Made by a program: the position numbers and the translations under genes
Source: Mobula hypostoma
Lineage: Eukaryota
Direction of reading: 5' to 3'
Length of the DNA: 64,000 nucleotides
Assembly (NCBI RefSeq): GCF_963921235.1
Contig: NC_086097.1
Coordinates: forward strand, 11,408,001 to 11,472,000
Shown here: piece after piece, positions 1 to 64,000 of the stretch
How positions within the stretch are numbered: the first letter of the stretch is position 1
Layout: every line of letters begins with the position of its first letter
The notes under the pieces: generated by a model
Databases searched by the model: none
Seen by the model: the letters and a program-made list of their open reading frames with translations, nothing else
Told to the model about the DNA's origin: nothing

Positions 1-329
1 TGGTGCGTGGAATGCACTGCCTGAGTCAGTGGTGGAGGCAGATACACTAGTGAAACTTAAGAGACTACTAGACAGGTATATGGAGGAATTTAAGGTACAG
101 GGGTTATATGGGAGGCAGGGTTTAAGGGTCAGCACAACATTGTGGGCCGAAGGGCCTGTACTGTGCTGTACTATTCTATGAAACTTAACGTGGTCAATGG
201 AAGAACTTTATCCTTACAGATGTTACAGTAATTAAACTCTGAACTCCAACATCCCAAGCTGTCATAGTGCCAACAGCTAAGCTACTTTGGCACACCTCTT
301 GGAAACAAGAAGGTAAAAGTCCTGCTGGC

Positions 330-865
330 ATACAGCACCTCTTTCACCTCAGATAGTTGAGAAAGTTTGGTATGGGCCCCCAGAATCCTAAGAACATTCT
401 ACGGGGGCACCATTGAGAGCATCCTGACTGGCTGCATCACTGCCTGGTATGGGAACGGTACCTCCCTCAAACGCAGGACTCTGCAGAGAGTGCTGCAGAC
501 AGCCCAGCACATCTGTAGTTGTGAACTTCCCATGATTCAGGACATTTACAAAGGCAGGGTAGCAAAAGGCCCGTAGGATCTTTGGTGATCTGAGTCACCC
601 CCATCACAATCTATTCCAGCTGCTACCATCTGGGAAACAATACCGCAACATAAAAGCCAGGACCAACAGGCTCCGGGACAGCTTCTTCCACCAGGCCATC
701 AGACTGATTAACTCACACTGATTTGAGTGTATTGCTATGCTACATTGACTGTTCTATTTACTATAAATTACTATGATTACACATCGGACATTTCAACAGA
801 GACGTAACAAAGATTTTTACTCCTCATGTGAAGGATGTAAGAAATAAAGTCAATTCAATTCAATA
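330..865 (+). mobile_element. Rex1/Babar-type LINE 3' fragment (others ~20700-21170, ~25570-26230, ~39260-40960 on +; ~8640-8990 on -)
   Basis: FYGGTIESILTGCITAWYGN...LQRVLQTAQHI; aataaa plus (caatt)n tail. Confidence 0.85.
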
Positions 866-2020
866 CATTCAGATGTTCAGATCAGATAATGAAGAGGTGG
901 GAACAAAGATGTTGAATGCCATTAATTAGAGAAGGATAGTACTGGGTATTCAAAGCCACCTTCTTGATTGAGAAAGTTGATCTGTTGTAGACAAGCAGAA
1001 ATATATTAATCAATTTCTGCTCAGGTAAAGTACACAAAATGCTGGAGGAACTCAGCAAGTCAGGCAGCGACTATGGAAATGAATAACAGTCAGTGTTTCA
1101 GTCCAAGACCCTTCTTCAGGACTGGAAAGGAAGGAGGGAAAAGCCAGAATAAGAAGGTGGAGGGGAGGAAAAAGAGCATAGCTAAAAGGTGATAAATGAA
1201 GCCAGGTGAGTGGGAAAGGTAAAGGGCTGGAGGTGAAGAAATCTGAAAGCTGGACCATAGGAGAAAGGGAAGAAGGAGGGGCACTAGGGGGAGGTTATAG
1301 GTAGATAAAAAGGTAAGAGGACAGAGTGAGGAATAGAAAAAGAGGGAAGGAGAAAGTGATGTTCATGCCATCAGGTTTGAGGCTACCCAGACACAACATG
1401 AGGTCTTGCTTCTCCATCCTGAGAGTGGCCTTATCATGACACAAGACGAGGCCATTGACCAACATGTGAGAAACACAACGGAAATAGGAATTAAAATGGA
1501 TGGTCTCAGGGAACTTCTGCTTTTGCTGGATGGAGTGGAGGTGCTCGACAAAGTAGTCCCCCAATTTACGACGGGATTAGTGTGGTGGGACAGATGGACA
1601 AGGGAATCATGGAGGGAGCTATCCCTGTGGAAACCGGAGCGGGGGGGAGGAGCTAAGGATGTATTTGGTGGTAGGATCCCTTTGGAGATGGTGGAGATTG
1701 CGAAAAATGATGTACTGGATGTGGAGGCTCATGGGGTGGTAAGTTAGGACAAGAACTCTACCTCTGTTAAGGTGGCGGGAAGATGGGGTGAGCACAGATG
1801 TCCAGCAGATGGAGGAGATGCGGGTGAGGGCAGAATTAATGGTGGTGGAAGGGAAACCCCATTCTTTGAAAGAGGACATTGCTGATATCCTGGAAAGGAA
1901 AGCCTCATCCTGGGAACAAATGTGGCAGAATTAAAGGAATTGAGAAAAGGGAATTCAAGCAACACACATAAAAGTGGCTGGTGAACGCAGCAGGCCAGGC
2001 AGCATCTCTAGGAAGAGGTG

Positions 2021-2062
2021 CAGTCGACGTTTCAGGCCGAGACCCTTCGTCAGGACGAACTG
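2021..2062 (-). ncRNA. Minimal type I hammerhead ribozyme in a Penelope 3' tail
   Basis: Reverse complement CAGUUCGUC-CUGACGA-AGGGUCUCGGCCU-GAAAC-GUC-GACUG: CUGANGA and GAAA cores, GUC cleavage triplet, palindromic ACGU stem III. Confidence 0.8.
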
Positions 2063-2361
2063 AAGGAAGAGTGAGTAAGGGATTTGAAAGTTGGAGGGGG
2101 AGGGGGAGGGGGAGATCCAAAATGATAGGAGAAGACAGGAGGGGGAGGGATGGAGCCAAGAGCTGGACAGGTGATAGGCAAAAGGGATACGAGAGGATCA
2201 TGGGACAGGAGGTCCGGGAAGAAAGATGGGGGGGTGGGGGGAGGACCCAGAGGATGGGCAAGGGGTATATTCAGAGGGACAGAGGGAGATAAAAAAGAGT
2301 GAGAGAAAGAATGTGTGTATAAAAATAAGTAACAGATGGGGTACGAGGGGGAGGTGGGGCA

Positions 2362-3720
2362 TTAGCGGAAGTTAGAGAAGTCGATGTTCATGCCATCAGG
2401 TTGGAGGCTACCCAGACGGAATATAAGGTGTTGTTCCTCCAACCTGAGTGTGGCTTCATCTTTACAGTAGAGGAGGCCGTGGATAGACATGTCAGAATGG
2501 GAATGGGATGTGGAATTAAAATGTGTGGCCACTGGGAGATCCTGCTTTCTCTGGAGGACAGAGCGTAGGTGTTCAGCAAAGCGGTCTCCCAGTCTGCGTC
2601 GGGTCTCGCCAATATATAAAAGGCCACATCGGGAGCACCAGACGCAGTATATCACCCCAGCCGACTCACAGGTGAAGTGTTGCCTCACCTGGAAGGACTG
2701 TTTGGGGCCCTGAATGGTGGTAAGGGAGGAAGTGTAAGGGCATGTGTAGCACTTGTTCCGCTTACATGGATAAGTGCCAGGAGGGAGATCAGTGGGGAAG
2801 GATGGGGGGGACGAATGGACAAGGGAGTTGCGTAGGGAGCGATCCCTGCGGAATGCGGGGGGGGGGGAGGGAAAGATGTGCTTAGTGGTGGGATCCCGTT
2901 GGAGGTGGCGGAAGTTACGAAGAATAATATGTTGGACCCAGAGGCTGGTGGGGTGGTAGGTGAGGACCAGGGGAACCCTATTCCTAGTGGGGTGGCAGGA
3001 GGATAGAGTGAGAGCAGATGTACGTGAAATGGGGGAGATGCGTTTAAGAGCAGAATTGATAGTGGAAGAAGGGAAGCCCCTTTCTTTAAAAAAGGAAGAC
3101 ATCTCCCTCGTCCTAGAATGAAAAGCCTCACCCTGAGAGCAGATGCGGCGGAGACGGAGGAATTGCGAGAAGGGGATGGTGTTTTTGCAAGAGACAGGGT
3201 GAGAAGAGGAATAGTCCAGATAGCTGTGAGAGTCAGTAGGCTTATAGTAGACATCAGTGGATAAGCTGTCTCCAGAGACAGAGACAGAAAGATCTAGAAA
3301 GGGGAGGGAGGTGTCGGAAATGGACCAGGTAAACTTGAGGGCAGGGTGAAAGTTGGAGGCAAAGTTAATAAAGTCAACGAGCTCTGCATGCGTACAGGAA
3401 GCAGCGCCAATGCAGTCGTCGATGTAGCGAAGGAAAAGTGGGGGACAGATACCAGAATAGGCACGGAACATAGATTGTTCCACAAACCCAACAAAAAGGC
3501 AGGCATAGCTAGGACCCATACGGGTGCCCATAGCTACACCTTTAGTTTGGAGGAAGTGGGAGGAGCCAAAGGAGAAATTATTAAGAGTAAGGACTAATTC
3601 CACTAGACGGAGCAGAGTGGTGGTAGAGGGGAACTGATTAGGTCTGGAATCCAAAAAGAAGCGTAGAGCTTTGAGACCTTCCTGATGGGGTATGGAAGTA
3701 TATAGGGACTGGACATCCAT
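2362..3720 (-). CDS. Penelope-like RT/GIY-YIG endonuclease ORF (5'-truncated)
   Basis: ORF track 2362..3753; the element-derived part starts at MDVQS. Confidence 0.85.
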   Translation of the reverse strand: MDVQSLYTSIPHQEGLKALRFFLDSRPNQFPSTTTLLRLVELVLTLNNFSFGSSHFLQTKGVAMGTRMGPSYACLFVGFVEQSMFRAYSGICPPLFLRYIDDCIGAASCTHAELVDFINFASNFHPALKFTWSISDTSLPFLDLSVSVSGDSLSTDVYYKPTDSHSYLDYSSSHPVSCKNTIPFSQFLRLRRICSQGEAFHSRTREMSSFFKERGFPSSTINSALKRISPISRTSALTLSSCHPTRNRVPLVLTYHPTSLWVQHIILRNFRHLQRDPTTKHIFPSPPPAFRRDRSLRNSLVHSSPPSFPTDLPPGTYPCKRNKCYTCPYTSSLTTIQGPKQSFQVRQHFTCESAGVIYCVWCSRCGLLYIGETRRRLGDRFAEHLRSVLQRKQDLPVATHFNSTSHSHSDMSIHGLLYCKDEATLRLEEQHLIFRLGSLQPDGMNIDFSNFR

Positions 3721-4296
3721 GGTTTCCTGTCGTTTGAGAAAAGGGAATAGCATTTTTACAGGAGACAGGTTGGGAAGAGGTATGTATAGTCAAGATAGCT
3801 GTGGGAATTGGTAGGTTTATAGAAGATGTCAGTGGACAGTTTGTCTCCAGAGATGGAGACAGAGTTGTTGGGAAGATCAAGAGCACGTAAAGTGTCACAG
3901 ATGTCAATGGGATGGACTGAACCAAGGGGGATAGAATGGAGTCAAGGTATGAAGACATGAGTTCAGTAGGACAGGGGCAACGTTGTTGGATTTCAGGAAC
4001 ATTCTGAGTAATAGGGGAAGTAAGCTGTTGAGCTGTCAGTCGAAACAGATGGCTTTAGTTAACTGTGAGAGATAAGATCTGGAAGCAAGTGCCTGTCATC
4101 AGGGACCTCAGACTGAGGGGTTTCTCTACATTAAAGGATCATAGCCTTGGCTGCAAAGTGATCTTGGAGATCCTCATTGTTCAGAGATCACTGGCACTGC
4201 CCAAAATAACAAAACAAAAGTCTTAGGGACACAAGACTCGACAGGTGCTGGAAATCTAGAGCAATGTGCACAAAAAGCTGGAGGAATTCCACTGGA

Positions 4297-4540
4297 GGTA
4301 CAGTAGTATAGTGGTTAGCATAACACTATTACAGCACCAGTGACCCAGGTTCAATTCCCGCCACCGTCTGTAAGGAGTTTGTACGTTCTCTCCATCTCTG
4401 TGTGGTTTCCTCCTGCAGCTCTGATTTCTTCCCACATTCCAAAGATGTACAGGCCAGGAGATTATTGGGTCACATGGGTATAACTGGGTTCTTTGGTCCA
4501 GAAGGGTCTGTAATGGTGCAGTATCTCTAAATAAAATAAA
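4297..4540 (+). mobile_element. tRNA-derived V/HE1-type SINE (other copies ~13470-13745 -, ~39940-40197 -, ~42025-42320 +)
   Basis: tagtggttagc...ggttcaattcc head and ggagtttgtacgttctc...cccacattccaaaga body. Confidence 0.75.
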
Positions 4541-4909
4541 CTCAGCAGATCAACAGCATCTTTTGGAAGGAACTGGACAGCCAATGTTTTGAACTGATAC
4601 CCTTCATCAGGACTGGAAAGTAGGAGGGAAGACTGCAAGTATAAAAGGTGGGGTGGGGGGAAGGGTAGAACAAAAGCTGGCTGGTAATAATCAGATCTCG
4701 TTGAGGGGGTTTATAAATATTTGAGGGAGGGTCCATATTAAAAACATATCAATATTAAAAACTTATAATGACCATTGAAATCAAAAGCAGCAGTTTAAAT
4801 CAAGTGACAAAAGAGAGGGCAATGGCTCCCATTGACCCCTCCGTTTACACAGTTCATGATCCCTGATACATAACTGGTACAAGATTTTAAATATATTATA
4901 TGAGATTAC

Positions 4910-5007
4910 CTTCAGCTGTGTCAGCAACTTGTGAAGAGGCTTCACACCAAGATTCTTGCAAATTAGTTTATAGGATGAGATAACCTCTTCCACTGTAACA
5001 CAGGCAA
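4910..5007 (-). CDS. PPP1R37-like protein, second coding exon (98 nt); gene continues left of the window
   Basis: Acceptor tttttttgtttcag|, donor AAG|gtaatc; in phase with 27303 it reads VACVTVEEVISSYKLICKNLGVKPLHKLLTQLK, similar to recalled PPP1R37 AQNVTVDEVIGAYKQACQKLNCRQIPKLLRQLQ. Confidence 0.8.
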
Positions 5008-6844
5008 CTGAAACAAAAAAATAAATGGGATTAACAACTTGGTGGCTCTTTGGTCAACAACTGGATGTGGTCTACATGGGTAAAGGTAATTATGCCAACT
5101 ATGAATAGCATTCACATTGCACACTGGATGTATACTAGATATATCCAGATAAACCAAAGTTAATTATAATTGCTTCTAGTCTAGAAGTGTGTATCAAACT
5201 CTCTCTCTCTCAATATTAATACTTAACAACATGGGCTTCAAAAAATTAAATTAAAATGAGCGCATTTCTGGTTGCTGCGTTACAGAAAGGATATGGAGGC
5301 AGTGGAGAAGAGCTTCATCAAGATCTAGCCTGAATTTCAGAGTATTAGCTGTAAGCAGAGATTGGAAAAACTTGGACTGTATTCTTCAAAGGAGGCTGAA
5401 GGGTCACCTGATAGGAATCTATAAGAATTATCGGAGATATAGATAGGGTAGATAGACAAAATCTTTGTTCCCAGGGTGGAACTGTTGAACACGAGAGGGC
5501 TTTGATTTAAGATGGGAGGGGTTTGTGAGCAGGTTTATTCTACACAGAGAGCAACAAGTGTCAGAAATGCAATGCCAGGTGAGACAGTGGAAGCAGATAC
5601 GATAGCAAAATTTAAGAGGCATTCAGACAAGCACATGAACAGCAGGAAATAGAGGGATGTATATCAGTCCTGATGAAGAGTCTCGGCCCAAAATGTCAAA
5701 TGTTTACTCTTTTCCATAGATGCTGTCTGGCCTGTGCTTTACTTGGGATTTCCAACATCTGCAGAATTTGTTGAATAGACTTTCTCAGTCAGATAGGATT
5801 ACTTTAAGTTAGCATAGACATAGTGGGCTGAAAGATCTGTTCCTGTGTTGAGCTCTTCTATGTTCTATTGAAGTTTTTCACAATACACATGACAATGATG
5901 AACAAATTCACAACTTACAATTAATTAAAATTCCAGATATGTTTGTGAAGTGAACAGAAACAGTAAATGCTGAAAAACATCACAGGGCTGGCACCATCTG
6001 CATTGTGAGAAACTGTTAATGTTTAAGCAAAACAAGAAAAGGATAATGGAAGAGCAGGATTTAAGATAAAATACAAGTAAAGATGAGGTGAAAATGGTTA
6101 TTTTCTTTACCCATTCTATTACTGTCACTTTTACCGTCTATCTTCACAATCTTTTCTACCTTTCACTGTACCACAGATTTACCCTTTACTTTATCTCCAC
6201 CGTTATTTACTTCTGCTTATTAAAACTTACTCTAACTCTAACCTTCACCAGTTCTACTTTAAAGCTATTGGCCGAACGAAATATTAACTTCTTTTCTTTC
6301 TCAATGATGCTTCTGGTTCTGCTAAGTACCTCCAGCAATTTTTTATATAGATTTTAAATTGGTCAAATATTATCGAATCATAGAGTGACAGACTCAATAT
6401 ATCCATGCTGATGAGTGGGCACCATCATGTGAATCCCATCTTCCAGCACTTGGCCCTTTGCCTTCTATGCCTTCCCCATTGAGCACATCTACATGGAGCG
6501 CTGTCGCAGGAAGGCAGCATCCTTCATCACAGAACCCCAGCATCCAGCCATGCACTCTTCTGGCTGCTGCCATGAGGAAGAAGGTACAGGTGCCTTAGGT
6601 CCTGCAACACCAGGTACAGGAACAGTTATCATGCCTCAGCCATCAGGCTCTTGAACCAGAGGGGATATCTTCACTCACCCCCAACAATGAACTCATTCCA
6701 TACCTATGGACTAACTTTCAAGGGCTCTACAATTCATGTGCTGAATATTTATTATTTATTTATTTGTTTAGTGTTATTATTTTGTTATTTTTTTCTTGTA
6801 TTTTCACAATTTGCTGTCTTTTGCACATTGGTTGCATGTTGGTG

Positions 6845-7667
6845 TGGCACGAGTGCAGACACATCCAGCCTTGTGACAGCAGGCAAGATAATTTGATTCC
6901 AAACAATTGGTTTATCGATCATTACTGAATGTCTCCCTGGTGCTTCCCGCTCCCTCCCCCGCTCTCTCTCTCTCCTTTTTCCCAACCATGATTCCATTCT
7001 CCTTGATCCCTTCCCACTCTCAGTCAACAATAAAGACCCATATAAGAATCAGGTTTATCATCACGCACATATGTCATGAAATTTGTTTTTTTTTTGGTGG
7101 CAGTAGTACAGTACAATACATAAAATTACTCCAGTACTGTGCAAAAGTCTTAGACATCCTGGCTATATAGGAGGGGTGATTGATAAGTTCGTGGCCTAAG
7201 GTAGAAGGAGTCAATTTTAGAAAACCTAGCACATTTATTTTTCAACATAGTCCCCTCCTACATTTACACACTTAGTCCAGCGGTCGTGGAGTATATGGAT
7301 CCCTTCTTTGTAGAAGTCGGCGTCTTCGTGGACTAAGGTAGAAGAAGATGATTTATACAGCTCTCGTTACATGCATCTTTGAGTGATTATGCAGAAAGTT
7401 TGAAGTTAATAACTAATCGCCTTCTACCTTAGGCCATGAACTTATCAATCACCCCTGCTGTGGACCACTTTCTGGAGGTCGAAGACACCGACTTCTACAA
7501 AGAAGGGATCCATATGCTCCATGACCGCTAGACTAAGTGTGTACGTGTAGGAGGGGACTATGTTGAAAAATAAATGTGCTAGGTTTTCTAAAATTGACTC
7601 CTTCTCCCTTAGGCCACGAACGTATCAATCACCCCTCGTGTGCTTAAGACTTTTGCACAGTACTGTA
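6845..7667 (-). mobile_element. Tc1-like MITE (CAGTACTGTGCAAAAG termini) hosting the mariner MITE
   Basis: Same body as the copies at 29862, 43004 and 49634, in reverse orientation. Confidence 0.7.
7170..7638. mobile_element. Palindromic mariner-derived MITE
   Basis: Inverted arms of ~160 bp (gaggggtgattgataagttcgtggcctaagg...); the right arm encodes a mariner transposase C-terminus FYKEGIHMLHDR*TKCVRVGGDYVEK*. Confidence 0.85.
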
Positions 7668-8327
7668 CATCTCCCCTAAATAAGTGCTAATATCTTGATT
7701 TGATTCTGTCTTTATTGCATTGGTTACTTGAAGCAGGACAGGAAGACTGCCTCTAATAAGATAATTAATGTTATTTCTTTGATTTCCTTCACAACTTTAG
7801 CATCAGAGTAGAGTAGAATACTATTTTTGCAATGACACTAAAACTGCAATATAAATACAACTCGCTCATGTGAAAAGCTGGAACTGTTTCAATTATTTCA
7901 TTCTCAGGTATATTCACCCCAAGAATTAGCTGGAATAATTTGTAGTTGACAGTTTATTGGCAATAAGACCTACTATTTATAGGCAGGGTTAGTGTACCAC
8001 CTGAATAGGCGGTATCATGAAAGCAAAGGATACAAAACCACAGTGCTCACACACAGCTGCAGTCTGACATATTTTTTCTTTTATGGGCATTTGTAAAGGA
8101 GTATATGCAGAAGCAGCATTTTTTGGTGGGGCTGAATTCAGCAAATTCCATTTTTGTCACATTTCTACAAATTTTAAAAGTGCAGAGTGATGAGAATTCA
8201 GAGTGATGAGAATTAGTATCAGGAATCAAGAATCAATCAAAATCACTGTAATATGTTGTGAAATGTGTTGTCTTGTGGCAGTAGTACAGTGCTTTACATA
8301 ATAAAGACTATATATTGCAATAAGAGT

Positions 8328-8619
8328 TAAAGTTAAAGTCTATCCCGAGCCTTATAGGCTCATCAGGCTTCTGCTTATGCTGGTTTCTGTGGCGTGAAGC
8401 AACTGAGAGTATGAGACTCCCCCCGCCCCCGCAGATAGGACGCCAGTCTATCACGAGGTTAACCCCCAGCATTTTGCCGGTAACCATTTTCAGCTGGGTG
8501 GACTGGAGCAGTGTGTGGTTAAGTGCCTTGCTCAAAGACACAACACGCTGCCTTGGCTGGGGCTCGAACTCACGACCTTCAGATCTCTAGTCCAAACCTT
8601 AACCACTTGGCCACGTGCC
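8328..8619 (-). mobile_element. tRNA-derived SINE
   Basis: Reverse complement begins GGCACGTGGCCAAGTGGTTAAGG (A box) ... GAGTTCGAGCCC (B box), then a conserved-type central domain and a (ttaact)n tail. Confidence 0.85.
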
Positions 8620-10309
8620 ACACTATTGTAATGAGAGATACATATATAAAATTGAATTAAATAAGTTGTGCAAAAAGAGAGAGAAAAAATACATTGTCCA
8701 TTCAGAAAATTGATGACAGAGGGGAAGAAGTTGTTCTTAAAATGTTAAGCGTGTGCCTTCACGCTCCTGTACCTCCTCCTTGATGGTAGCAATGAGAAGA
8801 GGGCATGTCCTGGGTGATGGGGGGTGGGCAATAATGATGCATGTCACCTGTTTGAGGAATCTCCTTTTTGAAGGAGTCCTCGATCCTGGCGATGTTAGTG
8901 CCCATGATGGAGTTGGCTGAGTTTGCAACTTCTCACAGCCTTTTCTGATCCTGTGCAGTGGTCCCTCCATACCAGATAGTGATGCAACCACCTGGTGCGG
9001 AGGGGCCATCGCATAGTATTGATAGCATTCAATGTCTTTTACCATTTTGCCGTGGCAACAGTTAACTAGTGTGTATACGTATTCTGCTGACACTTTCAAC
9101 ACAAATATGATAAAATCCCATGTTTTAAAGTGTGGTTAAAATTACAATTGAAGAGGCTACTTCAAGTTTTTCCTCTTTCCATCTCCCTAAAGCAGATTGT
9201 GTGAAGTAACTCCATGCAAAGCAAGCACTGAGAAAGCATCAATGCCACATGTTGCCATACATTGTACATATTTACTATTCCTATTGATTTCAACATGAGA
9301 GATAAAAGTATTGCAAATCTCTAGTGCAGCAGATTACTGCTACAGACTAATGAGTCCATTATTTTTATAACATACCCTGATTATATTATTACATTAACAA
9401 TCCTATCAAGGGGAGTTACAGTAAACCCCAGCATTCGAGTAATTCCTTTCATTACAGTACATTACTCGCTCACAAGGGGACCACAACCTTAATTATACAT
9501 TTAATTTAGAAATACGTTTTATGAGAAAACTGAGATGCACCATGTAAATGGAATGATTTGGTTGGAAGTTCCCTTTGGTCCATAAACACGATACTGTTTC
9601 TTTTCTTTAATAATTCATGACTGTTGTTGCCTGGGAACAGTTATAAACGGGAGTGCTATGTTTCCATCTAAAAGAACTTCTGCATCAGTTATTAAAGAAA
9701 GTTAAATAGAATTTCAAACCATGATTTAGACAGGTTTCTGCAACCACTGAAAGAATGAATGCCTTTTGGTTTGGGAGTTGAGTATTTTTCACATAATGAT
9801 GCCACTGTAAATGTTCCTTAATGCATGTGACATGAGAGAAAAGACTGAGAGCTAAGCTCCAGTAGTCTTACAACAAAGACAGACTTATAACTGAAAGATT
9901 ATAATGGGAATGGAATGTTGTGGGAATTGCTTTAATCTAGAAATTAATTTACAAATATGCATATTTATCAATTAATACATTGATCTGTGATTTCATTTGA
10001 GTGCATTACTAAATTAATAAATATGAAGATTTATAAATGAATAAATTAAGGAAATAGTGTTTTGATTAATTTTCTGAATTATTTAATTTCTAAACTAGTT
10101 AATGCTTGCCCTAAGATGACTTCACATTCCACAGAACTAGACTTTTAAGTGCAAAGTTATTCAGCTAACTGTCAATAGGTTCTGTGTCTTGAACAGCTGT
10201 ATGCTCCACACATCATGCATTTCGAAGCATTCTTACTACTCATCAAGGACACTGAAGAAAGTCAATGTTGGAGAGCAGAATTTCTCTTCCACTTTTGGTT
10301 GACCATAAG

Positions 10310-11370
10310 GCTCTAAGACCCTAAGACATATGAGCAGAATTAGGCCATTCAGCCGATTGAGTCTACTCTACAATTAAATCACAGCTGATCTTTCTTCCCT
10401 CTCAACTCATTCTCCTGCCTTCTTCCCGTCGGCTTTGATGCCCTTACCGATCAAGAATCTATCGACATCCGCTTTAAATACGCCAAATGACTTGGCCTTC
10501 ACAGCAGTCTGTGGCAACGGATTCCATAGATTCACCACCCTTAAGCTAAAGGAATTACTCCTCATCTCTGTTCTAAAGGGACATCATTCTATTCTAAGAC
10601 TGTGCCCTCTCGTCCTTGATATTCCCACTGTTGGAAATATCCTCCCTATGTCCACTCTATCTAGGCTTTCAATATTCATTAGTTTCAGGAGATCCCTCCT
10701 CATTCTTCTAAACTCCAGCTGGTACAAGCCTAGAGCTATCAAACATTCCTCATATGTTAACCCTTTCTTTCTTGGGATCATTTTTGTGAACCACACCCCC
10801 TTTCTTAGATATGGTGCCCAAAACTGCTCTCAATACTCCAAGTATGATCTGACCAAAGCCTCATGAAGCCTTGACATTACATCCTTGCTTTTATATTGTA
10901 GTCCTCTTGAAATGAATGCTAACATTCTATTTTCCTTCCTTACTACCAACTCAACCTGCAAATTTAACTTTTGTGAATCCTGCATCTCCAATTTCTGAAA
11001 TCACTCCCCCACATAGAAGATAGTCTATGCCTTTATTCCTTCTACCAAAGTGCATTACCATACACTTCCCTATACCATATTCCATCTGCATTTTCCTAAT
11101 CTGTCCAAGTCTTTCTGCAGACTCCCTGCTTCATCAAGACTATCTTACCCCTCCACCTATCTTTTGCCTCCCTTTCTTCTTAAAGAGTGGAGTGATACTT
11201 GTGATTTTCCAGTCCACTTGAATCGCTCCAGAATCTCTTGATCTTGAAAGATCATTACTAATGTCTTCACATTTTCTTTAGCTGCCTCTTTTAGAACCCT
11301 GGGGTATAGTCCACCTGGTCCAGGTGACTTATCTACCATCAGACCTTTTAGTTTCCCAAGAACCTTCTTG
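10310..11370 (-). mobile_element. Decayed CR1 LINE (similar fragments ~17795-18600, ~41322-41995, ~45415-45700, ~52390-53020 on -)
   Basis: DKSPGPGGLYPRVLKE and LGLYQLEFRRMRRDL...SRTRGHSLRI; (cataaga)-type tail. Confidence 0.85.
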
Positions 11371-14300
11371 ATACTAGTGACAGGTCTGCAACATATTAGT
11401 ATTAGGTTGCAGAATGTCAATGAGAAATATTCCCTGATCTTTTGCTTCAATGGTTTGATTCAGAGCAATCCCATTGCATTCTGATGTGGCTCTTATGCAC
11501 GATAAGCCATAACATTGTCCACTCTGTGTCTGCGCAGTACAAACAAGAAAGGATCATGAGCTATCCTCCAGTTTATTCCAAATTACTTTATTGTGACCAA
11601 TGTAGGAGGCTCATGCAAGGGAGGATGCGGTGGGGTGGGGTGGGAGGAATGAGAATAATTTAATAATGTGGAGCACAATCTTGGTTGAATCACCCCTAGG
11701 CTAATGAGGAAAAAACACTTGATTATAGAACATAGGTTAGGCCAAGACTGGAATATTGCATACAGCTCTGGTCCCACACCATTGAAAGGACATGACTGCA
11801 TTGGAGAGGGTGTAGAGGAGATTAGCCAGGATATTGCCAGGGATGGAGCTTCTCTGTTGTAGAGAGACATAAAAGGTCGGATAAAGTAGACTGGGTACAA
11901 GAGTGTCCAGATGACACCGACTGTTTATTCCTCTCCATAGATGCTGCCTGATCTGCTGAGTTCCTCCAGCATTTTGTGCGTGTTACTCTGGATAGAATAA
12001 ATGGGTTTGCTTTCTCTGCAGTGGAGGAGGCAGGGATGGGCCTGAAAAAAAAACCCTAGTGGGAAAGATTTACCTGTAGTAGAGCATCTGAATGAGTATT
12101 TGAATTACCAATGCATAGAAGGCTACAGACATAGTGTAGTAAATGGGATTAGTGTAGATTTGCACTTGATGATGGTCATCAGAGACATTTATCAGGATCA
12201 CTGTGTACACAGCATTGTCAATGATCTGCCCCATCCATCCAACCATCCCTTTGGTCTCCTGCCATCAGGCAAGAGGTACTGCAGCATTAGGACAAGGGCT
12301 GTTAGGATAGAAAATCGCTTCTTCCCTGAGACCGTGAGACTACTGAACTCCCTGACTTCTCCCTGTTATCACGTATGAAGTACCTGTAGCATTATTCTGT
12401 TTACTTTTTACTTTGTGTCCTAAATTCACCTTATTATTTGTTAATTTATTTGTGGCAATATTACTTATGGTATGTATTGTGTGTGTGAGTCTTATGCAGA
12501 ACATCAGATGATGAGGTGTATAAGATGATGAGAGGTATTGATCGTGTGGATAGCCAGAAGCTTTTTCCAAGGACTGAAATGGCTAACACGAGGGGGGCAT
12601 ATTTTTAAGGCGCTTCGAAGTAGGTACAAGGGGGATGTCAGAGGTAAGTTTTTCAAGCAGAGAGTGGTGAGTGCGTGGAATGCACTGCCAGCGAAGGTGG
12701 TAGAAGTGGATACAATAGGGTCTTTTAAGAGACTCTTAGATACGTACATGGAGCTAGAAAAATAGAAGGCTGTGCGATAAGGAAATTCTACGCAGTTTCT
12801 AGAGTAGGTTACATAGTTGGCACAACATTGTGGGCTGAAGGGCCTATAATGTTCTGTAGATTTCTATGTTACTATGTTATGCACCTTGGTCCAGAGGAAC
12901 ATTGTTTTGTTTGGTGATATTATGTTTTATAACTTCAAAAGCTAAAACTAATCCAAAGGAAGATATATATACACAAGATTACTGAAATATTACTTCAATA
13001 TTAAATACATAACAGGTGATATACATGTGTACGGTTGAATGACATTAAACTGAACAGGAATTTGAACTTGACATAGTGACATGAAAGGCCTATTTCTTGC
13101 TGTTTGACTCTATGACTGTATGATTAAAATTGAATAGGATCCTTATTCTAGATATCAATTCAGTGAACCTTTCTATAAGTAAATACGTAGAAGCTTGAGG
13201 AAGGTACATTTATGTTCAGCTCTGATACCTTGCACAGTTAGATTTCTGACACTCACTGTCTAGGCTCAGTTCTGAAAAAAACAACCACTGGTTCAAGACA
13301 GTGGGTCAAACCCACTGGCCTAATGCAGGAGTAGAAATGAGGGGAGAAAGAATTGTTGAAGAAAATTAGCAAAGAATATGTAAAGGGATTGCCTAGTCTT
13401 AGATCAGTAATAACACATGCAAGCAGCAGAGATGATTTAAAATACCAACTTTATGACTTTATTTTAGTAAAGATACAGAACAAAGCAGGTCCTTCTGGCC
13501 CACCAAGTCGCAATGCCCAGCAACACACCTACTTAACCTGAGCCGAACCACCGGGCAGTTTACAATGACCAGTTAACCTACTAACCAGTACGTATTTGGA
13601 CCATGGGAGGAAACTGGAACTCCTGGAGGAAACCCAAGTACACAAGGGAAGAGCATACAAACTTTCTTATAGAGGACACCAAAATGAAACTCCAAACTCT
13701 GATGCCTGAGATGTAATAGCATTGTGCTAAGACTGTGGCAGCTAAAGGGACAATTAGTGAGATCACTATCTCTCTCAATTTACTCAAAATCCTTTGTATA
13801 ATTTGCTGTAGTTTCACAATTATTCTGCATTACTTGATCTAAAACTTAAATTACTGCTAACTGGTAAAGCAAAGAATCTTGCTTTGAATATTCAAGCGTC
13901 ATTATAATATTTATTTATTGGGTCCCAAGTGAGAGTTTAGTGTATGTGGGTGATACACAGAAGAACTTGATGCATCAGATAGATTTTAATTTTCAAATCA
14001 TTACATATTTCATAATTTTGGAGTGTTACACAGTAATGTAGTGTAGCTTTCCAACATCTCATATTACTGTTTTACCATATGTCTAAATAATTATTAATTA
14101 TATTTTGTAAAGCAAGTGTGTACTAAAGAAAAGGCTTGCATTCCATCAATGTGTTGCTATTTGACAATAAAAACAATCAAAAATGGGATATCATTATTTA
14201 AGCTACCAAAATAATTAATTGTCCATCACAATGAGTGTGCATTTTTGGATGAGTTTTGGTGAGTAATGATGATATGATTTTAATTGTAGCATTTCCTTGC

Positions 14301-14739
14301 TCAATTAAGAAATCATAGGCAACATAATCAGGATATTGATTTTCCATGCTTGAACCATATTAAGAGATAGCCTGTACACAACAGGCATGAATTCCAGTAG
14401 TTGCAGACTTGTTTGTTGAGGATAAATACTGGGATAATCATACACAGTGGGGTGGCAAAGGAGGTGTCAGCCCCTCCTTCCCTCTGCTAGCCTGCAGGTC
14501 GCCCTTGGAAAAGGTGTAGCACCTGCTCAGCCCCCCTCTCCCCCGCCATCAGGATCATGTGAAACCATGGGAGCAGGTGGTGGATATCACAAGTCCTGGT
14601 CATGTGACCACTGACACCAGGCAGATAATCTCTGAAGAGTATTGATAATGGCTGGGGTCACCCATTTGTAAAGACACTGACCAGAAGAAGGCAATGGCAA
14701 ACCATTTCTGTAGAAAACTTTGCTAAAAACAATAAAAGG

Positions 14740-15210
14740 GCGCATTATAGTTAAATCAGTTTAAATGTGCACATGACTGTTGGAGCTCGTCTTTTCCAAA
14801 AGCTGGCTATAACTGTTACTCACGGCACTGAATTCTCATCATCAATCACCAGTAGAACTTCCCATTTTGGACTACTTTGTCTTGTGAAGCACTCTTTGCA
14901 CTCCTGTCTTCCTGTTGGATTGAATCCTGCGGGTGTCTCTCCCGATCTTCTCTCCTCCACATCTCTCGCAAAAAGAACACCAACCCCATTAGTGTCCATC
15001 ACAAGCTTCTCTCGCCCAGCTCTCTCTAGAACCTTCTCCCAATTCCCCCATCCTGACTGGCTGACACCACATACCTAAATTGAACAACGTGCCTTCTTAT
15101 CTTTAGCCGAAACCAAAACATTCTACCAGCAGGACACACTGTTTTTACAGCAAACTACTAAATGAAATACTCCACAGCATAGCAAGATAAATCTTATCCA
15201 GGACATAACA
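14740..15210. mobile_element. Probable LTR remnant
   Basis: Truncates a SINE and ends in ...cataaca like the 97-bp insert at 12918-13014. Confidence 0.35.
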
Positions 15211-16434
15211 ATTGGTTTATCAATGTACATCAAAATATACAGTGAGGCATGTTGTTTGCATTAACAACCAACACAGCAATAGAGGTGCCAGAGGCAGCCA
15301 CGTGTTGTTATTCTTCTTCTTCTTTCTTGCAGAAACATGTATTGTCACATACTCCAGTGCCAACATAACATGTCCAGAATGTTCAGCAGAACAACAGCAA
15401 AACATGTCCCTTTCTCACCCTTTCACCCCTACACTCACTTAACCCCTCACTTGTATGTTAAGAAAGTCCTGACCATGGTCATAAACATATCTATTCAAAA
15501 TTAGAAGGAGACTGCAAACATACTAAGTGGTTAAGGTTCAAAAGTTCAAAGTAAATTTATTATCAATGTATGTATATATCACCAAATACAACCCTGAGAT
15601 TCATTTTCTTGCAAGCATTCACAGTAGAGCATAGAAGTACAATAGGATCAATGAAAAACTATAGACAAACAGACTGACAAACAATCAATGTGCAAATGAA
15701 TCCAAACTATGCAGATTTTTTAAAAATCTAAATAAAAATAATAAGCTTAAAGTGGATTTATTATCAAAGTACATATATTTTATACTACTTTATATTACAG
15801 TAATTATGACAGGATCAATGATTGACTGCCAGATTAAGCCATTGGTCGTTGTAAGTTTGTCATTGTGATTGGGCAAGGGTTAAATAGGTGGGTTGCTAGG
15901 CAGCACAACTCACTGAGCCAGAAGGGCCTGTTCTGCGCTGAATCTATAAATGTATAAATATATACCCAGACTGGAGTTTGTCTAGTTGCAGAACCCCATC
16001 AGCAGCTGTCAAAGACAAACAGAAAGATCATGTAATACAGGAAAAGAATATCAAAACAGTGGAGACTCGTTACTTTTCCACTCAAGTGAGCTGATAAACA
16101 TAAAATGATTCCGATCATTAATGATGTTCCAAACATCTCTGCAAAGCTGCCCAAGCTTGATCTCCCAGGTTTTCCAACCTCATAAACAAATATTTATCCT
16201 GAGTAGGTCCCCAAGAACAAACTTCCTCAAAGAAGTTTAAGGTCAGAGGGGGTAACCTCAAAGGAGATGCGAAAGGCCATGTTTTTTTGACACAGAGAGT
16301 GGTGGGTGCCTGGAATGTTCTACCTGGGATGGTGAAAGAAACAGGTACATTAGGAACTATTGAGAAATGTTCAGACAGCCATATGAGTGTGAAGAAAATT
16401 GAATGATGTGGAAGAGATTAATTAAGTTAGGCAA

Positions 16435-17660
16435 ACAAGAGAAAATCTGCAGATGCTGGAAATCTGAGCCACACACATAAAATGCTGGAGGCTAACTCAG
16501 CAGGCCAGTCAGCATCTAGGAAAAGAGTACAGTCGACGTTTCAGGCCGAAACCCTTCAGCAGGACGGGAGAAAAAATTCTGAGGAGTAGATTTAAAATGT
16601 GGGGGGAGGGGAGAGAAACACCAGGTGATAAGTGAAACCTGGAGGGGGAGAGATGAAATAAAGAACAGGAAGTAAATTGTTGAAAGAGACAGAAGGACCT
16701 GGAAGAAAGAAAAGGGGGCAAGAACACCATAGGGAGGCGATGGGTGGGCAAGGAGAAAAGGTGAGAGAGGGATAAAGGGATGGGAAATGATAAAGGTGGG
16801 GGGGGAGTGTTGAGGGCATCACTGGGAGCTCAAGAAATCGATGTTCAGAACATCAGGTTGGAGGCTACCCAAATGGAATATAAGGTGTTGTTCCTCCAGC
16901 CTAAGTGTGGCCTCATCACGACAGTGGAGGAGACCATGGGTGGACATATCAGAATGGGAATGGGAAGTGGAATTGAAATGGGTGGCCACTGGGAGATCCC
17001 AATTCTTCTGGCGAATGGAGTGCAGGTGCTCAGTAAAGCAGTCCCTCAATCTATGTCAGGTCTCACTGATATACAGGAGGCCACACCAGGAGCACCAAAC
17101 ACAGTACATGACCCCAACAGACTCACAGGGGAAGTGTTGTCTCTCCTGTTTAGGGCTCTGAATGGTAGTGAGGGAGGAGGTGTAGGGGCAGATATAGCAC
17201 TTGTTCTGCTTGCAAAGTTACAGGAGGGAGATCAGTGCGGAGGGACGAATGGATAAAAGAGTCACGTGGGGAGCAATCTATGTGGAAAGCAGAAATTCGG
17301 TGAGGGAGGAGGGAAAGACGTGCTTGGTGGTGGGATCCTGTTGGATATGGTAGAAGTTTTGGAGAATTATGCGCTGGATGCGGAGGCTGGTGGGGTGGAA
17401 GGTGAGGACAAGAGGAAGCCTATCCCTGGTAGGGTGGTGGGAGGATGGGGTAAGAGCACACGTGCATGAAATGGAAGAGATGCGGTTGAGGGCAGTGTTG
17501 CTGGTGGAGGAAAGAAAGCCACTTTCTTTCAAAAAAGAGGAAATCTCCTTCACTCTGGAAAAAGAGCAGAGCCAGTGGAAAAGAAGGAATTGAGAGAAGG
17601 GGATGGCGTTTTTACAAGTAACAGGGTGGGAAGAGGTATAGTCCAGGTAGCTATGAGAGT
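16435..17660 (-). mobile_element. Degenerate Penelope-like element 3' portion
   Basis: ORF fragments DLPVATHFNSTSHSHSDMS...LEEQHLIF and RDRLPLVLTFHPTS; hammerhead-derived tail at ~16530-16566. Confidence 0.85.
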
Positions 17661-20600
17661 CCTGCCTAATAACTGCCTAATTAAGTTAGACAATTGATAA
17701 TGAAGTGGAAGGAGCTAAAGATGGTGCCAGGTTTTTTTGCAGAACTGGGCAACTTCTTCTAATTGATCCACGAATTAGAGGAAGTTTAAATGAGACCATA
17801 AGACCATAAGGTATAGGAGCAGAAATAGGTCATTTGGCCCATCAAGTCTGCTCCACCATTCCATCAGGGCTGATCCAATTTTTCTCTCAACCCCAATCTC
17901 CTGCCTTTGCCCCATATCCCTTCATGTCCTGGCTAATGAAGAATCTATCAACCTCTTCCTTAAGTATACATAAAAACTTGGCCTCCACAGCTGCCCGTGA
18001 TAAAGAATACCACATATTCCCAGGCTCTAGCTAAAAAAATTCCTCCTCACCTTCATTCTAAAAGGACACCCTTCTATTCTGACGTTGTGTCCTCTGGTCT
18101 TAGACTCTCCCACCATAAGAAGTATCTTCTCCAAATTCACTCAATCAAGGCCTTTCACCATCCAATAGGTTTCAATGAGGTCATCCCTCATTCTTCTGAA
18201 TTCCAGTGAATACAGGCCCAGAGCCATCAAACTCTCTTAATTTGGCAAGCCATTAAATCCTGGAATCACTTTCATGCACCTCCTTTGAACCCTCTCCAGT
18301 TTCAGCACATCCTTTCTAAGATAAGGCACCTAAATCTGCTCACAATACTCCAAGTGCTTTATAAATGCTCAGTATTACATCCTTGCTTTTATATTCTGAT
18401 CCTCTTGAAATTAATGCTAATATTGTATTTGCCTTCCTCTCCACCGACTCAACCTGCAAACCAACCTTTAGGGAATCCTGTCCAAGGGCTCCCAAGTAAT
18501 TTTGCGCCTCGGTTTTTTGTACTTCCTCTCCTTTCACTTCTTCTTCCAAAGTGCACGACCATACACTTCCCAACACTGCATTCCATCTGCCATTTCCCCC
18601 TGCCTTCCCACATCCCGCAAGAGGAGCATTCAGCTATCCTGCCTGGAATCTCTACCATCCCAGCTGAGCAAATACAAAGAGGGGAAGGAGAAATCTTAAC
18701 CTAGAGATTTTCTTTGACTGAAGCCTCTCTTTGTTGAAGCTTCAAAGAGCTAAGTTCTCAAGATCACCACTCAGACGAGCACCACTGCAATGATAACCAC
18801 TGCGTCTGCCCTGCCTTCAGGAATCTACTGTTCTAATGTCTGGTTTTCGCTTTTCAATGTGGCTAGGGTCCTGCCGGAGTCCATGATTTACCGCTGTGCT
18901 CAAAACTATGTTCTTCACGGTCGATGGGGTTTTCTACCTCGGAGCTCACTGAGTGGCCTGCGTTTCCGGATCTCCAGGAGCAGCTTGGAAGACGTGTGCC
19001 TTTAGGGTGCGACCCTGTGGACGATCCGATTCCTCACCCATGTCACTGACTGAAGCATCACGGGAGATCGCAACATCAAGATAGCAGGGACAGCTGTTGG
19101 AGGCCTCTGCGCTCGAGCAATCTCTCTCTCTCTCTCTGGATGGTGAGAGAGAGTCTGCCGGTGCTCGAATAAGCGATGCTGCAGATTGTAACATCGAAAC
19201 AGCGAGCAGTTGGCCTCCCCTCTTTCTGTGGCAGGAGCGATCGCTCTCTCTCTCCCTTGCAGGGAGAGCGAGAGCCTATCGAGATGTCAAAATTTTGGGA
19301 CAGACAGTAGTTTTTGATGGACTCTGGATCATCATCGCTGGGGGATTGCTGTTGCTTGCATGGTGGCTGGTCAGGGTGGCTGATGCTTTTGCTGAAACAA
19401 GTAGGGGAGGCCTGATGCTTTCTCTGGAACAAGTAGGCAAGGGCTGGTGCATCTGCTGCTGCTTGTGTGTGGGATGGGGAGGGAGGGCTTTGGGGTTCTA
19501 ACATTTTTCTGTCATTCTTTGTGTTTTTCTTCTCTCTGTTTTGGGGATGTCTGAGAAGAGTAAGAATTTCAGGTTGTATACTGTATACATCCTCTGATAT
19601 TAAGTTAAAGCATTGAACTAATTTATTTGGTTGGACACAACGTCGTAGGCCAAAGGGCCTGTTCCTGTGCTGTACTCAAATGTTTTATGTTCTAAGTTGT
19701 CTTCAACCTGATTAACAAAGCCCAGCACCACAGTGTTTGTTCAAGAAAAATGTCTTGACAATTGGTGAAACCTGTCAGGAAATTTAGAGGAAGCTTAACC
19801 TAAAATCAAACCAATGGAGACGATTGAGCAGTAAATGATATTTTACTAATAAACTGCAAAGTAACAATCCATGAGGGGCCACAAAACACGAGAGAAAATA
19901 TTTAACACAGCAAGGCAACAAGGTATCCGTCTGTCCTTTTCCACTTCCAATTCCTGTTTCTCTCTCTCACCTTATCTGCTTCCCTGCCCACCACATCCCT
20001 CTGGTGCTCCTCCTCCTTCCTTTTCTTCCATGGTCTTCTGTCCTCTCCTATCAGATTCCCCCCTTCTCCGGCCTTTATCTCTTTAACCAATCAATTTCCC
20101 AGCTCTTTATTTCGATCCCTCCCCCTCTCTCGGTTTCACCTATCACCCACCACCTTGCACTTTTTCCTCACCTCTACCCACCTTCTTACTCTGACTTCTC
20201 TTTCTTTCCAGTCCTGATGAAGCATCTCTGCCCAAAATATTGATTGTTTACTCTTTTCCATAGCTACTGCCTGGCCTGCTGAGTTCCACCAGCATTTTTT
20301 TGTGTAATGCTGAAGGCTAGGAGCAACTGGCTGAGGCTGGCTGGTTCAATGAGTGAACAAAGGCAGGAGATGACAGCTGGGTTTAAATGGGCTGCAGGGA
20401 GTGAGTTTGAAACAAGTGGCAGATCATTCCTGTTAGGTGGGTGGAGACAAGGGGGTTCCTGTCTGTGAAGGCCTGATAAAACCATGTCACTGTTTAATCT
20501 TTAAACAGTTTGCATGTGTGTAAAGTGTCTGACATGCACACTTAACTACATACACTGAAAATGATGGTGCATCTTTTAAAAATATACAAAAATAATACAA

Positions 20601-22379
20601 CTTACAAGGAAACACTTCAGCCAATTAAATTAATTCAACGACATTTAATATAAAAAATCAAATTATTTCCCTTGCAGCTTACATCCTCATTTTACTCTCA
20701 TTTCATCACTGTCTGGTACGGAGGAGCCACTGCAGAGGATCGGAAAAAGTGACACAAAGTTGCTAACTCAGCCAGCTCCATCATGGGCGCTAGCTTCCAC
20801 AGCATCAAGGACATCTTCAAAAGGCAATGCCTTAAAAGGCAACAACCACCATTTCTGAACCCATCACTCAGGATATGCCCTCTTCTCATTGCTTCATCAA
20901 GGAGGAGGGACAGGAGCCTGAAGACACACACTATGTTTCAGGAACAGCTTCTTTCCCTCCACAAGCAGTTTTCTGAATGGACAGTGAATCCATGAACACT
21001 ACCTCAATATTTTTTGCTGTCCACTTGCACTACTTTTTTAACTTAATTTTTAAAAATATATTTCTTATTGTAGTTTATAGCTTTTTATTACATGCATTGC
21101 AATGTACTGCGGCCGCAAAACAATAAATTTCATGACATATGCCAGTGATACTAAACCTGATTCAGATTCTGTTTCTGAAATGAATGCAACCTCCTAGCCA
21201 TATTAAGGCCTCATGTATGACAACCTCAGCGAACAGCTTGGAAGTATGGAAACTTGAAATCCAATGCAAGGGCACAGTGAAAATTACAACAACAATTAGC
21301 CATACATGAGTTGTGGACTTCTGCAGTTGCTCATGGCCATGTGAGACACGCCAACTTCTCTAGGGTTAAAATATTTAAAGTCAATATTTTATGAAGAAGT
21401 TGTTGCTTTTCAGTGGAAATTCTGGGCCTATATTGCGAAAAAAAATATGGAAGTGGAACTTGTTAAGTGAAAGGAGTATCCTCTCTGAAATCTGGGTTTC
21501 AGTTCTGCAAATATTCTTAAATTTGAAATACCTCTTGGAGTCTGGGTGGTGTTTCATTCTATGCACTTCCCTTCTGATCAAATAGGCACATCTACAGTTC
21601 TTCTATCCTCAAATGCTGGAATATCTGCAAATGCCCTGAGGTCCTCAAGCATCTTTTGTTTCTCGGCTGAATGCCTTTATCTCATAACAGAAAAGATACT
21701 GCAGATGCTTGAGTTATTAAACAACACACACAAAATGCTGGAGGAACTCAGCAGGTCAGGCAGCACCGATGGAGGACAATAAGCAGTCAATCATTAGGGC
21801 CACGACCTTTCATCAGGACCGGAAGGGAAGGGGAAAGAAGCCAGAAATAAGATGGGGGAGTGGAAGGAGTGCAAGCTGGCAAATGATAGGTGCAACCAGG
21901 TGAGGGGGTAGGTGGGTGGGTGGGGGAGGGAGGATGAAGTAAGAAACTAGGAGGGATAGATAGAAGAGGTAAAGGTTGAAGAAGAAGGAATCCGATAGGA
22001 CAGGACAGTGGACCATGGAAGAAAGGAAAGGATAAGGGGGACCAAAGGGAGGTGATGGGCAGGAGAGGAGAATGGTTGAGAGGGAAAGCAGAATGGGGAA
22101 GAGAAAAAGAAAAAGGGGGATTGGGTGAAATTACCGGAAGTTAGCAAAATTGATGGAAATGCCTTCGGATTGGAGGCTACCGAGACAGAATATGAGGTAA
22201 TACTCCTGAAACCTGAGCGTAGCCTCATCATGGCAATAGAAAAAGGCCATAGACTGACATGTTGGAATAGGAATCTACCCATTGTTGTCCCCCTGTTAGT
22301 GTGGTCTTTCAATGATTCTATTTTGGTAATTGGATTTATTGAATATGCCCACAAGAAAATGAATGTAGGGGTGTATATG

Positions 22380-23497
22380 GTTAACATCTTAGTCCAAGAG
22401 TATTTTCAGTTCTTTTGTTCTGTACACCAGTGACTACCAGGAATATTCTGGTTGGCAACCCGGGAATAGTCGGGTGACAGCGTGGAGAGACAGCGGACAG
22501 CCAGGAAAGACTGGCACCGTGGGTGTCAGGATTGGCAGTCCGGGCACCAGCTCAGAAGAGCACCCACCTCTTGAAGCTTCTAGTTTACAAGGAGAAACAT
22601 ACCCTCGGGGTCCTCCGAGAGGAAGGGAGAATGATGGACCCAATCGGACAGATACAATTAATTACAGGGAATGACTACGACCAAGAGCTAGGATAAGAGG
22701 CTCTGAGTGTCCAATGTGTTGGTGTGGGAGAGTATTTTCCAGCATTTAAGGTTTACGAGTCTACCAAGCAAAGTTGAAGTGCTATTCCATCCCAGTGGAT
22801 GAAGATGAAATTACCAAGCACAGATGATGTGGTCTTTTCAACCACTGATTCACAAGGCACAGCAATTCGCTCTGGAGAGAGTCATCATAGTCCAGGTCAG
22901 ACGAGAGATAATCCAGGTCAGGTTTCAGACCACAGTACTCAAGTAGATCCTTCGCATGATGGCGGTAGTGAGGAAGGAGGAAGAGAAGCAAGTTAACCAA
23001 GTATGCAGATTTAAGAACAGAGTGCAGAGAGAGAGGGTGGAAGGTCTCATGCTATCCATTCGAAGTAGGTTGCCGTGGCTTTATTGCGTTCACTTTCTAG
23101 AAGTGGCTGTGTGACCTTGGCTTCACTAGAAGAGAGATCCAGTTAACCAGCAGGGCTGTAGCTGAGGCAGCAGAGACAGGATCAGCATGGGTGTGGACCA
23201 AGTATGTCCAGAGGGGCAGATAGTCGGACAGCGTATACATCTTTTGCAAATCCTTCAGTAGGTGCATAGACACCTGAAGAGTAGACTATCTGTTGGACGG
23301 AAGTGACCAACAACTCTGATAGAGGCAGATGCCAAGTTTTTAAGCTCACCAGTGGGAGGTGGTGCCTTAGCACTGCTGGCCCACCACCTCGAGGGAGACT
23401 TGATCAGAAGCGGGCCGAAACTCCCAAAGACAGGTGGCAGATCAACTGATGATCCCACTGGTTAACATCTTAGTCCAGTGTACTTTCAATTCATGGT
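22380..23497 (+). mobile_element. Internally deleted HERO-like (R2 superfamily, REL endonuclease) non-LTR retrotransposon
   Basis: N-terminal Zn-finger remnant CWCGRVFSSI*GLRVYQAKLKC (~22717-22782) joined to the C-terminal REL tail KLTKYADLRTECRERGWKVSCYPFEVGCRGF...AVAEAAETGSAWVW (stop 23221-23223); no RT; candidate TSD TGTATATG (22372-79, 23498-505). Confidence 0.75.
23348..23462 (+). ncRNA. Candidate permuted/pseudoknotted hammerhead-like RNA in a HERO-like 3' UTR
   Basis: GAAA at 23417-20 and CUGAUGA at 23446-52, with six mutually compatible helices abutting or flanking the core (see findings). Confidence 0.6.
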
Positions 23498-26419
23498 TGT
23501 ATATGTACTTCGTTAATAAATTTACTTTGAACTTTGGATATTAAACTTTGAATGGGAAGTTGAATTGAAATGGGTCACCACCAGGAAATCCCATCCTTTG
23601 TGGCAGATGGAGCAACGGTGCTTGGTGAAGTGGTACTCCAATCTGCGTCAGGTCTCACTGCTGTACAGGGGGCCACACCAGGAGCATCAGATACAGTAGA
23701 TGGCCCTGACAGACTCACAGGTGAAGAGGTGTCTCACTTGGAAGGAGTGTTTGGGGCTCTGAATGATGGTGAGGGAGGAGGTGTAGGGGCAGGTGTGGCA
23801 CTTGTCACGTTTGCAGGGATAAGTACGAGGAGGGAGTCTCTCCCACTGATGTTACGCGTCCACCCACATGGAACTCACTCCTGACACTTGCACTGATCTC
23901 CCCCTGGCATGCTTGTACCGGAAAATGTTACGATAAGGATGAGTGAAAGAGCATAGATGTTGTTTATGTCTCTAATAATGGATGTTTGCTGTATGCTCCT
24001 CACTCCTTATTACTAAATGAAAGTTTTTTTGTGTCACAGAAGAAATAGTAGGCCTCATATATGACAGGTGTAGAGATACATCTCTACTTAAGAAGGTAAC
24101 CTGCAGGTCACCCTTGAGCAAGGTGTAGCACCTGCTTTAGCCCCCCGATTAGGGTGAAGCCATGGGAGCAGGAGGTGGATGGTCGTATGAGCAGCTGGTG
24201 CATATCACAAGTCCTGGTTATGCAACCACTGACGCCAGGCAGACATTCTCTGAAGAGTATTGAAAATGGCTGGGGTCACCCATCTTGTAAAGACACTGCC
24301 CAGAAGAAGTCAATCGCAAACCACTTCTGTAGAAAAATTTGCCAAGAACAATCATGGTCATGGAAAGACCATGATCACCTATGTTATACAACGTGGCACA
24401 TAACAAATGAATGGATATATGGCAGCTCCAAATTACTAAAGTGAGCCAAAGTGGTTTAAGGCAATTAAGTGTCAACCAATGACGATCATAAACACAAGAA
24501 ATCCTGCAGATCAACATACATAAATTTATTTTGTCTAGATTTTGCAGATGCTAGAAATCTAGAGGAACTCAGTAGTTCAGGTAGCATCCATGGAGATGAA
24601 TAAACGTTGTTTCGGGCTGAGTCCCTTCTCATGGGCTGGAAAGAAAGGGGAAAAATTCCAGAATCATGCTGTTTGATTATGGTGAACATTGTGTTTACTG
24701 CAAATACTCTAGACAGTGGCAAGGAAAGGTTTCAATGTTCACATCACACACAATGCAAGCAGGACAATCAGACGTATGATCTAGAATCTGAAACAAGAGA
24801 AAGTCTGCAGATGCTGGAAATCCAAAGCAACACAGACAAAATGCTGGAGGATCTAAGCAGGTCAGGCAGCATCTATGGAAATTAATAAACAGTCTACTCA
24901 AATCAATAATTTTAGAAGGTCTCTGTTGGTCACAAAATGTAAAACAAACATTTTGTAGCCCAGGTAACATGTCTGGAAGGTTTTATTCATAGAAAGATGG
25001 ACAGACATGTTTTATGTCAGATAGCCATGTAGGTGTTCAAATTCTGACAGTGACTTCGCCACAAAATAGTTATTGATACACATTCAGTGGGCTTGAGTAA
25101 CAACTGAGCAACTAGGTCGTGTTGTCTAAGATGGGCAAACTCACTATAATTAGGGGGCTTCGATGCTAGTTATAATATTTTAGGTCAGTATTAAAATGTA
25201 TTCCCCTTATACACCAAAAAACAGCATTGGTCCCCAATGTACATATTTAACCTAATCCTCGCATATTAATTGAAGCTGCTTCTAAAGAAGCTACACTTCA
25301 AACTCTGACTCTGGGCAGATAAATCAAAGGCATAGGAGAGTCCGTTATTGCTGGGAAACAATTAGTTGTTTCTCAAGCAGCTAGTAATTATTTTCATGAA
25401 ACCACAAACAATAACATTGAAAGCTAAACATTAGTGATTGAGATTAAGTCCTGACTGTCCAATCTCCATTTTTTCTAGCTTGTGTTTCTCCATGATTCAG
25501 TGTTGCTACCTAATAATCAATCATCATGGCCATTCCACCTAAAGTGGCCAAAGCACACATACAAGTCCTCACCAAGGGATCAGCAGTGAGCCATTCCAGG
25601 TTCCTGGGCATCAACATCACTGAAGGTCTATCCTGAGCTCAGCATATTCATGGAATTACAAAGAAGGCATGGTAGCAGTTTGAGGAGAATTGGTATTTCA
25701 CCGAAGACACATGCAAACTTCTATAGACGTACCATGGAGAGGATTCTACCTGGTTGTATCACTGTCTGGTGCAGAGGGTGAAACAGCCACTGCACAGGAT
25801 CGGATAAAGTTGCAGAAAGTTGTAAACCCACTCTGCTCCAACATGGGCACTAGCCTCCTCAACATCCAGGACACCTTCAAAAGACAATGCCTCAAAAAGC
25901 CACATCCATCATAAGGGCCCCCATTATATAGGACATGACCTTTTCTCATAGCTACCATCAAAGAGGATGTACAGGAACCTGAAGACACACACATAATGCT
26001 TCAAAAACAGATTCTTCCCTTCCACCATTGGATTTCTGAATGGACAATGAACCCACGAAGACCTCCTCAGTATCTTTTACCTCTATTTTGAACTGCTTAT
26101 TTAATTGATTTTTAATATATAGTTCTTACTATAATTTATAGTTTTTAATACTATGTATTGCAATATATGTTTGTTGCAAAACAACAAATTTCACAAAATA
26201 TGCTGCTGATGTTAAACCTGATTCTGATACTGAGCAAACAATCTAATCGATATATTAACACAACACTGCAAAATTATTTACAATGCTTTATTTATTCATT
26301 TTAGTTCAGTTTAACATTTTAGAATTAACATATTGTGGATCTGATCTTGATTAATTTCCAATAGTTTTATAATTTTGTTGGCTGATTTAAGCTTCATTTA
26401 AAAATTATTATTCTTACCT

Positions 26420-26790
26420 TGGATGGTGGGGTGGAGCTATGTCTCTACAGAAGGAGGTGTAAGGTGCTTCTCCCCTCTACTAGCCTGCAGGTTAACCTTG
26501 GGCAAGGTGTAGCACCTGCCTGCCCCCGATCAGGGTCATGGGAAGTCATGGGTGCAGGTGGTGGGGATGGTTGTATAAGCAGCTGGTGCATATCAGTCCA
26601 GGTTATGTGACCACTGGCCATGCAGACAATTTCTGAAGTGTATTGATAATGGCTGGGGTCAATTGTCTTGGAAAGATACTGCCCAGAAGAAGGCAACGGC
26701 AAACCACTTCTGTAGAAAAATTTTCTAAGAACAATCATGGTCAAAGACCATGATCACCCACGTCATACGACACATCACATAAAGATGGTG
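26420..26790 (+). mobile_element. ~370-bp SINE-like repeat with RTE-type 3' end (copies ~14445-14735, ~24065-24410, ~44740-45150 -)
   Basis: Four homologous copies; the 3' motif gaaggcaatggcaaaccact resembles RTE/BovB-type ends. Confidence 0.65.
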
Positions 26791-27302
26791 ATCCTTACTT
26801 TCCAGTAATATTAGAACAATGTTCTAACAAATAAGTAGAAATTAGATAAAACTTCCATGTTCAACCTCTAAAATGGTTCGGTAGACAAATTAGTATTCTT
26901 AGGCCACAGCTACAGAGACATTTTGCACAGCAAGATCCCAGACACAGCTAAATTTTTAGCAGACGATTTCTGCACATGAACAAATATCATGGAATCTTTT
27001 ACTTGGGAATGCATAGAGCTAACATCTCAGTTGTTTGTTAACATAAAAGTCGAGAACTCTAGAATGTACTCTACTATCCTTTAACTGCGTATGAAGAGCC
27101 ACGTTCTGAATCTGAGACATTATACTGATAGCTTGACAATTTTAAAATGATGACCTTCCAAAATGTTTCAGGTAAGTTTTAACATTAAGGATATTACGTA
27201 AATACAAGTTGTTGAAGATCAGAATTATTTTTGCTATAAACAGAAGTGTTTAGCAATGGAAATGTAATTGAAAAACCCAGTATTTAAGTATTCTACACTT
27301 AC

Positions 27303-27507
27303 CAGTTGTCCACGGATGCCAAGGCTCTGCTGATCCCGAGACAATCTGTTCTCCCAAAGGGAAAGAGACTCGTTTTTTTGATTTAATTTTCAACGTGCTA
27401 TCTGGACTCATCTCCTGCTGCCTAGCGCAGTCACCTTTGACACCCATATTGTCAAAAGGTGCAGAAGCTTGCAGCTCTCTGAGGTAGACATTTTCTGTAG
27501 TGCTCAT
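27303..27507 (-). CDS. PPP1R37 (LRRC68)-like protein, first coding exon (205 nt, phase 1); likely a divergent paralog
   Basis: MSTTENV...KSKKRVSFPLGEQIVSGSAEPWHPWTT resembles recalled PPP1R37 KRVTFPSDEDIVSGAVEPKDPW, with a PP1-docking RVxF motif; donor G|GTAAGT at 27302-27297; candidate acceptor gacatcag| before 27522. Confidence 0.8.
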
Positions 27508-28103
27508 TTCATTGTTCTTCAGCTGATGTCAAAATGCAATCAAGCGTTCTCTAGTTTCACAGAACTATCCATGTGATATCCTTACTGCTGCTTAATAATT
27601 TAGTATCAATCTGAAGCAAGTAAAACTAGTTGTCTGTGAAGCTACAGAATTTCTGCTTTATTTGTGGAACTTCATTCTAGAGTCTCAAAAGAAGTGGTGA
27701 GTGAAATGATTATGTTCCAAAATTAGGACAAGGTTACATTACACTGGAAAACAGAACCAGACAGAAAGTAGAAAACCAGACGTGAATTATCTTAACATCT
27801 GTCATAGGGAAAATGTTAGAGAAACACACCCAAAATGCTGAAGGAACTCAGCAGGTCAGGCAGCATCTATGGAAATGAATAAACAGTCGATGTTTTGAGC
27901 TGAGACCCTTCTTCAGGAATGTGTAGGGGAAAGGCGCCAGAATAAAATAGGTGGGAAGGAGAAGGAGGACTAGCTAGGTGGTGATAGATGAAACCAGGAG
28001 GGTGGGGAAAGGGCTGGAGAAGAATCTGTTGACTATAGGAAGAAGGGGGGCACTAGGGGTTGGTGGTAGAAAAGGAGTAAGCTGCCAGTGAGGAATAGAA
28101 GAA

Positions 28104-28630
28104 ACATAAAAACATAGAAAATAGGTGCAGGAGTAGGCCATTCGGCCCTTCGAGCCTGCACCGCCATTCAGTATGATCATGGCTGATCATCCAACTCAGA
28201 ACCCTGTACCAGCCTTCCCTCCATACCCCCTGATTCCTTTAGCCACAGGGGCCATATCTAACTCCCTCTTAAATATAGCCAATGAACTGGCCTCAACTGT
28301 TTCCTGTGGCAGAGAATTCCACAGATTCACCACTCTTTGTGTGAAGAAGTTTTTCCTAATCTCGGTCCTAAAAGGCTTCCCCTTTATCCTCAAACTGTGA
28401 CCCCTCGTTCTGGACTTCCCCAACATCGGGAACAATCTTCCTGCATCTAGCCTGTCCAATCCCTTTAGGATTTTATACGTTTCAATAAGATCCCCCCTCA
28501 ATCTTCTAAATTCCAACGAGTATAAGCCTAGTCGATCTAGTCTTTCATCATATGAAAGTCCTGCCATCCCAGGAATCAATCTGGTGAACCTTCTTTGTAC
28601 TCCCTCTATGGCAAGGATGTCTTTCCTCAG
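28104..28630 (-). mobile_element. Young CR1 LINE 3' fragment
   Basis: MIPGMAGLSYDERLDRLGLYSLEFRRLRGDLIETYKILKG...FFTQRVVNLWNSLP; (ttctatgt)-type tail. Confidence 0.9.
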
Positions 28631-29861
28631 GTCAGGGGACCAGAAGTGGGAAATATGTTAGAGAAGTCAATATTAAATACGATACTGCAGGGAAGTTTCG
28701 AAGTTGAAGCCCAATGGCCAAAGCCTGGAGATTAGAGGCCTGGAGGCCAGTCGTGGAATTGGAGGACTGCTCATGTGTGTGGGCGCATGGGAGGGAGAGT
28801 GGGAAGGAGGAAGGAGGCTTGTTTTGCTGTTGTTGTTTTGCTACTTCCTGTGTTCTGTGTTGTTCTGCAGAGCATTTTGGGCATTTTATGTTGGTGCTGG
28901 AATGTATCATGATGTTTGCTAACTCCACCACATCCTTAGGTGTGTTGGCTGTCAACGCGAGTGACACATTTCATTGTAGATTTCCAAAACACGAAGAAAT
29001 ACAATAGAATCAGTGAAAGACTAGACACAAAGACTGAGAAACAACCGATGTGCAAAAGAAGACAAACTGCAAATATTAAAAAAACAAATAACAACAATAA
29101 ATAAATACATAAATAAATAATACAGAGAACATGAGTGGTAGAGTCCACATTTCAGTGCTAAGGTGACTGAAGTTATCCTCGCTCACTGGTTCAGAAGCCT
29201 GATAGCTGAACCTGGTGTTGTAGGACCTATGGTTTCCTTTAGCTCCTTCCCGATGGCAGCAGTGAGAAGACAGCGTGACCTGACTAGTGGTGGTGGTGGT
29301 GGTGGTAGAAAAATATTTGACAAACCAGTGAGTGAAAGGTTACTATGAATAGAAAGAGCTGCACAGTTGAACTGGTGATGTTCTAATTCTCCTCTTTTCT
29401 TGTATTCCTCTGGGAAACTTACTTTTTCAAATAAAAGTAGATATTGAGCTACTACGTCAATAATTCTATATGTTGTGGCCATCTTTGTTATGTTGAATGA
29501 TAGACCATGGTGCTAAATTTTATAGATTTATTTCCAGTGTGAATAGGTTCATGAAATTTTATCTAAAACTATTGAGCTGTAAATCCATCTGTATTTTAAG
29601 GATGTAATATTGATCTGAAAGATCTATGATTAATTTATATTTTGTGATTCTCTCTTTCCAATTTTCTCCTCCAACAGGAATTAAAGGCATTAATAGATTC
29701 TGTTTTGCATTCTATTTCCCTGTAACAGTGGTCTCTTTAATAAAGGTACTCTCAGGCTCTGCTTTGATGTTTTGTACCATTTTCTAGACCACTGTTTCAC
29801 TGTCTTTGCTTAATCTGGGACAATGATCATACGTGCGAGGGGGAAGCAGATTTAGAATCTA

Positions 29862-31289
29862 CAGTACCGTGCAAAAGTACGTAGTGTAGAAATAGCTAGG
29901 GTGCTGAAGATTTTTGCACAGTATTGTAGTAATTTTATGCATTGCACTGTACTGCTTCCTGTAAAACACAAACAAATTTCATGACATACGTGAGCAATGA
30001 TAAACCTGCTTGTAATATGGGTCTCTATTGTGGACTGTGAATGGGAAGGGAACAAGGAGAGGGGTTCATGGTTGGGAAAAGGGGAAGGGAGCAAGAAGCA
30101 CAAGAGAGACATTCAGTAATGATCAATAAATGAACTGTTTGGAATCAAATGACCTTGCCTGGTGTCTCAGGGTTGGGTGTGTCTGCACCTGCACCTGCAT
30201 TATGCCCGGCTCCTGGCATTCCTTCTCCCCCACCTTTCTCACGACCCCTCCCATGGTGCTTATTGTCATGCGAACAAAGTCACCGGAGAGATGTACTGTA
30301 GATCTGAAGTAGTCTCTTTATTTGACAACATGAGACACAGCAGGCTTCATATTGAGACTCCTTTCAGAGGGAAAGGGCCTCCTTGCCCCAACACTGCGCG
30401 ACATTTTATGTGCTAAAGATCAAAGCAAGCAAATTCATTTGTATAGCACTTTTCAAACATAAGAAGTTCAAAGTGCCTTACATAGAACAAGATATAATCA
30501 TCAAATTTCAGACAAATAAGAGAATAAAATCACACAAAAAAGGATATGATAAATAGAAGTTACAGTGCACAAGGTTCTAATTAACAGCTCTAGCTAAGAG
30601 AAAAAATTTAAGCCTCGATTTAAAAGAGCTTAATGTTGGGGCAGACTTCAGCCCCTCTGGAAGGTTATTCCAGAGATGCGGAGCACAGTAACTAAAAGCT
30701 GTTTAGTTTTGACCCTGGGGACAGTAAGCAGACCCAAACCAGACAACTTGAGAGTTTGGGCAGGTTCATAATGCAGCAAGAGGTCAGAGATGTACTTTGT
30801 CCCTAGACTATTCAGTGCATTATAAACAAGCAGAATATTTTAAATTCAATCCTCTGATGGACAGGAAGCCAGCATAGTGATCGGAGAACAGGAGTTCTCA
30901 AAGGATAATTCAGGATAATTCCATATTTATAGTGCTTCCATTGAACTGCACATCACCCTCAGACTACACAGCATACCACAGACAAAATACATTTAAATCA
31001 GCATTGTCTAGTCTTCCAATCAGCCGTGGTTCACCGTTCTTAGGAACCCACTGTTCAAAGCTACATCTTAGATTTAATCCACAGTTCATATTCGAATCTG
31101 AAGTCTGGTGGCTGAAGTTATTTGCTATATAAATACTCTAACAGAGCTCCATCCTCAACATCTCCAACATCCTTTGCTCCTGCCAGATTTACAAACTCGC
31201 TCTCTGCTCCATGTTGACAAATACAGTACTGTGCAAATGCCTTAGTTACCCTAGCCATATATATGTGCCTAAAACTTTGCACAGTACTG
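29862..31289 (+). mobile_element. Tc1-like MITE with nested LTR-like and L2-like inserts
   Basis: TA|CAGTACCGTGCAAAAG...CTTTGCACAGTACTG|TA; insert at 30261-31143. Confidence 0.75.
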
Positions 31290-33350
31290 TATAAAGTGTA
31301 AGATATAATAAAAAAATGTATTATCTAAGTACCTATACAGTACATCACTATACACTACCCTGAGATTCTTTTTCTTGCGGGCATTTACAAATAAACAAAG
31401 AAATACAATAGTATCAAAGGTTAAAAGGTCAAATTTAATGTCAGCTAAATGTATATAATATACATCCTGAAAGGCTTTTTCTTCACAAACCTATAAACAA
31501 AAAACTGCACACAAAGACTAATGATCTGTGTGCAAAAGAAGAAAAACTGTCCAAAAAAAATTTAAACAAATAAATGTGTAATATTGAGAACTTGAGTTAT
31601 AGAGTCCCTGAAATTGACTCCACAGGTTGTGGAATCAGTTCAGAGATGAGCTGAGTAAAGTTACCCATGCTGGTTCAAGAGCCTGATGTTCCTGAACCTG
31701 TTGGTGTGGGTCCAGAGGCTTCTGTACCCACAGAAGCCTTCTTCTTGGTTCTTCCTGGCAGAACCAAGAAGACAGCTTTTTTTTATGGCAGCGCTCCTTA
31801 TAAATGTGCTCAATGTGCTTAATTAATACAAATAAAAATGAATCTTCAAACAGGGACAATTTAGCTGAACGATTAAAGACTGTAGTCTGTAAAAGGAGTC
31901 TTAATACTATGATAAAAGTATAGATTGTGTGTCAGAATCAGGTTTAATATCAGCAGCATGTTGTGTAATGGATTAGAAGGGTTTAGGAATACACGTGCAG
32001 AGTTCTTTGAAAGCAGTATCACAGGTAGATGGGTTGATGAAATAGGTGTTTATCGTGCTGGCCTTCATCAGTAAGGGCACTGACTATAGGACTAGGTCAG
32101 TCCTGATGAAGGGTTTCAGCCTGAAACATTAACTGTTTATTCATTTCCATAGATGCTGCCTGACCTGCTGAGATCCTCCAGCATTTTGTGTGCGTTGCTT
32201 TGCATTTGTTTTGTGTTTTGTGTTTTGGATTTCCAGCATCTGCAGACTTTCTCATGTTTATGACTGAGTATTGGAGTTGGGACATTATGTTGCAATTGTA
32301 TACATCTGTGTACAGTTGTGGTCACCCTTTTATATGAATAATGTAGCTAAATTGGAAACAGTGCAGGATGACACCAGGACTAGAGTGCCTGAGTTATAGA
32401 GAGAGGTTGGCTAGGCTAGGTATTTATTCCTCGGAACGCAGGAGAATGAGGGTCGACCTTACAGAAATGTTTATAATTATCAGAGGTGTCAGTAAGGTGG
32501 ACAGTAACAATCTTTTCCCAGTGGTGGGGGAGATCAAAACTAGGAGGTACAGATTTAGGGTCAGAGGGGTAGACTGAAAGAGACCGGAGGGGCAATTCTC
32601 CACACACAGGGTGGTGAGTATATGGAATGAGCCACCAGAGGAAGTGATTGGAACAGGTACAATAATGTAATTTATGAAACACTTGGTAGGTACATGGAGG
32701 GGCGAGGCTCAGAGGGATATGAGCTGAATGCAGAAGTTTGGAATTAAGTGGGCGTGTACTTATTAGGTAGATGTTCCTGTATCCATGCTGGATTGGTCTC
32801 TGGCTCTGAAGATCCAGATGGTGTCTTGTCCGTTGAGATGTGCTCCTTTGGTAAATAAGTAACTTGAGTCATAGAGTTGAACAGTATGGAAACAGGCCTG
32901 CAGCCTAACTCATCCATTGATCTTGCAAGTAAGTAGTTCAAACATACACAGTTACCAAATGGAATATTCTGTATAAACATAAAGTTTTTCTATTTTGCCT
33001 TTAAAACAGTGTGGTGATTGGGGCGGTACTGTTCACTTCGTGTACAACTACTGGGTCCAGTGATACAGACAAGTGGAGTCTTGGTTGTCGTGGTTGACAA
33101 TGATTTCTGTGCCTCAGCATGCCTTTCGTTCTCCATGAAGCGCTACAGTACCACCTTCCTGACAGTTGGATCTCTCTGTAGATCTCATCCCCCGCCCCCC
33201 AGCCTGCTGCTGCTGACTTTGCATGCTAGGACAGGCATTTCCTCATCAAATTCAAGTTTATTGTCATCCGACTCTATGTATGTACAAACAATGATCCCCT
33301 AGACACGCTGGAGGAACTCAGCAGGTCGGGCAGCATCCGTGGAAACGATG

Positions 33351-33386
33351 AGTCGACGTTTCGGGCTGGAACCCTTCATCAGGACT
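33351..33386 (-). ncRNA. Minimal type I hammerhead ribozyme (intact core)
   Basis: AGUC-CUGAUGA-AGGGUUCCAGCCC-GAAAC-GUC-GACU; stem I AGUC/GACU, stem II GGG/CCC. Confidence 0.85.
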
Positions 33387-35275
33387 GTAGAGGGAAGGGG
33401 CAGAGGCCCTATAAAGAAGGTAGGGGGAGGGTGGGAAGGAGAAGGCTGGTAGGTTCCAGGTGAAAAACCAGTAAGGGTAAAGATAAAGGGGTGGGGGAGG
33501 GGAAGCAGGGAGGTGATAGGCAGGAAAGGTGAAGAAGGAATAGGGGAAAACACAATGGGTAGTAGAAGGAGGTGGAACCATGAGGGAGGTGATAGGCAGC
33601 TGGGGGGAGGGGGCAGAGTGAAATAGGGATACAGGAAGGGAGGAGGAGGGAATTACCGGAAGTTGGAGAATTCTATGTTCATACTAAGGGGCTGGAGACT
33701 ACCTAGACAGTATATGAGGTGTTGCTTCTCCAACCTGAGTTTAGCCTCATCATGGCAGTAGAGGAGGCCATGTATGGACATATCCGAATGGGAATGGGAA
33801 GCAGAGTTAAAGTGGGTGGCTACTGGGAGATCCTGTCTGTTGCGGCGGACGGAGTGGAGGTGCTTGACAAAGCAGTCCCCCAATCTGCGTCGGGTTTCAC
33901 CGATGTAGAGGAGGCCGCACGGGGGTACCAGATGCAATAGATGACCCCAACAGACTCAAAAGTAAAGTGTTGCCTCACCTGGAAGGACTGTTTGGGGCCC
34001 TGAATGGTGGCAAGAGAGGAGGTGTAGGGACAGGTGTAGCACTTAACGTTTACAGGGATAAGTGCCGGGTGGGAGATCCGTGGGGAGGGATGTGTGGATA
34101 AGGGAGTCGCGGAGGGACTGATCTCTGCGGAAAGTGGAGAGGGGTGGAGAGGGAAAGATGTGCTTAGTGGTAGGGTCCTGTTGAAGGTGGCGGAAGTTGC
34201 AGAGGATAATGTGCTGGATCTGAAGGCTGGTGGGGTGGTAGGTGAGGACAAGGGGAACTCTGTCCCTGTTGTGGTGGCAGGAGGATGGGGTGAGGGCTGA
34301 AGTGCGGGAAATGGAGGAGATGCGGGTGAGGGTATCATTGATGACAGCAGAAGGGAAACCACGATCCTTAAAGAAAGAGGACATTTGAAATGTCCCGGAA
34401 CGGAAGGCCTCATCCTGGGAGCAGATGCAGCGGAGACGGAGGAACTGGGAATAGGTCATGGCATTTTTGCATGTGGTGGGGTGGAAAGAGGTATAGTCGA
34501 GGTGGTTATGAGAGTCAGTGGGCTTGTAGAAGATGTCAGTGGACAGTCTGTCTCCAGAGATGGAGACTGAGAGATCGAGAAAGGGGAGAGAAGCGACCAA
34601 GTGAATTTGAGGGCTGGGTGGAAGTTTTAAGTAAAGTCGATGAAATTGACGAGCTCGGCATGGGTGCAGGAAGCAGCATCAACGTAGTCGTCAGTGTACC
34701 GAAGGAAAAGTTGGGGAGCAGTACCAGAATAGGTTTGGAGCACAGACTGTTCCACATACACCAACTGAATTTGAGGGCTGGGTGGAAGTTTGAATTAAAG
34801 TCGACGAAACTGACGAGCTCAGCATTGACAGGATCTCCCGGTAGCCACCCACTTCAACTCTGTTTCCCATTCCCATTCAGATATGTCCATACGTGGCCTC
34901 CTCTACTGCCATGATGAGGCTAAACTCAGGTTGGAGGAGCAACACCTCATATACCGTCTAGGTAGTCTCCAGCCCCTTGGTATGAACATAGAATTCTCCA
35001 ACTTCCAGTAATTCCCTCCCCCTCCCTTCCTCTATTCCTATTTCACTCTGCCCCCTCCCCCAGCTGCCTATCTCCTCCCTCATGGTTCCGCCTCCTTCTA
35101 TTACCCATTGAGTTTTCCCTTATTCCTTCTTCACCTTTCCTGCCTATCACCTCCCTGCCTCCCTTCCCCACCCCTTTATCTTTCCCCTTAGTGGTTTTTC
35201 ACCTGGAACCTACCGACCTTCTCCTTTCCACCCTCCCCCCACCTTCTTTATAAGGCCTCTGCCCCTTCCCTCTAC

Positions 35276-35311
35276 AGTCCTGACGAAGGGTTCCGGCCCG
35301 AAATGTCGACT
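35276..35311 (+). ncRNA. Minimal type I hammerhead ribozyme (one stem III change)
   Basis: AGUC-CUGACGA-AGGGUUCCGGCCC-GAAAU-GUC-GACU. Confidence 0.75.
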
Positions 35312-36164
35312 CATCGTTTCCACGGATGCTGCTCGACCTGCTGAGTTCCTCCAGCGTGTTGTGAGTGTTGCTTTGACCCCAGCATCTGCAGAGAATTTTG
35401 TGTTAATCATCCTCTAGAGAATGGTGGACCCACACAACATATATCACACACAGAACGTAAGCCAAAATATTATACTATAAATAAGTTCTCACCGAGGTAG
35501 GAGGCCTGCTGGCTACCCACACCTGGTTTAGCCCACCTGTCAAAGTGGTGTCAACAACTGTCGCATGCAAACAGCTACTTAGAGCCACAGGTACAAGGTG
35601 AGTATCTGGTGGAGCCCAAATCTGAATGACCTTCCCCAGAATGGACATGACAAGCTCCTTCACCAGAGGTGCTACCCCAGACATCTCACCCTGCAAAAAC
35701 TCATTTCAGGAAGGTAGCACCACCATTTCAGGGAGGTAACACCACCCCACTCACCCCCCCCATCGACCTCCAAGGGTGTATGCAATACTTTGTTTAGTGA
35801 TTTTTTCTAATCTGTAAACCAAGTTGGGTATATGCAGAAAATGTAGCATTTAAATATGTACTTACATTATATTATCATGTTTATTCTATTACAACTTTAA
35901 GCAAGTCTACAGGGAGTTTGGCATCATCACGTAGGACATCAATGGAGTAGCTCCTTAGCAGCCAGCCAGCTAGTTTAAATAACGTTAGCTATGCTAATGA
36001 ATGACTGACACCTGTTAAACTCACCTCAATATGTCTTTCACCTTTTAACCCACCATGGGCAATAGAAAAGTCACTGATGCAAACAGTGCAGAGAGCAACA
36101 CTGTCATTATTTTTGAGGTCGACTGTAAAGCCCGCCCACGGAGAAAACTGATAGGTCTACTTAG

Positions 36165-36850
36165 CAGGGATCCGCAATTGTTTTTGCACTGCAGACCAGT
36201 TTAATATTGACAATATTCTTGCGGACCGGCCAACTGGGGGCTGGGGTGTTAATCACAACCGGAATATAGGTGATAAGTCAATCGCATCATAATATTTTAA
36301 GTAACGTTTGGATATTAAACACAGCGCATATTTTCCTCCTATGAACATATAAAATCATTGCAACACACCAATATCGCTGAATCAGTGGGAGCCCTGGGCT
36401 TGTTTCCCTGCAACAACACAGTCCCATCGAGGGGTGATGGGAGACAGCGATACTCGAAAGGGGTTCCTTATGTCCAGTCTATTCCGCAATTTAGTTTTCG
36501 TTGCATTCATTGCAGAAAACTACGTTTCACAGAGATAAGTTGGAATGGAAGCAATGTTTTCAGTGCTTTCGTGGCTATCTCAGGATATTCAGCCTTGACT
36601 TTGATCCAGAATGCCGGCAGAGATGTTATGTCAAACATGCTTTTCAGCCCACCGTCATTTGCAAGCTCAGAGAGTTGATCTTTTTCCCGCGCTGACATGG
36701 ATGATTCACCGGGGACATTCACAAGTGGGTCACGGACCCATTCCTTTGCACGTCTTGGGTGACTGATGACCTCGCGTGCGTTCACATTCAACAGTGCGTG
36801 ACAGGGAATGAGGAAAGGTGCAGCTGACTCATATCGTTTCCTTGTGGCCA
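36165..36850 (-). mobile_element. hAT (Charlie/Buster-type) transposon fragment nested in another non-autonomous element (~35700-37001)
   Basis: CAGGG terminus; EWVRDP...LPAFWIKVKAEYPEIATKALKTLLPF is a hAT C-terminal dimerisation region. Confidence 0.8.
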
Positions 36851-37254
36851 CGCTTAGCACGAAGAGAGACCAATCAGGCTGCTCGCTCTCCCGCTCAAAA
36901 AAAATCTATTTCTAGGATATTGTATATAATTTCCGGGCATCAGGGAGCCACTATCGATTTGCGGGAGACTCCCGGAACTTCCGGGAGAGGTGGGATGTCT
37001 GCTACCCCTCCCTGGACACCCCAAATACACCACTCTCTGATTAAGCTTGTAACATACTCCACTATCTCCTTAATTAACTTGGTATTTGTTTTTTCAGTAA
37101 TAATACCTTGAAACTTTTAAGCTAATCCTAAGGAGCCATGCAAATGTTTTTCTGATTTAAAAAGATCATAAACCTTCATCAATAACACGCTCTTGTCTCT
37201 CCACAGATGCTGATAGATCTGCTCCTTGGTATGCTACAGATGTATCAATTGATG

Positions 37255-37650
37255 GGCAGCTGCGTCAGACAGCGCCCCTTTCCTCCGAGCGGCCGTGAGT
37301 GGGATTGCATCGGACCAATGCAAAGCGCCTGCACATAGCCAGAGCTAACCAATGAGAAGTGCGGATGGTGGCGGGTCAGGGTCAGAGTTTGTGCGCCAAG
37401 TTTGGACGGAAAGAAAGTAGGCGCCGAACGAATAGCGGGCGGCTGTCATTCGGACGGGTAGACAGACGGCTGAGTGTCTCGTAACGTACGGTCAGCTTCC
37501 CCCGCCGGAGAGACGGCCGTGAGGATTACCTCCCAAGCTTGGTACAGAGAACTGTGGATATGCCGGGAGGAATGGGATGGGTGTGGACCGAAGCGGGGTA
37601 TGAGCAGAGTGGAGAATATCGGCGGGGGCATTAGTTTTTAGAGTTAATGA
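37255..37650 (+). promoter_or_regulatory. CpG-rich promoter and probable non-coding first exon of VRK1 (possibly bidirectional)
   Basis: The only clearly CpG-dense non-repeat stretch seen; CCAAT boxes at 37315 and 37349 (34 bp apart), TGGCGGG at 37369 and an E2F-like GCGCCAA at ~37393. Confidence 0.75.
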
Positions 37651-38129
37651 TACTGGGGTATGTGGGAGTATTTTAGGCTTGGCGGGTGTATTGCGATCTT
37701 TGGAGCAGACGTTTTCGGTAAATGGTGGATATCCGGGCAGGATGGACTTTCAGGGGAAAGGGCATTTCTGTTTGGTGGGGTGGATATATCGGGGGGCAGT
37801 GATTGTATCGGGAGGGGCTTGGGAGTGGGCCTGTAGGGGTGAAATGTATAGAAAAGGTATTAGGGTGGACATGTTGGGGGTCTTGGGGTGGGAAGGGTGG
37901 GGACCTATTTGAGAGTGGGATATAAGGAAGGCTAATAAAAGTAAGGCTTGCATGGTTGTAAGGGGTGAGGTGGCACTTGAGTGAACAGAGGTAGTTAGGT
38001 GTTTGAGCAGGTTATTATATAGTATTTAACCCCATTCCCTTGCTGTCTATCCCCCTGGCCGTGCGTACTCTGCCTTTGTGCAGCAGTAACAGGTGCAATG
38101 CCCAATATGATTTGTGTCACACTGTTTTC

Positions 38130-38560
38130 TCTTCAGAAACCTTTTATGGTCTCCCTGTTTGGGAGACTAGAGTTAGACCTGCTGTAATTTGCCTACTGCC
38201 ACTGTCTTCCTTTGATCATGGTCATCCATGGATGCTGCATCCTAGCTGTGTATGCAAACCATGACAGTACGATATGGAGAACAAGCTATTCCCCGTGTAG
38301 CTGGTGCCCCCTCTCCACGCAGCTGATGAATCCAGAGGTGCAGCAGAGGCCGGTACAGTTTAGCACCAGTGGCGTCGCAGGAGTTGCCAGTAAGCATTGA
38401 GCTCATGATGAGCTGCTATCCCCAGCACTGATGAGCTCCATCTGCCTGAGTGACTGGTTTTGAGGCACCTGTAAACCAGCCTTTGCCTCTTCTCCTGTCA
38501 GTACAAATGGTTTCACTGTGCTTAGTAGCTAATCCACACCTGAAGGCCAGGAGCTGGACT
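38130..38560 (+). mobile_element. RTE-related SINE/5' fragment
   Basis: cccctctccacgcagctgatgaatcc...gcaccagtggcgtcgcaggagttgccag resembles a recalled RTE 5' region. Confidence 0.45.
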
Positions 38561-38639
38561 TGGTTGGCAGTGTATTTGGAATACACAATATTGGGAGCAT
38601 TTAATAGGTAGTGGGAGCTTATCCCCACTATAATGCCGG

Positions 38640-39260
38640 CTGTAGAATTGTTATGGATGTGATGGGAGGTGACGACCTCAATACAATAGCTATCACTGAA
38701 GAGGTAGTGCTGAGCAAACTTGTAGGTCTGAAGATCGATAAGTCCCCTGGTCCTGATGGAATGCATCCCAAAGCACTGAAAGAAATGGCAAATGTTATAG
38801 TAGAGGCTTTGGTGATAACTTAACAAAATTCTATGGACTCTGGGCAGGTCCTGGCAGATTGGAAGACGACGAATGTCACGCCACTGTTCAAAAAAGGATG
38901 TAGGCAAAAGGCAGCTAACTAGGCCAGTTTGACATCAGTAGTCGGGAAAATGCTTGAAGCTATCACTAAAGAAGAAATAGCGAGGCATCTGGAAAGAAAT
39001 GGATCAATCAGGCAGACACAGAAGAATATAATGTGTGCAGTGAATAGAGAGGAACAGATGGACGTTATTTACTTGGATTTCCAGAAGGCGTTCAATAAGG
39101 TGCCACATAAACTTTTGCATAGTAGGGGAATTAAGGGTTATGGAGGGAAAGGTAGGTCAGTGGAAATGAGTCCATGGTCAGATCAGCCGTGATCTTATTG
39201 AATGGCGGAGCAGGCTCGACCGGCCAGATGGCCGACTCCTGATCCTATTTTAATGTTCTC
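38640..39260 (+). mobile_element. Deleted CR1 LINE (other + fragments ~1-180, ~5250-5870, ~12505-12880, ~31960-32760, ~40370-40620)
   Basis: KIDKSPGPDGMHPKALKE; DVIYLDFQKAFNKVPH. Confidence 0.85.
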
Positions 39261-42200
39261 GTGTTCAACTTAAGGAACCTCGGTAGGTCTACAGCAGACA
39301 CAATCCCATTGGCTCTTCACTTAGCTTTGGGACACCCAAGCAACAGTGTAACATGTCACACTGCTCCTTATCGATTACAGCTGGGCACTCTCATCCTGTT
39401 AGTACTAATCGGCAAGCTTCAAAACGTGGGCCCTGGTACCTCTCTGGATCCTCGACTTCCTCATCAGGAGAGCACAATCTTTGTGGATCAGTAATAACGT
39501 CTCACTGACTGATGTTATTGAGCATCACATAGGTACACCTGAAAGATGCATGCTTAGCCCACTCTTCTACTATCTCTACACCCATAGGTGTAGGCAGCTT
39601 AATCGGCATCCATAAGTTTGCTGCTGATAAATGTGAAGTCTTAAATGGCAATGAGTTGTACAGGAGTGAAATAGTTCGGCTGATTGAGTGGTATCGCAAC
39701 GAGAACCTCGCACTCAACATCAGCAAGACTAAGAAATTGATTTCAGACTTCAGGATAGAAGTTGGAATAACGCACACCAGTCCTCATTAAAGAGAGTCAG
39801 TTGTAGGAAGGATGAGCAGCTTCAAGTTTCTAAATATCAGCCTCTCATAGGATCTATTCTGCACCCAATACACTGATGCAGTCAGAAAGGAGGCATGCCA
39901 GTGGTTCTACTTCATTAGGGGTTTGAGGAGATTTTATTTATTGAAAAACAGCACAGAATAGGCCCTTTGAGCCATGCTGCCCAGCTAACCACCGATTTAA
40001 CCCTAGCCTAATCATGGGACAATTTGCAATGAGCAATTAATCTACCACCCAGCCCATCTTTGGAATGTGGAAGAAAACTGGAGCACCCAGAGAAAACCTC
40101 CATGGTCACGGAGAGAAATTACAAACTGCGCTGGGAACTGAAGTGGGTTCATTAGTACTGTAAACCATTGTGCTAACCACCATGCTACCATGCTGCCCTC
40201 TTTGGTGAAATTTGGATTCTGACAAATTTCTACAGATTATGGAGAGTATTCTGACCGGTTGCATCACAGCCCAGTGCGGTGCAGTGCACCGGCTGACACG
40301 AGATTGCAGGAGGTTGTCGACTCAACCAGTTCCCTCATAGACACAAAACTCCTTGCCTCCGTGCTATCAAAGGGGACATGGCTTTAAGCTAAGGGGTGAG
40401 AAGTTCAAAGGGGATGATAGAGGAAGGTCTTTTACTCAGAGAGGGGTTGGTGCGTAGAATGCACTGACTGAGTCAGTGGTGGAGGCAAATACCCTAGTGA
40501 AGTTTAGACAGGTATATGGAGGAATTTAAGGTGGGGGGGGTTGTATGGGAGGCAGGGTTTTAGGGTCGGCACAACATTGTGGGCCGAAGGGCCTGTAATG
40601 TGCTGTCCTATTCTATGTTTAAGGGGAACAGGAAGCAGTGCCTCAAGAAGGAGTCATCCATCATTAAAGACCCTCAGCATCTGGGGCATAACTTCTTCAC
40701 GTTACTGCCATCTGGGAGATGTACAATAGCCTGAAGACCCAAACTCAACATTTTAACAACAATTTTCTCCTTGCCATCACTTTTTTTTGTATCTTACAGT
40801 AATTGTCATACTTGCAATGTACTACTGCCTCAAAACAACACATTTCATAACAATGAAGAAATTCACTCAAAATTTCCGGCATCCGCAGGATCTCTTACAT
40901 GTAACAAATTTACCACAAATGTCAGAGATAATAAATCTAACTCTGATTCTGAAGATATTGCATATGTTGTAGATCTGAAATAAAAGCAGAAATGGTTGGA
41001 AGTTCTGAATAGGTTATGTAGCATATGTGGAACGATAAATAGGATAAATGACAGCATTTAAAGGACATTTGGCTAGGTACTTGAATAGAAAATTAAGAAA
41101 AGAGTAAAGGGAAATGGGATTAGCATAGATGGGCATCGTCGTTAGAATGGATGAGAAGTGCTGATATACTGCTAACGTACCAGTTAATATAATTTAGTGG
41201 CAATAATGGTGTGTACTATGATTTGTTCTAATTGATGTTTCATTTTAACAAGATCTCCACCTTGGAGTAACGTACGGTCACTTCCAGTTCGTTTCCTGGA
41301 TTCCTGGATGATTGTTTAAAAGACCATAAGATGTAGAAGCAGAATTAGGCCATTTGGCTCATCGAGTCTGCTCCACCATTTCATCATGGCTGATTCATTT
41401 CACACTCAGCCCCAATCTCCTGCCTTCTCCCCAAATCCCTTCATGTCTTGACTAATCAACAATCCATCAACATCTGCCTTAAATATACCCAGTGACTTGG
41501 TCAGTGCAGCTGCTTGTGACAATGAATTCCACAGATTCACCACTCTGGTGAAAGAAATTCCTCCTCATCATCCTAAATGGATGTCTTCTATTCTGAGACT
41601 GCACCTCGGATCCTAGACTCCCCCACCTCTCCATATCGGCTTTATCGAAGCCTTTCAACATTCATTAAATTTCAATAAGATCCCCGCTCATTTTTCTGAA
41701 TTCCATGAAGTACAGGCCCAGAGCCATCAATCGGACCTCATATGGTAACCCTTTCATTCCCGGAGTCATTTGTGTGAACCTCCTCTGAGCCCTCTTCAAT
41801 GTCAGCACGTCCTTTCTTTGATAAAGTGCCCAAAACTGCTCAAGTACTCCGTGAGGCCCTACCATTGCCTTATAAAGCCTGAACATTATATCGTTTTCAT
41901 ATTCTGGTCCTCTCAAAATAAATGCTAACATCACATTCGCCTTCCTCACCACCAACTCAACCTGCAAATTCACCTTTAGGGAATCCTGCATGAGGACCCG
42001 TCAATAGCATCTGTTAACTACACTATGCCACGGTAGCTTAGTATTTAGCATGACGCTATTACAGCTTGAGGTGTCGGAGGTCAGAGTTCAATTCCAGAAT
42101 GCTCTAAGGAGTCTCTGTACGTCCTCCCTGTGGAATGCATGGGTTTTCCCCTGGTGCTCTGGTTTCCTCCCAATAGTCCAAAGACATACCATAATTGATC

Positions 42201-43003
42201 ATTGTAAATTGAGCTGTGATTAAGTGAGGGTTAAATCAGGGTTTGTCGGGTACTGGGTGGTAAAGCTCGAAGGGCTGGAAGGGCCTATTCCACACTCTAT
42301 CTCAACAAATAAATCAATAAAATGCTGTTGTAACTTTCTGCCTGCTAATTTGGTGAGCAATTAGTGATTTGAAGATAAAAGTGTGTCACATAAAGACTCC
42401 CATGTCATCACTGTTGTGATGTCATTTCAGGTGCAGTGCATAAGTTGTGTGAAATTTGCACCAGCTTTGTTGAACTGTACAAAAACTCTAATGCAATTTT
42501 TAGACTTGCGATTACCTGAGGAACTAATGTCACTGGATCATTTTGGTCAATGATGTGCCTTCTTAGTATGGGTTACATTAAGTATTACAAGACTGCCAAA
42601 ACAATTGTATTTATGTAACTTCACAAACTATGACAATGAAGTTGTGATCTAGTTGCTCAGATTTTGATTTTACACTTTTGTAAAATCTGTGTTGCACCTT
42701 GTATTTTTTGTAAATGCCATTGTTAAAGTTTCAAGATAATACTCCAAGTTAGTAAAGGACAGGTGTTGTTGATCACCACTGTCAGGAGGTGAGCTTATAG
42801 GAAATAAGTTTAGAGAGAAATAAGAAAAAGTGTGATTTCATTGAATTGCAGAGCAAGTTTGAAGGGTGAATGGCTTGCTGCTCCTAATTTACATGTTCAT
42901 AAAATTTGGCTGATATTTTTCTGATGCCATCGACTTATTATAACATTGTCCAAGAATTGTTTTTTAAATGCTCCTGTTATCAACAAGAAAAATTATTGTG
43001 TTA

Positions 43004-43480
43004 CAGTACTGGGTAAAAGTCTCAGGCACATTTCTCAGGTGCCTGAGATATTTGCACAGTACTGTAATAATTTTATCTATAGCACTGTGCTGCCGCCACA
43101 GAAAACAAATTTGATTTATGTGAGTGATAAACCTGATTCTGATATGGATCTCTCTTGTGGACTCAATGGAAGGGAGGCGGGGAGAGGGAAATCATGGTTG
43201 GGAGGGAGAGGGGAGGGTAGTGGGAAGCACCAGAGAGACATTCTGTAATGATCAATAAACCAATTATTTAGAATCAAATGACCTTGCATGGTGCCTTAGG
43301 GCTGGGTGTGTCTTCACCTGTGCTACCACTTGCCCTTGGCACTCCTTCTCCGCCACCTGTCCCACACCCCTCCACCCTCACCATTCCCCACATCCTTTGC
43401 TCCCACCACACTCAGTCTCCACTCCATGTTGATGAATACAGTGCTGTACAAAAGTCCTAGGCACCCTGGTTATCTATCTA
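43004..43480 (+). mobile_element. Tc1-like MITE, same family
   Basis: cagtactgggtaaaagtctcaggcac...tttgcacagtactg head and the shared body. Confidence 0.75.
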
Positions 43481-45893
43481 TATATAATAATATATAGTTT
43501 TTTCCCCCAGAACTCTGCAATGGGATATTTTACACTCCGAAGGGAGCAAATGGAAATTGAACTTGACATGGATTAAGGGAGGAAGATGAAATTTTTAAGG
43601 GGAACATGAGGAGCTTCTTCACTCAAAGGGTGGTGAGAGTGGAAGAAGCTGTCAGCAGAAGTGATGGATGTTGGTTCGACATCAACATTTAAGAGAGATT
43701 TTGATAGGTACTTGGATGGAAGTGGTATGGAGGGCTATGGTCTGGGTGCAGGTCGATGGGAGTAGGCAGAGTAGCTCGTTAAGCTGGAAAAGCCTGTTCC
43801 ATGCTGTGTCTCAAAATAAAATTTAGAAAAAATAGGAAGGTAGATGTGTGTATTTAGTATCTAGTAAATAATGTAATGACACTCAGGATGAAACGTAAAT
43901 GAAGCAAGTGTCCTGCTGTCTGAGTTAATTGGCCGGGATACCAAAGTCACTCTTCCTGTTCTCTTGCATCCATGCAATGATATGATCACCTCATTTTACA
44001 GCATTAAAGTAGGTGCCTTCGACATTACTACACTCCCTAGAGATCCTGGATTATTTAAGCTTCTGGACAGAGGTAGCTTCTTCTAATTTGGAAGGAAGAA
44101 TTCTTGAAATGAAGAAAACAGTTTCTAAAATGTTATATTTTGAAGAAGCTGATGTTAAAAGGTTCAAAAGGTCACTATGGTTGACTGACTGGAGGGATGA
44201 GTTGGGCAAAAAGCTGAATGAATTAATTTGGACAGTTTATAACATTTTAAAGGAATTAAGTATCGAACTAGATTGGATGCAGAATTTGAAGAGAGAAAAG
44301 CATACAAGGTGTTTAATATACTTTCGGAAAGAGCAGCACTGGGAGATTTATGTTGTTGAGGAATTGGGGCTAAAATGAACATAATTTGAAGTACCTTAAA
44401 CAAGATGGCAGTAAACAACACGGAGATGTTAGCCAAGTTTATATTAATAAAGTGATGTGTGTAGAATACTTGTGGCTGCGGACTGTGCAGCTGAAACAAA
44501 CACCAAGATAAAGGGCACACTTTAAAGATAAATGTTACATTTAAGGAAAGGGAGATTGCTGAAGCTCAGGCCTTTAAACTCTAATCCTGTGGTTATACAG
44601 GAAGTGGCTTTGATAACTGCAGTTGCTGTAGATAATTTTTAATTCACTAAACTTGGTCTGACCATGTTCCAGAGAATCAGAAAGAAAAATTTTAATTTCT
44701 TTAGGATATCATTTCAGTGCAGTCACCATCAGCATCAACATCATTATCATCATCATTGTGTGCTGTGTCATATGACGTGGGTCATCATGGTCTCCCAACT
44801 TTAATCTGATTCTTTTAACTTTCCATGACCATGATGGTTCTGGGCATTTTTTACAGAAGTAGCTTGCCATTGCCTTCTTCTGTGCAGTGTCTTTACAAGA
44901 TGTGTGACCCCAGCCGTTATCATTACTCTTAAGAGATTGTCTGCCTGGTGTCAGTGGTCGCATAACCAGGACTTGTGATATGCACCAGATGGTCATAGGA
45001 CCATCCACCACCTGCTCCTGTGGCTTCACGTGACCCTGATCAGTGGTCTAAGCAGGTGCTACACCTTGCCCAAGGGTGATCTGCAGGCTAGGAGGGAAGA
45101 AGAGCCTTACTTCTCCTTTGGTAGAGGCGTATCTCCACTCTGCCACCCTCCAGTGCAGTGCCATTTAGAAAAGTACAGGAGCATTTAATTGGAATAATGG
45201 AAACTTTTGTCGCACAGTATTTTGGTATCTGTGGAAGGAGACTAATTAAATGTTCCATGTTTTGATTGAAATGTTATCTCTTTCCACAGATGATACATGA
45301 GCTTCAAAGTATCTGCATTTCCTGTTTCATTTTGAATTTCCTGTATCTGCAGTTACTTTGAATTTCTATCACCATTGATTACTTAGTCAATTCTTATCTT
45401 GCTCTTAGTATTTTTAGACCTTAAGATATAGAAGCAGAAATAGGCCGTTCAGCTCTTCAGGTCTGCTCTGCCATTCCATCGTGGCTGATTTATTATCCTT
45501 CTCAATCCCATTCTTCTGCCTTCTCCCCATAACCTTTGATGCTCTGGCTAATCAAGAACCAATCGGCCTCTGCTTTAAATATACCCAATGATTTGGCCTC
45601 CACATCTGTCTTTGGCTAGGAATTCCACAGATTCACCACCGTCTGACTAAAATTCCTCCTCGTCTGTTCTAAGTGGGTGTCCTTTTATTCTGAGTCTAAG
45701 ATCTTAGTATGTGTTAACCTTTTAGTAGGCAATATACCTTAATGATAAACTTCTGGTTACAAAACTCTGGAATGATCAAAAACTGTTGAAGATGCTATGT
45801 AAATGCAAGTTCTTTGCTTTGTATTTCATTGATGATAGATTTCCTATTACAATGCCGTAAAATATGTTTCTTTTTCTTTGATTCCTGCTTCAG

Positions 45894-45921
45894 GAAGAAG
45901 TGTAAATTGACACCGCTCAAG
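45894..45921 (+). other. Candidate 28-nt 5'UTR micro-exon of VRK1
   Basis: Long pyrimidine tract tttctttttctttgattcctgcttcag| followed 28 nt later by AAG|gtaggg. Confidence 0.4.
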
Positions 45922-46232
45922 GTAGGGAAAATTGCATAGTATTACATCTGAGAGTCTAATGTGGTACCTGTTGACAATGTGACTAACTTAAGGAGGTGCT
46001 CTAAATTGCATCTTGGCCCAGGAATAATATATAATCACAGGAATGTGCAGAAAATCTACATTTGTAGTACATTAATGGTATCACTAAAAGGCATACTTTT
46101 GACAATTTTTCAATGGTAATTCTCAGCATCTCCAATTATTCTGTGGATGAGAATATATTGATGTTATTTTTCTGCATTGTAGTTGTTTGAGAGCAGATGC
46201 CCATTTCAGTTGATGCATTTCCAAACTTTCAG

Positions 46233-46392
46233 ATGCCTCCCAAAAGTGTTGTAAAGGCCCGGGCAAGGGCTCCACCCAAACGAAAAATGGCAGAGGAACT
46301 CAAACCAGGAGAAGTGATGACTGACACTGGAAAAAAGCAATGGAAAATTGGGAAGCCGATTGGGAAAGGTGGATTTGGGCTCTTGTACCTGG
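46233..46392 (+). CDS. VRK1: Vaccinia-related kinase 1, first coding exon (160 coding nt, ends phase 1)
   Basis: Translates MPPKSVVKARARAPPKRKMAEELKPGEVMTDTGKKQWKIGKPIGKGGFGLLYL, with the kinase Gly-rich loop GxGGFG; donor G|GTAAGT at 46393. Splices in frame to 51841 and 63391. Confidence 0.95.
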
Positions 46393-46444
46393 GTAAGTAC
46401 ACAGACCATGGTGCGTATGTAATGATCCAAAGTAAAGAGTACTA

Positions 46445-47870
46445 TTGGGATGACAGATGGACTATGTTCCCTGGTTTCTTTCGGGAAGCAAGAGAAAATA
46501 TTGTGTCTTTGGCGATGTTTTTTTTTGCTTCCTCACTGGCTACAGTAGGACTAGAAGATTAGAGGGTGGCAAATGTTATTCCTTTGTTCAAGGAAGGTAA
46601 TATGGATAATCTTGGGAATTTTAGACCAGTGAGTCTTACATTAGTGGTCGGCAAACTACTAGAAAGATTTCTTAGAAACAGGAATTATGAACATTTGGAG
46701 AAATGTAGTCTGATTAGGGATAGTCAGCATGGCTTTGTGAGGGGCAGGCCGTGACTCATGAGCTTGATTCAATTCTTCCAGGAAGTGATTCAAATCAAAT
46801 TAAAGGCAGAGCAATGATGTGTATATGGAATTTAGTAAGGTGTTCAAGGTTTCCCATGACTCCTAGAGAAAGTCAGGAGATATGGGTCCAGAGAAATTTA
46901 GTTGCATGGATTCAGAATTGGCTTGCCCACAGAAGACAGAGGGTGGTTGTAGATAGAGCATATTCTGTTTGGTGGTCATTGACCAGTGCTGTTCTGCACG
47001 GAATTGTTTTGAGATCCCTGCTCCTTGTGCTTTTTCTAAATGACTTGGATGAGAATGTGATGGGTGGATTAGTAAATCTGTGTATAACACAAAGGTTGGA
47101 GGTGTTGTGGATAGTGTAGAAGGTTATTCCATTGAAAAGCTAGGCTGAGGATTGGCAGATGGAATTTATCCAGAAAAGTGTGAAGGGATTCATTTTAGAT
47201 GGTTGAATTTGAGGAGGAAATGCAGGGTTAATGGCAGTATTCTTAGCAGTGTAGAGGAACAGAGAAATTTGTGGTGCACGTCCATGAGTCTCTAAGTTGC
47301 AGTGCAAGTTGATAGGGTAGTTAAGAAAGCGTATGGTGTATTGTCCTTCGTTAGTCAGGGGATTGAGTTCAAGATCTGCGAAGTAATGTCGCAACTCTGT
47401 GACCTCTGATTAGATCACACTTAGAGTTTGTGTTCAGTTCTGGTTGCCTCATTATAGAATGGATGTGGAAGCTGTAGTGAGGGTGCAGAGGAGATTTAAT
47501 AGGATGCTGCCTGTATTAGAGAGCATGTCTTATGAGGCTAGATTGAGCAAGCTAGGGCTTTTCTCTCCATAGCGAAGAAGGATGATAGTTGACTTGATGG
47601 AGGCGTATAAGATGTTAGGAGGCATACTGTAGATGGAGTGGACAACCAGCAACTTTTTCCCAGGCTGGAAGAGACTCATACAAGAGGGTAAAAATTTATG
47701 GTGATTGTGGATGAAAGTTTAGGGGGAGTGTTGGAGAGGCTGTTAGATAGGCACATGGATAAAAGAAAAATGGAGATCTATGTAGGAGGGAAGGGTTAGA
47801 TTAATCTTGCAGTGGTTTAAAAGGTTGGCCAAAGGACCTGTACTGTGTTGTACTATTCTACGTTCAATAT
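46445..47870 (+). mobile_element. Decayed CR1 LINE immediately after VRK1 coding exon 1
   Basis: ANVIPLFKEG...NFRPVSLTLVVGKLLE...QHGFVRGR; WIQNWLAHRRQRVVV. Confidence 0.9.
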
Positions 47871-49633
47871 TCTAAATCTCTAAACCTTGGAAGATTGGGG
47901 TGTCAATTTCATTTTAAGACATAGTACTGTAAGTACATATTGTGCATCAACAAACATTCTGAAGTTTTTAAACACAAACTTCGAATTTTACGAACTGCTT
48001 GTATCCTTGTAAATCATTGTAATTATACATCCATTATCTGAAATGTATCACACAGTTAAATGTAGTTGTTCAACCTTTTGAAATTATACAAGGGTCAGTT
48101 TAATTTGTATACTTGTGTTCTTGTTAATGTAAAATAAATAGGCAAGTGAAAGCAAAACTGGGGTATAAAATCAGTTTTATGTCCAACTGACAAAGGAACT
48201 AATTTAATTGTCACCTTTGTGGGTTGAATTTGATGCATTTTTAGACTAGTTTAAGGTGCCTTCCCGCTGTATTTGTCTGCATTTGGCCCATATCCCTCTG
48301 AATCCTCTCTATCTATGAACCTGTCCAAAAGTCTTTTAAGCAAAGTAGTTGTACCCACCCCTACCATTTCTGTTGGCAGCTCACTCCATATACCTACCAT
48401 CCTCTGAGCAGAAGACTGTGACTCCACCCCCCGGCATCCTCTCTCCAGGTCCTCTTTAAGAGCCTTTTCTCTTTTGACTTAAACCTAAACCCTCTGGTTT
48501 TAGACTCTCTCAGTCAAGGACTGACCTTCTATATCCAATATTATTTTATATATATGAACCTTTGTAAGATCACCCCTCAATCTCTTTCAATGTTCAAAGT
48601 AAATTTTTTATCAGAGAAAATATATGCTGGCATTCACAGTAAATACAAAGAAACACCATAGAGTCAATGAAAAACTGCACATAACAAGACAGACAAACAA
48701 CCAATGTGCCAAAGATGACAAACTATAAAAATACAAAAATAAAAAAATAAACAATAAATGTCAAACATAAGATGAAGAGTCTTTGACAATGAGTTCATAA
48801 GTTGTAGTAACAGTTTAGTGATAGGGTGAGAGAAGTTATCCCTACTGGTTCAAGAGCTTGATGGCTGATTTAATTGTTCCTGAACCTGGTGGTGTGTGTT
48901 CTGAAGCTCCTGTACCTCCTTCCTGATGGCAACATCCTTGTGAAACTTTGAGCCTACTTAATTAAGCATGTTTGGGGAGCTGGGTTGTAACCCAAGTATT
49001 GGTTAATAAATCTGGTGGTTTGTAAATATATGTACAAAATCAAGAGATATTATTAAAGCACGTTTTAATTGGGAGGTGCATTTGCTTGTAAGTATCGTTT
49101 TGCCACATTCATTGCTGACCCTAGGGATTGAAAAGCCTGTTGACATTTCATTTTGGCATGTACATAGTCACTTGGATGGGACACTGGAGAACTGCTGGAA
49201 CTATAGCTCAAGTATACATCTCTAGGAAAGGAAATAAATACAAGTGAAATGGTGCTTGTTGTCAGAACAATTCACCCAAAGGATTGTTCAATGTGTTGTC
49301 AAGATTCCCATCTGAATTTCTGATTTTTGGTTTGGTTTGTGAAACTTGAGAAAACATGTATACATCATTATATTTTGTTTTATGTTACTGCATTTCACTT
49401 GAGGAAAGATATCTTAATTTGGATCAAGTTCTCTTCCCTTGTGTATGCAATATTAGCTTAGGCTGAGTACCCGGGGAGTTTGCACACCAGCTCACTGATG
49501 TCTTCACAGACATCTTCAACATATCCAGCCCCTCCCTGTACCATCACTACTTTATCATTTCCTGTCAGTCATCTTACATACAGACACTCCTGTGCCTAGT
49601 ATCACTTCAAGGGCGTATGATCAATCTTTATAA

Positions 49634-50425
49634 AGTACTGTGTAAAAGTCCATGTGGAACCTTGTCAAATGCCTTACTAAAATCCATATAGATCACATCC
49701 ACTGCACTACCCTCATCTATATGCCTGGTCACCACCTCAATCAGGCTTGTTAGACACGATCTAAGCACATGTCTCTGGTTAAGCTGCCTAAGACTTTTGC
49801 ACACTACTGCTGCCACAAAAAACAAATTTCATGGCCTATGTGAGTGATGATAAACCTGATCTGATGTGTCAAAGTAAAATTTATTATCAGAGTACATACA
49901 ACCCCGAGATTCTTTTTTTCTGCTGGCATATTTAGCAAGAATATAGAATAGTACCTGTAAACAGGATCAATAGACAACAAACTGTGCAAATACAGATGTA
50001 AATAAATAGCAATAAATAATGAGCTTAAAATGATAAGAGTGCTTAAATGAGTGATGTTATCCCATTTTGTTCAAGAGGCTGATGGTTGAGGGGTAGTAAC
50101 TATATAGGTCTCTTGTGGACTGAGAGTGGGAAAAGGGGCAGGGAGAGGGGAGGGAGCAGGAAGCACCAGAGAGATGTTCTATAATAATCAGTCAACCAAT
50201 TGTTTGGAAACAAATCACCTTGTCAGGTGTCTCAGGGCTAGGTGTGTCTGCTCATGCTTTTGCTCCTGCGCCACCCGCCCCCACCTTGGCAGTCCTCTGC
50301 CACCTGCCACACGCTTCTCCTGCAGCACTACACCCTCACCATTCCCAACATTGTTTCATCCCATCACATGCAAATATGGTACTGTGCAAAAGTCTTGGGC
50401 AGCCTAGCTATATATATATATATAT
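49634..50425 (+). mobile_element. Tc1-like MITE, same family, with CR1 and LINE-tail inserts
   Basis: agtactgtgtaaaagtc ... gtactgtgcaaaagtcttgggcagcctagc(ta)n. Confidence 0.65.
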
Positions 50426-51840
50426 ATGTGTACTCTGTATTTGTGTAGTATTATCTAAATTAGATTAGGCTGAGTACTTAAGGAGTGTGCAGACCAGCTC
50501 ACTGATGTCTTCATGGACATCTTCCAACACATCCAGCACCACTTCCATCCAGAGAAACAATTATTTTATTCTACGTTATGTGTGCTAGAAATGACATTAA
50601 ACAATTGAATTTTGAGAAAACGTGATAAATTTCAAAGTGCAGCCAGCTCAATATTCTGTTCATCACTGTCCTGTAAAGCAAAGATTTATCAGGACGTAAC
50701 ATTTTGATCTTTGTTGCATCTGTTTGTAATTTTTTATGGATTGCATTTGTTGCACATGTTCACCATCCATTAGTCAGTTTGATCTCAGTGTTTTACATTG
50801 GAATTGAACTATGAATTAATTCATGATGTCTTATGCTTTCAATTTGCACTTTTTATTTTGCAGTACATGCATTATTTTGTAACTTGCATATATATAGCCT
50901 GTATTAATTAACTGTGAGTTTGCATTAATCGCGGGAAACTTTGTTATGGAGAGTTCTCTATAGAAGCATTCGTGGTGAAAATTAACATATGCTCATATAT
51001 ATTATCAAATGAGAATTGAAGTGTATAGGGCATAAAGGTGTGTTCATCCAGTGAATAAAACCATTCCTATGAAAGTCACTCATTCCCTATGTGCATATGA
51101 ATGTAATTAATAATCATTTTATATCAGAAGTAGGGGGATATAAGGCTATTTATAAATAGAGTATATATGATTTATAGGAGGTATGGAGAAATTTGGTACA
51201 GTAGACCAAATTTATAAAAGCCTATTCATCTCTAAATTATTCTGGTTAGGCATGTGTTGTATTGATAGAAAATTACTATGTATCCAATGTTTTTTGGATG
51301 TGACAAACGACTTGGGGATATATTCCAATAAATCTAATCTCAATGAACCTGGCCACTTAGGAGCAAAAGCAAAACGTAAGTACTCTAGCCCAGCAGGTTA
51401 CTGGTGAACTTTGTGCATCTAAAGATTCAATTTGTTCTGCTTTTGTATAGTTTTCAGCATTTGGAGCTTCCAATTTGGATTTTGATTCAATTATTTCCTG
51501 AGTCTACCATTGAGGGTTAACTATGTCACTCCATTACTAGTCATAATAATAACTCTTTGATAGAGCATTTTTCATACAGACAATGTAGTTCAAAGTGCTC
51601 TATAATGGGATAAATTTCAAACATGAAAATAATAATAATAAAACCATGAAAATAAGCATGGAAGTCATGTGATCTTAAGCCCACTCTATCTTAATCCTGT
51701 TTCATTTCCTTAAGAATGGTTCCATAAAACAGCTGAATTTACTCTTTCATAGTATGTGCATTTTTTAAAATGGGTGTTGACAAATGTTGGAGTTAATATT
51801 TTAATTGACTTATTAAATTTATATTTTAATTTTGTTTTAG

Positions 51841-51896
51841 CTGATGAAAATTCAGTCAAGACAGTTGGCAATGGTGCTTCATATGTCATTAAAGTG
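51841..51896 (+). CDS. VRK1: VRK1 second coding exon (56 nt)
   Basis: Acceptor ttttgttttag|, donor |gtaagt; with the phase-1 G it reads ADENSVKTVGNGASYVIKV, containing the subdomain II Lys (VIKV). Confidence 0.93.
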
Positions 51897-54800
51897 GTAA
51901 GTACAAGAAAATTTAGATCTTTTTAATGTTAACTTGTGTTAAATGAATTGAATTGAAACGCACTGGTAACACAAAATTCAGGCATTTTCCTTGAATGCCC
52001 ATTTCTAGCCAGTTAACCACCATAATCTAAACTGTTTTGAGTGATCTGGACTATATTTATGCCTCTGAAAATGTCCTGCAGCCTACCTGGCTAGCTTAAA
52101 GTCAAGTAACTTGGTTTATAAATTGTATGTAGTTGTTCAGTTTAGAATGTTTGATGTCTCCTATAAGACCTCATTTATGTTTTTTTGGGGCAGGTTTATT
52201 TGTATATATTCATCTGTTTCTGTTCTACAGGATAAAATGTATAACTTGGGACTTTAACAGACACTAAAAAGAGTAACTACGTGAATGTAGTGTTTCCTCT
52301 TTCCACTTATTTGGATAGGATTTGTTGCCAGCATTTGCCTCCAATATGCCTTTACTACTAAACCCTAGTAGTGCATTCTTGTCCCTAGAATCATAGAACA
52401 CTACAGCACAGAAACAGGCCCTTCAGTCCATCTAGTCTGTTCCAAACCATTAAAATGCCTAGTCCCGTTGACCTGCTCTTGGACCACAGCCCGCCATACT
52501 CCTCTCATCCATGTACTTATCCAAATTTCTCGTAAGTGTTGAAATCGACCCTGCATCCACCACTTGCTTTGGAAGCTCGTTCCACACTTTACCACCCTCT
52601 CAGAGAAGTTATTCAACTCTCATGTTCCCCTTATGCATTTCATCTTTCACCTTTAACACATCACCATTGTAATCTCACCCAACTTCAGTGAAAAAAGCCT
52701 GCTTTCATTTTTGGCCTATGTACACCCCTCATAATTTTGTATACCTAATCTCTACGTTCTAGGGAATAAAATCCGAACCTATTCAACCTCCTGGCAACAT
52801 CCTGGTAAATTTTCTCTGCACTCTTGCAGTATTATTTGCATCTTATCTGTAGGTAGGTGACCAAAACTGGACACAATACTCCAAATTAGGCCTCACCAAT
52901 GTCTTATACAACTTCAATATAACATCTCAACTCCTGTGCTCAATACTTTGATTTTTGAAGGTCAATGTGCCAAAAGCTTTCTTTCTGACCCTGTTTGCCT
53001 GTCATGCCACTTTCAAGGAAATTCCCTTGTAATTCACTTCTCTTAAAAACCAGTTTGCTGATGTTTTGCCATTTAAAAAAACAATTCCATTGATGTGAAA
53101 TGTTAAATTGTTTCTAGTTTTACGGATGGTCCAGTACTCCTAAACTTTGATGTTGGTTGTTGACTGCCTTGGACTACTACATTTCATTGATAATGTCACA
53201 TAAGTTTTGAACATTGATTTCTCCAATTCTTTTTCAATTTTTTATTAGTATCGTAATGATAAAAATTAACATAACATAGTAATCATACAAAGTTATTGGG
53301 ATTACGTTATTGTAATTATTATATATAAGTATAAACCCAGTTAATACATGGATATTAAATCTCCCAATCTTACAGGATCAAATATAGACAAATTAACATG
53401 AAAATGGGAAAAAAAAATACCCCTCCCAAAAAAAACACTAATCTACAAAATAGACCAACTAAGCTACAAAAAAAAAGACATGGGCTGTTGTGAAACATTA
53501 AAAAAAAGAACCATTAGTGTCATTAACTCCGCTGTCCTTAACATATACTAAAACGAAATAGAGTAATTTTGGAAAAGGTCAAATTACATCATATGAAAGT
53601 ATTGAATAAATGGCCTCCAAGTCTTTGGTTCTCTCAAACTATGTTGTGTTTAAATTTAGAAAAAATTAGAGTGTTATTTATGATCCCTCTATTAAATTTG
53701 AAAAAGCATGAAATGTGGTGGGGGGATTGATCTCTTTCCAATTCAGCAAAACGGATCTTCTGGCCATTAGTGTAAGAAATGCAATCGTCTGACAAGCTGA
53801 AGATGTTAAAACATTTGGTTCTATCATTGGTAAACCAAAAATTGCAGTAATAGGGTGGGGTTGTAAATCAATACTCAAAACAGTTGAAATAATATCAAAG
53901 ATATCTTTCCAGTATTTTTTAAAAAGAGGACTTGACCAAAACATATGAGTTAAAGAAGATATTTCGGAATGACGTCTATCACATATAGGATTTATATGAG
54001 AGTAATAACGAGCTAATTTATCCTTGGACATATGAACCCTATGCACTACTTTAAACTGTATCAACGCATGTTGAGCATATATAGAGGATGAATTAACTAA
54101 CTGAAGAATTTTTTCCCATTTGTCATAGTCATATTTTATTGATCCCGGGGGAAATTGGTTAAATAGATAAAGTAATCTTAAGTTCCTTTTCCCAATCGGT
54201 CTTAACTTTATTAGATATGTCTGGACGCATTTTCATAATTAGATTATAAATGTTTGCTGTTACACCTTTCTGAAAAGGATTTAAACCTAAGATTTTCCCC
54301 AGAATATCCGATGAATATAAATTCGGAAAGGTAGGAAGAACAGTATTTAAAAAATTTATAATCTGTAAATATCTAAAGAAACGGGATCTAGGCAAATTGT
54401 ATTTGTTAGATAACTGTTCCTGTTCAAAAGACATGAAACAATTATCCAAAAATAGATCACAAAATCTTGGTATACCTGTAGTTTTCCAAGCCAAATAGGC
54501 TTGATCCATGATAGAGGATTGAAAAAACAAATTAGATATAATAGGACTTGCAAAAATAAATTGATTCAACCAAAAAAATTTTCGAAATTGAAACCATATT
54601 CGTAAAGTATGTTTTACTATTGGGTTAACCATTTGTTTATGCAATTTAGAAAGAGAAAGGGGAAGCAAGGTCCCTAAAATAGAACCCAATGAAAACCCTT
54701 GTAAAGGTTTACATTCAAGATTTACCCAATGTGGACTTGAAGTTCTGTCCAAGTCCCATGACCAAAATTTAAATATCTAATATTAATTGCCCAATAATAA

Positions 54801-55791
54801 AATCTAAAATGCCAGACCCCCCTCCTATTTAAATTTCTGTAAGTATCTTTTACCTATCCTGGGATTTTTATTCTGCCATATATATGAAGAGATTTTAGAA
54901 TCAACCTGGTCAAAAAAGGATTTTGGTATAAAAACTGACACCGCTTGAAATAAATATAAAAATTTAGGTAAAATAATCATCTTGATAGCATTAATCCAAC
55001 CTATCAATGACAGAGACATTGGTGACCACTTAGTAAACAAAAGTTTAATCTGATCAATTAAAGGTAAAAGATTAGCCTTAAGTAAATCCTTATGCTTTTT
55101 TGTATGTAAAGAAATCGGTAACCAATTTAAATGGTAAACCTCCATAAATTGGAACCTGCATATTTGGAGGAAATAGATCACTCTTATTAAGGTTTAATTT
55201 ATAATCAGAAAAATTACTAAACTGAGCTAACAAAGATAAAACAGCATGAATGGATTTCTCAGGGTTAGAAATATATAATAGAAAATTGTCTGCATATAAT
55301 GATACCTTATGTATTTCATTCACACAGGTAATACCAAGAATGTCAGATGAATCTCGAATAGCAATTGCTAAAGGTTCAAGGGCAATATCAAATAATAATG
55401 GACTAAGAGGACATCCCTGCCTAGTACCCCGAAATAAACGTAAAAAGGGAGATTTTTGATTATTGGTAAAAACTGAAGCTACAGGGGTATAATATATCAA
55501 TTTAATCCAAGATATAAATATTGGGCTAAAATTAAATTTCTCAAGCACAGTAAATAAATATGGCCATTCAACTCTGTCAAAAACTTTCTCGGCATCTTGT
55601 GAAAGAACACATCCTGGACTAGTAAGTGATGGAGTATAAATAATATTCATTAATCTCCTAATATTAAAAGATGAATAACGGTTTTTAATAAATCCACTCT
55701 GGTCCACAGAGATAATTTGAGGTAATACCTTCTCCAACCTAGTTGCTAATATTTTAGAAAAAAATCTTAGAATCTACATTCAATGGAGATA

Positions 55792-57308
55792 CAGGTGTCC
55801 CTCGCTTTTCGAACGTTTGCTTTACGAAACCTCACTGTTACGAAAGACCTACAGGAGGTGTTTTCACTGTTACGATAAAAGGCAGCACGCGCCCCGAGCA
55901 GCCAAGCTTCTCCCCCAGAACTGCATTCTAGCCGGCATTGCTTAAACACGTGCCTGTGAGCAGCTGTTAGCAAGATGAGTTCTAAGGTATCGGAAAAGCC
56001 TAAAAAAGTTCCTAAGGGTGTTACACTTAGCATAAAACTAGACATAATTAAGCGTTTTGGTCGTGGTGAACGAAGCAAGGACAAAGTGAGTTTGGCTTGT
56101 GGAAGTTGACGAAGATGATGTTGAAGAGGTTTTGGCATCCCATGACCAAGAACTAATAGTTGAAGAGCTGATGCAATTGGAAGAGGAAAGGATAACAATT
56201 GAAACCGAATGCAGTAGCGAACGGACCAAAAGTGAAGTCGTCCAGGAACTGAACGTGAAGCAACTGCGTGAGATTTTTGCTGCAATGATAAAGTATGACT
56301 TTAATTTCGAAAGGGTACGTCGGTTTAGGGTATATTTGCAAGATGGTTTGAGTGCTTACAAAGAACTGTATGAAAGAGAAATGCGCGAGGCTAGCAGTCA
56401 AGCATACTATCGTTTTTCAAGCCTTCTACATCAGCCACAGCAGACGACGAACCTTGACCTTCGACATTGAGGCAGGCAGACATAGAAGAAGATGACCTGC
56501 CTGCCCTAATGGAAACAGACAACAACTCAGTGTCCCACCACCCCAACCCCCGGGCCGCGGACAGATACCGATTCGCGGAGAATGCAGCGGTAGCCAGGAG
56601 GCACCCAGCACATCTTTAAGAAAAAAAGCTGAAATAAACAAGCTAATTAATTAGGTGTCGCCCAGCACGTAAATGTCGGCCCAGATCAGAGGTGATTACC
56701 GATTAGCTTGTTTATTTCAGCTTTTTTCTTAAAGTTGTGCTGGGTGCGTTCTGGCTACCGCTGTATCCCTGCATGCTTCGTGGATCGGTATCGGTTAGCG
56801 GCCTGGAGGGTGGGGGCCACAGCACCACCCCAACCTCCAACTCAGCCTAACAAACCATCATCAGTGTGCTCAATGCTGTCTTCCCTATTCCGGTAAGCGA
56901 TACTACACTGTACATTTATTATTTCTACTAGGCTGTGTATTTTTCTGTGTTATTTGGTATGATTTGGCAGCTTCATAGCTTAAAGGTTACTGGAGAGAGT
57001 GTTTCTGCCGAGAGCACTTGCGTGAGATTTTCGCTACGGAGAACAGTGCAGGCAATGATTGTAGAAAAGTATTTCTACTTTATATAGGCTGTGTATTTAT
57101 CATATCATTCCTGCTTTTACTATACGTTACTGTTATTTTAGGTTTTATGTGTTATTTGGCATGATTTGGTAGGTTATTTTTGTGTCTGCGAACACTCACA
57201 AATTTTCCCCATATAAATAAATAGTAATTGCTTCTTCGCTTTACGACATTCCGGCTTACGAACCGTTTCATAGGAACGCTCTGCCTTCGGATGGCGGGGG
57301 GAAGCCTG
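55792..57308 (+). mobile_element. Internally deleted Tigger/pogo-type DNA transposon inside L1 ORF2
   Basis: CAGG...CCTG termini with TA on both sides; CENP-B-type start MSSKVSEKPKKVPKGVTLSIKLDIIKRF (ATG 55975) fused to an acidic C-terminus EVDEDDVEEVLASHDQEL; removing it restores L1 YRLISPLNVDSKI. Confidence 0.9.
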
Positions 57309-60261
57309 TATCAGTCTGTATGATGCACAATCAGTAGGGTCTTTATTCTTTTTATAGAAGCGCCATAAAACGATTGTGGTAATTTACCTAATCTGATTGC
57401 TTCTTTAAAAGCTCTGGACAACCAAGGTGAAGGAATAGAAGAAAAAAACTTAAAGAATTCCACTGTAAAACTACCTGGACCTGGTGCTTTACCAGAATTC
57501 ATAAAGGAAATAACACCTTTTATTTCTTCATCCATGATAGGAGTTTCTAATGTTAAAAATTCTTCTGGTGATAATTTTGGAAAATTCAGTTTCCTTAAAA
57601 GGTCATGCATAATGTTAGGATCATGAGGAAATTCGGAATGGTATAAAGAGGTGTAAAATTCTTGAAAGGATTTATTTATCTCATCATCATGTTTATGAAT
57701 CTTAATAATTTGACGTTCAACCGAATCAATTTTCAATTGATTAGCTAGTAGTTTACCTGACTTATCGCTATGTATATAAACTCACTTCTGGTTTTCATTA
57801 ATTGATTTTCAATTGAGGATGTTAATAATAAACTATGTTCCATTTGAAGTTCTACTCTTTGTTTATAGAGCTCCTTACTAGGAGTAATAGAATATTTCTT
57901 ATCAATTTCTTTAATTTCCTCAACCAACTGAAGTGTTTCATTCTTAATACGTTTTTTCAAACCAGCAAAATAAGAAATAATCCGACCACGGATATATGCT
58001 TTAAAAGTGTCCCATACTGTCCCGATGGAAATTTCTTCCGTATTATTACTTTAAAAAAAGAGATCAATCTGTTCCTTCATAAACTTAACAAAATCCGGGT
58101 CTTGAAGCAAATTAGAATTAAACCGCAATCTGTCTGATAGTAGGAGATGTATGCATTAACTTGATAGAAAGTTTCAATGGAGCATGATCAGAAGTGGCAA
58201 TAATGTCATAATTACAGTCAATTACAGATGGAATTAAATGAGTCTATAAAAAAAAGTAATCAATTCTAGAATATGAATGATAAACGTGAGAAGAATGAGA
58301 ACTCTTTCTCATTAGGATGTAAAAATCTCCAAATTTCTGAAATTCCAGAGTCAATCATAAAAGAGTTGATAAGAATGGCCGACTTATTCAGTAAAGCTTG
58401 ACTGGATATAGATCTATCTATCCAAGGATTTAAACAACAATTAAAATCACCACCCATTATCAACATATATTCATTTAAATTAGGAAATAAAGTAAATAAA
58501 TACTTAAAAAATTCAGGATAGTCCACGTTCGGAGCATAAACATTAACCATAGCAACTTTTTTATTAAAGAGTAACCCAGTAATTAATAGAAATCTACCAT
58601 TCAGATCTGAAATGATGTCATGATGAACAAATGTAATTGAGGAATCTATAAAAATTGAAACTCCTCTCACTTTGGCCTGAGAACTCGAGTGGTAATGTCT
58701 CTTCCAAAACCTAAAAAAAACATTGATTATCCCCTTTCCTCACATGAGTTTCTTGTACAAAAATAATATGAGCCTTCAGTCTTTGGAACACTTTAAAAAT
58801 CTTGTTCCGTTTAATTGGATGGTTTAAGCCATTTGTATTCCAAGAGACAAAATTAATAGCCTGAGCTATATTTTAAATTTAACCCTCTGGTATATAAAGA
58901 GTTAACCAGAATGTAAACTTATGAAATCGATAGAGGAACAAATATTCAGAGAGGAACCGGAAGTCACTACACTGCAGACACTTTTGTAGTTTGGGATTAG
59001 CCCAATAGAAAATGAAAATAAAAGTAAAATTCCCCCCACCCTCCACCTGTAAAGTCCCAGAATTAAGCCCTAAAGGAGGGCAAAGAGAAAATGAACACTA
59101 AATCTACCCCCATTTCTTCAGAAGGCAACTCCAAAGATATATGTTTTAAAAAAGAGCTACCGGAAAACCAAAAAAAAAACCTTATACAGTAATAATCTTC
59201 ATATTATGGTATCAAAAATAAACGAAAGAGGAAAGGGCCAAACCATATTATCAATCAATTACAGACATTAAATAATTGAAAATGGCACTTCAAAAAAAGA
59301 AAGAAAGGAATTATGGGAAGAAGAAATATGAAGAGATAGCATAGTAAAAAAATCAACCGCCATCTTAATTATGCAAGACTAAAAAACTAAATATTCCTCT
59401 GTACAGTAAAAATTTACCATCAAGTTGTTAGTAATAGTGTCAAAAATCAAATAAGAATACCTACGCTATTAACCAAAAATAAAAAATCTTGGAATTACAG
59501 AAGTCCATCTTCATACGATAATTATAGGCTTTAAAGAAAAAGCACATAAGAGCAAAGCTGAAACTGCGAGAGCCAGATATTAGTTAGAGTGAAGTGTCCG
59601 TAGCAGTTGGATAATGCTCATCCAGAAAACTTTGAACCGGACTTAAGGAATAGAAGATACGAGCTGAACTGTCCAGGGGAGAAATTCTTAATCGCGCGGG
59701 ATACAATAATGCTGGTCGAAGACCCTCATGGTAATATTCCGGCATCAAAGGTATGAAAACCCACTGCTCCTTCATCACTTCGGGTCTGTAGTCTTCCACT
59801 GAACGGCACTGATATTGTTGAAGTTTAATCATACCTTGCCGACGGGCAACTCGGATAAGATGCTCTTTATCATAAACATAATGGAAACCGAGAATTACTG
59901 GCCTCAGTTTAAATCCGGGGCCTGGTTTTGAAAGTAATGAACGGTGTGCACGGTCAAACAGTGGAGGATCATCCGGCAATACAGAGCTAAACACATCCTT
60001 TAAAAGTTGAGAGAAGAATTTTAAATGATCACCTTCTTCAACATCTTCAGGAAGACCAATTATACGTAAGTTCTGTCTTCTAGATCGATTTTTCAAGATC
60101 AATAATCTTAGATTTAAAACGCTCCAGTTGTTCAGTCATCGAGGACAATTGTTCCAAACTTTGAATTTTCAAATCTCTCTCCTGAGCGTCACTATCCAAT
60201 TCGGTAATTTTACTTTGTTGCTGTTTCACCGGATTCCAGTGATTCCAATTGAGTGATACCA

Positions 60262-60760
60262 ATGAGAGCATACTCACCAACTGCATCTCAGTGTGGTATG
60301 GCAATTGTCCCATATCGGACCGCAAAGCACTCCAGCGTGTGGTGAAAACTGCCCAGCGGATTATCGGCACCCAATTGCCTACCATTGAGAACATCTACTG
60401 TAAAAGCAGCCTAGGCAGGGCGAAAAGCATTATCAGGGGTGCACCTCACCCTAACCATGGACTTTTTACTCTCCTCCCATCCGGTAGGCACTACAGGAGC
60501 CTCCGCTCCCGCACCTGCAGGCACAGGAAAAGCTTCTTCCCTGAGGCTGTGACACTGCTGAACCTCTCATCACAGCGCTAAGCAGTATTGCATCTGTATT
60601 GTACTGTCTCAGTACTTATATATTTGTGTGCTGTAGCACTTTTTTATTATGTAAATAACACTATTCATTACATTTCTGGTCAGATGCTAAATGCATTTCA
60701 TTGGCTTTGTATCTGTACTCGGCACAATGACAATAAAGTTGAATCTAATCTAATCTAATC
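60262..60760 (+). mobile_element. Rex1/Babar-type LINE 3' fragment inserted in L1 ORF1
   Basis: ESILTNCISVWYGNC...LQRVVKTAQRIIG...LLPSGRHYRS...SFFPEAV; ends in aataaa and (aatct)n. Confidence 0.85.
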
Positions 60761-61128
60761 AAAGAGTCTGTAATTGGCTTTAAATCTTCTTTAAAACTTT
60801 GACGTTGTTGTGCGAGTTTTTCATCTCAGAGATTCAGCAGAGTATCATAAGTTAGTTCGGATTGCTTTTGGCTTCAGGTTTCTTCCTCCTGTTTCCATCG
60901 GAGTCTTTCCCACCTTTAGGATCCCGGGTTCTAGATCTTGTAGTTACTTCTTTACTCATTTCTTCAAATTTCACAGTCATAATTCAAGGAAAAATCAATA
61001 ATATAGTTTAAATCTTTAAGTGTGGGTAAAAGTAAGTTAAATAAGGGTGATCATAGGTTAAAAAGAATAACGATAATGGAGCGAAGCCAGAATCAACCTC
61101 ACTCCATGAGCGCCTCCTGGAGAATCTC

Positions 61129-61545
61129 GATTTCTCCAATTCTGGTAACTTTTCCCCCTCCCCCTTCCCTTTTCTTCTGTTCCCCACTCTGGCACCCCTA
61201 ACCCTATCATATCTACCAGTCGGTGCCATTCCTCTTTCCCTTTCTCCCGTGGTTCACTCTCCTCTCTTATTAGATTCCTTCTTACCCAGCCCTTTACCAT
61301 TTCCACCTATTGCCCACCAGCTTCTTCATCCTCCCTCTCCCACTCACCTGGCTTCACCTATTATCTTGCTTGTTCTCCTTCCCCTACTTGATCTTCTTGT
61401 TCTGGCTTCTTCCCCATCTTTCAAGTGCTCATGAAGGGTCTTGGCTTGAACTGTCAATTATTTATTCATTTCCATAGATACCGCCTAACCTGCTGAGTTC
61501 CTCCAGCATTTTGTATGTGTTGCCCTAGATTTCCAGAATCTTTAA
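61129..61545 (+). mobile_element. Penelope-derived 3' tail (target of the L1)
   Basis: Continues gaacattgatttctccaattc (NIDFSNF) from 53210; pyrimidine-rich tail, decayed hammerhead, ctgctgagttcctccagcattttg. Confidence 0.75.
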
Positions 61546-63390
61546 AATTCCATGCATTTATAAGTGCACGCTCCCTCTTCTTTAGTCTTCAGGAATAATT
61601 TCACTGTTGTGCATGCAATTGATAGTTCTTTATTGCATAAAGTTATAACGTCCTGTTTGTCCTACTTATGTGTCTAAATGCATTCGTTTTATTGAAATCT
61701 CAGTCATTGGTATTACATTTTAATTTGAAATTTATACCTATAACAATGTATTAATGTTGATCATTCTGCAGAGGAGGTGTGGGCAGATTGTCTGCTAATA
61801 TAGATTTTACTGCAGATTGAATAGTTTGCCATCGGCTCTTCACCCATAAAAGTGAGCATCAAGAGCAGTGTGTTTACCTCACAATTTTGCCAGCAGCCTC
61901 CATGATCCTGTTCTCCATGAGGGATGCAGATTTTAAAGTCAAAGCAGCGCCTGTTCATTTAAATGTGCATTTGATATCTGAATGCGATCATTGGAACTGC
62001 TGGTATCTCACTTTCTCGGCTTCACTGATTTATAGGAATTACTTATGCCTTTAAGATTCTGATTAGAATTATTAATAGATTTAATAGTGGGTAGGAGAAC
62101 TGAAGTGGTTATCCAAACAATTATAGCTGAGTGTTCTCCTGCATTTTAATATTACCTTTGACACTTTATATGCTGTAACTACTTTTCGTTGGGGGAGAAA
62201 AAGACAGTTGCTAATTTGATTTAATTAAGCTTCTCTTGGGCATCACTGATAACATCTGGATTGATTTGTAACGTGTTGAAATAGCATTTAGACAATAATT
62301 TTGATTAACAGCGCTGCCCCATAGCTTTGGCCTGTTTGATTAGTCGTGTCTGCAAAAATTTGTAATAGAACATTGAACAGTGGAATTGTATGCAAAATAT
62401 TTTACAATTTGCTTGTCTAATTAAATATGAAGCTTTAGAATGCTGGTCAGTAAGGGTTACTGGTTAAAATAATGCATCAAATGGAAACTTAACTGATCTG
62501 TTATCAATGAACATAGTTTGCTTTTTCTGTTATTGTGAACAAATTTCTTGCTAGAATTCTGAGCTGTAGAAGTTCCTGCTGCTTCTTGCCATATTGAACA
62601 AGTTTGGGTATAACACGAGAAGCTTGAGTCTTGATGCAGAGTCTCAGCGCGAAATGTCGACTGTTCACTCTTTTCCATTGATGCTGCCTGGCCTGCTGAC
62701 CTCCTCCAGCATTTTGTGTGTGTAAACTTGGCTATAGATAGACATCTAATATGAGATTGATAATACTGTCCTTCCTCCTTTGGATCATAAATTAGGATTT
62801 ATTCTGATATGAAGAGATAATTTGCGACAAAATAAATTGAATTTACCCAGTCAGACTCCATTCTTTTTGGTAAATTCCAGGTTCACAACCTAAAAGTATA
62901 CCTGAAGTAAAACCTTAATTAGATTGGCTGGCAGATGGAAGCAGCAATCACAGTGGATGTTATTTTAGTTGTAGCAGAGTACAGATTGTTACTGTTTTGT
63001 ATAATTTACTGCCCAAAGCAGTACTTTTAATCTACCTTTAAATGTTTGTTGGATTTGTGATTGTTTTATTTATTGCATATGTATTGTAGACTACATCTTT
63101 CATTAAGATTTGATGTAAGGCACAATGCATTTACTCTACAAAGTTAGGTTGCTTTCTTCTGAATGCCATCAGAGCCTTTTGAGAAGGAGTTGCACATGAC
63201 TTCAGCACCTCCCTAGAATTTTCTGTTGAGTTTATACAGTAAATAATACCTTGAAATATGCCACCTTTATGATCTTCACATATTTGTAATATTGTATTAT
63301 GGTCTAAGCAAATTTGAATTTTTTTCCTTGCAGAAAAAATTGCTTGGTGTCTCAATTAAAAAAACCATCTATGTTTTTTTTCTTCTCTAG

Positions 63391-63460
63391 GAACCCAGTG
63401 ACAATGGACCATTGTTTTCAGAGCTCAAGTTCTATATGAGAGCAGCAAAACCAGAGCTAA
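63391..63460 (+). CDS. VRK1: VRK1 third coding exon (70 nt); gene continues beyond the window
   Basis: Acceptor ttttcttctctag|, donor |gtgagt; EPSDNGPLFSELKFYMRAAKPEL is the VRK1-type alphaC segment (EPSDNGPLF rather than VRK2-type EYQENGPLF). Confidence 0.95.
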
Positions 63461-64000
63461 GTGAGTTAATTTTGTGGCACATGAGAAATCAAAACTAGAA
63501 CATAGCGCATTACTGGAATATTTTTAAGCAAACTTTGACACAGATTTATTTAAGGAATAGTTGGTCAGTGAAGTAGTTCTTGAGGATTGGATTAAATGAT
63601 AAAAAAGGTGGCAAAACATGCGGGTTTGGAGGAGGTCCAGAGCAACTGAAAGCACAGCCATGTTTTTGGAGTAACTAAACTGGAGGGTGCTTGAAGCTGG
63701 AATTTGAGCATCTCAGTGGCAGTGTTCTCAGTGATGGAGAAGGGCAAGGACGGGGAATGATTTGAAAAGAAGAGTAAGAATTTAAAAATTATGATGCTCT
63801 TTATGAAGAAGAACTATAAATATCTGTGATTGAAAGAAAATAGTTAAAATGATCGAAGCCAACTGCAATAACATTTCTCCTTTCTTTGATACTGTTGCCT
63901 CTTGAATTCCCCAAGCAACCATTCATAGCCTCCTTCTTTTTCTTCTCACTGTTACCCCTTGAATGCTGTCATAGCAAAGAAACTGGCCCTTTGACATAAG

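What the first reader, a model, noticed from the sequence alone, without database searches (positions are those of the whole stretch)
23348..23462. Hammerhead core in a non-circularly permuted, pseudoknotted topology at the 3' end of a HERO-like retrotransposon
Seen in sequence: the three hammerhead junction strands are all present with helices abutting the core. Stem III is GGGAG 23393-97 / CUCCC 23421-25, directly after GAAA (23417-20). Stem I is UUGAUC 23400-05 / GAUCAA 23440-45, directly before CUGAUGA (23446-52), with a two-base cleavage-site spacer at 23398-99. The strand order is [III-NUH-I], [GAAA-III'], [I'-CUGAUGA], which is none of the type I/II/III circular permutations. Stem II is replaced by three contiguous helices with no unpaired bases: ACCAGUGGGA 23348-57 / UCCCACUGGU 23453-62 (10 bp, right after CUGAUGA), hairpin GGUGGUGC 23358-65 / GCACUGCU 23370-77, and GGCCC 23378-82 / GGGCC 23412-16 (right before GAAA). 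With the core G-A pairs these would make a four-way junction. A sixth helix, CCACCU 23384-89 / AGGUGG 23432-37, ties down the linker. The one core defect is GAC where GUC is expected (23398), plausible for a decayed copy. Established: R2-superfamily elements use 5' HDV-like ribozymes and Penelope elements use minimal hammerheads. I know of no described hammerhead with this connectivity or in HERO 3' UTRs. Catalytic activity is inference.
Basis: partly seen in the sequence, partly recalled or inferred. Interest (0 to 1): 0.92.

Follow-up and report, generated by a model that had tools for sequence, protein, structure and literature searches.

The report
Rearranged hammerhead ribozyme in retrotransposon tail
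The flagged stretch is a dead copy of a conserved hammerhead self-cleaving RNA motif whose parts come in an unusual order, and it sits just after the protein-coding region of a whole group of R2-like jumping genes in animals.

Summary
All quoted strings sit at the stated coordinates. In 28 of 30 genomic copies the family has U where the window has A23398, which restores GUC.

The element is a high-copy R2-superfamily non-LTR retrotransposon with RT, zinc finger and a C-terminal endonuclease-like region.

The same arrangement follows the ORF in distant relatives (36-60% protein identity). It was found in 57 of 79 metagenome loci, and in 48 of the 52 that have enough 3' sequence. All six helices covary: 90.4% of cells pair, against 56.1% when shuffled and 37-44% when slid. 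Position 17 is never G, N7 is free, and the core is intact in 51 of 62 rows.

The connectivity class is not new. Non-circularly permuted "type-SGC" hammerheads were published and shown to cleave in 2023 (PMC10085705). This one differs in three ways:
- the chain is opened between A9 and G10.1 by a four-way junction;
- it has a k-turn-like junction;
- it sits in an autonomous LINE.

My searches found none of these differences in print.

Cleavage itself is untested here, and two genomic footprint tests were negative. Verdict: a real, new variant of a known kind.

The parts
22381..22414 (+). 34-nt piece of the element's own 3' tail, placed directly in front of the element's 5' region (over-length 5' end)
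   Evidence: The same tail|X junction is seen in L028 and in 13 of 13 sampled copies of X.
22415..22984 (+). X: 5' region of the full-length element, here fused to the 3' part by an internal deletion
   Evidence: at least 405 first-look candidates, and 40 scored at 91-100% identity; in 10 of 13 loci X is followed about 960 nt later by the RT region.
22988..23223 (+). Decayed C-terminal end of the ORF (endonuclease-like region), with an in-frame stop at 23098-23100 and the family stop codon at 23221-23223
   Evidence: Intact relatives read ...RPDIIVWSD...ELTVPWE...KLTKYAEL...PFEVGCRGF...VQRGR*.
23224..23347 (+). 3' UTR spacer between the stop codon and the motif
   Evidence: In most relatives this spacer is -28 to +144 nt long.
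23348..23357 (+). P-a 5' strand, the open helix that carries both ends of the motif; pairs with 23453-62
   Evidence: 6 of 6 modelled pairs covary. A C-G to U-A change at 23349/23461 is seen in organism E.
23358..23377 (+). P-b hairpin, an arm of the four-way junction
   Evidence: 8 of 8 pairs covary.
23378..23382 (+). Stem II 5' strand (P-c); G23378 = G10.1
   Evidence: the first pair is G-C in 53 of 58 cells. 4 of 5 pairs covary although this helix was not in the model.
23384..23389 (+). P6 5' strand, the helix that ties the far sides of stems I and II; pairs with 23432-37
   Evidence: 7 of 7 pairs covary.
23391..23392 (+). GA on the non-bulged strand of the k-turn-like junction between III and P6
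   Evidence: exactly GA in 41 of 62 rows.
23393..23399 (+). Site strand: stem III 3' strand GGGAG, position 16.1 (A in the window, U in the family), and C17. The predicted cleavage is between 23399 and 23400.
   Evidence: 16.1 is U in 60 of 62 rows, and position 17 is C 30, U 17, A 15, G 0.
23400..23405 (+). Stem I 3' strand
   Evidence: 7 of 7 pairs covary, and this helix was not in the model.
23412..23420 (+). Stem II 3' strand GGGCC (C23416 = C11.1), followed by G12 A13 A14 A15.1
   Evidence: GAAA is present in 59 of 62 rows.
23421..23425 (+). Stem III 5' strand
23426..23430 (+). Three-nucleotide bulge plus GA, the bulged strand of the k-turn-like junction
   Evidence: '3 nt + GA' in 42 of 62 rows.
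23432..23437 (+). P6 3' strand
23440..23452 (+). Stem I 5' strand GAUCAA, followed by C3-A9 (CUGAUGA)
   Evidence: CUGANGA in 56 of 62 rows, and N7 is U 30, A 16, C 13, G 3.
23453..23462 (+). P-a 3' strand, directly after A9
23463..23492 (+). 3' tail of the element. The window copy lacks the 16 nt that most copies have right after 23462. The end is approximate, give or take 3 nt.
   Evidence: alignment; contigs of two other organisms leave the element at the same place.

Best explanation
**What it is**

Window 23348-23462 is a mutated, inactive copy of a conserved hammerhead-fold RNA. It forms most of the 3' UTR of an R2-superfamily (RLE-type, possibly HERO) non-LTR retrotransposon family.

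**How the fold is built**
- The chain enters and leaves through an extra helix, P-a.
- P-a, a hairpin P-b, stem II and the tandem G-A pairs of the core make a four-way junction with no unpaired bases between A9 and G10.1.
- A further helix, P6, ties the far sides of stems I and II. In most lineages it joins stem III through a k-turn-like junction.

**How it most likely works**

Intact family members most likely cleave themselves after position 17, which in the window is between 23399 and 23400. The two products would stay held together by about 24-33 inter-strand base pairs. The window copy should be dead because U16.1 is A.

**Likely role**

The most likely role is processing of longer-than-unit or read-through transcripts of these elements, which typically sit head to tail or carry a piece of their own 3' end in front. 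The folded motif probably also serves as the structured 3' UTR that the element's reverse transcriptase recognises.

**Shown versus inferred**
- Shown: the structure, core conservation, position and genomic arrangement.
- Inferred: cleavage, by analogy with published type-SGC ribozymes.
- Inferred: the biological role.
For: **Family letter at the cleavage-site triplet**
- U16.1 is present in 28 of 30 genomic copies.

**Relatives carry the same arrangement**
- 38 strict-pattern hits fall in 37 of 79 loci. All are on the ORF strand, with 0 on the opposite strand and 2 hits in total over 20 shuffles.
- The covariance model gives 59 hits at E < 0.01 in 57 of 79 loci.
- The motif follows the stop codon in 48 of the 52 loci with at least 150 nt of 3' sequence: 47 by the model and L052 by the pattern only.

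**Covariation**
- On a plain MAFFT alignment of 20 sequences, 86.1% of cells pair against 60.4% shuffled (0 of 500 shuffles reach it). Slid controls give 38-46%, and 35 of 39 pairs change on both sides.
- On 63 distinct rows, 90.4% pair against 56.1% shuffled. The covariation score is 0.703 against 0.175.
- Stem I and stem II were not in the model that made that alignment. They still pair in 88-93% of cells, with 7 of 7 and 4 of 5 covarying pairs.
- RNAalifold, given no structure, finds P-a, P-b and stem II on its own.

**Core**
- Position 17 is never G: 0 of 62.
- N7 takes all four bases.
- GAAA is present in 59 of 62 rows and CUGANGA in 56 of 62.
- Three rows (L069, L072, L103) carry C3U together with G8A. 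This keeps the C3-G8 pair, whose role is quoted in PMC11167929.

**Precedent**
- Type-SGC hammerheads with the same block order cleave at the predicted site in vitro and respond to disruptive and compensatory mutations (PMC10085705, sections read).

**Host element**
- RVT_1 scores 3e-21, and the best solved relatives are R2 proteins at E about 1e-25.
Against: **No cleavage evidence**
- No cleavage experiment was done, and no raw RNA reads were on offer.

**Negative footprint tests**
- 0 of 30 copies picked with the 3' fragment as query begin at the predicted site.
- 0 of 14 over-length 5' ends lie at the site, and 7 of 14 run across it.
- Two contigs from RNA libraries span the site. DNA carry-over is not excluded.

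**Precedent that cleavage may not matter**
- In the Penelope-like element PAc, hammerhead cleavage was not needed for insertion in vitro, and no reads ended at the cut site (PMC11167929, passages).

**Limits of the comparative data**
- 10 of 60 metagenome rows have core changes.
- 4 of the 52 eligible loci lack the motif: L063, L093 and L105, plus L054, where it may lie beyond the contig end.
- The first set of relatives was chosen by a pattern that demanded stems I and III.
- The large alignment was fitted to four of the six helices.
- The host organisms of the metagenome loci are unknown.
- No Rfam family matches. That is expected for a permuted form, but it means no curated model backs the call.
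Confidence: 0.72

Rival explanations
1. The fold is above all the protein-binding 3' UTR module that the element's reverse transcriptase uses to start target-primed reverse transcription. It is a hammerhead fold kept for its shape. Cleavage is negligible or irrelevant in vivo.
For: - The motif makes up most of the 3' UTR. It starts -28 to +144 nt from the stop in most loci and ends about 30-65 nt before the element's end.
- All sampled genomic copies were made from RNA that was continuous across the site.
- In the PAc element, hammerhead mutants did not affect insertion in vitro (PMC11167929).
- R2 proteins are reported to bind a pseudoknotted 3' UTR RNA (abstract of PMC12222951, search listing).
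Against: - The pattern of constraint is that of catalysis, not only of shape: position 17 is never G, N7 is free, G5, A6, G12, A13 and A14 are kept, and C3U occurs together with G8A.
- Published RNAs with the same block order cleave efficiently (PMC10085705).
- This reading and self-cleavage are not mutually exclusive.
Confidence: 0.22
2. The conserved structure is the nested minimum-free-energy fold: the 10-bp outer stem plus the 9-bp helix 23356-64 / 23382-90 and small hairpins. On this reading the hammerhead strings are coincidental.
For: - The MFE of 23340-23470 is this nested fold at -46.5 kcal/mol.
- The 9-bp helix is perfect Watson-Crick in the window.
Against: - The 9-bp helix is not conserved. 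42.4% of cells pair against 39.7% shuffled and 37-47% slid, and the covariation score is 0.118 against 0.113.
- The MFE z-score is only -1.81.
- The pseudoknotted six-helix model pairs in 90.4% of cells.
Confidence: 0.02
3. Chance: a reader scanning 64 kb will find CUGAUGA, GAAA and short complementary runs somewhere.
For: - The motifs are short.
- Folding energy alone is unremarkable.
- No Rfam hit.
Against: - The pattern gives 38 hits on the ORF strand, 0 on the other strand and 0-1 per shuffle run.
- The prediction of U at 23398 was met.
- Covariation is seen in all six helices.
Confidence: 0.01

Closest known systems
Type-SGC (and type-CSG) non-circularly permuted hammerhead ribozymes, Eckert, Friedrich, Weinberg and Weinberg, Nucleic Acids Res 2023 (PMC10085705)
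   Same: - The block order is the same: site strand, GAAA strand, CUGAnGA strand.
- The core nucleotides are the same.
- Stem I is joined to stem II by a short linker.
- An extra helix ties the other sides of stems I and II. Here that helix is P6. I matched it from the text and from the SS_cons line seen in the supplement.
- Two pseudoknots lie in the core.
- Members of that class cleave at the hammerhead site in vitro.
   Different: - There, the chain starts at stem III and ends after the bridging helix, and stem II's strand follows CUGAnGA directly. The authors treat this 'block C' as unbreakable.
- Here those two ends are joined through a GA / 3-nt+GA junction. The chain is instead opened between A9 and G10.1, where an open helix (P-a) and a hairpin (P-b) make a four-way junction.
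- The paper states that the permuted forms contain no multi-stem junction.
- Their sequences come from metatranscriptomes and metagenomes with hairpin ribozymes, a viroid-like setting. This one lies in an autonomous retrotransposon in animal genomes.
- No retrotransposon link is mentioned in the main text or in the one supplement file held.
Type I hammerheads of Penelope-like elements and retrozymes
   Same: - A hammerhead sits inside a retroelement that is typically found head to tail, or with a partial copy of its own end in front (pLTR).
- The role of cleavage is unclear.
- Cleavage followed by circularisation is the published model for retrozymes (PMC7761336 passages; PMC11167929 passages).
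   Different: - Those are classical type I or III three-way junctions, often minimal and acting as dimers.
- The PLE reverse transcriptase is telomerase-like with a GIY-YIG nuclease.
- Here the host is an R2-superfamily LINE, and the ribozyme is permuted, monomeric in design and about 105-115 nt long.
R2 retrotransposon RNA elements: 5' HDV-like ribozyme and structured 3' UTR
   Same: - The protein superfamily is the same; the best solved relatives are R2 proteins.
- A ribozyme is associated with the element RNA.
- The 3' UTR is structured and pseudoknotted.
   Different: - In R2 the ribozyme is HDV-like and sits at the 5' end (PMC7761336 passage).
- Here it is a hammerhead and forms the 3' UTR.
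- No HDV-like match was found in 16 loci, 68 kb.

Membership tests
Hammerhead ribozyme (catalytic core and fold) | C3 U4 G5 A6 N7 G8 A9 directly between stem I and the stem II side | tested here: met
   CUGANGA is present in 56 of 62 complete rows, and N7 is U 30, A 16, C 13, G 3. In the window it lies at 23446-52.
Hammerhead ribozyme (catalytic core and fold) | G12 A13 A14 between stems II and III, and an A15.1-U16.1 pair | tested here: met
   GAAA is present in 59 of 62 rows. The 15.1-16.1 pair is U-A in 57 of 59 cells. The window copy itself fails this feature (A at 16.1); the family has U in 28 of 30 copies.
Hammerhead ribozyme (catalytic core and fold) | Position 17 is any base but G | tested here: met
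   C 30, U 17, A 15, G 0 of 62 rows, in matches found by a model that did not forbid G.
Hammerhead ribozyme (catalytic core and fold) | Three helices abutting the core, supported by covariation; G10.1-C11.1 | tested here: met
   Stem I: 7 of 7 pairs covary. Stem II: 4 of 5. Stem III: 5 of 6. The first stem II pair is G-C in 53 of 58 cells.
Hammerhead ribozyme (catalytic core and fold) | Site-specific self-cleavage 3' of position 17, abolished by core mutations | not testable with these tools
   No bench assay was possible and no raw RNA reads were offered. Genomic footprint tests were negative.
Hammerhead ribozyme (catalytic core and fold) | Match to a curated Rfam hammerhead model | tested here: not met
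   0 matches at gathering score in the window. No hammerhead match at E <= 10 in 23250-23560. 0 matches at E <= 0.1 in 16 loci. This is expected if the models cannot represent this strand order.
Type-SGC hammerhead (Eckert et al. 2023) | Block order S, G, C, with a short linker from stem I to stem II and a helix bridging the other sides of I and II | tested here: met
   The order was verified in the window and in 34 of 39 strict parses. The linker is 0-6 nt. P6 covaries in 7 of 7 pairs.
Type-SGC hammerhead (Eckert et al. 2023) | Block C uninterrupted (stem II strand directly after CUGAnGA), no multi-stem junction, 5' end at stem III | tested here: not met
   The strand after A9 pairs with the far-upstream P-a strand, not with the strand before GAAA. 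P-a, P-b and stem II abut with 0 unpaired bases in 34 of 39 parses. The text of PMC10085705 was read.
R2-superfamily (RLE-type) non-LTR retrotransposon | Single ORF with a reverse transcriptase domain followed by a zinc finger and a C-terminal PD-(D/E)xK-type endonuclease | tested here: inconclusive
   RVT_1 is met at 3.4e-21. zf-RVT scores 23.8-25 bits, below the 27.5 cut-off. The RPD...E...K motif was seen only by eye and matched to recalled knowledge. The best solved relatives are R2 proteins at E = 3.5e-25, but over the RT part only.
HERO clade | Placement with HERO reference elements in an RT phylogeny | not testable with these tools
   No repeat library is held. The spread of named relatives (amphioxus, sea urchin, bivalves, fishes) fits my recollection of HERO, but that is a lead only.
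Kink-turn | Canonical helix, 3-nt bulge, tandem G-A / A-G pairs, then a non-canonical helix | tested here: inconclusive
   The sequence signature is present in 41-42 of 62 rows. The definition is recalled, not taken from a tool. The three-dimensional kink cannot be tested here.

The most novel reading that the evidence does not exclude
These LINEs may be autonomous 'retrozyme-like' elements.

1. A copy flanked by two motifs is transcribed. Such copies are head-to-tail arrays, or a full copy preceded by a piece of its own 3' end.
2. Both ribozymes cut. The unit-length RNA then carries complementary halves of the ribozyme at its two ends, with about 24-33 bp between them.
3. The halves reassemble the fold and bring the 5'-OH and cyclic-phosphate ends together for ligation, either by the ribozyme itself or by a host RNA ligase.
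4. The resulting circular RNA encodes the reverse transcriptase. It is copied by internal initiation and rolling-circle reverse transcription.

This would explain why every sampled full-length copy begins with a variable piece of its own 3' end. It would be a circular-RNA life cycle in a protein-coding retrotransposon.
Probability: 0.2. Interest if true: 0.92.

Novelty: new variant of a known kind. Interest (0 to 1): 0.78.

Why it matters
Non-circular permutation of an RNA fold has so far been reported for a few hundred sequences from metatranscriptomes and metagenomes, linked to hairpin ribozymes; the authors proposed virus-like hosts with circular RNA genomes (PMC10085705).

This finding adds several things:
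- It places such a ribozyme in a vertebrate-size genome in more than a thousand copies, and in a broad clade of R2-like retrotransposons. Their named relatives include amphioxus, sea urchin, bivalves and fishes.
- The chain can also be opened inside 'block C' through a four-way junction. That widens the search space for permuted ribozymes, which current Rfam models and three-block descriptors miss.
- The k-turn-like junction suggests an answer to a puzzle stated in that paper: how the end of stem III can be joined directly to the helix that bridges stems I and II.
- R2-type elements are being developed as gene-insertion tools. A 3' UTR that is itself a ribozyme, in elements that always carry a piece of their own tail in front, gives a direct handle on how template RNAs are made and recognised.

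Tried and rejected
**Searches that found nothing**
- Rfam at gathering score on the window, and in E-value mode on the motif, on the copy's 5' end and on 16 related loci. There was no hammerhead, HDV-like or other credible match.
- A tRNA-like head for a SINE reading: none.
- Pfam on the window's own short ORFs: nothing, because the copy is decayed. The element was identified from sister copies instead.
- Earlier notes of this scan: nothing by place, words or sequence.
- Three loci with ample 3' sequence (L063, L093, L105) have no recognisable motif. I read them as lineages that lack it.

**RNA evidence for cleavage**
- The only run search found contigs, with no raw RNA reads.
- Laying contigs of four runs showed presence in two more coded organisms and two partial contigs from RNA libraries. 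No begin or end pile-ups appeared, and contigs cannot show those.
- The two small-share runs proved to be the same family, not distant relatives.

**Genomic footprints of cleavage**
- 5' ends of 30 copies chosen with the 3' fragment as query: none at the site.
- Starts of the 14 over-length 5' pieces: none at the site.

**Other dead ends**
- A second motif upstream in 30 loci of this genome: none within the 1.5-9 kb inspected. Second copies were later found in 6 of 14 full-length copies.
- The apparent common 5' end at 22988 was an artefact of the window copy's own break point.
- The nested MFE helix was rejected.
- A paper on hammerhead/hairpin neutral networks (PMC8370743, abstract only) was irrelevant.
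Full report
**1. The observation**

- P-a: ACCAGUGGGA 23348-57 with UCCCACUGGU 23453-62
- P-b: the hairpin 23358-65 / 23370-77
- P-c: GGCCC 23378-82 with GGGCC 23412-16
- P6: CCACCU 23384-89 with AGGUGG 23432-37
- stem III: GGGAG 23393-97 with CUCCC 23421-25
- GAAA: 23417-20
- stem I: UUGAUC 23400-05 with GAUCAA 23440-45
- CUGAUGA: 23446-52
- A at 23398

The order is site strand, GAAA strand, CUGAUGA strand. Folding energy alone does not support the claim. The minimum-free-energy fold of 23340-23470 is a different, nested structure with z = -1.81. Rfam gives nothing.

**2. The family in this genome**

The stretch is a repeat in a 3.48-Gb, 200-contig genome. The first look gave 1369 candidates, of which 40 were scored, all at 94-100% identity.

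In an alignment of 30 copies, 28 have T where the window has A23398. The window has A and L029 has C. The family therefore reads GUC at the predicted cleavage site.

The window copy also differs in other ways:
- It lacks 16 nt that most copies carry right after 23462.
- It has C instead of the majority U at 23425.
- It has a few loop or linker changes.

The family is young: 30 of the 40 scored matches to the 3' 112 nt are 100% identical over 110-112 nt. Near-identical sequence is held by runs of five coded organisms.

In one of them, the two partners 23349 and 23461 of P-a carry C-to-U and G-to-A variants at 64% and 47% of depth. This looks like a C-G to U-A exchange, but the two variants were not shown to be linked.

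**3. The host element**

Sister copies continue upstream in an ORF ending ...RPDIIVWSD...ELTVPWE...KLTKYAEL...PFEVGCRGF...VQRGR*.
- Longer pieces match RVT_1 at 8e-9 and, weakly, zf-RVT.
- An intact 1085-aa relative matches RVT_1 at 3.4e-21.
- Its closest solved relatives are R2 proteins at E = 3.5e-25 and 6.1e-25. R2Bm follows at about 5e-15, and LINE-1 ORF2p at about 1e-10.
- Named database relatives are from Branchiostoma (64-72% identity), a sea urchin, bivalves and fishes. A manta ray protein is 86% identical over 18% of the query.

This is an R2-superfamily non-LTR retrotransposon. 'HERO' could not be tested.

**4. Distant relatives carry the same arrangement**

A protein alignment retrieved 79 metagenome loci that encode relatives at 36-60% identity.

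- **Strict pattern.** I scanned both strands for 4 bp of III, U, H, 5 bp of I, then GAAA plus III', then I' plus CUGANGA. It gave 38 hits in 37 loci, all on the ORF strand. There were 0 on the other strand, and 0-1 per run in 20 block shuffles, 2 in all. The helix sequences differ widely between loci.
- **Strict parse.** 34 of 39 instances have P-a, P-b and P-c abutting with no unpaired base, plus P6, III and I.
- **Covariance model.** It was built from 20 of these with only P-a, P-b, P6 and III as structure. It found 59 matches at E < 0.01 in 57 of 79 loci, and the window at 65.4 bits.
- **Coverage.** 52 loci hold the ORF's C-terminus and at least 150 nt beyond the stop. The motif follows in 48 of them: 47 by the model and L052 by the pattern only. 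L063, L093 and L105 lack it. In L054 it may lie beyond the contig end, as judged from its twin L053.
- **Position.** In most loci the motif starts -28 to +144 nt from the stop and often overlaps it.

**5. Covariation**

| Alignment | Cells paired | Shuffled | Slid 1-3 columns | Covariation score |
|---|---|---|---|---|
| MAFFT, 20 sequences, not fitted to any structure | 86.1% | 60.4% (0 of 500 reach it) | 38-46% | 0.663 vs 0.219 |
| Model-made, 63 distinct rows | 90.4% | 56.1% | 37-44% | 0.703 vs 0.175 |

- In the 20-sequence alignment, 35 of 39 pairs change on both sides.
- The 63-row alignment still includes two spurious matches with E > 0.4 and some truncated rows.
- Stems I and II were not part of the model, so the alignment was not fitted to them. 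They pair in 88.4% and 89-93% of cells, with 7 of 7 and 4 of 5 pairs changing on both sides.
- RNAalifold, with no structure given, returns P-a, P-b and stem II.
- The rival 9-bp helix of the MFE fold is not conserved: 42.4% against 39.7% shuffled.

One caveat applies: the first relatives were picked by a pattern that demanded I and III. The strand asymmetry, the shuffles and the model-based hits address this.

**6. Core conservation**

I dropped two spurious matches and two rows that lack a block, which left 62 rows with all three blocks.
- 16.1 is U in 60 rows.
- Position 17 is C 30, U 17, A 15 and never G.
- GAAA is intact in 59 rows and CUGANGA in 56.
- N7 takes all four bases.
- The whole core is intact in 51 of 62 rows, or 50 of 60 metagenome rows.
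- L069, L072 and L103 have C3U together with G8A. This keeps the C3-G8 pair that is needed for activity. Rescue by double mutants at this pair is quoted in PMC11167929 (passages). L069 and L072 are near-identical, so these are at most two independent cases.
- The partner of C11.1 is the first G of the GGCCC strand in 53 of 58 cells. That helix is therefore stem II, with the usual G10.1-C11.1.

**7. The architecture**

Stem II is present, not replaced. Between A9 and G10.1 the chain leaves through P-a (3' strand), re-enters through P-a (5' strand) and forms hairpin P-b. P-a, P-b, stem II and the core's G-A pairs therefore make a perfect four-way junction.

The site strand lies inside what would be loop II. 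Stem I's 3' strand is joined to stem II's 3' strand by 0-6 nt. P6 pairs the segment after stem II's 5' strand with the segment before stem I's 5' strand.

Between stem III and P6, 41 of 62 rows have exactly GA on one strand and 42 of 62 have three nucleotides plus GA on the other. This is the sequence signature of a kink-turn as I recall it. It is an inference, not a test.

**8. Prior art**

Five searches found no description. A 2020 review speaks of three possible topologies (PMC7761336, passages).

A 2026 paper (PMC13725137, passages and reference list) cites alternative permutations. That led me to Eckert et al. 2023 (PMC10085705). I read its abstract, sections 13, 14, 15 and part 1 of 18, ran a term search, and searched the one supplement file held.

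That work reports:
- It defines blocks S, G and C.
- It reports 583 type-SGC sequences, two type-CSG and one type-GCS.
- It shows cleavage at the predicted site, loss in a G5 mutant, and disruption and rescue for stems I, II, III and the I/II bridging helix.

The block order here is the same, and P6 corresponds to that bridging helix.

The differences:
- There, block C is taken as unbreakable. The permuted forms are said to contain no multi-stem junction, and the chain starts at stem III.
- Here the chain is closed at that place and opened inside block C by the four-way junction.
- The paper's main text and held supplement mention retrotransposons only in reference titles.
- Two further searches found no follow-up that links permuted hammerheads to retrotransposons.
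- Supplementary figures of that paper are not held as text and could bear on the comparison.

**9. Genomic arrangement**

In metagenome contigs the elements are often head to tail:
- L033 and L069 have exact terminal overlaps of 111 and 55 nt.
- L036, L059 and L100 begin with a partial motif and hold a full unit of about 3.64-3.73 kb.
- L072 has a unit of 3836 nt.
- L080 has two elements of 70% identity 3730 nt apart.
- In L036 an intact ORF (347-3604) is followed 10 nt later by the motif (3614-3725) and a tail that ends near 3756.

In the window's genome, the sequence just upstream of the flagged copy (22415-22984, 'X') is the 5' region of full-length elements. In 13 of 13 sampled copies, and in the window, X is directly preceded by a piece of the element's own 3' end with a constant junction.

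That piece starts at variable points. Relative to the cleavage site they are: beyond -1388, then -908, -514, -176, -69, -62, -29, +19, +43, +48, +49, and about +80, +95 and +105 (the last three by eye). Six of 14 thus carry a second complete motif. Three of 14 (the window, L147 and L150) are internally deleted copies.

**10. Tests for cleavage footprints**

Both were negative.
- None of 30 copies chosen with the 3' cleavage fragment as query starts at the site.
- None of the 14 over-length pieces starts there, and 7 run across it.
- Templates for insertion were therefore continuous across the site: uncleaved, re-ligated or circular.
- No raw RNA reads were available.

**11. Reading**

- **Best-supported account.** This is a self-cleaving hammerhead of the non-circularly permuted class. 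It is built into the 3' UTR of an R2-superfamily LINE clade, and the window holds a dead copy.
- **Cleavage** is inferred from the constraint pattern and from published biochemistry on the same block order.
- **The role** (processing of over-length or tandem transcripts, with the fold doubling as the reverse transcriptase's recognition module) is inferred from position and arrangement.
- **Main rival.** The fold is kept mainly for protein binding, and cleavage does not matter in vivo, as was reported for a Penelope-like element in vitro (PMC11167929).
- **Boldest reading not excluded.** A circular-RNA, rolling-circle life cycle.

Noticed in passing
Relatives, P-b loop (window equivalent 23366-23369); alignment A4: The P-b hairpin loop holds a 6-nt palindrome in 26 of 52 distinct loops, against a mean of 7.6 and a maximum of 15 in 200 shuffles. 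The palindromes are UGAUCA (17), UGGCCA (4) and UGUACA (1), and a few others that may belong to the stem. The centre changes while self-complementarity is kept, which suggests a kissing-loop contact between two RNAs. The family in this genome lacks it (loop CUUUA).
   Followed up: partly
window 23391-92 and 23426-30; alignment A4: The junction between stem III and P6 has a k-turn-like signature: GA on one strand (41 of 62 rows) and 3 nt + GA on the other (42 of 62). A minority of lineages have a different junction, for example 5 nt against 0 nt.
   Followed up: partly
L069:22-129, L072:1526-1633, L103:3741-3848: The core reads UUGACAA, that is C3U together with G8A. This is a natural double change that keeps the C3-G8 pair. 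L065 and L046 have C3U alone.
   Followed up: no
window 22381-22984; L143-L155: Every sampled full-length copy begins with a variable-length piece of its own 3' end, joined to the 5' region at a constant junction. This resembles the pseudo-LTR arrangement of Penelope-like elements, here in an R2-superfamily element.
   Followed up: yes
window 22415-23492; L147, L150: Short internally deleted derivatives keep the 5' 570 nt and the last 260-540 nt with the motif. They may be non-autonomous riders (3 of 14 sampled).
   Followed up: partly
window 23349 and 23461 (L018 1510 and 1622): In the contigs of coded organism E, the two partners of one P-a pair carry C>U and G>A at 64% and 47% of depth. This would be a C-G to U-A exchange between species or subfamilies. 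Linkage of the two variants was not shown.
   Followed up: no
protein hits: The ORF of this vertebrate-size genome's family is 64-72% identical to predicted proteins of Branchiostoma belcheri and 64% identical to one of a sea urchin, but only 40-45% identical to most fish hits. That is unusually close for such distant hosts. Horizontal transfer or a very slowly evolving lineage could explain it.
   Followed up: no
L053:3440-4995 and L054: In this lineage the motif lies about 1.55 kb after the stop codon, with internal tandem repeats in between, and the unit is about 6.3 kb long.
   Followed up: no
L063, L093, L105: Three relatives with ample 3' sequence have no recognisable motif. L063 ends in an (AAT)n-type microsatellite instead. 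The clade therefore includes lineages with another kind of 3' end.
   Followed up: partly
window 23462/23463: The window copy lacks the 16 nt that 28 of 30 aligned copies carry right after P-a. L007 lacks most of the same stretch.
   Followed up: no
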